Of a stretch of DNA of 64,000 bases, positions 1-64,000 are shown piece after piece. Position numbers and translations under genes: made by a program. Source of the DNA: Microbotryum violaceum (lineage: Eukaryota); NCBI GenBank assembly GCA_001244265.2, contig CDLV01000019.1:558001-622000 (forward strand), written 5' to 3'. Under the pieces are notes generated by a model. That model saw nothing but the letters and a program-made list of their open reading frames with translations, searched no databases and was not told the DNA's origin. Every line of letters begins with the position of its first letter. Position 1 is the first letter of the stretch.

Positions 1-936
1 AGTCCGACGAGGCAAGGGAAGCATCCCCGCCGCCGTCCGAGCGATCTGGCGCCAAGGTGGAGGTCTCGCAGCGTTCTGGACGGGCAACGGTCTGAACGTG
101 ATCAAGATCTTCCCCGAATCGGCGATCAAGTTCCTCTCTTACGAATCCGCCAAGCGCGTCTTTGCGCAATACTGGGACCGCGTCCCTGACCAAACGATGA
201 TATCCAACTCGAGTCGCTTCGTCTCGGGAGGGATAGGTGGTGTTCTCTCCCAATTCGTTATCTACCCTATCGAGACCCTCAAAACGCGCGTCATGTCCTC
301 TACGGGAGGTGAACATAAAGGCAATGCCTTGATCTTTGAAACCGCGAAAAACATTTGGAAGAAGGGTGGGGTCAAGTTGTACTTCAGGGGATTACCGGCA
401 GGGTTGATTGGAGTGTTCCCTTATTCGGCGATTGATATGTCGACGTTCGAAGGGATCAAGTTGGCGTATACCAACTGGGCGGAGGAGGAACCGGGCATTC
501 CGGGAAGTTTGGCCTTTGGCGCGCTAAGTGGGGGCGTGGGCGCGACGAGTGTTTATCCTTTGTAAGTCCTCACGAGAAGACTTTAATTCGCTGCTAGAGC
601 CCGCGTTTATGGTAGCTCAATCCCCCCTACGTCACGTTCCGTAGAAACCTAGTCCGTACGCGCCTCCAGGCACAAGGCACGCCCGCCCACCCTCAAACCT
701 ACACCGGCGTCCGCGACGCCGCTCGTAAATGCTACCAACGTGAAGGCTGGCGAGGGTTTTACAAAGGACTCACCCCGACGTTGGTCAAGGTCGTTCCTGC
801 AGTCGCGATATCGTATGCGGTTTATGATGCGTCCAAGAAGGTGTTGTTTGGGAGGGAGGAGGGGTATCTTGGTGGTGCGAACTCATCGGCATCTTCCGCT
901 TCGGCGACTAAGGATGAGGATTGCACGGAGGAGTAG
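1..936 (+). CDS. Mitochondrial carrier family protein, SAL1/SCaMC (ATP-Mg/Pi carrier)-like; 5' end outside the window
   Basis: Carrier motifs PIETLKTR and PLNLVRTRLQ; FWTGNGLNVIKIFPESAIKF is typical of the SAL1/SCaMC subfamily. Intron 562-644 (GTAAGT...CGTAG) joins YPL to NLVRTRLQAQGTPAHPQTY; stop TAG 934-936. Confidence 0.88.
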
Positions 937-1503
937 GGGTCGGAAAGGTGCTTGACGCACGCTCTCAAAAACCCATACGACTGTTTCACTTGTGCATCTT
1001 TTTGCGTTTACTTATCTCGTAGTTGGGCGCGCCTTTCAAGAAGCGCCTAGATGGTCTCTTTTTTGTCCTTCCTCCGTTTCGTTTCTTTTCTTTTCCAGTA
1101 TTTTTGTTGTAACACGCTCAAAGCTCGTGAACTCGTCGACTTGGTTCTAGAAACCCCGCGAGAAATGACCGGTCACTGGGAAAAGGAGGATGGGGAAATG
1201 GGCCTGGGGAATAAACACGACTCGAGGGACGTTTTCCTCTCGTGCGAGGGAAGTAGTTGTCTTACCTCGTGCCGAGAAAGGGCCGAAAAGGAAGTTCTGG
1301 TGTAGGTACAAAGTCAAATTACACTGCCTCTAGACGTACCTATTAGGAAGTAGGCTTCAGGCATGAACGCCCTGAGGCTACTGAGGAGGGAAAACGCAGT
1401 TCAAGGGAAGGAACGGACAACATGCCCCAGCTCGTTCGGAACCTCAGATCTTCACCGCTTACATTTGAGTCTGGTGAGATTGAATTAGCCGTGCGCTGTC
1501 GGA

Positions 1504-1533
1504 CCCCCCCCCCCCCCCCCCTCCCCCCCCCCC
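1504..1533. repeat. C18-T-C11 homopolymer tract (G-rich on the minus strand)
   Basis: Directly visible; run lengths may be unreliable. Confidence 0.9.
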
Positions 1534-2044
1534 GCGCTAAACAATTCCGCGGAACCCGAGGAAGCTGCCGGCCGCGGGCGAGGCACCGCACTGCACATTC
1601 TCAGATTTAGCCTATGGTACCCGAAGAGGATACCGCTCGTCTTTATTTTGGTTAAGATGCGGAATGTTCTAGACTGTTAAAAGGCCCTATGTCGTGGGCC
1701 CTTGGAGGGAAGGTGAAACGAAGCGGGGATGGGGATTTCGTTTTTTCACGTGTTTGCTGACGGATTCGTCAGGGACCGTCGATTGCTGCGCGGACGCTAA
1801 CGAAGTTCGACATGACCTGCAACGACGGTGGAGTAAGATGTCGAACTTACTGGGATCTGAGCGTGAAGATCGGCCTCAAAGAATCTACTTGCCGACGATA
1901 AGTGATGTCGGTTTTACATGCGACATCGTTTGGACGGCAATGAAGACCGACCCGATTTTTTTTCATTAACCCTAACCTTGTGTTTAAAAACACTCGCTTT
2001 CAATCAAGAGCCCTATCGGGCGTTGCTAATTGAAAACTCATTTG

Positions 2045-2079
<35 letters not shown>
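2045..2079. repeat. A35 homopolymer
   Basis: Directly visible. Confidence 0.95.
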
Positions 2080-2082
<3 letters not shown>

Positions 2083-2421
2083 CCCCGATCTCGCTCAAAT
2101 GACCGACGTCACACAACGTCGGGATGAGTTCCCAACGGTACCGACCACGGAAGGGTATTATAGCTCCAGTAGACACAGTTTTCTAGCGAACCTGTAACTG
2201 GAAGGGAGTTACTTTGTTAGCCTCCATCGCACTACGCAGTCATGTCCTTCGACGGCCTCGGGGTCAATCCCGGTGCGAAAAGTATCATCCAGCGCTGCGC
2301 CATGCTGCCGAAACGGCGAAGCAGCCTGAGATGCTGAGATGTAGCGATCAGGACATCGACAATCTCAGTCTTCTGGCGCAGAAAAGGTCACTCTGCCTCT
2401 CGAGTCGTCAGCAGGCGTAAA

Positions 2422-2917
2422 GCTGGGTAACACGCCGTTTTGGCCACGTGACACGGGTGTAAGATTTACGTGGTGCCTTATACCATGATATTCCACTCGT
2501 AACAGTCGTCACACATCGCAATTTTAACATACGTAAGATGCGTCAAAAAGGCGTAACAACCGTAGCAAACGGTCTAGATTGGGTTGAACTGGTCGCATAT
2601 TTCCCCCAGTCTTGCGCTTGAGCCACCCGACCACATCGTCAGGCACTCTGACCAAGAAAACCAGGTACCCGTCCGAAGAAGAAGAAGGTAAACATGTCAG
2701 TGCTAGCCACTACAAAAAACGGGTAGATGGTCAGTGCCTCCTAGTAGCCCCCGCTCTGGCCATGATACGTTTATACCCTCCATATCTGCTGCAAGGCTTG
2801 TGCAGGTGTTACACTGTCACACATGCTACCTATAAATTTATTCCCCCCGGGGTAATACGTAACGAAGCTATTACAAATTTGTAACATCAGACATGTGTAA
2901 GAGGGCGGTTACCCAGC
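2422..2917. mobile_element. Candidate MITE-like element
   Basis: Perfect 10-bp inverted repeat GCTGGGTAAC (2422-2431) / GTTACCCAGC (2908-2917) around a non-coding, AT-richer segment with recurring GTAAC/GTAAG/TTAC motifs. No TSD found. Confidence 0.35.
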
Positions 2918-3305
2918 CCCACACTCCGCATTTCACCGCGCTGTGCCGAAACTACCGCTGGCTGCCGAACCAGAACCGCGCCGGCGGTTGAGTTTCTCGT
3001 GGCCAAGACCTTGTCACATTTTCGCTATTTTCACTCCCCGAAGCTGTCCTGGCGCCGAAACTTCACTCTTCAGTCTTGTCACTCTGCTCTGCGATCCAAA
3101 CGGCGTCCCCAGCCTCGCCGGCACCGTGGCCCGCTCGACCTCTCGAGTCCCCGTCTCCCATCTCAGCTCTCGGACCCATCTCAGCCCTCCGACAAGTCCG
3201 GCTTTCTTTGACTTGAGCTTCTCACTTGAGCTTGGACCACAGCCCTCACCCCATCGCCGCTTCTTCCTCGATTGGTGTCGATCCACCTACCTCGACAGAT
3301 CGTAC

Positions 3306-5168
3306 ATGAGGTCTCCTACGGGCGCTGCACCTTTAGCCAAGGGCCTCGCATGGTGAGTTGTATCCCCCTCTCGATTCCTTTTATCGATTTCCGCCAGTCC
3401 AGCTTGCCGGTTCAAAGTTGTCGAGCCGATGGGCGTTGCGCTGTTGCTGGCTGCTTTCGCAGGTGTGCTCGCCGGAGAAATCCAATCCTCGAACTGATCT
3501 GGTGCGACGTTCTACTTCGCGACCTTGGTACACAGTGCTCGTTGCAAGTCTCGGAAAACAAGGTGAGCGCATGATCATCGCATACCTGGTCCTTATGAAC
3601 GGGCAATGGCTTGCAAGGCTTTAGCAGAAGCGGAAAAGTCGGCTAACTCCTGATCGGATCCCGGCGCCGCGCTTCAATTCATTTCTCTCTGTCAGATGCG
3701 ACGGCAAGAAGCCTGCGTGCAGTGCTTGCTTACGCTCGGCTCGCTTTAAGCATCGACCATTGGATCAAGTCATATGCCGCTATAGTGATCCTCTCGGTGA
3801 CACCAAGCCCTCCATTGCCCGTGCGTTCCTTCACTCAGCTGGTACTACTCAGCTGTCGTCATCGCTGGCGAGGATCTCCGATCGTCGCGCCCGGAATGCG
3901 GATCGGGGGCGGGCGAGTGATGGACTTCGCGCGCGCCGCGCATCGCTTCCGAAACATTTTCTCCAAAGTTCGCGCTAGCCGGTCCTGGGATCGGCGGCGC
4001 CTTGCTTATGTGTGCCCGATGGACAACTCCGCCTCGCAACGATGACCAAGCTCAGAGGCTCAGTTCTGAATTTACTGACAACTTGACTATTGACGACGTC
4101 CACCTACAGTATCGTCGCAGAGCGTCCCAACGTTGAATAGCGAGGATCGTACGAGCTCCTCGGTTTCGGTCGTCTCGCCATCATCGATCTCCTCGTCCTC
4201 CGCCTCGACGTCCTCCTCGTTCGCTTCGTCGTCAGCCTCGTTCCAGTCCTTCTCGTCCTTTCGTAGTGATGCTGACACGGATGCATCGTCAATACGTTAC
4301 CGGGGCGTGAGTGGGGGAGAAAAGACATCGCCGCCGCCGCCGCCGCCCCCCCCCGCCCCTGCCATTGCATCACCCCTACCCCACCTACCGCACTTCCACC
4401 TCATCGTTGATCGCGAGTCCGACGCCTTCCTCTCTGCCGCCCCCAAAACTCGAAGCGTTGACGAAGCCTACTGCGAGACGATCACCGGCATCGCAGTCCT
4501 TCCCCTTTGCTGGCGCCTCCTCCTTGCACGCGACGCGAACAACACTGTCTGGTCGACGACGGAATGCGCCGTGCAGCATCCCGATCCCGATGGAAGCCAA
4601 ATTCGATCCTGCCATTCCTCACTCTGCGCCACCGATACTGGATCACTTTGAGCGGCGTAGTCTTCCTGTCCCGTCGCTCGCTGTCGCTAATTTGAGCGCG
4701 TATCGTCGGCCCGATCTGATTTCGCTAGGAAGCTTTGTACCCCAGCCCGAAGCTCCGGTCGTGGCGGTCATGCACACGCCGTTAACGTTGGCGCCTCCGC
4801 TCTACAACCTCAACTCGTTACAGGGGACATATGCACACGAGCAAGCCCTTCAACAGAACACGAATCCGACTTACATTGCCACGCACCAGCCCGACCTTGC
4901 CCTATCAACACCGGCGCCGCCCAACTATGAACTACCTCCCGGTGCCCAGCTTGACGGCTTCGGCACCACGGAAATGCCGTTCAAGATGGATTCGGAACGA
5001 CTAGTAACTGCGACTTCGGCTCCTCTGTTCGATCCGGACCAGACGCAATGGCCGTTACTGGAGAGGAGGACGGGGCTGACACCCTTGGAATCGCTACCGA
5101 CCGGATTCAGTCTCTGGCCGGCGTGGCAAGGTGGGCCGGGAACTCCTGCGTGGCCGGAATATCAGTAA
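3306..5168 (+). CDS. Zn(II)2Cys6 (GAL4-type) transcription factor with a Ser/Pro-rich C-terminus
   Basis: Exons 3306-3352, 3536-3562, 3696-3820 and 4110-5168 (GT-AG introns) give MRSPTGAAPLAKGLACARCKSRKTRCDGKKPACSACLRSARFKHRPLDQVICRY, a complete six-Cys cluster. The last exon changes frame in the C run near 4345-4355 (probable homopolymer error). Confidence 0.85.
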
Positions 5169-6479
5169 GCGGAGGTACCCCTCGAGGGCGAGGGCGGACC
5201 TCAAAGGCATAACATACCTTGTGTTTTTTCATTTCCCCTTGAGCGTCGACGCCCGCTGGACGCTCGACTTGCAACCGCCTATAGATGCAGCAACGACCTT
5301 CGCAAACGCAAATTCATTTCAAAATATGTTTTTCGTTTCCGTCCAGCAGCCCAGTCCTTTTTGGCAAGCATATTTACGACTTGTCATGTTGTAATTTACT
5401 GGTCCGCAATTCGTTGAAAGACCTCCGGGAAATGGTCCGAGACGATAACTCCAGCAGCTGCGAGTATGGGGAGACTCGTCTGCCTGGGTTCCAACATCCA
5501 ATGACGCAGAAACAGTCGATGGCATGTCGACAACAGAATATTCCCAAGCGGCGCTGCTGCCGGGACGGCTGTGCTTCCGACACTTGAAAGTTAAATCGCG
5601 TCGGCGAGCCCCTGTCGGGATAGCGCTCCCGGCGGAGACCGCGGGCCTGCTTCAAGTCAACCCGGGCAGATGCCAGAACGCTACGGGACTTTGCAGTGCC
5701 GACGGGTTCCGAATTGACAAGGGTAGATTCGTGGATGAACTCTTCCTGATTTTTTTGCAAGGACAGCCAGAGAAAAGGGTAATTCAATTGGTACCGTTCT
5801 GGTTCCTGAAAAGCAACGAAAGCGATGCACTTGCCAAGAGGAAAGGGGCCTCGACATGTTGCGATGGCTGGGCGCCGAGATTCGCAGAGAGAACTTGAGA
5901 AGCGCCGATGGGCCGAAACGCCGTCGTTGGTTGGACAACGGCGTGACTAATCGATCGGGTGCTTTGCCTTTGCGTGCATTACGCAAGCGGGCTGGGCAGA
6001 GTGGGCGTAGCCCACGCGCACGCACTCAAGCGCTGAGAAAGCAGCTTCTCATCAACGATAATTTAGGCCCCCGATAACCAGCGCACCTTGCAATCGCGAT
6101 ATCGATCGCTGTGAACGGAGGATGGAGAACAATTGGTTCACTCCACTCTGGTCAACGAGATGATAAAACACCCCCCGATCAATTCCTTGCAGTTGTTTTT
6201 GGGGATCAGCCTGCAGTAGGAGGATCACGTGAACCGGAATCAAGGCGAGTGGACCCCAATAAGGTACCGCGACGGGCTTAGGTGCGGCGCACTGGCGCAT
6301 CAAGGTCGCGCGACCGGCAACCGGCGGTTCGAGCGCATCGGCCGTCGCCAGCTGCGGATCCCGCCGTCTGTCAGCGTGTCACACCCCACTGCTCATCCTC
6401 TTTCACCCACTTTTCAGCTTCACCAACGATCTCATTCGACCGAGAGCCGCGTGACAGGACGCAACGACGGCCAGCTACG

Positions 6480-8880
6480 ATGTCCGACTCTTCGAGGCAA
6501 ACGAGCGAAGCAGCTCCACACCTCGGCCTCGGCGGTATGCTGCCGCTGCAGGAGACGACCGAAGCCGCTGCTGCGAACTCGAGCCCCTTCGGCATCCAGC
6601 TCGACATGAGCGCGGTACATGAGCTGCCGATCCGAACTTCTGATCCCACAACTCAGATCGAGAGCTCTTCATCGTCGATGTTCGAGGACAAGGACCTGGA
6701 GAAGGGCGAGGGCAGCCCTATGCACGGTTCGGCGGTCGTGCTCCCAGTCTCCGATCACCACCACCTGCCCCGACATCATCATCGCGGAGGCCGAGGTGCG
6801 GGCGGTGGCACTGCGGAGGCGACCCCGATCAGCTCCTCAGCCGTCCCATTTACGACCGACGGGGCCGGACTCGATCCAGGACATGCAACAAGGAGTCGAA
6901 AAAGGACCCTCTCTCGAATCGCATCTTCCATGTTCCTCGATAAGTTGCACCAGTTCCAAACTTATCAGAGTGCTGCGGACGGCACACCTCACCGCGAAAG
7001 CTCGATCGGCGATGATGGCCGACGCTTCAACGCCCTCCTCGAAAAGATCCAATCCAAGTTCCCAAGAATCGGTCGAGGTCTCTTGTACCTCCGAGGACCT
7101 TCACCCCCTTGGATCGAGACCGCGGTGCGACCCTTGTGGTCCCAGGGCGAACTTTTCTTCAACCGCAAGCTCGCCTTCATGCAACGCCGCCGTCGCTTCA
7201 TTACGCCCATCTTTCTCCTCGTGTGGCTCATCGCATTCGTCGTACTCGTGCGCAAATCCTTCTTCAACTCCAGGACGAATGTCGGGACACCGGATTTCAT
7301 CCTAGGTACCAGCTCGTTCTGGAGCAAGGACGATGGCTGCGGACTGAACGCAACGGGTTGCGCACCCTTCATCAACTCGTCGCTCGTCTTCCGCTGCCCG
7401 AGCCAGACGCTCGACGTCGAGCTCCTTAACAACCGCGCGGTCGGCGATCAGGAGATCATCTTCCAACCCCTAGTCGTCGGTGGAGGCGACGCGCAGTCGA
7501 CGTACCGCGCCGACTCGTGGATCTGCGCCTCGGCGATTCACCATGGGCTGTTCGGGAACCGCAAAGGAGGCTGCGGACGCCTCGAGATGGTCGGCGAGTT
7601 CACCGGATTCGTCGGTGTTAACAAGAACGGCGTCGGCTCCGTCTCGTTCGACTCGACCTTTCCTTCGAGTTATCGCTTCGTCGATACCGTCACTCAACAG
7701 GGATGCCGGGACATTCGCGACGAAATTCTCGGCTTCGATGTCGCCATGTCGACCATCTTTTCCTTCGTCATACGGTAGGTTCTATGCGGCGTATTTGACT
7801 CTATCATCAAGGGAGACTTCACTGACCGATTTTCTCCCGTTTTACATCGCAGCCCTGAGCCCGCTGCCTTCTTCTGGACGTTGCTATGTATGGGATTTTG
7901 GCACGTCGTGTTGGCCTCGGACCCGTCCGCCATGCCCCCGAATCTCGAAAGGGGGTTCAAGTTCTTCCTCCCAACACTCTTCATAGGCTACGTCATCTGG
8001 CGCACTAGCTTCCGCTGGGTCGTTCCTGCCTTTGAGGCCGCGGCGATTGAGCGCACTGTGTGGTACCTCGGTGGCTTTTGGGTCGGCCTTCTCATCAATT
8101 TGTCGCTCGCATGGATTCCCATCATCCGTCTGACGGCAAGTGACATCGCCAAGCAGCCGGGCAGCTTGGTCGCCGTCATCGTCTTGGCGCTGGTCATCTT
8201 CTTCTGCGTGCTAAACCAGCTGCGCATCATTCGACGGACGGGATGGTTCTACTTTTACATCTTCTGGTACCTCGTCGGAGGTTGCGTCATCGGCCTCCTG
8301 ACGCTCATCCCCACGCTTGAGTTTCGCCTGCACCACTACTTCCTCGCGCTCATCTTCCTGCCCGGATGCGCATTCGTCACCCGGCCCTCGGCTTTATTCC
8401 AAGGTTTGCTGCTTGGCATCTTCCTCGACGGCGCCGGACGGTGGGGCTTCGATTCGATTCTTCAAGCTGCTTCTTCTCTCGTCGGCGATGGCTCGACGGG
8501 GAGCGCGCTCCCGACCTACCTCACTTTGGCGACGAACTTTACGAGCGACCAAGCCTCGATCTTTTGGAACGCGATCCCGGACAGTCTTGCGAGCTCTTGG
8601 GATGGCTTCTCCTTGCTCGTTGACGACGTCGAGCGCTACTCGGGTACCGCTACGAACTACAGCATCGCTTGGCTCAACGACACGATCCCGCACTACTTCC
8701 GGTGGGTCTGACTAGCGCGTCATTTTTAGGTCCAGAGGTAACAAGGCGCTAAAGACGGTCATTGTTTCCATCTTCAGACTTGCGTACACGTCTTCGGGCA
8801 AGAGTGGTGATTTCGCCCGAGCGGCCACGGCTTTCATTTCGAACGGGACTTGGATCGATCCGGCCTCGGGCACGAGCTGA
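6480..8880 (+). CDS. LCCL-domain multi-pass membrane protein
   Basis: LCCL signature YRADSWICASAIHHG...GGCG, then several hydrophobic helices and RLHHY. Exons approx. 6480-7773, 7852-8702, 8779-8880; stop TGA 8878-8880. Confidence 0.85.
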
Positions 8881-9121
8881 GAATGCCGGATCAAAAAGGG
8901 CACATACGTCCCAGACTTGTACGTTATCCCGTCTGATAGTATTTATAAGAAAACTCCCTCGTGTCTATATGTTGTGTATCACTGCGCGACTTTCTCCCTC
9001 GCTATCTCATCGGTTTTTGTATTACACGCTTTCGCATCTCTATTTTATCGGACATCCTACTACGAGCTTTCATATCCCTTCATCGGGAACTTATGACCGG
9101 ATGGAATCTGACTTTTTTGCT

Positions 9122-10961
9122 TCACTGCAACACGTTCCTTCCCTGAACCCAAACGGCTTTCCGATCGACCTCGGAGCCCAAGTGGAACCATTTCTCCACC
9201 TTGGTCTTGAAAGGGGTCGTGGCCTCAACGCTACCTTCCTCCTCGAATCCATCGAACCATTCGACCCTCGAGCAAGGACTCCCCAACTCGATCAATTGAG
9301 CATCGAAGGGTCTACCTCTCTCAAAGACTCCGGTTGACAACCCCATGGCTTCGGCTCCTCCCCTCGTAGCGACCCATAAAGCCTCTTCCCATTCGACCCC
9401 GCTCTCTCCCTTCTCCACACCCTCCGGCGCATGGGCCCGTTGTCGAGCGACCGCCACGGCCATTCGCATACTCGATTCGATTGAGGGGTCGTACCCTCCT
9501 GAAACGTCGGATCCGAGACCGACTTTGACCGCATGAGTCAGGGCCGATCGTAAAGGGAATGATTTCTCCGGGGAGAAGTAGAGATTCGAGAGAGGGCAGT
9601 GGGAGATGGACGTTTGGCGTTCGGAGAGGAGCAAGAGGTGCGCCCTAGTCGAGTGCGTGCAATGCGCCATCAGGGATCGAGGGGTGAGGAGCTTGTGCTA
9701 CGGATTGTAGGAACATTCAATGAAAGGGGGGTGAGCCGAGATCCGAACTGCGATCTACCGCCCGTCAAGAACCTCTTACATGATCCAAAGCGTGTATATC
9801 TTCGACTCCGTCCGACAAGGATTTTGACCATTCGACCTGACCGATACTTTCACTCATATGAGACTGAATCCTCAGCTGATGCTTCTCCACCAACGCGCTT
9901 AATCCATCTAAAAGCTTAGGTGTACATGTCGGTACGAAGCGCGGAGTGATGCATGCTTCCACGAGGTCGTTGTAGGGTGCCGGAACGGCTTCGAGCTTGG
10001 TGGCGAGAGTCGAAAGGAACGTTTCGGTGTCTCGAAGGGAAGCTTCGGTTGTTTCGATGTAGCTGTAGGTGGACCACGGGAAACTTTATAGTACACCGTC
10101 AAGGATGTCCGGAGGAACAGATGCACCCACGTGGGGATCCCATTTTGGTCCATGTTGACTTTGCCGATATGGCCCCGAATCCCACCGTCGATGAAAGCCT
10201 CGGCCAGGACCACACTGTTCGAAACCCCACAAGCTTTCCTGTTAGCCATCTCCCGCAATAAGTTACCTGAACCAGAACACCACTCACTTGGCCTCAACCG
10301 ACAACGTCCCAAAGACACTCGCCGCCGTCGTCCCCGAGCCGATCAACCTTTTCACCAACCGCGAGTAGACTTTTAAGCCCAAACCTCGAGGATCGGCGTC
10401 TATCCGTGCCTCGGCCGCAAAGGTGTAAGCTTCGAGCCATTCTTTGAGGGGCTGTTGAGTATGGGAGACAAAGTCAGGGTGCAGGCTTGGGTTGAGTTCG
10501 GAGTCCGGACATATCGGAGTGGGGGAGGGCTAGCCTACTTTGTCGAGCGCGTTGCCGGCGTTGATGTACTGAGGGGCGTGGACTGAACAGAGTCCAATTT
10601 GTTCAGGTGATGATATTTAGAAACCGATGAACAGGAACGTACTGTGCGTATCAACGAAGCCGGGCAAGATGAAGCTGTCCTCGGCCAGTTTGTAAACCTC
10701 GTCGAGCACCTCTTTTGGTTTGGGCGCTTCCACGGCTGGTCCAAAGTAGTCGATCGTACCATCGACCTCGTTCTTGACTACGAAGTATTCGAAGAAAACG
10801 ATTCAGTGGATGGATCTGGGATGTCAGGGCTCCTGTTGACCAGTAGATAGCGGGGGTAACGAACCCAGGAGATGATCATGCAGAATCTCGATCTTTCGGT
10901 CCGATGTAGGGTTCAGGAACGTCCCTTGGATGCGGTGACTGGTCTTGACGTTGAATTCCAT
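9122..10961 (-). CDS. GUD1: Guanine deaminase (amidohydrolase superfamily)
   Basis: Spliced LPGFVDTHIHAPQY, GKVNMD, ITPRFVPTCT, QSHMSE, MAHCTH, HCPLSN, GLGSDVSGG. Multi-exon; start ATG (MEFNVKTS) at 10961. Confidence 0.88.
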
Positions 10962-11619
10962 CGCGGAGAGAGGCCCTGTGCGAGCCAGGTTGTGCTGTGT
11001 TGGAGCAGGAGGCGAACGGCAAGTGCCGTGTGGGGGCCCGCGCCCCCGCGCCTGCGAAGATAGGTGCCACCCCTCGACGAGCGTGGTGGACGCCGCCAGT
11101 GAGCCGGTGCAAAGGCAAACGGTGTAGACACTCGAAAGCGTGAATGGGGAAAGGGTTTAAACACACAGCTCACGGAACAAATATGTGGGGTCACGAAAGA
11201 GGGTTGCAAGGAGAAAAGCAGTCGGGCGGTCGAACCCGTTAACGAGACGATCGACGGAGGCCGTGGGCCTGGGCAAAGACGAGATGGCCGACGCGCGAAG
11301 GCGGCGAAGGCCGCCCCCTTGCGGAGGGATTTGTTTCTTGGTTCGGGGCAGCTAACCCCGGAGCTAACCCGAAACCCCAAAACCCCAACTGAGGGCCGCC
11401 ACCCATGTTCAGGGGCGCTGGCGGTGTCGAGGGAGTCGCGATGATCGACTATCGCGCCAAGTATCGCACCGGTCCGCCAGCTCCGAGTTGTCATCAAGAG
11501 TCTATTCGTTCATTACATACAGAATCACGTTTAGGCGATAAGACCAACCCGCCTTTCAACAAAACAACGCGACTCGAAACCCCCACACTCTCTCTCCTCT
11601 ACTATTCTCTCTCTCTCTC

Positions 11620-14600
11620 TCAAACCCCAAGAGCGGCCTTGGTCTTTCTCCTCGCCGCTTGCAACTCGGGTCGAACCATTTCGACAAAAATCGGCACCAG
11701 AGCAGGGACCAACTTCAATTCGGGCGGTTGGATCGGTCGACGCTTCCTCTTGCCCGGGTTCTTGATAGGGATCCGCTCGAGCATTGCCGTTTTGTAAGGG
11801 TTGTTCGAACGAGGGGGTGGAGCTAGAGCTAGTTCGATCGGTCGACGGGGCTCATCCTCATCTTCCGAGGTCGCATTCCCACCCTCTTCGAAATCTTCTT
11901 CATCGCTCGCTTCGGCCGTCACGTCCGCGACATCTCCCATCATACCACCGAGATGAAGGTTCTCCATCACACCCGTGACGAAAGCTGCATCGGCGTCGGC
12001 CTCCGTCTCTTTACCCTTGAGCATACGTTTTCTCAGTCGATCGTGGTGCGCCTTCTTGAGTTGGTGGTGGTACGCGACGATCGAATCAACTTCGGCCATC
12101 ATTGCTTGTCGCTCTTGGCTGCCGCCGGCGGGTAAGAGCGCTTCGAGCGAAATGGCGGACGGGAGACCGTCGCGCACAAAGTTGATGAACAGCTCAATGT
12201 ACTTCATCAAGTTGTCGAACAACCCTTCGCCCTTGCTGTGTACCTGGTGAACAAAGTGGTAGAACCTCGCCTCGTGGCGTCCTACGAGGTCGACAAAGAT
12301 TTGCACCGTCTGTTGTGGATCGGTGAGGTTCGCGTCTTCGGCGAATTCGACCGTCTTGATGAGATCGTTGAGGAACGTTTGCAGATCTGAAAGCGAATCG
12401 GCAATGTTGGCGGCTTTGTACACCTTGGCCAATGGCTCGTAAAAGATCGTGACGATATCCTTGAGCAACTCGGAGGTACTCCCCTGTGACAGCCAAAAAT
12501 TCGAGACATGTTAACAACCGTACGAGGCATCGTTAGTCGATCGACGACGAACTTACCTCAAAGATTAATTCGATCAACTGCTCCTTATCTCTCGCCTTGG
12601 TCAGAATCCTCAACAAGACATGGAGATCCTCGAAAAGCCAAGCATCGTCGTTATCGGGACCCTCGTCCTCGTCGGGATCGGTTAATTGATCGCGCTCATG
12701 CTTGTACTCCTCGTAAGCGACGCTCGCGCGTTGGACACGCTCGAACGTCGTTGCGTCCATGCGAGGTTCCTGGTCCGAGTGTAAGATAACGGACATCAAA
12801 TCGACGTTTTCGGCCTCTGCAAGCCAACAGAGAGGGGGGTTGAGGAACTTTTTTCGTCTGCAACACTTCGCAGCTCTCTTCCCGACTTACTCGCTTCAGC
12901 CCTGCACCGATCCTGATACTCTTTGGACGCATCAACAAAGCCCTCCACCTTGTCGCACAACACCTCGTCATCAATCTTGTGCGCGACCAAAGTCGCGTCG
13001 TCCTTCAACTCGCTAACTTCGTCGTTCAAGCCACTACTAAACATTTTTTGCAACAGACTGCTCGAACCGAAGGGGCGGGCGAGGAAAAGGTCCAGCACGG
13101 CTCGGACCATTGCGATGGGGTTGGAGATTTTGAGGATACCTCGGAGCATGAAGTAGGGCATCATGCCGTGGATGCGCTTTAGTTGCATAAAGATTGAAGA
13201 CGAGTTGTCGGAACCAAGGAAGAGTTGGTAGATTGTCGATGCAAGGCTGTAGCCGTACCGAAAACCCCTATCAGTAATATGATCCCACCCACTTTACGCA
13301 CCTTGATGCGACAACGAGCGACTCACGAGATTCTAGCCCACTCCAAAACCTTCCTATACTCGACAGGAAGGTTCTCGACCTTCTCCGTCCGCCGAATCGT
13401 CGCAAACACCCTCGACAACCCATCACTCTGCACCAAGTGTTCCCTGAACGTCCGAAGGTATGCCTCCAATTCGGCGACACGTTCATCGACTTCGGATCGA
13501 AAGCTACTCGCTTCTTCTTCACGAATTCGATCCATTACTTCCCTCAATTCGACGTCCCGCATCTCCATCGAGGTCAAATCGATGGGTGATTCGACAAGGA
13601 AGGACTGGAATGCCCCGGTCGCTGCCAAGACCGGGTTGTTAAGCAAGGAGCGAAGGTAGGCTCGAAGAGTCAATCGGTTACGCTCTCGGGCCAAGGAAGG
13701 CATATTGCGCAAATTGACCGGCGCGCTCATGTGCGCAGACGACGATTCGTCGATTGATTGTCGTGGCGAGTTATTGCTCGGTGGTGTTCCTCCTCCTCCT
13801 CCTGGTTTCAGTTCCGTCTTGCGACGATCCTTGTTGGGTGGGGAAGCGACGTCTTGCTCGATGCACTCGATGCGGAGCTGCAAGAAAACGGATCCATATC
13901 TGTTGATCAGCATCTCGCTACCTATGCCACCACTCGCTGAATGAAACATACCGTATCAGCCAACCTGACGAAATCTCCATACCTCCGGGCGACATAGACA
14001 TCCTTGTGACCCTTTTGCCTCGTCCGAATGATGAATTCTTCGTGCGTTTTGTTCCTGACCCTACCCTTGACGACCGAATTGCGTACAGAAACAATATTGA
14101 TCGAAAATGCCGCCTCGGGAGGAGGTTTGACCGAAGCCTGAGCCTTGTTCGCCTTTGACGGAGTGCCAAACTTGGGTGCTTGACTGGCAGGAACGGCGGT
14201 CTGCATCGATCCGTCGTCCTCGATTCGGACGACCTCTTCTTTGCCGTCGTTTTCGACGAGCTTGATCGCGGCGCTCATGATGAGCCCTAAATGCTTCTCG
14301 ATCTTGTTTTGCACCTTGCGACGACTGGTCACTTCGGCTCTCTCGTCCGAACCAGAGATGTTGCGCGAGACGAACGAGTAGACGAACGGTTGCAATTTGT
14401 GGCTGAAGAAGGTTGGCGGACACTTGGCGAGGAAGGGGAAGGTGAGAACGAATTGGTGAAAGACGAAGCGGAGGAAGGGTAGATCGACCGTCTCTTCTTC
14501 GGTCTTGTTCTTCAGCGACAAAGCCTCCATCGATCCAGGTTTGGGTTCGGGAAGCGGGACGCCATTCTTGAAGCGCGACTCGGGGAGGAAGGGGTGTCCG

Positions 14601-15043
14601 AGCAACGAGACGGCGCTAGGCGAGCCGAACGCCTCCAGTTCGGAAGCAAAGCCGAGCGTGACGAGTTCGCGTTTGAGATAGTGCGCTCGCAGAGGTGTCA
14701 ATGCCATGGGATTGTGGGAAGGGGCTACGAATGGACAGGATGTATACGCGAGGTCAGCTCAGACCTAGAAGGGTTTAAAGGGCTATCCCCTGCGCGGTGT
14801 CTCACCCTCTATGCTGTTCGTGACGGAAGGCGAGTAGATGCCCAGCTCGGAAATGAAGGAACTCGTGCGGATCAGAGTTGGTTGCCTGGTAGATGTGGTG
14901 TTGAGATTGTTGGCGGCGGCAAAGTAAGGGTTGCTTGTTGGCGTTGACGAGCTCAAGGGGTGTGCAGCGGCTGCGACGGGGGCAGGTGAGGCACTCTTTG
15001 ATGTGGGCACGTATTGCTTATAGGGGTTGTTGGAGGCGGCCAT
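11620..15043 (-). CDS. PX-domain protein with PX-associated N-terminal and DUF3818-like C-terminal regions (yeast YPR097W/LEC1-like)
   Basis: LTPLRAHYLKREL, VARRYGDFVRL (PX), LARERNRLTLRAYLRSLL, LKRIHGMMPY, DIVTIFYEPLAKVYKAAN. First exon MAASNNPY from 15043 splices in frame into the 14707 ORF. Confidence 0.82.
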
Positions 15044-15893
15044 GATGTTCAAATGTGATGAAAACCTGGGTGAAGACATCCCGTTGATCAGCACTGCACT
15101 GTGGCCCCTGTCCTTGTGTCGATATCGGGCTATTACCCCGTCGCAGCTTGTGCGTGGGACATTCACTCTATGAGCTCTATGACTGAATGGTTTTCCTTCT
15201 GTTAATTGTAGTGCGCACGAGTTCACGCTGCCCTATTCGGCAAAGGAAACCGGTGCGACGAACGAAGATCGATGACGATGACGACGACAGCCGATTGCCC
15301 GCTCGTTTCCGCGAACGATCCGCCCTGATGTTCAAGATCGCAAAGGACCACTAGCCGATTCCAACAGAAAACGAATACGCTGTGTGTGTAGTTGACGAAC
15401 CGAGGGAAGCGCTGATCGGTGTGCGTGTTTGTTCTATGCGCCAGGGGGTGAAAAAGTGAGAGAGCAGAAGCGAGCTCGGCCGTCGTCCTCCGAGCACCAA
15501 GATTCCCGATGACGAAATGGCCGACATTATTATTAGCTCCGAGTTGGGCTCATCATATTCTGTGGGCATACTGTTCTGGCACCTGATGGCGCACTCAGTA
15601 GTCACAGTTCCGCTGATATTCAACACCACAAATCGTACATGAAGGTGGAACTCGTTCCCCTCGTAGAGCTTTCTCGCACCGATCGCTCCCCGCGGTAGAT
15701 CGGGCAATCACCGAGCAAGCGCTTTCCGATGGAGCCGTTCACACCAACTCGTCACCAGTTTCCACACTGCGAGTGGAGCAAGCAACTTTTACGTCTTTTT
15801 CAATTATTATCATTTCACAACCTCGAACAAAAGGAAAAAAGACAAACACATAAAGCACTTCATTCAAACGGATAGGCTCGTTCTGCTTTGCTC

Positions 15894-17742
15894 TTAAAAA
15901 GCTTGCCCCGGTATGACGGGGTGTGAAGACGACAGACCACCGTCGACGGGCAGGTGGATGCCATTGACCTGTTATCTCAGAAGGAAGGGATGGGGAACGT
16001 CAGTGTGAAAATCATGGCGGAGAGCAGCTCAAGACCTCTTTCGAGACTCACATAGGACGAGTCGTCTGTAGGCAAGGTCAATATGGTCAGCATTACAGCT
16101 ATGCAACCGCCTCCGAGGACAGACGCCAACTCACCGGAAGCAAGGAACAAGACGGCCTGCGCAATTTCCTCGGCAACACCGAACCTGAGATGCGAGGTAA
16201 ATACATCAACATCAACAACCTCTCTTGTCGACCACCGATGTCTCCCTCAATCGGGACTCACCGGCGAAGAGGGTTCAGCTGCCCAACTTTGCCGAGCGTG
16301 CCGCGCTCCTTTGCTCGCTCAAAACTGTGCACACAGTTATATGGAAAATAAGCTCTGGTGACCTTAATGTAGTTGGGAATCACACCTAACTCACGTGTAG
16401 GTCGTCATTCCCGTCTCGATCAAGCCGGGGCAGATCGCGTTCTGTCGCGCGAGTGTAGAAACCAATGCTCCTGATCAGCCAAATACTTCAACCGCACGCA
16501 AAACATCGAAGCGACCTACGACGCGGATATTGGTACCGAACAAGCCATTGGCACAAGTATTGGCCATGTTGATGACACCCGCTTTGGATGCGCTGAAAGG
16601 GGCACAGGCCAGATTATTCGGTTGATCAGTTTCAAGACCGCGAAGCTATCTCTACGTCCCTAATAACCTCACGAGTAGTCGATCGGTCCAGCACCACTTC
16701 TAATACCAGCCACTGTACGTTGAAACTACTCGATCAGGGAATCGTCCGGACCGAATACCTCCGGTCATTGCTCCGATCAAGATTTGCGAACGTACCGGAA
16801 GCGGTCAAGATGATGCTTCCGCCGGTCTCGGTCTTGCCCGAGTCCTTCTGGACGACCTTCATCGCTTCCGAAGCATGCTTGACCGCCAAAAAGCAACTGC
16901 GGGGACGATAAAGACATCTATGGATCAGTCATGGTCTCTTGTCTTGGCAATGACCCCCGAAAGGGCTCGGAAAATCTTGCTCAAGGCGCAGAACCCTTTA
17001 CCCATAGTTCAGTCCGAAAGCCTCACCTTAAGGTGTTGACCCTGAAGACCTCCATAAACTCCGAAGGTTCGGTGTGTTGCAATAGATTGGCCCCCACGAT
17101 TCCGGCATTCGCAAAGAAGCAATCGAGACGGCCTTCCTCCCTGATCGCTTGTTCGCAAACGCTCGAAATGGCGTCTTCGTTCGCGGCGTCGGCTTCGATA
17201 GGCGTTACCTGGGAAATTCATGGTGATTAGTCGTCGCATGTGGCACGGAGAAAGAGTTGACTGCGACCGACCTTGAGCCCCTTGTAGCGAGCTTCGAGGT
17301 CTTTGGCCAACTGAGGCAACGACGAAGCGTTAAAGTCCATCACATAGAGGTGCTTGGCACCTGCGAATTCGTTCCGAGTACTTAGCATCTTCTCCAATCC
17401 ACGTCATGTGCATCAGGCTTCCTATTCGTCTCTCGCAGGCTCCGTGACCGCGAAAGCTTCCCCGCGCATTCCCTCCCCACAACACCCACCCGACCCATCA
17501 CCCACCCACCCCACATCACTGCCCAGCACCCAGGAAGTCAACTCACCTTCCCTAGCCAACAGCACGGCCGAAGCCCTCCCAATCCCCTTTTCCGACCCTA
17601 CACCCGTCAAGATCGCAACCTTGCCCTTGAACCGACCCGATCCCGGAGTCGAGTGAAAGTGTTCTTGAATCTTGGCCAAGCGTGCGAGCGTACGCGCTTG
17701 CGCAGCTTGCAATTCGGGGGACACTTGTTTGGAGGAAGACAT
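15894..17742 (-). CDS. Short-chain dehydrogenase/reductase (SDR), many introns
   Basis: KVAILTGVGSEKGIG (Rossmann), FFANAGI, GSIILTAS, YSASK (split by an intron), NAICPGLIETGM, ALFLAS, VNGIHLPVDGG. Confidence 0.9.
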
Positions 17743-17786
17743 GCTGGATGATTGGAGATGGGTGAGGTGAGGAATGTTGGGAGTTT

Positions 17787-19052
17787 TTGGGGGAGAGGCG
17801 AGGTGGGTTGGGGGTGTGGAGAGGTGCCGGGAAGCTGGAACGAAGGCTGACACTTTCGGCGAGTGGGAATACCGGGCTGAGAGCGATCCGGAATAGCCGG
17901 TTGCGTAATTCGACCCTGCTCAGCTCAGACTCACTCTTGGCGGGCTCCGCTGAGCACGACGGCGAGGACGACGATCGCGGCGCGCGCGTCGACCTCCGCG
18001 TTGTCGTCCTCGGCTGGCCAGACTTCCTCGCCGCTCGCATCGGAGACAGACCCGATCGCTCCAAGCAACGAAGCCTACGACTCTTCCCACTTGAGAAACT
18101 CGCTTCCCGGCCCCGGATCTCCTTCTTCGTCGAACCCAGGCTATTCGCGTGCTTGTCGACGCCGATCTCCGCCAGGGCGGTTCCCAGCGCCGGAGAGCGA
18201 GCCATTGCGAGGGCCGACAGGACTGCGAACGCGATGGAAGGGAAGGAGTACTTCAGCCAAGGGCTGTGCGATTATTTCTTCGGCAACCCGACCGCTTGGG
18301 AGGTCAGGAACAAGGTGTGGCCCAAGAGCTTCGCGATCGGCACCGAAGAGGCGATAGAGGAGGTCATAGCAGCCGTGAACAAGATCGTGAGTCAGGAGGG
18401 CGGAGTCGGTTGGCTGTATTCGTGTTTCTGGTGCAAAGGTCTGACTTGCGCTGCGCTGTGCTCCTCGCAGACCGGCGACAACCGACTCGTCGCGTGCAAG
18501 AACTCGCTCAACTATGTCGGCGTTGCCCCCGACCGTATCGAAACGACGGAGAAGACGGCCGACGTCGTTCTGCTCACCCGCGCTTCCATCAAGCACGACC
18601 CAACGCTTTCAACCATATGGGCTCTGCCCAAGCATGCTCGACCGGACGCCAAGGACGAAGGCAAAAACGGCAAGGGCAAGGGCAAGGACAAGGACAAGGA
18701 CAAGGACAAGGACAAGGACAAGGACAAGGACAAGGACAAGGACAAGGACAAGGACAAGGGCAAGGACAAGGGCAAGGCCACGGCTGTCGGCAAGGGCAAG
18801 GACGATGGCGAGATGGAGGAGGACGATATCGACGCGCTCGTTCGAACGCTCGTCCACGTTGCCGCCGTCGGCGAGGCGAGAGGTGGCGACGCCGACGCGA
18901 GAAAACAGCTCCTACGACGACTGTCCGCCTTATTAGCTACTCCGATCCGAGAGTTTGCTATCGGCTTCACTTTGCGGCACAACCGACTCAAGGTTCACCT
19001 ACTGAACGCATGTGGTCTGTTTCACACCAAGCTGGTTCCGAGTCCAAATTGA
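17787..19052 (+). pseudogene. Truncated fragment resembling the N-terminal half of fungal-type (FunK1/Pkinase_fungal) kinases; kinase domain absent
   Basis: KTADVVLL...AVGEAR...ARKQLLRRLSALLATPIREFAIGFTLRHNRLKVHLLNACG matches by eye the FunK1 pattern (PD...GELK...QLA.Y...QP.RRFV.GFTL...MRLW.FDRSG). In-frame 84-nt intron 18387-18470. No convincing start; stop follows the motif. Confidence 0.5.
18669..18776 (+). repeat. G(A/G)CAAG x18 hexamer tandem repeat encoding (GK)3(DK)12GKDKGK
   Basis: Directly visible, 108 bp. Confidence 0.95.
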
Positions 19053-21064
19053 AGGATCAAACGGTGTAATTCGCAGGCGAAGAAAAACTACTAAAAGGAG
19101 GACTAAGGTCAGGAGACGCTGCGGCGCCGTGCGCGAAGGCAAGCGTGACGCCGCTGAGATTGGCTTGAGGTCGTCGTGAGGCGTAGGCGGAGCGACGCCT
19201 TACAGGGGGGGTTAAGAACTCGGCATCATTTGTGCACTTTCCGACGCGGATGCAATGCTAGTATTGTTCCGAGTCTATCTTGTGGGTGACTTCTGTGTCG
19301 CTCCCCAGCAATCGACGCCGCGAGGTGATCGGTGCAGGGGACCAGGTGTACCCGGGGAGACGACCCGGGGTGAGTCTTAGTCTTTCGTCTCGTTCTTTGG
19401 CCAAAGCGGCAAGATGTGAGACACCCAGTCAGAGTCTACACTGGAGCGACAACAAGAAGATCACAGGGCCAAAGTATGGGATGTCACGGGACACTCTACC
19501 TCAGTCGCTGCTATGACAATGCCTTCTAACCCTGGTGGAGTGCGATGTCGCGGGGCGGCGGGCGAACGGTTCCACTGAGTGTTCCATGTTCGATCTGAAC
19601 TCCATCTTCGCCGGGTGCTTCTCCCTGTGATGTTCACCATACGTGGCGACGAGGCTCCTAATGCACTTACACTGATGAACGAAGATGAACTTGGACGTAC
19701 GCAGGAATTCGAGATGCAGAAACACCTTCGCAGGACCAAAGCGCGTCTCGAAGGCGAACGCAGGGCCCAAGGTCTTGCCGAAGGCTGCTCAAGGTAGGCT
19801 AAAATGCGGTCGACCCAGGGGAAACTATCAATATCTGCAAAGGTGCTTCACTTGTAGAATGTGAGTCAATCTTCTGCGAGGCGCCTCGACGAATTCGAGG
19901 ATTTTGGATCCTCAGAATGTCAAAAAAGAGAAAGCCGGCTGCTGCGACGAGGTGCATTTGGTGCTGCGCGGTCGGAGCTCACTGCGGGCGTGTAACGTGA
20001 GGCGCGACGCTGGTCAGTGTTCGTGAAAAACTCGAGTGGAGTGTTCACTGCCCACTGCAGGCAAGACAGCGCGGCAGTATCCAGAACTGTGACTGAGCGG
20101 ATGATCCGAGGGAGGCTCGGCATATAGTTCGACCTCGTGAGCAAGCCCTTGCAAGCTGATGTTCTTTGATTTCGGTTCGCGTTCGAGTTGAGTTCTATTT
20201 TGAAGATTATGAAAGAGAGACGCGAGGTCATGAAACAAGACACATTCGAATAGGGGTCAACCGTTGATCGGCACGGAGGCTCTTCCGAGCCCCGAGCTCC
20301 GTGCCGAGGGAAAGTACATAGAGTGACTAGAATTGACCGATCGAACTAGCCCTACACTTACAGAAGGGCAGAGGTTCCCTCGCCCCAGACTCCACCGAGA
20401 GAGCTGTTCAGCTCGTTCCTTCAGCCGCGGTTCTGCATTGGCTTTACCTCCGAGCTAAGTGGAAGAGGTACTTGACCTCTACCGCTGGGCATCGCTCGTC
20501 GATTGACTGGCCAGTTTCTTGGTGGTGGAGGCCGTGCGCCTTCTGCGAGCGCTTTTTTTTGATCTCTTCTCCAACATCATCCTCATTCTGAATCCCTGAA
20601 CTCGTACTCAACCCTGAATTCGGGGGCTAGGGTTCGATAGGGCAGGCCTCACTAGCTGGCCCTGCCTTGATGTTGAATTTGGTCAAGATCGTCCTTCAAG
20701 TATAAGAGCCCACTTCGAGTGTTCAGCACGGGTGCATCTGCGAAGCTCATCTATACCCAGTACAAGGGAACAGCAAGAAGTCGTGTGTGATATTACTGCA
20801 TGATGGGTCTCGGATGTTTCGCGCATTCGAGAAATTTAAAGCACCAAAAATAATGAGAGTGAAGACAGTTTTGTGTTTGCACTGATAATGCCAACTGAGC
20901 GCGCACGGTCGCTAAATAACAAAAATATGAGGCTGTGTCCATAATGTAGTGATTTCATTGAAAGAGTCTAGGCGAGAAACAAAAAGAAGGGCTACAGTTG
21001 GGCGAACGTATGAGTGAGCTGAGAGCGACGAGAGAACCGAAAAGCCGAAGATCCTCAAAGGCGT

Positions 21065-22216
21065 CTAGGCGAGCATTGTCAAAACGACGGCGAGGAGACC
21101 GGTCATCGACCCAACACTCATAAGGGAGGCCCCCCGACCAGCAGAGGAATTGGGCCCTGTCGTCGTCGTCGCCGCCGCCGCCGTGGAAGTGATCAAATCG
21201 GCGCTCGTAGTTGTGACCGAAGCCGCGGCAGCCGCAGCAGCAGGCGTAGTCGCCGCCGCCGGTGCCGTCGCCAGCGGTGCCGTCGCCGCGGGTGCCATTG
21301 TCGTCGCTTTCGAAGCCGCACCAGCCGCACTAGCCGCACCAGCTTTGGTCGTCCCCGATCCCGACTTGGACTTGGCCGTTCCATCCGCCTTCTTTGTCGC
21401 CGACCCCTTGGAGTCAGCCTTCTTGGTCTCCGAAGCGCGGGGTTTGCTACCGCCACTAGCCGTGGTTGTCTTCGCCGCGTTGACCTTGTTCCTCGACGCC
21501 TTCTCAACCTGTTCGACCTTCTCCCTCTTAAATTTGGCCTTGAGCGCCAACTTATTTTTGATATGCGAAGACTTGGAACCGGCCCTCTTATTCTTCCTGT
21601 TCTCCCGACCCTTCATCGTTTCCCGTCGAGGCAAGGACCTCTTCTTCCGCACATCGCTCTTCTTGGCCGAAGAAGAGACGGTCGTACGACGCTTAATGGG
21701 GAGTTGATCATCTTGACGTTTCTTGGGGGTCACGACGTCAAGTTTGCGCGAGAGGATCGACGCGGTCGCATCTTGGCTTTCTTGGACGACGCGAATCACT
21801 TTCGGCGATTTGGATAGATTCATCGCGAGTAGGGCGGGCGTTGTGCTTTGAGGAGAGGGGTTCGCGTCTGGAAATAGGTAGGGTTGGAAGTGATGGGCCA
21901 TGGGGGGTAGAGCGGAGGTCAGTAAAAGATGACAACATTGTGAAATCGAACGTTCGCGAGGCATGGTGGTAGCATTTCGCCGCCCGAACAACACCTTGTC
22001 ACCCGAACCAAGGGGCGAAAACGGGGGTAGTGGCGAGCGCGCGGCGGCGCACGCGTGTTGCTTCAACGGACTCCGGCTGCACCGCCGCACGTCCTTTGCT
22101 GAGCGCCGAAATCGTGAAAGCGCCACCAAACACTCACCTAATGATGTTACGCAAGAAGCGAGCATGACCAAGGTCGTCAAAGCGGACCAACGAGATGTCG
22201 AAGTGGGAAGCAGCAT
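21065..22216 (-). CDS. Secreted, probably GPI-anchored Lys-rich and Ala/Thr-rich protein
   Basis: Signal-like MLLPTSTSRWSALTTLVMLASCVTSL; in-frame intron 21868-22137; basic region with many KR sites; Ala/Thr stalk; C-terminal NSSAG plus hydrophobic tail GLLAVVLTMLA. Confidence 0.7.
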   Translation of the reverse strand: MLLPTSTSRWSALTTLVMLASCVTSLGECLVALSRFRRSAKDVRRCSRSPLKQHACAAARSPLPPFSPLGSGDKVLFGRRNATTMPRERSISQCCHLLLTSALPPMAHHFQPYLFPDANPSPQSTTPALLAMNLSKSPKVIRVVQESQDATASILSRKLDVVTPKKRQDDQLPIKRRTTVSSSAKKSDVRKKRSLPRRETMKGRENRKNKRAGSKSSHIKNKLALKAKFKREKVEQVEKASRNKVNAAKTTTASGGSKPRASETKKADSKGSATKKADGTAKSKSGSGTTKAGAASAAGAASKATTMAPAATAPLATAPAAATTPAAAAAAASVTTTSADLITSTAAAATTTTGPNSSAGRGASLMSVGSMTGLLAVVLTMLA

Positions 22217-22990
22217 CTTGTGGTAGGCTTGAGGTGAGTTTGCGGTGAGGTGATTGGGAAAAAAAGGGGTCAAGTGATGAGCGGCTAACGAGAAGTCAAG
22301 GGAGAAAGGGGAGGTTGGGACGGGGGTGGGTGCTAGAGGATGTTTGAGCGGTGTATTCGTATAGGACGATGTAGTTGATCAAAGACACCAAGTGGTTGGA
22401 ATCGAGGGCGGAAGAATGAGGCGAAGCAAGACGTTGGCAGATGAGGGCAGGAAAAGAAAGGGAGAGACGAAAAGCCGGTGGGTGGTCGAGCTGGCACCTC
22501 TGCAACGAGCTGCAACGTCTCGCCAACCGCAGTCGCGCGCGCGCCTGCGCGTTGATAGTCTCACGCGACGCGACGTGGTTCGCTGTGGCCTCTAATTTGT
22601 CGAGTCGCGCGTTGGCTCAATGCCCGACCTACGACTCTATTCGTGCGGTGTTGTCGTTGCGTGATCTAGACTTGTGGACTCTAGTTAAATTAAGCGTGGC
22701 TCCCTTCGACGGACGTGTGATCTACAAATTATAGCTCTAAATAGACCGCGTCTGCACTTTTCGCTTCGTTGATTCGCTGAACGTGATCGACTCAAAAGAC
22801 TCGAATTGCACGTGATTTTAGTGAGTAGGTTTTGGGGCGCCACGGAAAAGAAATAGAGGATAAAACCTCAAAGGTCTGCGGTGAAGGAGGAAATAGCAAG
22901 GATAATATGCGCGGATAGGACATTATAAACGAACGGAGAGCTAGAAGTGACGAAGTTTTGTCAGTGGGTTTGGGTTCTCTAGATTCGGCA

Positions 22991-25580
<2,590 letters not shown>

Positions 25581-26144
25581 CAAAATCCAAAGTGGTGCGA
25601 CGCGCCGGACAAGCTCCGAGTCCGAGCTGGCACTTTCGAGTTGAGCTGCTGCTGCTGCTGTGAAGGGATCTTGAGGCCAAAGAAGCGCTCAAAGACCTCG
25701 AGATAATGTCGCAGACGATGAAGCCAGTTAGAGAGAGAGAGAGGCGTGAGGAGTGGCGTCGGGATGTCTCGGGATGTCAAGAAGAAAGATTCGAGTCGTT
25801 CGACTCTCGCTCGCTAGAAAGAGGAGGCGCCTTTGCCGAATGAAAGCGCGTGCGGCAGGGCGTCGCGTCGCGTCGCACCGGTACGACCGGGCCGAACCGA
25901 CTCGGAGTTTCTCACTAAAGTCAAAACCAGTGCCGGTTTTAATTTTCTGTTCTTTTTCCGTCGAGTGAGGTAGCCTCAAATTATAGATCGCTGCGATTGA
26001 TGTCGAAGTATAGCATGTACTCGTTCTCGCATTAGTAATGCTCATGCGTGGAGGGTGGGTGGCGCCCGAACCCACGCCGAGCCGAGTGCGCCAGTTGCGA
26101 CTCTCGTCGTCTTACATCCGCTATTCCTCCAAGTAAGCTCCAGG

Positions 26145-26721
26145 ATGGTCCCCGATACAGCTCATGAGATCGAAATCCTCAAGGCAAGTCTGGCTCCGGA
26201 CTGATCAGTCTTGAACCCTCCCGCGCTCCGCTGCACGGGCACACTGCAACGGGTGCACAATTCAAGCCCCACCTTCATCTCGCTGACACGATCACAAAAT
26301 GTACTCTTGGGTGCATATAGGACGCGATCAAAAGCTACGGCACAACCGACAGTTCGGGGCAACCGAGTTGCGGTTACGGGATCTTGTTCGACAAGACGGC
26401 CAACACACGTACGTTAACCGCCTTGGCTCGATCTGGAAAGACGAGGTCGAGACGGGGTGCATTAGGGACTTGAGTGATTAAGATCGGGTTTGTATGAAAT
26501 AGTGGAGGCGCTGAATGGGACGTTGCGATCGGCCAAGAGGCAGAAAAAGGTAAGGTCCCAACGTGGCTTCATGTTTCAGGCGATGTGGGGGGAGCGGGGG
26601 GTCGCGTTGGACTGATAGGTGCCCGCCCCACTCTCCTCCGAGTCAGGTCGCTTTCGATGCCGAGCTGTTGATGATGCCCAAGGACAAGGATGTACAAGTC
26701 GTTTGGATAGGGCCAGAGTAG
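26145..26721 (+). CDS. Costars/ABRACL-family small protein (82 aa, 4 exons), not in the ORF track
   Basis: Exons 26145-26183, 26321-26408, 26503-26549, 26647-26721 give MVPDTAHEIEILKDAIKSYGTTDSSGQPSCGYGILFDKTANTLEALNGTLRSAKRQKKVAFDAELLMMPKDKDVQVVWIGPE, matching the Costars pattern HEI..L...I...G...FG.LF...AN..EAL.GTL..AK..K.V.F.GELL. Intron 1 is GC-AG. Confidence 0.9.
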
Positions 26722-27080
26722 TTACGCAGGTCAAACCAGAGTCGAATGGGGTTGAACGGCAAGACCGTTGGGGTGAGCGTGAGAATGCGAACGGGCGCGT
26801 TTTCCGTCGTCGACGATGGCTTGGAAAGAGTGGCAATAATGTCGTGACTTGCGTAATTTGCTGTATTACGTGTACCCCAATTGAAACGACAAAATTCGTT
26901 TAGACCTCTCTGGAAACGAAGAGTAGTACTATTCCGGGAAGAGGATGGGCCAAAATTAGTCATGCACGGCGATCTGCCATCGTTACGTGTGTACGCGTTG
27001 TCGGGGGTGAGTTGCCTTTTCGACGCTCTCCCCCAAACTACCCACTGGCATCGGGGTTCCACCTCGCCGGCTCATCCAGG

Positions 27081-30000
27081 ATGGCTGAACCCCTACCCAT
27101 CAAGCCCTCCAAATCGACGACGAAGAGACCGGTCCCCTCGCGTACGCAGTCCAAGAAAGGTCCCACGACCAACGGAGGCAGTGGTGGCACGCCGGGTGGT
27201 CCTCGTTCGGATAGGGCGAGAAAGAAGAAGTGGGATTTGCATGCCGGTGATTTGGAGTGGGATTGGGTCGATGAGTCTTTTGAGCAGGATATGGAGGTGT
27301 TTGGAAAGGTGAGTTGTCGGTGTAGGTTGGATTGTGGTGGGTGGGTGGGTGGATTGTGTGGATGTGTGGGTGGCTTGTGAGCATTGAGGTGGGGTGCACG
27401 CCTCTTCGGGCAAGTCGGTACGGAAATGTGCACCAGGGCGGGGAGGGAGGGTGCACCCGGAGCGGATGCTTGTACCACACCCACGTGGTTTACGAGTACA
27501 CCATCCGTCGATGTGCAGCTAGCTACACATGTCCATCCTCTGCGTGACGCAGACCCAGATCGCCGCGGCGTGCTCGCTTGCCCGCCGGTCGGGTTAACGC
27601 CGATCATGACGTCGTCGTCCGCCAACCTGTTTCGAGCGCGCAGCCAGGTCCCGGGTTCGACCCGAGGGCACATACACTGCACTCGGAGGCCTCAAAGATA
27701 CACTCGGGAGCAGCGTGGTTCGTTCGACACTGACATACTATATGCGTGTGCTCCTCTTTCTTCCCAGGCCTGTAACGAAGATACCCCATCCGACGGCACA
27801 GACACACCCCTGGAAAAGATACGCGCCGTCTCGGACTTTGCGCCCATTCGGGAAAAAGTTCGCAGGTGAGTCGAGCGACGAGGCAAGGAAGGGGTTAGTA
27901 TGGTCGCTCAGCCGAGTGGAATCCCTTTTAATCACAGGGGCCCCAGGAGAAGAAGGGATATCGTTCGCGAAGGATGGGCATATCACGTCTCACGGTGGCC
28001 GCTCTTGGTGAGCTTTCTCACGTCGGCATCAAGGCGGTTCCGTGTTCGACAAGAGCTTACTCTTTCCTGAGGGGCATAGTTCATCATCTTCACCGTCATC
28101 TCCATCGAATTCCTCGCGTACGTCATCGTGCGACAGATCGTCAACCTGATAGAGTACTTTGGCTCGTGTAAGTTTCGTGGCCCTGGCATCGGCGGTTGCT
28201 GTCGAACTGACGCTGCTGGTGAACGCTCGAATCTTGCAGGGCGTGGTCAGCGAGGCAAGTTACGCCAAGCCTTGCGACGCTCTCGCAATTTTGAAGAGGT
28301 ACATTCTACTTGCAAAATTCACCCTCGATCACCGAATACTAACACTATATCTCACCCGTCGACAGTGGAAAGAACGGGCTCTCTTGCTCGACGCCCACCT
28401 CCGCTTCAACGAATGGAAGCGATCCGCCCCCAACGCCTACTACGACTCGCCTCTGATCCGAAGGGTACTAAGGTCGCTGAGGGAACTGAGGGAAAAGGAC
28501 GATGCGGAGGGGGTCATGGCCGTATTGCACGCCGCGTTGAGGAATAATTTTGCCGGGTCCGAGAGTTTTCGGCTTTACAGGTCAGTCGCCGACGCGTTGT
28601 TACAGTTGGCGAACCAGAAGTCTAAAGCCAACGACGTCCGCGGTCTTGATAGCGAAACGTTTTATGGGACGAAAGACCTCGTTCAGGACTACGTCGACGA
28701 AGGTGGGTCCCGGGGCGGACGTACAGTCCCATTCAAGCGCTCGTCCCGCCGCTGACTGTTACGTGTGCCTCGACCCACAGTCGCACGATCGATCGAGTTC
28801 GTGCGCAAAGCCCCACTCGACCAGGTCCCGCTCGAGATCAAACACGAATTTTTCCGCTCGAGCGCCAAAAACCTCGGCGCGACGGCTTTGTGTCTTTCCG
28901 GTGGCGCAGGCTTGGGCTACTACCACTTCGGAGTCGTGCGTGCCTTGCTCGATACGAACACCCTCCCTCGTGTTGTGACGGGGACCTCGGCAGGATCGAT
29001 CGTCGCTGCTTTCTTGTGCACGCGCACGGACGACGAACTGCGCCGCTTGCTCGTCCCTGAACTGGCGGACCGAATTAACGCATGTGAGGAAGGCCTGACA
29101 ACCTGGCTCCCTCGCTTGCTCAAGACGGGCGCTCGGTTCGAAGCGACGCACTGGGCTCGAAAAGCGAGTTTCTTCACGATGGGGAACATGACCTTTCGCG
29201 AAGCGTTCGAAAGGACCGGGCGGATCCTCAACATCTCCGTCATCCCCTACGACACACATTCGCCTACGAAATTGCTCAACTACCTCACCGCACCGGATTG
29301 CGTCATCTATTCCGCCTCGATCGCTTCATCAGCCGTTCCGAGTGTGATGAACCCGGTTGTGTTGTTGCAAAAAGATAAGGACGGGAAGGTCAAGCCTTGG
29401 GAATTTGGGGGCAAGCACAAGGACGGGAGTTTGAGGGTCGATATCCCCTTGCAAGCTCTACATCTCTTGTACAACGTCAACTTTTCTGTGGTTTCCCAGT
29501 GAGTTTGGGGCACATAGAGCTATGTCTTCGGTAAGGTCTTGATCCTTCAAAGACTTAAAACACGCCCGTCACATCCACAGAGTCAACCCCCACATCCACC
29601 TCTTCGCGTTCGCGCCTCGAGGAGCTCCTGGTCGACCGGTCGCTCACCGTCGAGGCAAAGGTTGGAGAGGCGGTTTCCTCCTTTCCGCGGCGGAACAGTT
29701 CCTCAAGATTGAATTGACCAAAAACTTTAGGGTCATAAGGGATTTGGAGTTGATGCCCGAGTTTGGGGGTCAGAATTGGTCCGCTTTGTTCTTGCAGGAT
29801 TTCGAGGGTCAGTATTGGGGTGGGACCAAGTCCCATCCTGAGGGCAAGAGCTCAATACGGGGTTTTGGCTGATGATTTCAGGGTCGTTCGTCTCTATAGG
29901 CACGGTAACGATTTGGCCCCGTTCCCGTTTTTGGGACTGGTTTCAACTCTTATCCGACCCGAATCGAACCGAATTGGCACGCAAGTTGCGCGTAGGTCAA

Positions 30001-30675
30001 ATGGCGACCTTTCCGCGCGTGAAAATGATCGAGAACCGACTCAAGATTGAACGTCAGATCGATCGAGGGAGGGAAGACATGTTGAAGGAGGTTAAGAAGG
30101 GGAAGAGTGGCGCGGGGCAGTTATTGGGCGGTCGGATCGATCATCGAGATAGTTCGGTGGATCGTTGGGACGAGCTTAGTCGGGTTAGGGAGAAGGACGA
30201 CCGGGGCGGAAAGATCAAGGTCCCGGAAGAAGCGGTCGTACTGGACGATGACGACGAGGAGGGAGAGAAAGGTGGGACACACATCGAACCTGGTCCCGCG
30301 GCATCGACGCCAAAGGACGAGCGAAGTCACTCCGTCATTCACAACGCCGAACGGAGGAAAGAGATCCTAGCTCGACTCGGGCTCAAAAATGCTGAAACGA
30401 TGGGGTCGACAAACGCTCGGTCGACAACCGAAGCGGCGGTTTTCGCAGGTGAGGATTCAGAAGGGGAGATCACGAAGGATCATCGAACGTTGAGGAGGAG
30501 GTATTCGATGGGGACGTTGAGGAGGAGTAAGAGGAGTAAGAGTGATGGGAGTCGACGGACGACAATGTTTGGGGACGAGACCTCGTCAGAGGATGAGGAG
30601 GATGATTTCCTGAGTTTGAGACAGGGGTCAGGGGGGAGGGGTGGGGGATGGAGCTCGACGGGTAGTCAGGGGTGA
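27081..30675 (+). CDS. Patatin-like phospholipase / triacylglycerol lipase (Tgl3/4/5-related)
   Basis: LCLSGGAGLGYYHFGV (oxyanion loop), GTSAG (nucleophile), KDGS (catalytic Asp), MTFREAFERTGRILNISV, SQVNPH; multi-exon. Confidence 0.9.
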
Positions 30676-30743
30676 TCTCTGAGGTTGTAACATGTCAATC
30701 AATCCCGCGAGTAACCAAAGTATTCAGTACAACACATCCATTC

Positions 30744-33492
30744 CTATTCATCCTCATCTTTGAAAACCGGCTTCCAAACCTTGACGACCCAATCACCCCC
30801 AGCACTAGCCAACAATCCAAGTCCCTGGTAACTACCCCGGTCCGGCTCCCCATACCTCGGCTGCAACCAATCGACGGCGTAAACACTATCCTTGTGCCCT
30901 TCCAACCTCTGCGCGAGCCTCCCGGACTCCATCGTGGTAGACGTTGTCGTCGATCCAGATTCGTTCGTTGATGATCCAGATGAAGGCACAGGCACAGTCA
31001 GGTCGTAGATCAGGACTACTGGATCGCTGGACCCTACAGCGATCAAAAGCGATTCATCCAATGGTCGCGGTCTCGAATCTTCTTCCTCCGTCTTCTGTCC
31101 CCCTCCCATCCCACCACCCGAAGAACCCTTCTTCCCCTTTTCCCCACTCCCTTCCTCATCCCCTTCCCTTCGTCGTCTGTCCTCTTCCTCCTCTTCGTCT
31201 AGCCCATGGCCATGCCCAAGTCCTCCCATCCTCCCTGCAGAACTACCCGAAAAACTGGCAGCCCTCGACCTTCGACCCGTCGACCCCGCGCCACCCCTCT
31301 TAGATTTTCCTATCGTCGAAACAATATCTGAGTATTCCTTGCCTTGAAAGAAGGATACTTTGATAGGCCAATTACGATTCTTCCCGCGGAGGGTTTGGAT
31401 CAATTTAGGTGGCGTGAGAGCTTGTTTTAATGGGTCGAAATGGGAGGAACGATCATAGATCCTTATAACTGTGGTTGAAGAAAAAGTTTTACAGTTTTGG
31501 GCCTTTTAGTCTCAATTCATAGAAAGAGAGCTGTTTTTTTTTAGCAGCGATGTTGATGCGGTGTAAGGACGTACAATTATCGAAACCCACTGAAGCCATC
31601 CACCTTGGTTCCCTACCCTTTCCACCATGTCCTCGCCCACCATACCAATCCGGCGCCAAGGCCAAACACGAGATTGAACTAGTTCCCTTTTTGCCACTAC
31701 TCACCTTGGACCCAGTCGAGTTTGCCGAGGGTGAGGTCGAGTTGGTTTCGGGGAAGGGGAGGAAGGTCGAGGCGCGGAGGGAGAAGTGGCGAATGGAGCC
31801 GAAGGAGTCGCCGATGAGGAGGTTGGGAGATCGGCGGAAGGATTGGCTGTGGAAGAAGCAATCAAACCCTTAGATTAACATGCGGTCGTTTGCCCCCAGA
31901 CCGTAGACCGTAGACCGTGAACCCGTAGACCGTGAACCCGTAGACCTACACCGAATTGATCATCGCGTCACACATCACCACCATCGCCGGTTTATCCATC
32001 CTCAAATCGCCCACACCTAAAACTTTGCCCGATGTACCCCATACGAAGACCTGTTCGCTCTCACTTCCCTGTGCAGCATGGGGATGCAACCAATCGACGG
32101 ATTGGACCAGACCTTCTGTCGTTAAGGACCAGATGGGAGCGAAGGAGGAGGACCGGTGAAGGGGTAAAGGGGATGTGGGTGTTTGGAGTGAAGAATCAGG
32201 GGTAGAGGGGGAAGGCGAGCCGCCGAGGGGGTGTACGAATAAACGCGAGTCGTAGCCTCCCGACAAGACGTGTTGCATCGAAGGTTGGAACGCAATGTCC
32301 GATACAGGGGCGGTGTGTGAAGAAAGGTGGGTGATCTAAGGTGTGAAGGACGGAAGTCAGCGGGACGCGTATGCCAGAACTTGTCCGCTCAAACTCTCAC
32401 CTCTTGTACATCTCCATCGTCCCAACCATTACCCTGCTCTCCATCACCGTCGGGATCGGCGTCCCCATCGTGCTCTGCGTCGGAAGCTTCCCCACTGCGA
32501 GTGCCCGCAGCCCCTATCTCATCCTTGGACCCCCAAAGTCTGACGCCATCGAACGCCGCACTCGCCAATACCCTGCCTCTGTTTCCCCAATCGCCGTCTG
32601 AGAATTTGAGTGCATAGACCGCGCCTCGATGAGCTTTCAAGTCGTACGCTCTGCCCCATTTCCAGCTTTGCCTCGTGCGACGGGAGGAATGGGACGAGTA
32701 GGAGCGCGAGTGGGGGAGGGAAATGTCGAGGTCACGCTTGAGCGAGGCGTCGCGCATCGCTGGGGACGTGGTAGGGGGAGCATGGGCCGCGATGGCGATC
32801 GTTACTGCTGCGGCGGTGGTGGTGGTAGTCGTGGTCTTGGAAGACACAGAGGAGGAACCACCACCCGACCCTAGACCGATCTCGGTCGGTGGCTTTGAAG
32901 AGGCCGAGGTCGAGGGCGGGGTCGGGAACAATGAAGCGGCAAGTGAAGAAGGTGTACTTGGCAAGGGAGGTCGACTCGGAGATCTCCACGTCAAAGTGGA
33001 TGTACTGGGTGTCGGGGATTGATGCACGGGTTCCTTGAGGCGCATGAACGATCCTTCGCTCGTCGTCGGTGGAATCGAGGCCGGTCCTTCCTCCGGTGTT
33101 GAGGATGGCCCTACAGCCGCCATGGATGGCTTGGGCGTCATATCCCTCGACCTGGACTCATTCACCGTTTCTTGCTGTTGCTGCTGGTGCTGTTGCTGCT
33201 GCTGTTGTTGCTGCTGCTTGGCTTTGTGATTGGACTCCCTCTTGCCCCACCTCCAACTCAACTCCCACAGACTGGCCCTCAACCCCTCGTTCTCCTTTTC
33301 CAACACATCGACGCGCACTTTGAGTCGCTTGTAATCCCTCAACAGACGTTCGTGGATCGCGGCGTCGATCTGGGTGGGGTGCGGAGCCAACGGAGCGGAG
33401 GGGAGGATCGGAGCAGAGGGCGTCGAGACAGAGACGGAAGCACCGCCGGCTAAGGAAACTGAGGGGAGCGTAGAATCCTGCGTAGAGTCCAT
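30744..33492 (-). CDS. WD40-repeat protein with an N-terminal coiled coil and polyQ
   Basis: LKAHRGAVYALKFS...LASAAFDGVRLW, VLSGGYDSRL, LEGHKDSVYAVDW...LASAGGDWVVKVW; multi-exon. Confidence 0.85.
31898..31946. repeat. Short tandem repeat (CCGTAGA / CCGTGAAC units) in a WD40-gene intron
   Basis: agaccgtagaccgtagaccgtgaacccgtagaccgtgaacccgtagacc visible. Confidence 0.8.
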
Positions 33493-33987
33493 CCCTGGCA
33501 GGAGTGCTACACCCTACTGGGCAGCCGAGTAAAAGGGTTGTGGACTCAGTCAGTCGGACGCGGCGAGAGAGAGGGAGAGAGAGAGAGAAGAGGGGAAAAG
33601 GGGCGCGAGATCTCAGCCAGCTGCAATTTGGATTAGCAAAGATCCACTAGCGACTGCGTTTCAAAACATTTAAAATCGCAAGCTCGCATTCCGGAACCGC
33701 TTAGCTAGCCGTCCGTTAATAGCTGCCCCACCAGCGCGGCCCTCCGCTATTAATCGACCCCCACCTTCACGGCCGCGCTCACTTCGCACGGACCGCCAAA
33801 AGTGGCTGCTAGGGCGCATCATCTCCTTATTACTACAGTCACGGCGTATCTTAGCCACACCGAATAACGAGGTGCGTCATCTCTCCAGCTGCGATATGAT
33901 GTACACGCCCCGGGAAACAGCCACAACTACCGGCGGAATCGACCTTGGCCTCCCCTTGCTAATCCCTACCGCACCTTCCCCCACAGA

Positions 33988-35490
33988 ATGCTGCCCCGAC
34001 CTTTGGTTGGTCTCGGTCCATCGATACGATCGAATGTACGACCCATTCTCCCGATCAAGAAACGCGCATTCCCCATGCTCCTTCCCGGCCCATCGCTCGT
34101 CGCCTCGAGAGCCTTCTCATTATGGCCTTCCCAAAGCAATGCAACACCATCCCCACTCCCTATCGAGACATTACCCTCCCCACCACCACCACCACCGCGG
34201 CCCCCTACCATGTCCGAGCTCTCGATGCCGACCTCGCTCCCCGACCCAACCCTATGGGAACCCCTATCCACCCTCCTCGTCTCCCTCCCCGCGACACTCC
34301 ACCTCACCTGGCCACTCTTCCTCCCACTCCTCACCCTCCTCATCCGTTCCTCCTCCATGATCCCTCTTCAACTCTGGCAACGGAGGCAAATGCGACGGTT
34401 TGCGACGGTCATAAGGCCGAGGTTGAAGGGCGTGCATGAGAGCTTGGCATTGAACTTGCGAGATAGCTCCAGGAGGAAGGGACTGAGTTATGAACAGTAT
34501 GAACAGGAGTATAAGAAAGCGGTGAGTCGATTGAGCACATGTAAAAGCAATTCTCCAAGCTGATGCCAAGGGATTTTTCTTTTTCTTCGTGCCCCAGTCC
34601 AAGGAAGCGACCCGTCAAATGTACCGCTCCTATGGCTTCCACCCTCGACTAACGATGTACATCGGACCCCTCATCAACATACCTTTATTCATCTTCATAT
34701 CCCTCATCCTCCGGGACGCATGCCAACGCGCTCTCCTCGTACTTCCCCTTTCCCCTGCCCATCTCCCACTTCCCTCCTCCGCAACCCTCACCCCAGAAAT
34801 TTTGTCAAACCTCCAAGACTTAGCCACTAGTTCGTTCCTCTGGTGCCCTAGTCTCTGTCTTCCCGATTCAACCATGTTCGTACCCCTCATGGTCGGATTA
34901 GCGACCTTGGTCAATACGGAAGTGTCGGCCAAGCTGAGGAGAGCGGTGATGAGGGCTGGGAAAGAGGTGGACAGGATTGAGGGCAGGATCGCGGGAAATG
35001 CGGTCGTGGGGTTGAGGATGGGTCAAGTCGGCGCGTTGGGTACGAGCGGTTTGACCGCGGCTGAGAAGAGACGCATCACGGTGATTAATTCGAGGAGGGA
35101 AGGGAATGATGGAACGAGGGGGTTGACGACTCAGACTCGAACAACGAATGGGCCGAAGGAACAGGTGCAAGAGGTGGTGGAAGCAGAGGATGAGGAAGAA
35201 CCGAGAAGTTCGAGGATCATTACCAATGCGATGAGGTGTGCTTCGGTCGCTTTCATCCCTATCGCCGCGATGGCACCTGTGGTACGTAGCTCCCAAGCTT
35301 ACTCGCTTGCCAGGAGGGAGGAATTCGCGAAAGCTGACTCTCTCTTTTGCGATGGTATGGACGCACCCAGGCTGTCTGCCTCTACTGGCTCACATCGAAT
35401 TGTCTGACCCTGTTGACGAATCTCACGTTTGCTTACTACGATCGAACAAGGGAAAGGAAGGAGAGGCTCGACAAGATTCTGAGGAGGTGA
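33988..35490 (+). CDS. COX18: Oxa1/YidC-family mitochondrial inner-membrane insertase, Cox18-like
   Basis: Arg/Ser-rich targeting peptide; TWPLFLPLLTLLIRS; PLINIPLFIFIS; FLWCPSLCLPD; last exon AVCLYWLTSN; stop TGA 35488-35490; no long Oxa1-type C-terminal tail. Confidence 0.75.
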
Positions 35491-36111
35491 ATCATCGTTC
35501 TAGAAGGAGGAGAAGTTTGCTATGTGATGCAATACAAGATGTGCGACAATAACTTCTTGCAAGGAATACGAGACTGAGCTCAGAAGACTGTGTTCACAGG
35601 ATTGTCATCCGGTTGAGCGGGCACCGTGTGGGCCGTTGGAAAAATGCCTTCTAAGCATAAGCAACGAAAAGTGCTCCTGACGCAAAGTATTTTTAGAAGA
35701 CTCACCAAGCATTTGCCGAGCTTTTGATTCGTAAGGGCAGAATCCAGTTTGGAACACAGCAGTAGCCCGGTGCACGGCCGTCAGAACAGTGAGCGGCGTC
35801 AATTTAAGCGGAAGGCCATCTGTCCATCGACCCCTTGGATTGGTCATCTCAGGGAAAAGGTGGGGCACCGAACGGCGGCTGGCGGCGGCGACCGGCATCG
35901 ACGGCCGAGGTGCCTGTCACTGAGTCGCCCCGGCATATTTCGTTCTCAACCCATTGACCACCTACCCGCCACTTGACCTTTTGCAACGTGCAATCTGTGC
36001 GAGTCGAACGTCGGTCATTTTCTACGGACCTACGTTCTCGTGCCCTGACAACGCCTCCGTAGCTGACCAGGCGCTGACAACTCCAACGACAACGTTAACG
36101 GGGTCTTGGAC

Positions 36112-38206
36112 ATGAAGCGGCCGGCCTCTTCGCAAGTGGCGCCTGCTGAACAATCACGCTCCGCGCCCACGGGCACGCACACACCTCAAGTCTGTATATG
36201 CGGTCCATCAAGTGACGTAGCAACAAATGAACGGCCACGGAATGATCTGGAGCCACCACCGCAAGTGGAGCAGCAGCAGCACCAGGAGCTACGACGCACA
36301 GAATCCAATGCCGACCGCGTGCCGGCGGCGCCAATGCCATGCCGACATTGCGGCGGCGCAAATCGAGCCGCGGCCCAACTCAAACCTTCCCCTGCTGCTG
36401 CTGCCGCCGCCCAGAGCCGAGGCACCGACTCGGAGACATCTGCTCTCGAACGTACCACCTCCTCGACGAGCGACGTAGAGAAAGGTCGTGAATCTTCCTC
36501 GGTAGATACACCACCAGGACCACAGGCAATCATCTTCCCCGATGGAGGATGGAGAGCATGGCTGTGAGTTGTGACTGGCCGAATGAAAGGGAGGAAACTA
36601 GCTCCAAATTTTAGCGTGCCTGTGCCGGTTTTTTTTGCCGTGTCGGCACCGAGATCGAAAGCTTGCTTCTCTCCGCTCATCTGATTTGGACACGTCTAGC
36701 TGATGTTGACGACCATGCGTACCGTTGGAACAGTGTCGTCGCTGGGGCTTGGTGTGTGAGCTGTGAGTAGAGCCAATTCCGTCCTCGGAAAGGGCTCGAC
36801 CCAGAGAGCTGACTTGCTCGACTTTATTTCCCGGGGAAACTAGTCACCACCTGGGGCTACACGAACGCGTTCGGCGTGAGTGTCAGTTGGTACGAGAAGC
36901 ATCAATTGGAGGGGAGGCCACCAAGTGATATCGCCTGGGTGAGTTCAATCGTACCACTTTCAAGACGACTGCGGTAGGTCTGACGATCTCGAGCTGTGTC
37001 GTTCCGCAGATCGGTTCGACGCAACTCGCCTTGGTGCTCGCATGCGCCGTCATCTCGGGCAAGGCTTTCGATGCCGGCTACATCAAGTATCTGCTCGTGC
37101 TCGGGACCTGCATCTACACTGTCGGTCTGTTTGGCCTGTCTTACGCGACGACCTACGTCCAAATTTTCCTCGCCCAGGGGATCGCGTGCGGGATGGCCGC
37201 CGGGATTCTGTTCCTCCCTGCTGTTTCGGCCGTATCGCATTTCTTCCGCGTGCGACGAGCAACAGCGTTGGGTGTCCTCGCCACTGGCTCATCGGTCGGT
37301 GGTGTGGTATACCCTCTGCTGCTCAACCACGTCTTTCCCACAATCGGGTTTGGCCCTGCGATTCGCGCAGCGGGGTACCTCACCGTCGGTCTCCTCGTCT
37401 TCGCCTGCCTGACCATCAACTCCCGCCTCCCACCTCGCAAAACGGGGCCCATCATCGACTTTAGCCACTTCCGCGACCCCGCTTACTCAGCTTTCGTCGT
37501 GGGCGAGTGCTTGATCATGTGGGGTTTGTACATCCCTTATTTCTACATCCAGTCGTATTCGTCGGCCCACGGCGTGCATCCGCAAATTTCGCTCTACTCG
37601 TTGTCGTTCCTCAACGCCGCTTCTTTGTTTGGTCGCATCATTCCCAATTGGCTTGCGGACACTTACGGGCCGTTCACAATCCTGATCGTAAGTCCCCTCA
37701 GGCCTCCACCCGCTACTGGACGCTCACCACGAATCCTCTCGATCCCTCGGCAGCCGAACTGTCTACTTTCGGGCATCTTTTGCTTCGCCTGGCTCGCTTT
37801 GGCCAAGACGAACGCCGGGACCGTAGTGTTCTGCCTGGCCTATGGCTTCAGTAGCGGTGCTTACGTTTCAATGATGCCTGCGTGAGTATCCTCTTCTCCT
37901 ATCCGGATAAGCGTAATGCACTCGATGGCTGATGTTTCCTCACCCTATTATATCGAACATCTCAGTTGCGTCGCGTCGATGACGACCGACATGTCAACGA
38001 TCGGAATCCGCATCGCCATGGCGTTCTTGGCCGTCTCACTTTTCGCCTTGACGGGTACACCGATCGCGGGCGCCATGGTCGCTAGAGAGAACGGGAGTTA
38101 TGTAGGCGCGACCATCTTCTCCGGCGTTATGATCATCGCGGGAACTTGCGTGAATGGCGTGACGTGGTCGCTCATGTCTAAACGTAAGGGGACGAGGAGG
38201 GTTTGA
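36112..38206 (+). CDS. MFS transporter, monocarboxylate porter (MCT/Mch) family
   Basis: FPDGGWRAW, TWGYTNAFGV, IAWIGS, LAQGIACG, FFRVRRATALG..TGSSVGG, LNAASLFGRIIP, GTPIAG; includes a micro-exon near 36734-36762. Confidence 0.92.
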
Positions 38207-38544
38207 AAGGACATTATATTGTACAAAGTGGATACGGTATAATTTAGTTTAATAGTGCGGTAGGTTGGACATAAGTGCAATACAACCGCTCCACATATGT
38301 AGGAAGAAGTCCAAATTCAACATTCAAAGCGAAAAAAAATATAAAAAATGGGAAGAAGACGACGACGACGAAAGCCGCCGCACCCGCGTCCGGCACGTGC
38401 ATGAAAATGAACGAGGAAGCAAAGTCTACATTAGATCCAGGCGAACAGAAGGAAACAAAGGGGGAGACTAATTACAATCTCTGACCTTCACAAAGAAAGT
38501 AAAGGACAACCGAAATACGAAAAGGGAGAGGAGCACCGCATTCT

Positions 38545-41500
38545 CTATGCAGTCGCAAGATCATACACCGTTTCGGGCGTCACGCCTTTCCCGAGACCCA
38601 TCTCCATCCCGACTTCGGGACCCCAGATCTCGGCCCAGATACCTTCCCCTTCGACGTGGAGCGGCTCTTCAGGTGCGTTACCAAGGGCCCGTTCTTGGTT
38701 CCAGATCATCGTTAATGACGAGGCGAGACTTTTGAGCCCGAGGAGGAAACCGAGGTCGGCTTGGTTCGGATGCGTCGGTGGGAAGCTCGCGACGACCCGA
38801 CCGTCGGGAAGAATCGTTCCCGGAGCCGGTACCGAGGGTGACGAACCATCGCCCTCGTCGGAGCTCTTTGACATCGACGCGGCGAGTTCGTCAACGGTGA
38901 TAAAATCGTCGCCGGTCGTGCAGTGGGCAAAGTCGATGAGCCGGATCGTCACCCCTCCGGGGGGCACGCGATGCTTCTTGCCATGGTGACGGTGGGCGTG
39001 CGACGAGGCCGAGGCGTGATGATGTCGGTCCAAAACGGGGCCCGAGGGGGAATCGGAGAGGCCCGTCGACGTCGTCGTCATCGTCGTCGTCGTCGTGACG
39101 CAACTCGATTCGCCCGTCGACGACAGCTGCCCCCCCGAGAACATCTGCGCTTTCAGATTTGCTTGTACCTCGGCGTCGCCGTCGTAGATGAAGAGCAGAC
39201 TGGCGGCGTAGAAGCGGTAACGGTTCAACCCCTTGAGGATCGACGCGAGGCGGTACAGTTGTCGGAGGATGATGGGGATCTGGTACGCGAGCACCTCGAC
39301 GCCGTTCGAGAGAAAGTGGGCCAGGACGGAGGGGAATTCCTGCGTTGTGACGTTACGGCCAAAGTACTTGTCCTGGAAGACGTAGCGGCCCTCGGCTGAC
39401 TTGAAAACCTGCCAGTGAAAGGGTACGAATGTTACGGCGCATCAGAGACCTTGCGGTCACCAAAGCACCACCAGCACCGGCGAGGTCACTCACCTGCATC
39501 CCGCAAATACGCACGCCGAGGTCGTGGCTTGTCGTTTTGGAGCATTTCTTAGTCTGACTCGCCTTCTTGGCCGGGGTCGCGGCGATGCCGTATTGGCGCG
39601 TCCCCATTTTGAGGTCGAGCACGCACGGCGACTTGAGCGAGCCTGTCAGGTCCTCCATCAGGATGAATTGCTCCTGGCGCAAAGGTGCCGTCGGTGTTTC
39701 GGTTGACTGCGGCGGCGGTATAGAAGGCTCAACGACAGCCGGAATCGAGAACGAGGGAGGAAGCGAACCGATTGTGGGCTCGGATGGTGGGTTCTTTGCA
39801 ACGACGGGGTTGGCCTGGTGCTTCAAGGGGTGGTCGCTCGCCGGCAATGGAGCAGTTTCGTCGACGGGGCAAAGGGAAGAAGTCGTCGCAGGGAGCAAGG
39901 GGGACGAAGCGGCGTTCGACGTGGTCCCTCCAGGCTCGCTGACGTCGTCCATGGCGAAGATGCCCTCCTGCGAGCCGACACTGCAGCCTCGTTCGCGCTG
40001 CAAGCCGCCGGCACCGAACGAAAGGTGCCGCGAGCGGCTCTGCCGCTCTTCGACGACACCATTCTCGACGCTCGATTGTCGCGTGCAAAGCAGGGCGCCC
40101 GTCGACTGCGTCTCGCGCAGCTCGGGCCGTTCGGGTCGCTGCAGCGAGGCGGCACGCGCACTGACAGGGGTCACTTTGCCACCGGTGCCGAGGTTCGACG
40201 CGCTGTTGGTCCCCGACAGGCCGTGCCGCTTGCCTTCCTTCCACTCACGACGTCCTTCGCGCAGCTTGGGCGAGCTAAAGACCTCGCGCAGGACCTGTTC
40301 GCATAAGCGTGTGTTGACCGTCGTCGAGCCCGTGCCTGACGTGTGGCGCCCGACGCGGGAGACGGCCGACGAAGCCGAGCCCAAGACGGCGCCCGACGAC
40401 AATGACCGGCTCGGGGAGAGGCGCCGAGCGAGCGATCTCCGCAGCGCCGTATCGTCGGCGACGGGCGATTGCCCGAGGCGCTGGTGCTGCCGTTGCGCGA
40501 GTGCCGACTCGACATAGTTCGTGTCGACGGGCGTTGAATGCGGCGTCGGTGGCGTCGCACTCAACAGGGGGAACGATGGAACCGCGGACAACGACGAGAG
40601 CGGCGTGTCTTCGCCAACGCTGCCGCTGATGGAAAAGGACGAAGGAGCAAAATCAGGGCTCGAGAGCAAATTCGACCCACCCCCGCCGGCGCCGGTGGTC
40701 GTCGTCGTGCCCGTGCTCGCGTCCCCGCCCAGGAGCTCGGGATCGGTGTTGTTGCCGGATTTGCGTCGCGCGTTGCGGTGCATGCGGCCACTCCGACGCA
40801 GGCCTTTGGTAACGTCCCAGACGAGCGTGTTGGGTATGATGTGGCGGTTGCGTTCGAGGACGACTTCGGGCACCTCTTCCATCGCCGCCTCATTCGCCCC
40901 GAGTCCACCTCCGCCTCCTTCTCCTTCCTCAGCGCTGCGCATCGTCGCCGCGCTCTTTTCCCGAAATATGCGTCGTTCGGGCACTTGAGGTGTCGAGGCT
41001 CGGGCCCGCGACGACTCGCGCGAGCTCAGAGCCGGTCTCCGATACGTGACATTCAGGACTCCGAGATATTGCGGGACGAAGGCGAGCAGCTTGGGGCAGG
41101 AGCGCTCGACGGCTTCGTAAAACTCGTTCTCTCGCGACGCCAGCGGCTGCAAAGGGACAGAGGGATTCATCCTGGTTAGCTCATGCCAAATGCGTAACGT
41201 TATCAGATGTCCCGAGACCGTACCTTGCAGATCGCCTTTTTGGAAAAGCGGAAGATGTGGTTGTGGCCTCCGACCTGGTGATCGTAAGGTTCGAGCGGAA
41301 CCGTCGCGGCGATTGTACCGTCCCTGTCCAGCAACCTCGAGCCCCACTCGTCGCCGGCGGCAGCACGGCGCATCTCGACCGTCCCACCGCCGTTCCGCGC
41401 GATCTTGTCCTTGAGCGGACCGACGTCGAGCTCAAACTCTTCGTCCTGCGATTCGAGCGTGTGGCCGCGGGTCAGGGGCGCTCCTTCTTCTTCGAGGTTG

Positions 41501-43026
41501 CCGTCCTCTTCGTCCCCGTCCTGAGCTCCGTCGTCGATGCCATCTCGGTCGTCTTCGTCGTCGTCGTCGTCGTCGTCGTATTCGTCGTCGTCGTCGCTCC
41601 ACTCGTCTTCGTCCTCGGTCGTCGTAGCGTCATCGTACGTACTGACACTCTCACTCGAGGCTATCGAAGGCGCGATATTGACCGGAGCCGAAGTCGAAGC
41701 CGAAGCCGAGGTCGACGGCGGGGCTAAAGTCGAGGCCACGGCCGTGTCCGGCGGCTCAGTCGGCACTGCGCGCTTCTGACTCGTCGCACCTTGGTCTAGC
41801 ACGAGCCGCCGTACACCCTCGACTAGGCTCTGCGTCGCCGTCGGGGTTGGGGTCCCGTTTGCACTCGAAGAATCGTGCCCCAACGGCTTGGGCGAGTAGA
41901 TGACTTTGACGACCGAATTCGACGTCGAGCTCGGAATCGAAGGTGGCGGTGGTGGCTCGTTCAAGACGGAGGGGGAAGATCCTGCATGAAAAGGTGCAGG
42001 TTCGGAGGTGGTCGAAGAACCTCTCGAAGGAATGGGCACCACAGGTGGGCCGAGAATGTCGTGGACCGAATGGGGTGGCATCGCTGCATTCGGTAAGGAG
42101 AATTCGGGCACGGGAGAACCCAACATTCCACCACCACCGATCGTGCCTACGGTTCTCCGCGGGCTTGTCAGCCGTGGACTCACGGGTCGACTCGTCGTCA
42201 ATCCACTCGGTTCAATGCCAAGCGCCGGCGACGGGTGACCCGATCGGTCGCCTTTGCTCGGAGAAGGGAGGATGTTCGGCGACGAGCGACGGCTGTGCGA
42301 CGAGCGACGCTGGGCCTGCGAGGCCGAGACGGAGCGAGAGATGGAGGCGCGTTGCGAGGAAAAGGGGGAACCGGGGGCAAAAAAGTGGTTCGGTTCCGGC
42401 GAGGTGTGGGTCGACGGCGTCGCGTTCGTCTGCTTAATCGCGGTCGCTCGCTCCTTGCCCTTGATCGACAGCGAGGGGCTCTTGGCGTTGAGAACCATGA
42501 TGGAACTCGTCTCCGACCGTGTGCTAGAAGGCAGACGCGATTTCGACGGCCGCCGCAGTGCCTCGAGCTCCTTGTCGGGGATCGACGTCGTCTCCTTAAA
42601 CAGGTTGAGGCTCACGCTCGCCTTGCGCCCTCCTGCCCCCGCGGCCGTGGTGTGCGCATTCGTACGGACTACGCGAGAGGAAGAGGAAGGCGGAGAAGAA
42701 AACGAGTCGTGGTGGGCGACGGCAGCCAACGTGAGAGCTACGGGTGAGGAGGAGACTGACGACGGCGGTGACGCCAGGGGAGACGAGCCGGGCGAGACGG
42801 ACAAAGTCGGGTCCAACGGTGCCGTCGAGGCCAGCGTATATCGAGACGACATCGGATCACTGAGCGACGATGGATCCGGGGGACTGGCTGTCGTCTCCCC
42901 GAGCGTGGCAGTGGCTCCGGGCCCCACCTTGAGCGGTAATGGTTCGTTGCCGAGCGCGGTCGAGGTCGTGTCGACCGAGTGAGATCCCGACGATCGCCTC
43001 TTGCTCGGGCTCACTGCTTCCTCCAT
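38545..43026 (-). CDS. KCS1: Inositol polyphosphate kinase, IP6K/Kcs1-like
   Basis: [15 protein letters not shown]...[32 protein letters not shown] (PxxxDxKxG), [18 protein letters not shown]. Confidence 0.88.
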
Positions 43027-44039
43027 CTCCCTACTCCGTGAGTGCGGAACTGTTAATTGTCGTCAGAGAGGAGAGCAAGCCAAAATTGGTCAGCGTCCGC
43101 AACCCGTAATTGGGTCAACTCGGGGGGCCACTCCACAGGGCGTGGTCGACTGTCAGCTCGGACAACTCTCGCCACCATAGCAAGGGCTAAAAGAGGCGTT
43201 GCTTTAAAGCAAATATGTAGAGGCTCTTTCGGTCGTCGCGACTGGGGGCTAAAAGTTGTCGCCGAGCCGGCAGGTCGGGCAGAGGCGATCAAGGACAACC
43301 GGGTCCTGCGGGCTCCGCGTGATATGGTACTCACTGTATGTAGCAATGTGTCCGATTGGCAGTTCTGGATCGATGTTTCAGAAGGTCTGCACCGGCGTCG
43401 ACGTCTGGGACGACCGCGATAGCTCGAGAGACAGGGGCGAGAGTCAATAATCGGCAACAGGAGAGGTGCACAGGTCCTGCTTGATTATGCCAAAGCTGAT
43501 TTAGTTAAGCGAGTTGTTGTGATGGTGGTCCACAGTAAAAGACCACAGGGTCTCGATGCGCAGGACTGTGGGATGTTGTGGCGCTCGTTCGGCGACGGCG
43601 ACTGTGACTGTGACTGAGCGAGCGACACTGGCGAGGGAGCCGTCAGAGAGAGTGGCGTAAGTAAGCGTAGAGAGGTGGGATGCACAAGACGAGCCGAGGT
43701 AGACCAAATGGCCGGTGGTCTGGGGGGTGGAGATCGGTAAGCAACCAAAAGTCGAGGCGAGCGCGCGTCACGGCGGTCAAAGCGCTAGCGCCGGCAGCTC
43801 GCCAGAACTCGCCCGCTACAAGAACCAACGCCACAGTTTGCAAGCGCCACATATCATCGACCGCTCCTGGCAGAGTGTCGCTACCGATTGAAGCTCGGCG
43901 AAGTACAATCTTACCGGCTCGACAAAGCGTAGGCATAACATATGCCGATCCTAACTCGTTGTTGGAGCGTTTCAGTTACAACTGTTCGAATTCATTATCT
44001 GCTGTGGGCAGTTCGGTCCAACACTGAGGGTCGGTTAAT

Positions 44040-44300
44040 TCCGGTAATACCCATTCTGAAGGGTATTACCCAGGTCTCACCTGGGTATTGTCCCGAGCGC
44101 GCCTGGGTAATACCCAGCTGACGGGTAATACCCAGGCGCGCGGTATCAACCCCACGTCGGGCATTAACTCTCTGACGGGTATTACCCATCTCCGCGGGTA
44201 ATACCCAGCCGACGGGGAATACCCGGGCGCGCGGTAATACCCCCCAGCCGGGTATTAACTTTGACATGGGTAATATCTGCCTGGATGGTTATTCCCCCGG
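44040..44300. repeat. Subterminal array of about 14 GGGTA(A/T)TACCC-like motifs (mirrored at about 48950-49210; related array at about 49915-50036)
   Basis: Visible; typical of CACTA subterminal transposase/TnpA binding arrays. Confidence 0.85.
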
Positions 44301-44384
44301 CCTCCGGGTTTCTTCTGTACGTGCAGCGTAGTTACTACCGGGTCTGGGTTGTTACCACCGCAATACCACCACTCGGATGTCTAG

Positions 44385-45635
44385 AACTTCTCTGTAACAC
44401 TCTTGCCTCTGGCAGTGGATGAAACAGACGAGTGAAGGAAGCCAGTGTATTATTCCAGGTTCAGAAAATTGGGCCGAGCTTCGTCATCCATCCGGTCAAA
44501 GATGTACTCCGGGACTCCTCTCGACCAACCCTCCGATGTATGCGACCAGCTGAGCCCAGGATGCACCGCAGATCCACAATCTCGACCGCTCCTGAAGCAC
44601 GTTTACCTTGAGTGAAGAACAAATTCTGATGCTTGTGCCCTCCTACAACAGACAAAGCCTTCCTCTTTTGCCGCTTTAGCGTCGGCTTGGCAATCGGGCC
44701 CGTTCGACCGTGTCAACAGGTTGCAAGTGGCTCAAACCAAGCGACCGTACCTTCCCAAGCAGGAAGTTCTATGAAGCGAGAGGAATGTGTCAGGGTCGTA
44801 AGGCCGCCTGGCACAACCAAGTGCGAATGCGCGCACCTGCTCCCCATATCGGAACTCATAAATCGCCAAAAGTTGACCAAAATGTTTGACACGATCGGCT
44901 CCTTCGCCTTCACGAGGGAACGCCTGAGAGTTGTCTCTTGCACGACGTCGACTACTGTCTATCAATATATCGTACTGAAAATGCTTCCTCAGCGTAACTG
45001 TAATCGTAACCTGGTACTATAACTTACTGAGATCCATGAAGCATCCCGTGTGTCTGCGGAAACTCTTGCATGCTTTGACAGTCGCTCCGCCGCCGCAATC
45101 CGGTCCCGTCCAGAGTCCATGCGGTAGCCTTCAAAAGAATTGATCGACAAGCTCAAAATTGATGTCCTGATTGCGTCAACCTATGCGGCAGTGAGCCGCA
45201 GATTAGCAATTCGAAATGCCGGATGGATCTGAACCAAATGTGAATACGCACCTTTCGCTTGAAGACCACAGGGGCCAGCTGACCAAACAATTCGCGTGCA
45301 ATGAATTGCGCAACTCGCATTACATCGTTGATACCCGGTCCCTGCTTCAGCTTGTCACTGCGCCGTCCGTAAAGACCCAAAGCTTCGGCCCCCGAGTCCC
45401 CATTTTCACTCGAAGCTTGTCGTGATGCGGCCGCGGACGAACCGCGCATTTGATCTCCCGTTGCGTTCATGAACAACCCCCGTGACTGTTGCATCTGCTC
45501 GAGCTCCATCTTCTTGTCCTACTGATGCTTCATCAGTGCCGGTACAGTGATGGGATAAGAGAAGCGAGGAAAGCGCGAACACGCCATTTGCAAGGCAGCA
45601 TCCGCACACACATCTGCATGGGTTACAGAGAAGTG
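44385..45635 (-). mobile_element. Nested TIR-bounded remnant with a degenerate CACTA-like transposase C-terminus (mirror copy 47614-48866, + strand)
   Basis: 13-bp perfect IR ACTTCTCTGTAAC (44386-44398) / GTTACAGAGAAGT (45622-45634); one end reads CACTT. Broken frames carry RDNS...HFGQLLAIYEF and EIVDLRCILGSAGRI...EYIFDR, which resemble fungal Tnp2-like C-termini. No TSD seen. Confidence 0.55.
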
Positions 45636-45699
45636 GTCAGAGATTTTACATCGAAATCAACTCGTATTTCTTGGGCAGAGCATTTTATTACTGACAACG

Positions 45700-46382
45700 A
45701 TTCACTGCTTCTCGCAACGACCGAGCTGCTTCGCAACTCGTCCGGCTACCGAGACTGGGTCCTCGCCATCCGTTCACGCCTGCCCTCCGGCGTCGTCCGT
45801 TACCTCAACACGGGCGTACCACTCGAGTCTTGGCCTGCTTCGTATGTCCCTCTCTGGGACCACTACGCCTGCTCCTCCATTTGCGCCTCCGTCGATTCGC
45901 AAACTGTCCTCCGGGCCTGTCACCTTACCTCGACGAATCGCTCGCAGCACCCAAGGTCTGGCAGGCACTTCGCGAACGCTACGGCACCGTCTCTGCTGTC
46001 GATCTGCTACCGGTCATCCAACGCCTCTTCAGCTCCGACCCTGTGCCCGTCACTCCCGACCTGTTCCTGCAATTCCGCGACAGTTTCGAAAACGACGCCC
46101 GGCTGCTGCAGGACTCGCAGGTCACCGTGAACGCCCTTCTCGCCTCGCACTTGCTTGCTCGCCTTCCTTCGTCCTTCGACGCCTGGCGCACCACCTTCGT
46201 TGCTGACCAGGGCGATTCCACTGCGATGCCCTCCGCCACCGAGATCTTCACGCGCCTTTACCGCGATGTCAAAGCCCGCCCCGTCGATACTCCTGTTGCC
46301 GCCGTCACCACCGCTGTGATGATGTCACGCCTGCTCAAGCGGTGGTAAGTCTCTGATCGAAGGACCAAGGGAGACCAGACCT

Positions 46383-46415
<33 letters not shown>

Positions 46416-46867
46416 TGTGCCGTCGCCACCCCGCAGGCTCGCCACGGCTGTTCAAGGCCGTGCCCAAATCCGTCTTGTCGCAAGTTGCACTGGCTCCGGG
46501 AATGCCCCGACACCGCCTGGGCCGCCGCCTACCGAGCTCGTCGCACCGCCGAGAAGAAGGCCTCCCAGCCAGTCGCGTCACTAGCCGCAGTGGACACACC
46601 CAACTCTGTGTCGTTCACGGCCTGTCTCCTCGCAACACCTTCGCCATTTCGCAAATCGGCTTGGCTTCTTGACTCGGGCGCTAATCGCCATATGACGAAC
46701 GACAGGGGCCTTTTTTCCGGGCTTCGCACGGTCGCAGGCCCACGAGTTGGAGGCGTCGCCGGCTCCCTCCCTTCCACCGGCTGCGGCACCATTTGCATCC
46801 AGACTTCAACGGGTCCCATCACCGTGTCCAATGTCCTCCTGGTACCGGATCTCCCAAGCAACTTCTT
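45700..46867 (+). mobile_element. Ty1/Copia gag-zinc knuckle-protease fragment, no LTR, truncated (partial mirror copy about 46868-47550, - strand)
   Basis: YRDWVLAIRSRL, KVWQALRERYG, LLARLPSSFDAW (gag); CPNPSCRKLHWLREC knuckle; WLLDSGANRHMT and VLLVPDLPSNFL (Copia protease). Cut at the fold-back junction; in-frame TAA at 46346-46348. Confidence 0.85.
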
Positions 46868-49800
46868 GGTCTGGTCTCCCTTGGTCCTTCGATCAGAGAC
46901 TTACCACCGCTTGAGCAGGCGTGACATCATCACAGCGGTGGTGACGGCGGCAACAGGAGTATCGACGGGGCGGGCTTTGACATCGCGGTAAAGGCGCGTG
47001 AAGATCTCGGTGGCGGAGGGCATCGCAGTGGAATCGCCCTGGTCAGCAACGAAGGTGGTGCGCCAGGCGTCGAAGGACGAAGGAAGGCGAGCAAGCAAGT
47101 GCGAGGCGAGAAGGGCGTTCACGGTGACCTGCGAGTCCTGCAGCAGCCGGGCGTCGTTTTCGAAACTGTCGCGGAATTGCAGGAACAGGTCGGGAGTGAC
47201 GGGCACAGGGTCGGAGCTGAAGAGGCGTTGGATGACCGGTAGCAGATCGACAGCAGAGACGGTGCCGTAGCGTTCGCGAAGTGCCTGCCAGACCTTGGGT
47301 GCTGCGAGCGATTCGTCGAGGTAAGGTGACAGGCCCGGGAGGACAGTTTGCGAATCGACGGAGGCGCAAATGGAGGAGCAGGCGTAGTGGTCCCAGAGAG
47401 GGACATACGAAGCAGGCCAAGACTCGAGTGGTACGCCGTGTTGAGGTAACGGACGACGCCGGAGGGCAGGCGTGAACGGATGGCGAGGACCCAGTCTCGG
47501 TAGCCGGACGAGTTGCGAAGCAGCTCGGTCGTTGCGAGAAGCAGTGAATCGTTGTCAGTAATAAAATGCTCTGCCCAAGAAATACGAGTTGATTTCGATG
47601 TAAAATCTCTGACCACTTCTCTGTAACCCATGCAGATGTGTGTGCGGATGCTGCCTTGCAAATGGCGTGTTCGCGCTTTCCTCGCTTCTCTTATCCCATC
47701 ACTGTACCGGCACTGATGAAGCATCAGTAGGACAAGAAGATGGAGCTCGAGCAGATGCAACAGTCACGGGGGTTGTTCATGAACGCAACGGGAGATCAAA
47801 TGCGCGGTTCGTCCGCGGCCGCATCACGACAAGCTTCGAGTGAAAATGGGGACTCGGGGGCCGAAGCTTTGGGTCTTTACGGACGGCGCAGTGACAAGCT
47901 GAAGCAGGGACCGGGTATCAACGATGTAATGCGAGTTGCGCAATTCATTGCACGCGAATTGTTTGGTCAGCTGGCCCCTGTGGTCTTCAAGCGAAAGGTG
48001 CGTATTCACATTTGGTTCAGATCCATCCGGCATTTCGAATTGCTAATCTGCGGCTCACTGCCGCATAGGTTGACGCAATCAGGACATCAATTTTGAGCTT
48101 GTCGATCAATTCTTTTGAAGGCTACCGCATGGACTCTGGACGGGACCGGATTGCGGCGGCGGAGCGACTGTCAAAGCATGCAAGAGTTTCCGCAGACACA
48201 CGGGATGCTTCATGGATCTCAGTAAGTTATAGTACCAGGTTACGATTACAGTTACGCTGAGGAAGCATTTTCAGTACGATATATTGATAGACAGTAGTCG
48301 ACGTCGTGCAAGAGACAACTCTCAGGCGTTCCCTCGTGAAGGCGAAGGAGCCGATCGTGTCAAACATTTTGGTCAACTTTTGGCGATTTATGAGTTCCGA
48401 TATGGGGAGCAGGTGCGCGCATTCGCACTTGGTTGTGCCAGGCGGCCTTACGACCCTGACACATTCCTCTCGCTTCATAGAACTTCCTGCTTGGGAAGGT
48501 ACGGTCGCTTGGTTTGAGCCACTTGCAACCTGTTGACACGGTCGAACGGGCCCCGATTGCCAAGCCGACGCTAAAGCGGCAAAAGAGGAAGGCTTTGTCT
48601 GTTGTAGGAGGGCACAAGCATCAGAATTTGTTCTTCACTCAAGGTAAACGTGCTTCAGGAGCGGTCGAGATTGTGGATCTGCGGTGCATCCTGGGCTCAG
48701 CTGGTCGCATACATCGGAGGGTTGGTCGAGAGGAGTCCCGGGAGTACATCTTTGACCGGATGGATGACGAAGCTCGGCCCAATTTTCTGAACCTGGAATA
48801 ATACACTGGCTTCCTTCACTCGTCTGTTTCATCCACTGCCAGAGGCAAGAGTGTTACAGAGAAGTTCTAGACATCCGAGTGGTGGTATTGCGGTGGTAAC
48901 AACCCAGACCCGGTAGTAACTACGCTGCACGTACAGAAGAAACCCGGAGGCCGGGGAATAACCATCCAGGCAGATATTACCCATGTCAAAGTTAATACCC
49001 GGCTGGGGGGTATTACCGCGCGCCCGGGTATTCCCCGTCGGCTGGGTATTACCCGCGGAGATGGGTAATACCCGTCAGAGAGTTAATGCCCGACGTGGGG
49101 TTGATACCGCGCGCCTGGGTATTACCCGTCAGCTGGGTATTACCCAGGCGCGCTCGGGACAATACCCAGGTGAGACCTGGGTAATACCCTTCAGAATGGG
49201 TATTACCAGAATTAACCGACCCTCAGTGCGATCGGCTTCAGATACAGGCACAAGCGACCTCGAAGAGGAAGAAGTGCTGGCAACTAGGAACAGGACCCTA
49301 GTGCCCAAGAAGCGAGGTGCGCGCCAAGGAGCAGGATCGCCACAATTGTCGCAGGAGACTCAACAAACAAGCCCCCACGTGGGTTCAAGCGGTCAACGTT
49401 CGACTCCTGCAGCCAGCGGTGTCAGAGGCCCGGGCCCGCCAAGAAACAAGAAGAAGAAGACCGAACACAATCCTAACAGAAGCCAACAGACCAACCCAAA
49501 GAGAGACCTTGGCAACGGTCGAGCTGAAGAAGAAGAAGACGAGGATCAGACAGGATGAAGAAGAAGTCGAGAAATTGGAACGCTCTCCAAGGACTTGAGG
49601 AAGCGGAGCACGCGCGGCAGCTGCGGATGATTTGGATGCCAACGATCCAAACTATGCGGCTACGGGTCAAAGATGGTAACGGAGGTAGACACTTGCTAGA
49701 CAAATACTACAACATCTGGCATGCAATACAAAATGGCTGCATTAACATTAGTAATATGAACGCGAGCATTAGTAGTTTATGATACAGACCCTAATGAGTA

Positions 49801-51626
49801 AGCCAATGCCAATTGAGCTCGCACTAGCATTTAATGATAAAGAACCTAATGAGCAAGCTAATGTGAATTAAGCTCGATCACGCTCCCGAAAAGAGCCCCT
49901 ATTGAGACTTTTTGGATGGTATTACCCATTAAAATTGGAAATACTCGAACCGAAGGGAATGCCGTCTGCTTGGGTAATACCCATTCTGATGGGTAATACC
50001 GCAGCCCAGGCAATACCCATTCAGATGGGTATTCCCCGCCAAAAACGTCGCTCAGTGCAACGTCAGAACGTACCCCTACAAATCGAATCGTTCCAGGTTC
50101 CAGTACTTTGGAATCAACTCAGAATCGACTGCGTCACATTCCGAAACGAGCTCGAACCACTCGAATTTGTGATGCTCTTACTGAATCGATTTCAAATCAC
50201 TGAAACTGTTCTGGAACGATTTCATAGTTCCATAGTTAGGGGTGGGTTTTGCTAAGGACACCCAAATGGCAGCCCGATCTCTGACGGTCAAGCCAGTCTT
50301 CCATATTCTACTCGCGGGACCCCGCTCGAGATAGATTGAATGTTTCTCTGGCCAATAGGGGCTTGCGCCGTCGCGCCGCCGGATCCCGTGACCTGCTGGC
50401 TCGCGATTCCCACGTGCACGACCCGGTGGCTCTATAACTTGCGACGCACGCGCGTGAAACGCTTCAAGGGAAGGAACTTCGGTCAGAGCCCCATTCCATT
50501 CACTAGTGCATTGCTACCTTAAAGATACGGCTCTTGAACATCGTGTGCTCGGGGGCGCTAATCCCAGGGGGGTTTTTCGTAGGCGCGCGGCCGCCGCACG
50601 TGCGGTGGGGTTGACTGCAGTGGGCGAACGTGCAAGAATTGAAAAGTTCTCCGCTATCGCCAGAAGGAGCGACAGACGATGGTGTTTCCGCTAGCAGGAA
50701 AAAACCAAGGCAGACCGGATGAATCTGGGTTGGTGGGCGGTGAGCTTGTAGCGCGAATTAATTTGTTGAAGTTCCACTCGAGATTGCAGTGCCTCCGTGT
50801 GATGAGAGCCCGTCACGGGTAGATTGGCGGCCCCTGTCACTGTTACCGGTCGTCCTTTACGACTTTCGGTAGATTCCTTGAAGCGAGCCAACTCTTATGG
50901 GTGAACATGGCGGGACCTGACCGTCAGACTTCGACTGGACGATTCGATAGATTCTGTAACTGCAAACTCGGTTAAATCCGGTCGCCGGTAGCCGCCGCCG
51001 GTCGGGTCGACTTTAAGAATCGAAGGCCAGCAATGTTCGGAGGACCGAGGCCCAAATCAAACAGTGGGATTTGACCTTCTCCAAGACCTTGCAGAGACAT
51101 TCATGTGTTCCCCCTCTAATGCAGCAGAGTTCGTAGCGGAAGTTGACTCACGCGCGGTCGATTTCAGCGCCAGCGCTCGGTCTTCGGCGATCCACGGGGA
51201 TCAGCATGGCAGTAGCAAGCGCATATGGCGCGATCGGCCCACGCTGCGCCAAGTCTGGCCAAGTCGCTGTGACTTGCTGCTTCAGCAGCTCCGCAGCTCG
51301 TGTCGCTCAGCTTCCTCCCGCACCCTCCCCCCCGCATCCCTCCCTCCATTCCTTTCTTCAAAACACTACTCTGTACGTGGTCGATCCCCGTCGTCGTCAA
51401 GCGTTTCCATGCCCACTGCTGACCTGACTTGTTCTATCATCACCACCTACGTTGTACATCTTTGAAATTTGTCGGGCCTTTTTTCACGTCGCGCTCGCGC
51501 TCGCACCATCCGCCAACCCCGCTGCCACGTCCTCCCCTGCCCGCTGTTCGCCGTCGCCCCTCCCTGCCTCTACCGTCCGCGCCGCTCTCTCCCCCTCTCA
51601 CCTCGCCCTGTCATACAATAGCCAAA

Positions 51627-54370
51627 ATGGTTTCTTCTGCCGTTCTCGGTTTCCCCCGTATCGGTGCCAAGCGCGAGGTCAAGAAGGCGACCGAGGCCTA
51701 CTGGGCCAACAAGCTCGATGCCGCCGAGCTCCAAAAAGTGGCCAAGGAGCAGAGGCTCGCCCGCTGGCAGACGATCAAGGATGCCGGCGTCGACATCATC
51801 CCTTCGTGAGTTTCTCTTCCGAGTTCGTCCCACCCTGTTCAGCCGGTCCATGCGTGGTATCCCTCGACGATTCACGCACTGCGTCCTCGGTGGGCTTGGC
51901 AGCGCCGCTTTTCCCCCTTTGCGCGCCCGTCGCGCGCCACGTTTCGCCGCGAAAGACCTCGCTTGCTGACGCTACCCACGTGCCTGTGCCGGCCCCTTTT
52001 CGTACACCCCTATCGTTTCTTTGTTCTGCTTTCCCGATGTCTGCAGCGGTGACTTTACCCTCTACGACCATGTCCTTGACTTTTCCACCACCTTCAATGT
52101 AAGGAGCCCACGCAACCGGACTGTTGGGGCGGAGATGACCATTCCTTGGACCTTGTGCTTGCGGGCTGATCTCGGGTGCATGGACTTCTCCCCTAAAACA
52201 GGTCATCCCCGCCAAGTATGCCGAGGCCGACATCTCGGCCCTCGACCGCTACTTTGCCATGGGTCGAGGTCGCCAAGTCGGCGGCGTCGATGTCCCCGCT
52301 GGTGAGATGCAAAAGTGGTTTGACTCGAACTACCACTGTGAGTAATTGCCTCTCTTTTTGACTCTGCGGTGGAATGAGCACGGCCTCTGACCTACCCGTC
52401 GGTGCTCCCTACTCGCCCTGTGTTCAGACCTCAAGGGCGAGCTCTCGTCCAAGACCGAGTTCAAGCTCAATGACACCAAGCCCGTCGACGAATTTGAGGA
52501 AGCCAAGGCCGCGGGCATCACGACGCGCCCCGTCCTGCTCGGCCCCATCACGTACTTGTTGATTGGCAAGGTCGGCCGCGACGAGACGTCGTCCGAGTTC
52601 AAGACTCTCGATGTCCTCGACAAGCTCGTGCCCGTCTACGGCGAGCTCCTCAAGAAGCTCGAAGCCGCCGGCGCGAGCGAGGTCCAGATCGACGAGCCTG
52701 CTTTGGCGCTCGACGCGACAGACGACCTCGAGAAGGAGTACACCTCCACCTTCGAGGCCCTCGCCAAGGCCGCCCCCGGCCTCAAGATCACTGTCGCTAC
52801 CTACTTTGGCCGCCTCGAGAAGAAGTCGATCGCGTACGTCGCCAAGTTGCCCGTCCACGCCGTCCACATCGACCTCGACCGTGCCGCGTCGCAGCTCGAC
52901 GCCGTCGTGGCCGCCGTCAAGCCGACCCAGCTCGTGCTCTCGCTCGGTCTCGTCTCGGGCCGCAACATCTGGAAGAACGACATTGCCGCCTCGGTCGAGA
53001 CCGCCAAGAAGGTTGTCGCCGAGCTCGGGGCCGACCGCGTCGTCGTAGCGACGTCGTCGTCGCTCCTCCACACCCCTGTCACCCTGGCCAACGAGTCCAA
53101 GCTCAAGCCCGAGGTCAAGGACTGGTTCTCGTTCGCGACCGAGAAGGCCGCCGAAGTCGCGACCATCGCCAAGGCCGTCGAGTCCCCCGAGTCCGTCAAG
53201 GAGGCGCTCGAGGCCAACGCGACCTCGATCCGCGCCCGCCGCGACTTTGAGCAGAACTCGGACGCCGCCGTTCGTGAGCGCGTCGCCGCCGTTACCAAGG
53301 AGATGTACAACCGCCAGTCTCCCTTCCCCGAGCGCATCGCCGCGCAGAACAAGGTCTTCCCCCTCCCGACGTTCCCGACGACGACGATCGGCTCGTTCCC
53401 GCAGACCAAGGAGATCCGCGTCGCGCGCGCCAAGCTCGGCAAGGGCGAGCTTTCGGAGAAGGAGTACGACAACTTTATCGAGAATGAGATCAAGTCCGTC
53501 GTCGAGTTCCAGGAAAAGGTTGGCCTCGACCTCCTCGTCCACGGCGAGCCTGAGCGCAACGACATGGTCCAGTACTTTGGCGAGCGCCTCGCCGGCTTCG
53601 AGTTCACCGAGAACGCGTGGGTCCAGTCGTACGGATCACGCTACGTGCGCCCCCCCATCGTCGTCTCGGACGTCTCGCGCCCTGCGCCCATGACCGTGCG
53701 CTGGTCGTCTTACGCGCAGTCGCTGTCCAAGCAGCCCGTCAAGGGCATGCTCACGGGCCCCGTTACGATCCTCAACTGGTCCTTCCCGCGTGCCGACGTC
53801 TCCAAGGAGGTGCAGTGCAAGCAGCTCGCGCTCGCGCTCCGCGACGAGGTCGTCGACCTCGAGAAGGCCGGCATCTTTGCGATCCAGGTCGACGAGCCCG
53901 CCATCCGCGAAGGTTTGCCGCTGCGCCAGGTCGATCAGGAGGAGTACCTCACCTGGGCCGTCGACTCGTTCCGCCTTTCGACCGCCGGCGTCAAGGACTC
54001 GACGCAAACCCACTCCCATTTCTGCTACTCGGACTTTAACTCGATCTTTGATCACATCATCCGTCTGGACGCCGACGTCATCTCGATCGAGGCCAGCAAG
54101 TCCGATCTCAAGTTGCTCGAAGTCTTCAAGACGTACAAGTACCCCAACGCGATCGGTCCCGGTGTCTACGACATCCACTCGCCGCGCGTCCCCAGCGTGC
54201 AGGAGTTGCAGGACAAGATCGCCGGCCTGCTCAAGGCGATCCCGCAGGTCAAGGACCTCTTCATCAACCCCGACTGCGGCCTCAAGACCCGCGGCTGGAA
54301 GGAGACGGAGGAGTCGTTGAAGAACCTCGTCGAGGCTGCCCGCTGGGCCCGCGAAACCTACAAGGCCTAA
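51627..54370 (+). CDS. MET6: Cobalamin-independent methionine synthase (MetE)
   Basis: MVSSAVLGFPRIG, KWFDSNYHY, PTTTIGSFPQT, HGEPERNDMV, HFCYSDF, NPDCGLKTR. Exons 51627-51805, 52047-52098, 52202-52337, 52428-54370; strong C/G third-position bias. Confidence 0.98.
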
Positions 54371-55522
54371 AGAAAAGGCTCGGTCTGTGCTCTCCCTGTC
54401 TCGCTCTCCCGTGGTTTCCGTTCGGCTCGTCTTTCCTCCCCTTGTTGTTCGCATCTTCAACACCGCAACACAGTAGCATTCGTCGTTCGCTCAACGTGTC
54501 GACCAAACTAAAGGACTCCCCTCCTCTGCTTTCTTGATACCGCTTTCTCTTCCGCCCCCCTAAAAAAACCAATATACGAGGTTCGAAGTGCTCGACCTCG
54601 ATGTCAACATCAACCTCTTGTCCCCAACTCGTATGATTCCCCCACTCTTTCCCAAAAATGGAAACCGGGCTCGTTCTTTTTTCGTTCGGGACTAGACTGT
54701 CCCCGCTTTCCTTCTTCTCTTTTCGCCTTTGCAATAACGAAGCCTCAACTTGCTTCACCAAATTTGGGAGAACTTGCACTTGATGCAGCTGATGCCTCGT
54801 TCTGGCGTGTCGAAGCGAGTCGGATGTGGGCTCAGCATTCGGCGTCCGCGGGTGGTTTGAACATGTCCGTCCATTTGATCCTAGGTCAATACATGACTAA
54901 ATTAGATGGTGTTGATGCTGGAGAATAGATATATGACTACACTTAGTTGTTGTGTGCACGGAGAGCACGGAGAACATGTAAGCGTAGTGCAGGACATACG
55001 ATGTTGGGGAATCTTCATGTCCGTACCGCAGCTTCGCGTGTGCCGGCACGGACATGGCCGCGAATCGAGGCGTTTGACCCCTAACTTCCGTGATCCGGCA
55101 TGCATTCAATATCAAAGGCTGTGATCCGACTGACTTGCGTTGGCTCCCATCCCGATTTTTTCGTAGACATCTCTTCAAATAGGATTCACCGGTTGCAGGT
55201 CCGACCCAACGGTACCCGATCAACGCAGACTCCCGGCCGCCGCAGAGGAGTTCCGCCCCCGGCCCACATGAATCGAACGCGTTAAGTCGGGTCGAGTAGA
55301 ACCCTTATTCGCCGCGTAACAAAGAAAGGCTTAGCCCAGACATGCAGCGCGACTTTGTTCCATTCCGTCAGGGGTCGGACCTTTGGAAGGCTCAACACGG
55401 CCCAATGCTTAGACAGGTCGAGGTTCCAGAGCGCTGGACTTGCGGTTCGGCCACAGCCGCCTGCTTTTGACAGCGCACCTCCGACTCAGAGTGAGACGGG
55501 TTCGGCATCTCGTAACACACCC

Positions 55523-56400
55523 ATGGCGCAGCACACCAAGGCGAAACGCAAGTAACAACGACTTGCGCGTGAGCCTCTCAGAACGCTCCAACGAGCGTGA
55601 CGCTCCCGAGTCGGCCAGATACGGATCATGACGACACTTGCGGCGACCATCTCGCGGCCATGTCGACACGCGCGGTGCAGGCACCACCTCCAACCTCTAC
55701 ATTCTTGACGCCGGGACAGCACCACTTAGTAGCATCGAGTATTCACCCCGACTCAAGCCATAGTATCGAGAGGAGCGTGGTCAACGAGGACGATGGCCAC
55801 GACAATCGCGACGACTCCGCCACTGCATTTCCAGTTCGAGTGCCCATCGCAACAGCGATGCCATCACCTCTACATCGCCTACTTGGTCTTCATCGAAAGC
55901 GCTCAATCAGAAGCTGAGATTCAAAGGTATCGCTTTTAATCCCGACGCTGGTGCATCGCAGCCGGGGACGATGTCGTCAACGCCTTTGACTCCAAGAGTT
56001 CGGCATCCCTCAGTGTACCACCCGTGCTTTCTCGGGATCGACTGCTCTGAAATTCGATGGTACGTCTTCAAGTTTCCAGCTTGAGCTCGTATTCTGCTCT
56101 GAACAACGCTGATATCACGATGTTACGGGCTCCGCTCATGCTCAGTTTCGACCATCAAAGCCGGATGTCCTATCCGCAATTAGTGGCTAGCGTCCTCCGG
56201 ATGACGCCCTTGGTTCCCATCCATGTCACCGCAAAAGCGCATCGTTACGTTTTCCTTCAAGATGTTTTTGACGAGGTTGCTGACGAGCTCGCAATTACTC
56301 CCCAAGGTACGCAAAACAATCCAAAAGTAATGTTCCTTCGCGAGTAAATTCCAAATCACGGACACTCCCTTCTTTCTGACGACTCCTGCTTCGATTAATC
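55523..56400 (+). pseudogene. Possible decayed gene of unknown family
   Basis: Coding-like stretches broken by stops and frame changes, with an intron-like GTACGT...CTGAT...CAG at about 56060-56145. No recognisable domain. Confidence 0.25.
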
Positions 56401-58002
56401 GGTCGCCGATCAGACGGATATCTCCTTTGCTCCTCGATCGTCGTCTCCTCTCGATACCTCAAACTCGTGTCGTTCGCTGCACTGGCCGACTTTTCGGACC
56501 AATGTAAGTTCTTGAGTCGACCAGCTCGGCTCTCGACCTCCACACGCTGCCAGCCGAAGCACTACTGTCAATGGGGGTTTATCCCTTTTTCCGCATCGAC
56601 GAATGTTTGCAAAGCGATCTAAATTGCTGAACGATTTGACGTATTGCCATTACTTCAGATTTACCAGCACGCCAGCGATCGTCGTCAATTTTTTACATTG
56701 CGCTTTCGACCCTGCTGGCTCACGGACGGCACCTCTACAAGACGACTCACCGACCTTTCCTCCAAAGCGTCCGCACACGGCCGCCTGAGGTCCGCACTTG
56801 GCTCAGCAAAGTGCGCGCCCATCCCGCCCCACTCCGACTCCGCCTGTGACTCTTGAGCTGTTGCAGAGAGGAGACATACTTACTACACTGTTGAAATCAT
56901 GTTGTATAGCGACTTTGCTAAACAAAAATGTTGAGGATCAACCTAGGGAGTCATGAACAAAGCTTTAAAGTCGCATCATCAGAAGGACTCGGAGCGCTCA
57001 CTACTACAAAAAATTCCCAGAAGATTACAACGCTGCAACTTTTTGAGAAAGTCCTATCACCGCTAGTTGTCTTGAGCATCGCTAAATCAAAGGATCTCTT
57101 ACTCGCCGTTTTGCACCCCTGGAACAGATTGGAAGCGTCTTGCATCTTCCAGACCCCTTTTCCCTCATGGAAAGCCCCTTCCAGAAGTGTTTTTTGTTTT
57201 TTGTTTCCCACGCTATGCTCTCGACTCTCAAGCTCAACTCCGTACTATTTTCCTCTCTATTCCTGACGTGCAACTCAAATCTCGGCGGTCACCAAATCGG
57301 ACTCCAACGGGCGGTGACATCCCAGGATCGGGAGCGAAGATACGCGATGACCAGGGAGCACGTAGAAAGAAAGGGGACATATACATTAATTCACGACGAG
57401 AAACACGCAAAAGCAGAAATACTACGACAAAGGGGGGGGGGGCAAGGGAGGGGTCGAAGCCAGAGAGCGAGGTCCCCAGGGACTGACAGGCCGCAGCCAA
57501 GCCCCAGCTACTCGTCACCCCGACAACGCCTGATGTCCCTCCTTGGCTGAGTCTCGAGTGCTGGCTGTTGAGCCGTCGGAAGTCGGGCAAAAAACGATCC
57601 AATAAAACGAACGAGCCTTCTTCCCGATCCACGCCGTAACGACCATTCCATTCGACGAGATCCATTAAGCGGCTTGGAGGGAAAAGGGGAAGGTGGCTGA
57701 AGCATAGTCAACATCCGAGCGAGACACATGGGAAAAAGAGAAGGGAGAAGGGGGAGAGAGAGGAGATAAAAAAAACAGGGGCACTTCACATAGCCTCCAA
57801 AAACGATCGACCCTGCTTGCCGATCCAACATCCAAAAACAAGGAATGCCACTGGGCAAAAGAAAGGAAGAGAGGTGCGCAGCCTTCCACTGCGCACCAAG
57901 GTTCGAGACAGTCAGCTTCCAAAATGAAAGTCGACCTTGGAAAAGGAAGAGAGAGAGAGAGATAAAAAAAGGAAGGAAGGAAGGAAAGACTTAACTCGAT
58001 CA

Positions 58003-61000
58003 TCACAACTCCCAATCTCGAGCCCCAGGAACAAAGCCCGCCCGAGAGAGAAAATCTCGATTGAACGCTCTAAGTGCACTGGGGATCGAGGGAGGGGCCA
58101 CGACGCGGTCCTTCTCGAACCGCTGGTGGACGTGCCAGCGCAGCAAGTGCAACCGCTGGAACCCAATCGCACAAGCCAACCGAACCCACATCCACTTCGA
58201 GGTCGTTCGCCCACGACCCGCAAAAGGGGAGCCCCATAGTCAGCTGCTCCTGGATGAACGTCGACGGATCGACGTCGGTATCCTCGATACCGAGCTTGTC
58301 GAACAGGATGCGTAGCACCCCGCTCCAGTAGCTGGCCGAGTACGCGCACCCGAAAAAGTAGTGCGACACCGTCTCGATGACCGCTGCATCGTTGCCACAG
58401 AACAGACACGACGACGAAGAAGCATGGCCCTGGACATGTTGCTTCTTGCGCGTCGGTGTCACATCGTACATAAGCCGCCAGTGGGTGTCCTGCTCCGCAG
58501 CAGACGGGAACCGGTCATGAAGCCAACTCCAGAAGCGCTGCCTCCCGCTCTGAGAAGTCCCCTCGGGGAAACGCTTGACCCGAGGCTCCTGAGGTTGCCC
58601 ACCAGGCAGAGCTCGGTCCTGACCGTCCTTCCCCGGGAACCGAACCGTGTTCACAAGCCGACGAAGCTTGCGAATCGTGAACGGTCGAGTGAGCCCAAAG
58701 AAGTTGAAGCACCGAGGATGGGGATCCTCCTTGAGAGGGATCCTAGCGGGTCGCACCGCGGTCTTGGGCAGCAAGGCTTTCGCCTTGAGCTTCTGACCAA
58801 CGCGCGCCCAGACGTGCTCGTGCCGCAGGGCTGGTTCCTTAGAGTGCTGCCAGAAACCGCGTCGATGACCAACCAGAGCCCAGCCCTTTCCTTCGTCCCT
58901 CCAGTACAGGTCCGCCATCTGCGCAAACTTCGCCACTGCGTCCGCATCGTCATATGCGTGCTTGGCACCTTCAGCATAGAGTGAAGGGAGGCGAGGCGGA
59001 AGCGAGAGCAATTCGGGGAGCGTAAGTTGTTCGGACTTGATGGTTGGTAAGGTGACCCTGGCCGCTGCAACGACTGCCCCCAGCGCGTCGAGTCGCGATA
59101 CAGCTTCTCGACCCGAGCCGTGCTGCTGAAGAACCCCCACGGACTGAAATCGCGGGTCGCAGCGACGAGGGACCTCCAGCTCTCGCGAGCTAGGGGCGCC
59201 CAGATCGCCTCGTTCGAGCCCGCCACAGCATCCCAAAATCGAAGCGCCACCGAATGAACGATGTCGCCGATCGAAATCAAGCCCAAGCCACCGTCCTCCC
59301 GAGCCTGGAACACGAAATCGCGAGCGACGGTATTTCGCCCTGCTCCTCCCCAGACAAAATCCGTAAGTGCTGTCTCCGCCGCCTTAATGAACCATTGAGG
59401 CGGTATGTCGAAGGACAGCACGTGGAGGACCGTCGAGATGATGTGAGCGTTGGCATAGAAGACCTTCCCACTCGGCGAAAGTGTCCGGTCTCCAGCGGCG
59501 CGGGTCTTGGCCTTGATCCTGTCAAGAACATGGGTCCAAAACAGTTTCGAGTCACCATGGCGAAAGAAGGCATAGCCGCACCACTTGAAGCTCTCCCCCT
59601 CCTGCACCGATGGCAGCGCCTGCGCAGTCTCGTCCCGAAGCCAGTTCGGTCCGAGTGGTAGCACCAGCGTCTTGTCCGTGTTGGTCTTCCCGTTGGTTGC
59701 CTTGTACCACGCCTGCGACAGCGTTTCCAGCTTCGACAATGCCGCCGGTGACTCCACCACCACCACAGCATCGTCGGCAAACGCCAGATGCGTAAGCTGC
59801 GCACGCGGCCCCCCTGGCCACACCTTCTGCAGGTCGAGCGCGATCCCGCGCCGAACGAGGGCGTCGAGGAAGGGCTGGAACGTGATGTTCCAAACCGGGC
59901 ACGAGAGGGGATCCCCCTGACCGAGACCACACAGCAACCGCACCAACTCCGTGGGGAACCCATTGATGAGGTAGCGCACCCCCAGAGTCTCGGGATCGTA
60001 CAGAGCGCGCAGCAGGGAAATGAAACGCTCACCAAAGCCAAAGGCCTCGAAGACGTCGAAGATCCATGCGTGATCGACCCGATCGTACGCGCTCTGCTGA
60101 TCCAAGGACAAGAGGGCGCCCTCGGGGAAAACTTCAGTGCCTAGCGACTTGAGTTTTTCGAGAAGGAGAGTGAGATGACTTCCCGCGTCTGCTGAACGTC
60201 TTGATGGCATGAACCCGTGTTGCGCAGGCGGCAAAAGCTCGCCGAGCACCCCATTGAGTCGCGCCACCAAGACCTTGCTGAGGACCTTGTAGGTTGTCTC
60301 GCGCAGTGTGATCGGTCGGTATGCCCCAGTGATTTCAGATTGGCCCCCGGTTTGTTCTTGGGCAAAAGCCGCACCAGCCCCTCTGCCAAGGACGCCGTCA
60401 TTTTACCCCCCTCCCAAATCGAGTTGAACAGGTCCAACAGCTTGGGAGCGAAGTAGGTTGGCAGCGCCTTGAAAAGCTCATACGGAATGCCCGAAGGCCC
60501 CGGTGATCGCCCTGAATCCGTCTTCTTCAACGCCGCTTCGACCTCGGAAAGGTTGAAGGGCTCGTCAAGCGCCACTCTGGCTTGAAGGGGCAGCCGACGA
60601 CCGAACGTAGGGTCCGAGCGGTCGTCATCGTAGCATTTCGCTGCGCGAATAGGGTCGAGCAGGGACCGACGTGCGTTCGTCGGGTCGCCACGAGCTGGGT
60701 CCGGCGTGAAGAGCGACTGTGCGTGCCGTGAAGCAATGCCCAGCGCCTCCTGCATGTCAACGGTCTCGGTGCCATCCACATCCTCCAGCGAGACGATGCT
60801 CGTCTGGCGACTCCGGCGGTTGAGACGCGTGCGAATGCTTGCCGATTGACCTTCCCTCGAGTCGACTGACGGCACATGCGCACGAATGCGCAGCCACTGA
60901 GCCTCCTTTACCGCCAACTGATCCAACTGCGACTTGGCGAGAGCATACGCATCGCGCTCGGCCTCATTCATATGCTCACCGCGTGCCTCCAACGCCTCCA

Positions 61001-62041
61001 TCACGGATTGGTTCTCGGCCCGCAGTCGGCGCATGTCGGCACGAGTCGAGCGGTATCGTGCGTGGCCAGCGGCTGCGACCGCCCGTAAAGCGGCGTCATA
61101 GACGTCACCGAGTGGAGCGGTCCCCTCGAGTCTCCGATAGACCTCGTCGACGACCCCGGGAATCGAATCGACAAAGTCTTGATCGTTGAAGACCGTTGGG
61201 TTTAGCCTGGAAATGAATTCACTCGTGGTGGGAAGAGCAGGGGGTGGTTCGGCATCAGCAGCGTTCGATGTAGGCAATGCGAAAGTCGCAACTACGGGTC
61301 TGTGGTCCGAGCAGGGCGCATCGAAGAGTGTGGAAGCGCTCAACAACCGGTTTGCCCAACTGCGCTGGACAAGAATATAATCGATCCGCGACCACGAGCA
61401 GATTTCTCGTTTGTCCCCCTACCAAGGTAGTGATGGCGAGTGAATGCCGGGGTGATGGGATGGAGTTGTCGGAGCGTGTCGAGTGGGTTGAATGCGATCT
61501 TTGACAGCAAGGTCTGCCAGTGCGATACAGGAGTCCAAGCGCGATCGGTGATGGCCACTCGGTCGACCGATATATCCGGACAATCATTGAGATCGCCGGC
61601 CAAGATCCGAAGAGTCTTGGGCCCCGGAGCGGTGAAGTGCAGGAGCCCGTAGAAGTCGCGACGCTCTTCCCCCTTGACCGGCGCATACATGTTGATGATC
61701 TCGATATCGAGCTCCTCAAAGCGAAACACCGAGCGCAGGATCCGACCGTCGAATTGAGGGGCTTCTGCAAACACGACCGGGGTAGAGGAGAGGAGACGGC
61801 CCGCCAGAGGTGAGCCATCGGGTATAAGGGTAAGGACATGAGGTGCGAAACGAATACAAGCTCCTGGCCAAGCACTCTCGAAGCCTTCGCGCAACGCGTT
61901 GTAGCTGAGGTGGTGCTCTTGCAGGAGAATGGCCGCAGGGGCCGGCCGAAGGGTTTTTAGATAGCGGATGATTTTGACTTGGTTGACTGCGTTCTTGATC
62001 GATCGGACGTTGAAAGTCAACACGGTGAGGGACTCAATCAT
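58003..62041 (-). CDS. LINE ORF2: APE endonuclease, reverse transcriptase and zf-RVT-like domain (4 apparent frameshifts)
   Basis: TFNVRSI, LLQEHH, AGDLND, RIDYIL, SDHRPV (APE); [40 protein letters not shown] (RT); CLFC...[10 protein letters not shown]. Frame changes near 61400, 60320, 59080 and 58225. Confidence 0.9.
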
Positions 62042-62048
62042 GATTGAA

Positions 62049-63730
62049 TCAGATCAGCGCCGCCCCCTTCGAATTCCGGCACCTCGGACCTGTAACCCCC
62101 GGAACTGTTGCCCCTGAGTCGTCACCCCCTGATGCACCGTGGATCATGGCGGATCCCGCCCGGGTGACACGTCGGTTGCCGGGTGCCGAGCTCGAACGAA
62201 GGCGTCGAGGACTCGTCGAGGCTATCGAGGTCGTCGAGGTTGCCGATGATTCCGACGTGCCACCGGACAAAGGCGATGCCGGAGCAGAAGTAGAAGGCGA
62301 AGGAGAGGTCGGGGTCGAAACGGGCGCCGCTGTCGTCGTCTGCGTCTCCTTTGTTGGGCCCGTGGTCGCACGGGTCAACGTCTCTTTCCCAGTGTCGCCG
62401 CCCTCCGGTTCGGTCGAAGCGACCGATTCGCCGTCGTCGTCGTCGTCGTCACTGTCGCCGTCGTTCGCATCGTCCTTGTTGCCGGTCGCTGCACCTGCGG
62501 GGTTAGCACGAGGTCCCAGCTGGATCATGTTCGTGCCAGAGGCACGAGAGTTCAATGCGGCGGGCCCACCGTGCTTCCCATTCTTTCCAGCAACTCGGAA
62601 GCCGGTGGTCGAAGTCGAAGTCGAAGTCGAGGCCCCCGGAACAGGGGCGGCGGTGGCCGGAGTCGAAACCGGCTTCCTGCAAGTCCCCCACTGGTGTCCA
62701 GCGCGATCGCACACGGCGCAGTAGTGCGTCTCAAATTCGTGTCGCAAGCCGTACTTGGCGCCCAGGATCTCGATCTCTTGTGGCAAGGCGGCGTTGAGCG
62801 CAGCCTTCTGCGTCTCGGTGGAGCCTTGGAAAAGATCAGCATGTAAGCGAAGGTACGCGCAGTGGAACCCGTCTTCGGTCATGGCCATCGGATCCCCATT
62901 CGGATCGACCGCGAGGCCCCGCTGTAATTGCATCAGGGTATAGCCTTGCGTGCGACCTGCGCGGCCGAACGAAAGGGTGAGAGCATCATCGAGAGATTTT
63001 CGGAGCACGGAAGCGGGAATCGCGCTGGAAGAGGAGGGTAAGGTGAATCGCACCTGGACGATGTGGTTTAGGGGGAAACACTCGGGAGCTCGGTGACCAT
63101 CTCTTTTCCGTGATAGGGGAATGGACCCGCTGCAGCGGCTTCGAGACAGGCCTGGTCGGATTCGAACACGAGCTCGTACATATGACGAGCAATCGGGAAC
63201 CTCTTCGTTGCCTTCGTCACGATCGGGTTCAGCTTCACACATTTCGAGAAGAGCTTCTCGACCTCGGGGTCAAGCTCGGCGCCCTCGGGCCGCGCGAACA
63301 TGAATGGCGTCTCGGCCAGCCCAAAGTGCTCACGCAGCGCAATCTGTACAGGGCCTCTTGGGGACCCAGTACCATCCATGATGACTCGGATCACGTTGGA
63401 GGCCGGCATCGCGTCGTTTCGTACCGCCCTTTGAGCAGCTCGTGCGAGAGCCGGCGCCTGCGAAGGCGGGCTGGAAGGGTCATGCAACAGTACCATCAGC
63501 CGGCGGGTCGACTTGGAGGATGGTACGATGCCAAGGGCTTTGAAAGCCTTCTGCATCGACTTCTCATGGTCCAATCGAGCCTGAGAAGCCTGGGCAGACC
63601 AGGCTGGAGGATTAACGGTTCCTCCAGTGACCGTCTCACGGGTTTCCGTGTTGAGTGATTCATCTCTCAACACGTCACCAGCCCACGGGGCGTTGGGCGG
63701 GTGCGGGGGTGGGCCGGGCGGATCCGGCAT
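62049..63730 (-). CDS. LINE ORF1 (gag-like) with a CCHC zinc knuckle (1 apparent frameshift near 63075)
   Basis: Start MPDPPGPP at 63730; CAVCDRAGHQWGTC (C-x2-C-x4-H-x4-C); stop 7 nt before the ORF2 ATG. Confidence 0.85.
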
Positions 63731-63805
63731 CACTTCTTGTCGTCGTCCTGTAGCTCTTGAAGCGGTTGGTGGGCGACTGTACACACTACACGACGGTACA
63801 CACTT

Positions 63806-63823
63806 TGTGTGTGTGTGTGTGTG
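63806..63823. repeat. (GT)n microsatellite at the LINE 5' end
   Basis: Visible. Confidence 0.85.
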
Positions 63824-64000
63824 AATAGGATTTTTTTTTTTGTAGAAAACGTTCATCATATTGCCCCCAGTTCCTGTTCCCCCTGTTTTGGCCTACGGAA
63901 AAACTAGATGGAAGACTACGATGATAACACAAACCGCCCGCAAAAGTGCGAGAAACGAGCCAAGTCCACCAATCCGAGATTCGGATTCAAATGCCCTAGC

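Follow-up and report, generated by a model that had tools for sequence, protein, structure and literature searches.

A three-ended CACTA/EnSpm-like element of Microbotryum with an interior that appears to have been rebuilt by break repair

Background

How does a DNA transposon come to possess three ends, two of which are copies of its own left end in opposite orientation? We encountered this question in an element of 6,036 bp (44022-50057) that contains a 5.2-kb palindrome and lies in the window, i.e. the whole 64-kb stretch of Microbotryum DNA analysed here. The window was compared with contigs built at k=31 from four public sequencing runs that stem from four studies (X1, X2, X6 and X9), and with related proteins. 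The structure of the copy, the parents of its pieces and the nature of its joints are apparent in the sequence as assembled, and the coordinates of the features are collected in Table 1.

Table 1. Features of the rebuilt element and its borders, in window coordinates
Feature	Position	Strand	Evidence or remark
Target site duplication CAA, left copy	44019-44021		junction crossed by flank contigs in 4 of 4 runs
Left part of the element: CACTGAG, GGGTAATACCC array at 44042-44242, non-coding or leader region	44022-45711	+	family contigs at about 10 times flank depth
Small ORF	45153-45518	-	87% identity to the 105-aa hypothetical protein P0022 of Microbotryum lychnidis-dioicae
Copia-like gag fragment, 5'-truncated, without LTR	45712-46300	+	reads ATTELLRNSSGYRDW..., matches P0001 from about residue 33
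118-nt patch with GCCGTC repeat at its bounds	46301-46418	+	absent from canonical copia
Gag C-terminus, zinc knuckle and start of aspartic protease (Pol_BBD); unique spacer of the palindrome	46419-46862	+	98% identity to P0001
11-nt overlap TCCCAAGCAAC, the real central joint	46852-46862		occurs both in the protease fragment and in the inverted repeat piece
Inverted copy of the copia-derived pieces	46852-47537	-	46868-47537 mirrors 45712-46381
Inverted second left part, array at 49008-49208, ends ...CTCAGTG at 49228	47538-49228	-	alignment and motif scan
CGA, neither terminus nor family sequence	49229-49231		reverse complement of the next TCG
Right part of the element: ORF end 49232-49558, array at 49917-50037, terminus ...CTCAGTG	49232-50057	+	family contigs at about 6-10 times flank depth
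Target site duplication CAA, right copy	50058-50060		junction crossed by flank contigs in 4 of 4 runs

Outer ends and family assignment

The terminus CACTGAG is found at both ends of the element, and the outer junctions read CAA/CACTGAG (44019-44028) and CTCAGTG/CAA (50051-50060). When the two outer termini are compared, all 7 of these bases match, as do 12 of the first 15. In each of the four runs, single-copy contigs of the left flank enter the element by 29-51 nt (to 44050-44072) and those of the right flank begin 24-29 nt inside it (50029-50034). Because contigs built at k=31 behave in this manner at the edge of a repeat, the boundaries of the repeat lie at 44022 and 50057. This agreement upholds the initial annotation in its reading of one insertion flanked by a 3-bp target site duplication. 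Read depth in the flanks is 5, 71, 36 and 27 (X1, X2, X6 and X9, respectively) and rises to about 7-11 times these values inside the element; in this Microbotryum anther-smut genome, the family numbers about 7-11 copies. Over approximately 1.3 kb the flanks differ from the contigs at 0-3 positions, with zero indels. The element is intergenic, being situated about 1.5 kb upstream of a methionine synthase gene.

The motif GGGTAATACCC, allowing at most one mismatch, has 32 matches in the window against 0.38 expected, and 31 of the 32 form three clusters (Table 1), such that each of the three ends bears a subterminal array, in accordance with the earlier mention of such arrays. We thus find short terminal inverted repeats of the form 5'-CACT(A/G)...(C/T)AGTG-3', a 3-bp duplication and subterminal motif arrays, the features by which CACTA/EnSpm (CMC) elements are recognized, and, as judged from terminal features alone, the family fits a CACTA/EnSpm-like assignment. 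The previous designation as a CACTA-type element, with its CACTG-type ends, stands in this same sense, the membership being read from the ends; a DDE transposase of the CMC type is absent from the copy between 44022 and 50057. Rust fungi, which belong to the same subphylum, are described as having families with CAC..GTG termini and 3-bp target site duplications (Kojima 2025, PMC12730594). These Pucciniomycotina EnSpm/CACTA families are alike in their 5'-CAC..GTG-3' termini, 3-bp duplications and subphylum, but in that account they are defined by their transposase, whereas the Microbotryum family is compared with them by terminal features only.

On the right, family sequence re-enters the window at 49232 in all four runs, in the middle of the ORF of P0023. 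The segment 49232-49558 corresponds to the last 108 codons of the approximately 340-aa 3' ORF of the family, with 99% identity to P0023 over 98% of the 108 aa. The protein cluster of P0023 has 8 members from two Microbotryum species; the ORF has no match among Pfam families, and a search of the protein atlas recovered for it only unnamed basidiomycete clusters with scores below 0.9. It is at most a candidate for the second, TnpA-like gene that CACTA/EnSpm elements have close to their 3' end. No known domain was found in the small ORF of the left part. The coding interior of the element has been replaced from just before the likely start codon, after 45711, up to 49232 in the middle of the 3' ORF. 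The replacement is a mosaic of a 5'-truncated copia gag-protease segment with a patch, followed by an inverted unit that joins the left part to the copia piece.

The palindrome and its retrotransposon-derived centre

Global alignment places the arms of the palindrome at 44022-46381 (2,360 nt) and 46868-49228 (2,361 nt), separated by a spacer of 486 nt. Identity between them collapses past 46381/46868. The inverted copy stops at the last base of the terminus (49228) and is followed by CGATCGG, in agreement with the earlier description of an inverted left-end copy at 46868-49228 with an exact stop at the terminal base. The arms differ by one substitution (C versus T at 44042) and five single-base indels, all of which lie in homopolymer runs and are probably assembly errors. 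As the short-read contigs have the longer homopolymer at 5 of the 5 positions, the arms are probably identical save for a single CpG-to-TpG change. Both arms share six private substitutions and a 5-nt indel relative to the collapsed family contig, which indicates that they are of one lineage. The family contigs depart from the window after 45711, in X2 and X9 along this arm and in X1 and X6 along its mirror (47538). The 651 nt at the centre of the palindrome have a folding z-score of -19.

The protease segment had been taken as part of the element. This proved incorrect, in that the entire segment, 45712-46862, comes from a copia-like LTR retrotransposon, of which it is a fragment, and has 95-98% identity to Microbotryum polyproteins. 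The copia contigs reach about 31 times the flank depth, and the source retrotransposon has roughly 30 copies in Microbotryum. In all four runs these contigs start matching at 45712, with different sequence upstream, and the canonical ones leave the window after 46862, again in all four. The gag fragment begins around codon 32 of the polyprotein and matches Retrotran_gag_2 weakly; the inner fragment matches Pol_BBD at 7e-14. The 118-nt patch at 46301-46418 is made up of pieces resembling the RNase H region of a related copia variant that is highly repeated, and the near-perfect left arm stops inside it, at 46381. P0001, P0003 and P0004 read ...PVAAVATPQ... without the patch, and the direct joint of 46300 to 46419 was found in all four runs, in two of them as its mirror image. 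A complete copia element was not found here: the fragment ends in the protease, and LTRs, the integrase, reverse transcriptase and RNase H regions, and surrounding direct repeats are missing. The copia piece is a captured fragment rather than a retrotransposon insertion.

Inner joints and proposed origin

The joint of the element to the copia piece at 45711/45712 is blunt, and family contigs continue differently there in all four runs. At the centre, the match of the contigs from the other repeat starts at 46852 in at least three of the four runs (X1, X6 and X9). P0001 and P0004, and likewise the contigs matching from 46852, contain without interruption the peptide SNFLVWSPLVLRSETYHRLS that is encoded across 46867/46868; hence, the central joint is the overlap at 46852-46862 and not 46867/46868, where the initial annotation had envisaged a break healed by fold-back. 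The 16 nt at 46852-46867 are the natural continuation of the repeat, present in the right arm and lacking in the left, and the present left arm was therefore not the sole template of the right arm. In place of the CGA at the inner end, the family contigs of all four runs have 98 other letters before 49232, and P0023 reads ...QDGVY and then SASDTG. CGA is palindromic with the TCG that follows, for which the chance is 1 in 64 if three filler bases are drawn at random. In its sequence this filler looks P-nucleotide-like, and the junction at 49228-49232 seems to be of the end-joining type. The earlier suggestion that the left end was re-inserted into its own element, which would imply that a transposase joined it directly to element DNA, is not supported, given that these three non-family bases precede family sequence at 49232. 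The inner joints, one blunt, one with an 11-nt overlap and one with a 3-nt palindromic filler, look like products of break repair rather than of a transposase.

We posit, with moderate confidence, that this is a real, non-autonomous and internally rebuilt CACTA/EnSpm-like copy, which arose by break repair after transposase cutting. In such a history, the transposase would have cut a left end precisely during an abortive or aberrant transposition. This end would then have become attached, by joining or by copying, to a broken end within a copy of the same element, which may have been opened from a hairpin. Finally, end joining or synthesis-dependent repair would have sealed the gap, the template switching to a paralogous derivative copy and to a copia element. 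We infer the order of events, the involvement of the transposase and the hairpin intermediate; two features, the exact terminus and the P-nucleotide-like filler, point to transposase cutting. For the right arm, one has to assume a template that was either a paralogous derivative copy or a palindrome that preceded the present one and was longer.

An alternative that we regard as unlikely invokes nested self-insertion followed by decay, in the manner of double Ds. A sister derivative copy would have transposed in inverted orientation into the right part of the resident at TCG, and the long inverted repeat that resulted would have broken at its centre. In the repair of this break, the right end of the inserted copy would have been lost and about 470 nt of copia DNA captured, and the CGA footprint would be the trace of an abortive excision that took place later at the inner left end. 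The exact terminus at 49228 does adjoin TCG, with CGA/TCG resembling an opened flank hairpin; loss of the centre from a longer palindrome would leave natural sequence in the right arm only, as is seen; and the 11-nt overlap at the central joint is likewise compatible. Moreover, long inverted repeats break at their centre, and capture of retrotransposon cDNA at breaks occurs in yeast. Nevertheless, this scheme requires three separate events, which come without relative dating, and both the second right end and the duplicated target triplet are absent.

It is very unlikely that the transposase integrated the left end directly into its own element, through one-ended or sister-chromatid transposition, with a simple fold-back at 46867/46868. 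Such an event would agree with an inverted copy that stops at the terminal base and with arms that are nearly identical, and inverted duplications arising from aberrant transposition are described (bioRxiv 10.1101/2020.01.07.897926). Yet, the terminus is separated from element sequence by three non-family bases, a target duplication is lacking, the sequence across the supposed fold-back point is contiguous in other copies, and the 16 nt missing from the left arm imply that the right arm was not copied from it in its present form.

Least probable of all is an assembly artefact, with the interior of an ordinary family member mis-built from long reads belonging to several repeat copies or from one that is chimeric and palindromic: the repeat here is multi-copy, the homopolymer indels of the arms are typical of a poorly polished long-read consensus, and no contig of the four runs crosses the inner joints specific to the window (a point of little weight, as contigs drop short links of low depth), but overlap assemblers do not make joints with overlaps of 0-11 nt, a fold-back read would run into the left flank instead of stopping at the terminus and then entering the right part, five distinct non-family joints in 6 kb would need several independent chimeras to survive consensus, and the flanks are clean.

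Silencing and mobility

The terminal and subterminal inverted duplication observed here is the structure seen in silencer loci such as Mu killer and those termed Ac killers, and the Microbotryum species group is described as having a single Dicer, two Argonautes and a single RdRP (PMC4469406). Were the 5.2-kb palindrome a natural 'killer' locus that silences the whole CACTA-like family, which we consider quite doubtful, read-through from a left-end promoter of the element itself would yield a long hairpin RNA spanning terminus, subterminal array and leader, and the RNAi machinery of Microbotryum would turn it into small RNAs against the family. Less likely again is that the two left ends already act as the ends of a new mobile unit of the foldback type. 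The initial annotation had offered 44022-49228 as a possible unit of this kind; it has CAA at its left border and CGA at its right one, and so was not inserted as a unit here. The 64-kb window holds no further copy of it, and a metagenome scan with the element terminus returned no matches.

Comparison with known systems

In the double Ds of maize, one Ds is inserted in inverted orientation into a copy of itself, a clean nesting with four ends. The Microbotryum element is similar in containing its own inverted sequence and more than two ends, but its ends number three, its inner end lacks a target duplication and its joints are of the repair type. A complete nested copy of the double-Ds kind was rejected for this locus, there being only three ends, with bases beside the inner one that are not family sequence. 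Non-autonomous elements also arise in the passage from Ac to Ds, by abortive gap repair with filler DNA, typically tens of bases in length. Here too the interior is replaced by pieces copied from elsewhere, with zero or short overlaps at the joints; in contrast, the Microbotryum element has about 3.5 kb of filler, part of which is its own end, inverted.

The maize Ac composite insertions p1-ww-id1 and p1-ww-id4 are described as products of alternative transposition, with inverted repeats of the Ac 5' end, 1.8-3.9 kb long, formed by fusion of broken ends (bioRxiv 10.1101/2020.01.07.897926). They share with our element inverted repeats of one end and, at the borders of the whole, transposon ends beside a normal target duplication. 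According to the same account, the composites belong to a plant hAT family with 8-bp target site duplications, have megabase-scale flanking duplications and are accompanied by experimentally shown silencing, whereas the Microbotryum element is fungal and CACTA-like, with no flank duplication and with a retrotransposon fragment at its centre. Mu killer, a partial MuDR that occurs naturally as an inverted duplication (bioRxiv 10.1101/2020.01.07.897926), is comparable in that one terminal inverted repeat and its adjoining part are duplicated in inverted orientation, so that a long hairpin transcript is possible in principle. It is presented there as a Mutator derivative outside an intact element and a proven trans-silencer, while the Microbotryum duplication, with a putative silencing role, is enclosed in a copy that has retained its two outer ends. 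By analogy with these systems, we suggest that the structure is not an element of a new type but a scar left by repair, of which maize transposons already offer examples.

Outer boundaries and copy number of the element

The CACTA-like element was inserted once, with a CAA target-site duplication: the same bases are read at both of its outer ends, as the initial annotation had held, and its structural description of the element is exact to the single base in the window sequence. The two termini are identical at 7/7 bases and at 12 of the first 15. The motif GGGTAATACCC, allowing at most one mismatch, has 32 matches in the window against 0.38 expected, and 31 of these form three clusters, one at each of the three ends. 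The possibility that the element is bounded by LTR ends (TG...CA at 44025 and 50054) was ruled out, the 5-bp flanks being unlike.

A run search returned 19 public sequencing runs from 6 studies containing 45-76% of the window words, and we compared the Logan contigs of four (X1, X2, X6 and X9), one from each of four studies; two further runs, X20 and X21, hold almost no window words. In all four compared runs the single-copy left-flank contig reaches 44050-44072 and the right-flank contig begins at 50029-50034. These contigs penetrate the element by ~30 nt, as is typical of k=31 contigs at the edge of a repeat, and the family boundaries hence lie at 44022 and 50057. The empty site that the initial annotation had proposed to seek was found in none of the four runs, the insertion being present in 4/4. 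Contig depth is 5/71/36/27 in the flank, 52/713/387/301 in the left part and 41-50/474-599/226-266/171-226 in the right part, and the element-to-flank ratio suggests a family of ~7-11 copies. The ratio of left to right part (1.05-1.7) is compatible with one additional left part at the locus. Within the window no further copy of any part of the element was found, the patch and the spacer likewise having no second match, and a metagenome scan with the 20-nt left terminus gave 0 matches.

Features of the element and of its surroundings, in window positions
Feature	Position	Strand	Remark
Left outer end	44019-44028		CAA, then CACTGAG
Left part	44022-45711		own family
Captured copia fragment	45712-46862		gag-protease
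118-nt patch	46301-46418		inside copia fragment
Copia segment beyond the patch	46419-46862		zinc knuckle and protease beta-barrel
Putative central joint	46852-46862		11-nt overlap
Extra 16 nt of right arm	46852-46867		natural continuation of the repeat
Inverted copy of left part	47538-49228		ends on last base of terminus
Non-family CGA	49229-49231		reverse complement of following TCG
Right part	49232-50057		own family
Segment matching P0023	49232-49558		99% identity to last 108 residues
Right outer end	50051-50060		CTCAGTG, then CAA
AAGGAC/AAGGGC run	18630-18839		12-nt period, within long open frame
RVT_1 ORF, 583 aa	58651-60402	-	reverse transcriptase domain, 2e-22

A captured copia fragment adjoins the left part

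In all four runs the family contigs track the window up to 45711 and then diverge, on the left arm in X2 and X9 and at its mirror, 47538, in X1 and X6, and the contigs of a second repeat, at ~31x flank depth, start matching at 45712 with different sequence ahead. The end of the family contig adjoins the start of the copia contig with overlap 0 and filler 0. From this point the window encodes ATTELLRNSSGYRDW..., which corresponds to residue 33 onward of the copia-like Microbotryum polyproteins P0001 and P0004, and the segment beyond the patch is 95-98% identical to the same two proteins. The 'protease' that had been taken as the element's own is therefore no gene of the element and belongs instead to a 5'-truncated LTR retrotransposon fragment, bluntly joined to it.

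Canonical copia sequence is without the 118-nt patch: it joins 46300 directly to 46419 in 4/4 runs, and the polyproteins have ...PVAAVATPQ... at this place. In sequence the patch looks like pieces from the RNase H region of a related copia variant that is very abundant; the first part of the patch translates as TTAVMMSRLLKRW, to be compared with MLSRLLKRCGVADSTTDAEY in P0003, another such polyprotein, and AAVSWSSRLQSRVADST in P0004. The tRNA-like appearance of a part of the patch was abandoned after ARAGORN returned no tRNA in it and Rfam just two chance-level mir-101 matches (E 0.54); a solo LTR (6-bp repeat GCCGTC) was likewise ruled out, as its TG...CA ends fit no register. Summed contig depth in the bins 46328-46571 and 46816-47059 amounts to ~110-320x that of the flank in the four runs, so the short RNase H-like piece of the patch is part of a repeat whose abundance greatly exceeds that of the ~31-copy copia. 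Elsewhere, to judge from the contigs, this piece seems to form tandem units of 72-75 nt, and the gene models of P0001, P0003 and P0004, from a sister species, run through it in antisense.

The two arms and the central joint

Aligned globally, 44022-46400 and the reverse complement of 46850-49228 show near-identity from 44022 to 46381 against 49228 back to 46868, outside of which the match collapses; the inverted recurrence described in the initial annotation is thus reproduced. The arms differ by one substitution (44042, C vs T, CpG-to-TpG) and by five single-base indels, all within homopolymer runs. At each of these five positions the short-read contigs have the longer homopolymer, as read from 'put in' rows for three (45910, 47435 and 48952) and deduced for the other two from the gap counts of contigs covering 48554 and 48742, and the flanks have 0 indels in ~1.3 kb against the contigs. 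The indels are therefore most simply explained as, and probably are, long-read consensus errors inside the repeat, which leaves no more than one CpG site at which the arms differ. Relative to the collapsed family contig, both arms carry the same six private substitutions and the same 5-nt indel at mirrored positions (e.g. 44968/48281 and 45669/47580) and therefore come from one lineage.

The single-copy flank contig of X6 ends at 44072, exactly 30 nt beyond 44042, as expected if only the outer left end had C44042 and every other copy, with the inner one (49208) among them, carried T; the flank contigs of X1, X2 and X9 end at 44050-44051, so this pattern is inconsistent between runs.

Canonical copia contigs match the window through 46862 and then continue into the expected protease sequence (4/4 runs), and contigs of the abundant variant match from 46852, preceded by 17 different letters (X1, X6 and X9 among the matches listed). 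P0001 and P0004 contain without interruption what the window reads across 46867/46868, SNFLVWSPLVLRSETYHRLS; hence this position, which had been called a junction, merely marks where the arms cease to agree, and contigs and polyproteins together point to the overlap TCCCAAGCAAC as the true central joint. The left arm parts from the natural sequence of the repeat at 46381/46382, and it is without the 16 nt by which the right arm continues that sequence, so the right arm cannot have been templated by the present left arm alone.

The inner terminus and the lost interior

The inverted copy stops exactly at the last base of the terminal repeat (CAGTG followed by CGA), as had been noticed, and the sequence then runs CGATCGG. 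The CGA is not of the family: the family contigs there end ...TAT, and P0023, the ~340-aa family protein of the 3' ORF, reads ...QDGVY before SASDTG. Its complementarity to the TCG that follows has a chance of 1 in 64 for three random bases. A hairpin-sealed DNA end nicked three bases off centre leaves such a pattern (P nucleotides). The form of a transposase joint, with the terminus directly on target DNA and a 3-bp duplication, is seen at 0/3 inner joints. The proposed re-insertion of the left end into its own element is contradicted at the inner terminus, which meets the non-family CGA with no 3-bp duplication, and the suggested foldback-type mobile unit has no duplication of its own here, being flanked by CAA on the left and CGA on the right.

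Family contigs match the right part from its first base, preceded by 98 different letters (4/4 runs). P0023 belongs to a cluster of 8 members from two Microbotryum species; the family proteins gave no Pfam family (E up to 10) and nothing usable in the protein atlas. The 30 family letters that follow 45711 include an ATG in an open frame. As the family leaves the window at that point and resumes in the middle of an ORF, the element has lost all between a point just upstream of a likely start codon and the middle of the 3' ORF.

Origin of the mosaic

The interior of the element combines its own left part, present twice in opposite orientations, with copia-derived DNA in a mosaic whose joints are of end-joining or microhomology type. 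Since the structure has an exact terminus in its middle, we infer that a transposase cut a left end. On balance, we favor an origin by repair, preferably as a single complex event after cutting or excision. Both chromosomal ends would have grown by templated synthesis: the left end first along a derivative copy and afterwards along a copia element; the right end along the family's right part up to 49232, followed by three extra bases and then a derivative copy read inward from its terminus. The two new strands would have annealed through the 11-nt overlap. Alternatively, a left-end fragment that had been physically excised may have been ligated to a hairpin-opened break at 49232. Such an origin corresponds to the route of abortive gap repair and filler DNA that yields defective elements in maize.

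We consider it unlikely that the structure arose by nested inverted self-insertion at the TCG site, after which the centre of the palindrome would have broken, copia DNA been captured and an abortive excision left its footprint; the element fails the test for a clean nested insertion. The model of the initial annotation, direct one-ended integration with a simple fold-back, is contradicted by both inner joints and appears very improbable. Very improbable, too, is a wrongly built interior, since joints with 0-11 nt of overlap cannot come from overlap assemblers, a fold-back read would enter the left flank rather than halt at the terminus and then continue into the right part, and several independent chimeras would need to survive consensus.

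For the bins 49012-49255 (X1, X6), 45596-45839 (X2, X9) and 47304-47547 (X1), the depths of the listed contigs add up exactly to the mean depth, so that no contig crosses 49184-49231, 45711/45712 or the mirror of the latter. By this depth arithmetic none of the four runs has a contig across the window-specific joints with repeat on both sides, a result that is silent on their presence or absence; contig building drops short low-depth links. Error-like differences from the short-read contigs, namely in homopolymer length and a GG missing at 49548 (4/4 runs), are restricted to 44022-50057, the ~1.3 kb of flank having none. The assembly seems to have been polished less thoroughly in repeats than in unique sequence, and some of these differences may be genuine ones of the element from its family. 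The locus also serves as a practical warning: the five indels between its arms are probably assembly errors, and its apparent fold-back point is an alignment boundary and not the joint itself.

Neighborhood and related sequences

The element is flanked by eukaryotic genes for an inositol polyphosphate kinase and a cobalamin-independent methionine synthase, the latter starting ~1.5 kb downstream. The proteins closest to its pieces are all sourced from Microbotryum silenes-dioicae or M. lychnidis-dioicae, which places the window in an anther-smut fungus of this group. An X9 contig (depth 51, ~2 copies) links subterminal motifs over 4,857 nt (44257/49115 and 49147/48993); its joints contain 8-9 additional letters, and its short side measures 25 nt. 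This short contig may represent a family member with a rearranged subterminal array or a very short two-left-end element. The reverse transcriptase ORF ~8 kb rightward marks another retroelement, with no sequence match to the copia fragment, and the run of 12-nt period probably encodes a Lys/Asp/Gly-rich low-complexity protein segment.

Significance and comparison with known systems

The locus offers a base-level record of a fungal cut-and-paste transposon losing autonomy, its interior apparently replaced during break repair by foreign retrotransposon DNA and its own end reversed, and its main value is that of a well-resolved repair scar. For maize, no natural trigger of de novo DNA transposon silencing is known other than such inverted duplications. 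The host fungus keeps RNAi and has a CpG-directed mutation process. The element is a candidate hairpin locus, and it provides a concrete place for asking whether the maize-type trigger works outside plants; the host is reported to have Dicer, Argonaute and RdRP genes (PMC4469406).

Like CACTA/EnSpm transposons, the element has CACTG termini, a 3-bp duplication and subterminal arrays, and, judged by its ends alone, it fits membership in this group, to which the initial annotation had assigned it. Rust fungi belonging to the same subphylum have EnSpm families with CAC..GTG termini and 3-bp duplications (PMC12730594), a figure legend on Microbotryum lists CACTA with the annotated TIR classes (bioRxiv 10.1101/2022.08.03.502670), and TIR elements account for 12% of the TE sequence of M. 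lychnidis-dioicae (PMC4469406). The literature found on Microbotryum CACTA or EnSpm holds just class-level mentions, and no description of a fungal three-ended CACTA-like element or of this family was found in a search that covered articles outside the TE-library supplements, which possibly hold a family consensus. The rearrangement works like the composite insertions of Ac, in which the fusion of broken ends comes close to the proposed repair route, and like Mu killer. It also works like double Ds. This kind of transposon rearrangement is already known, and the element adds an example of it from a fungus and from a CACTA-like family.
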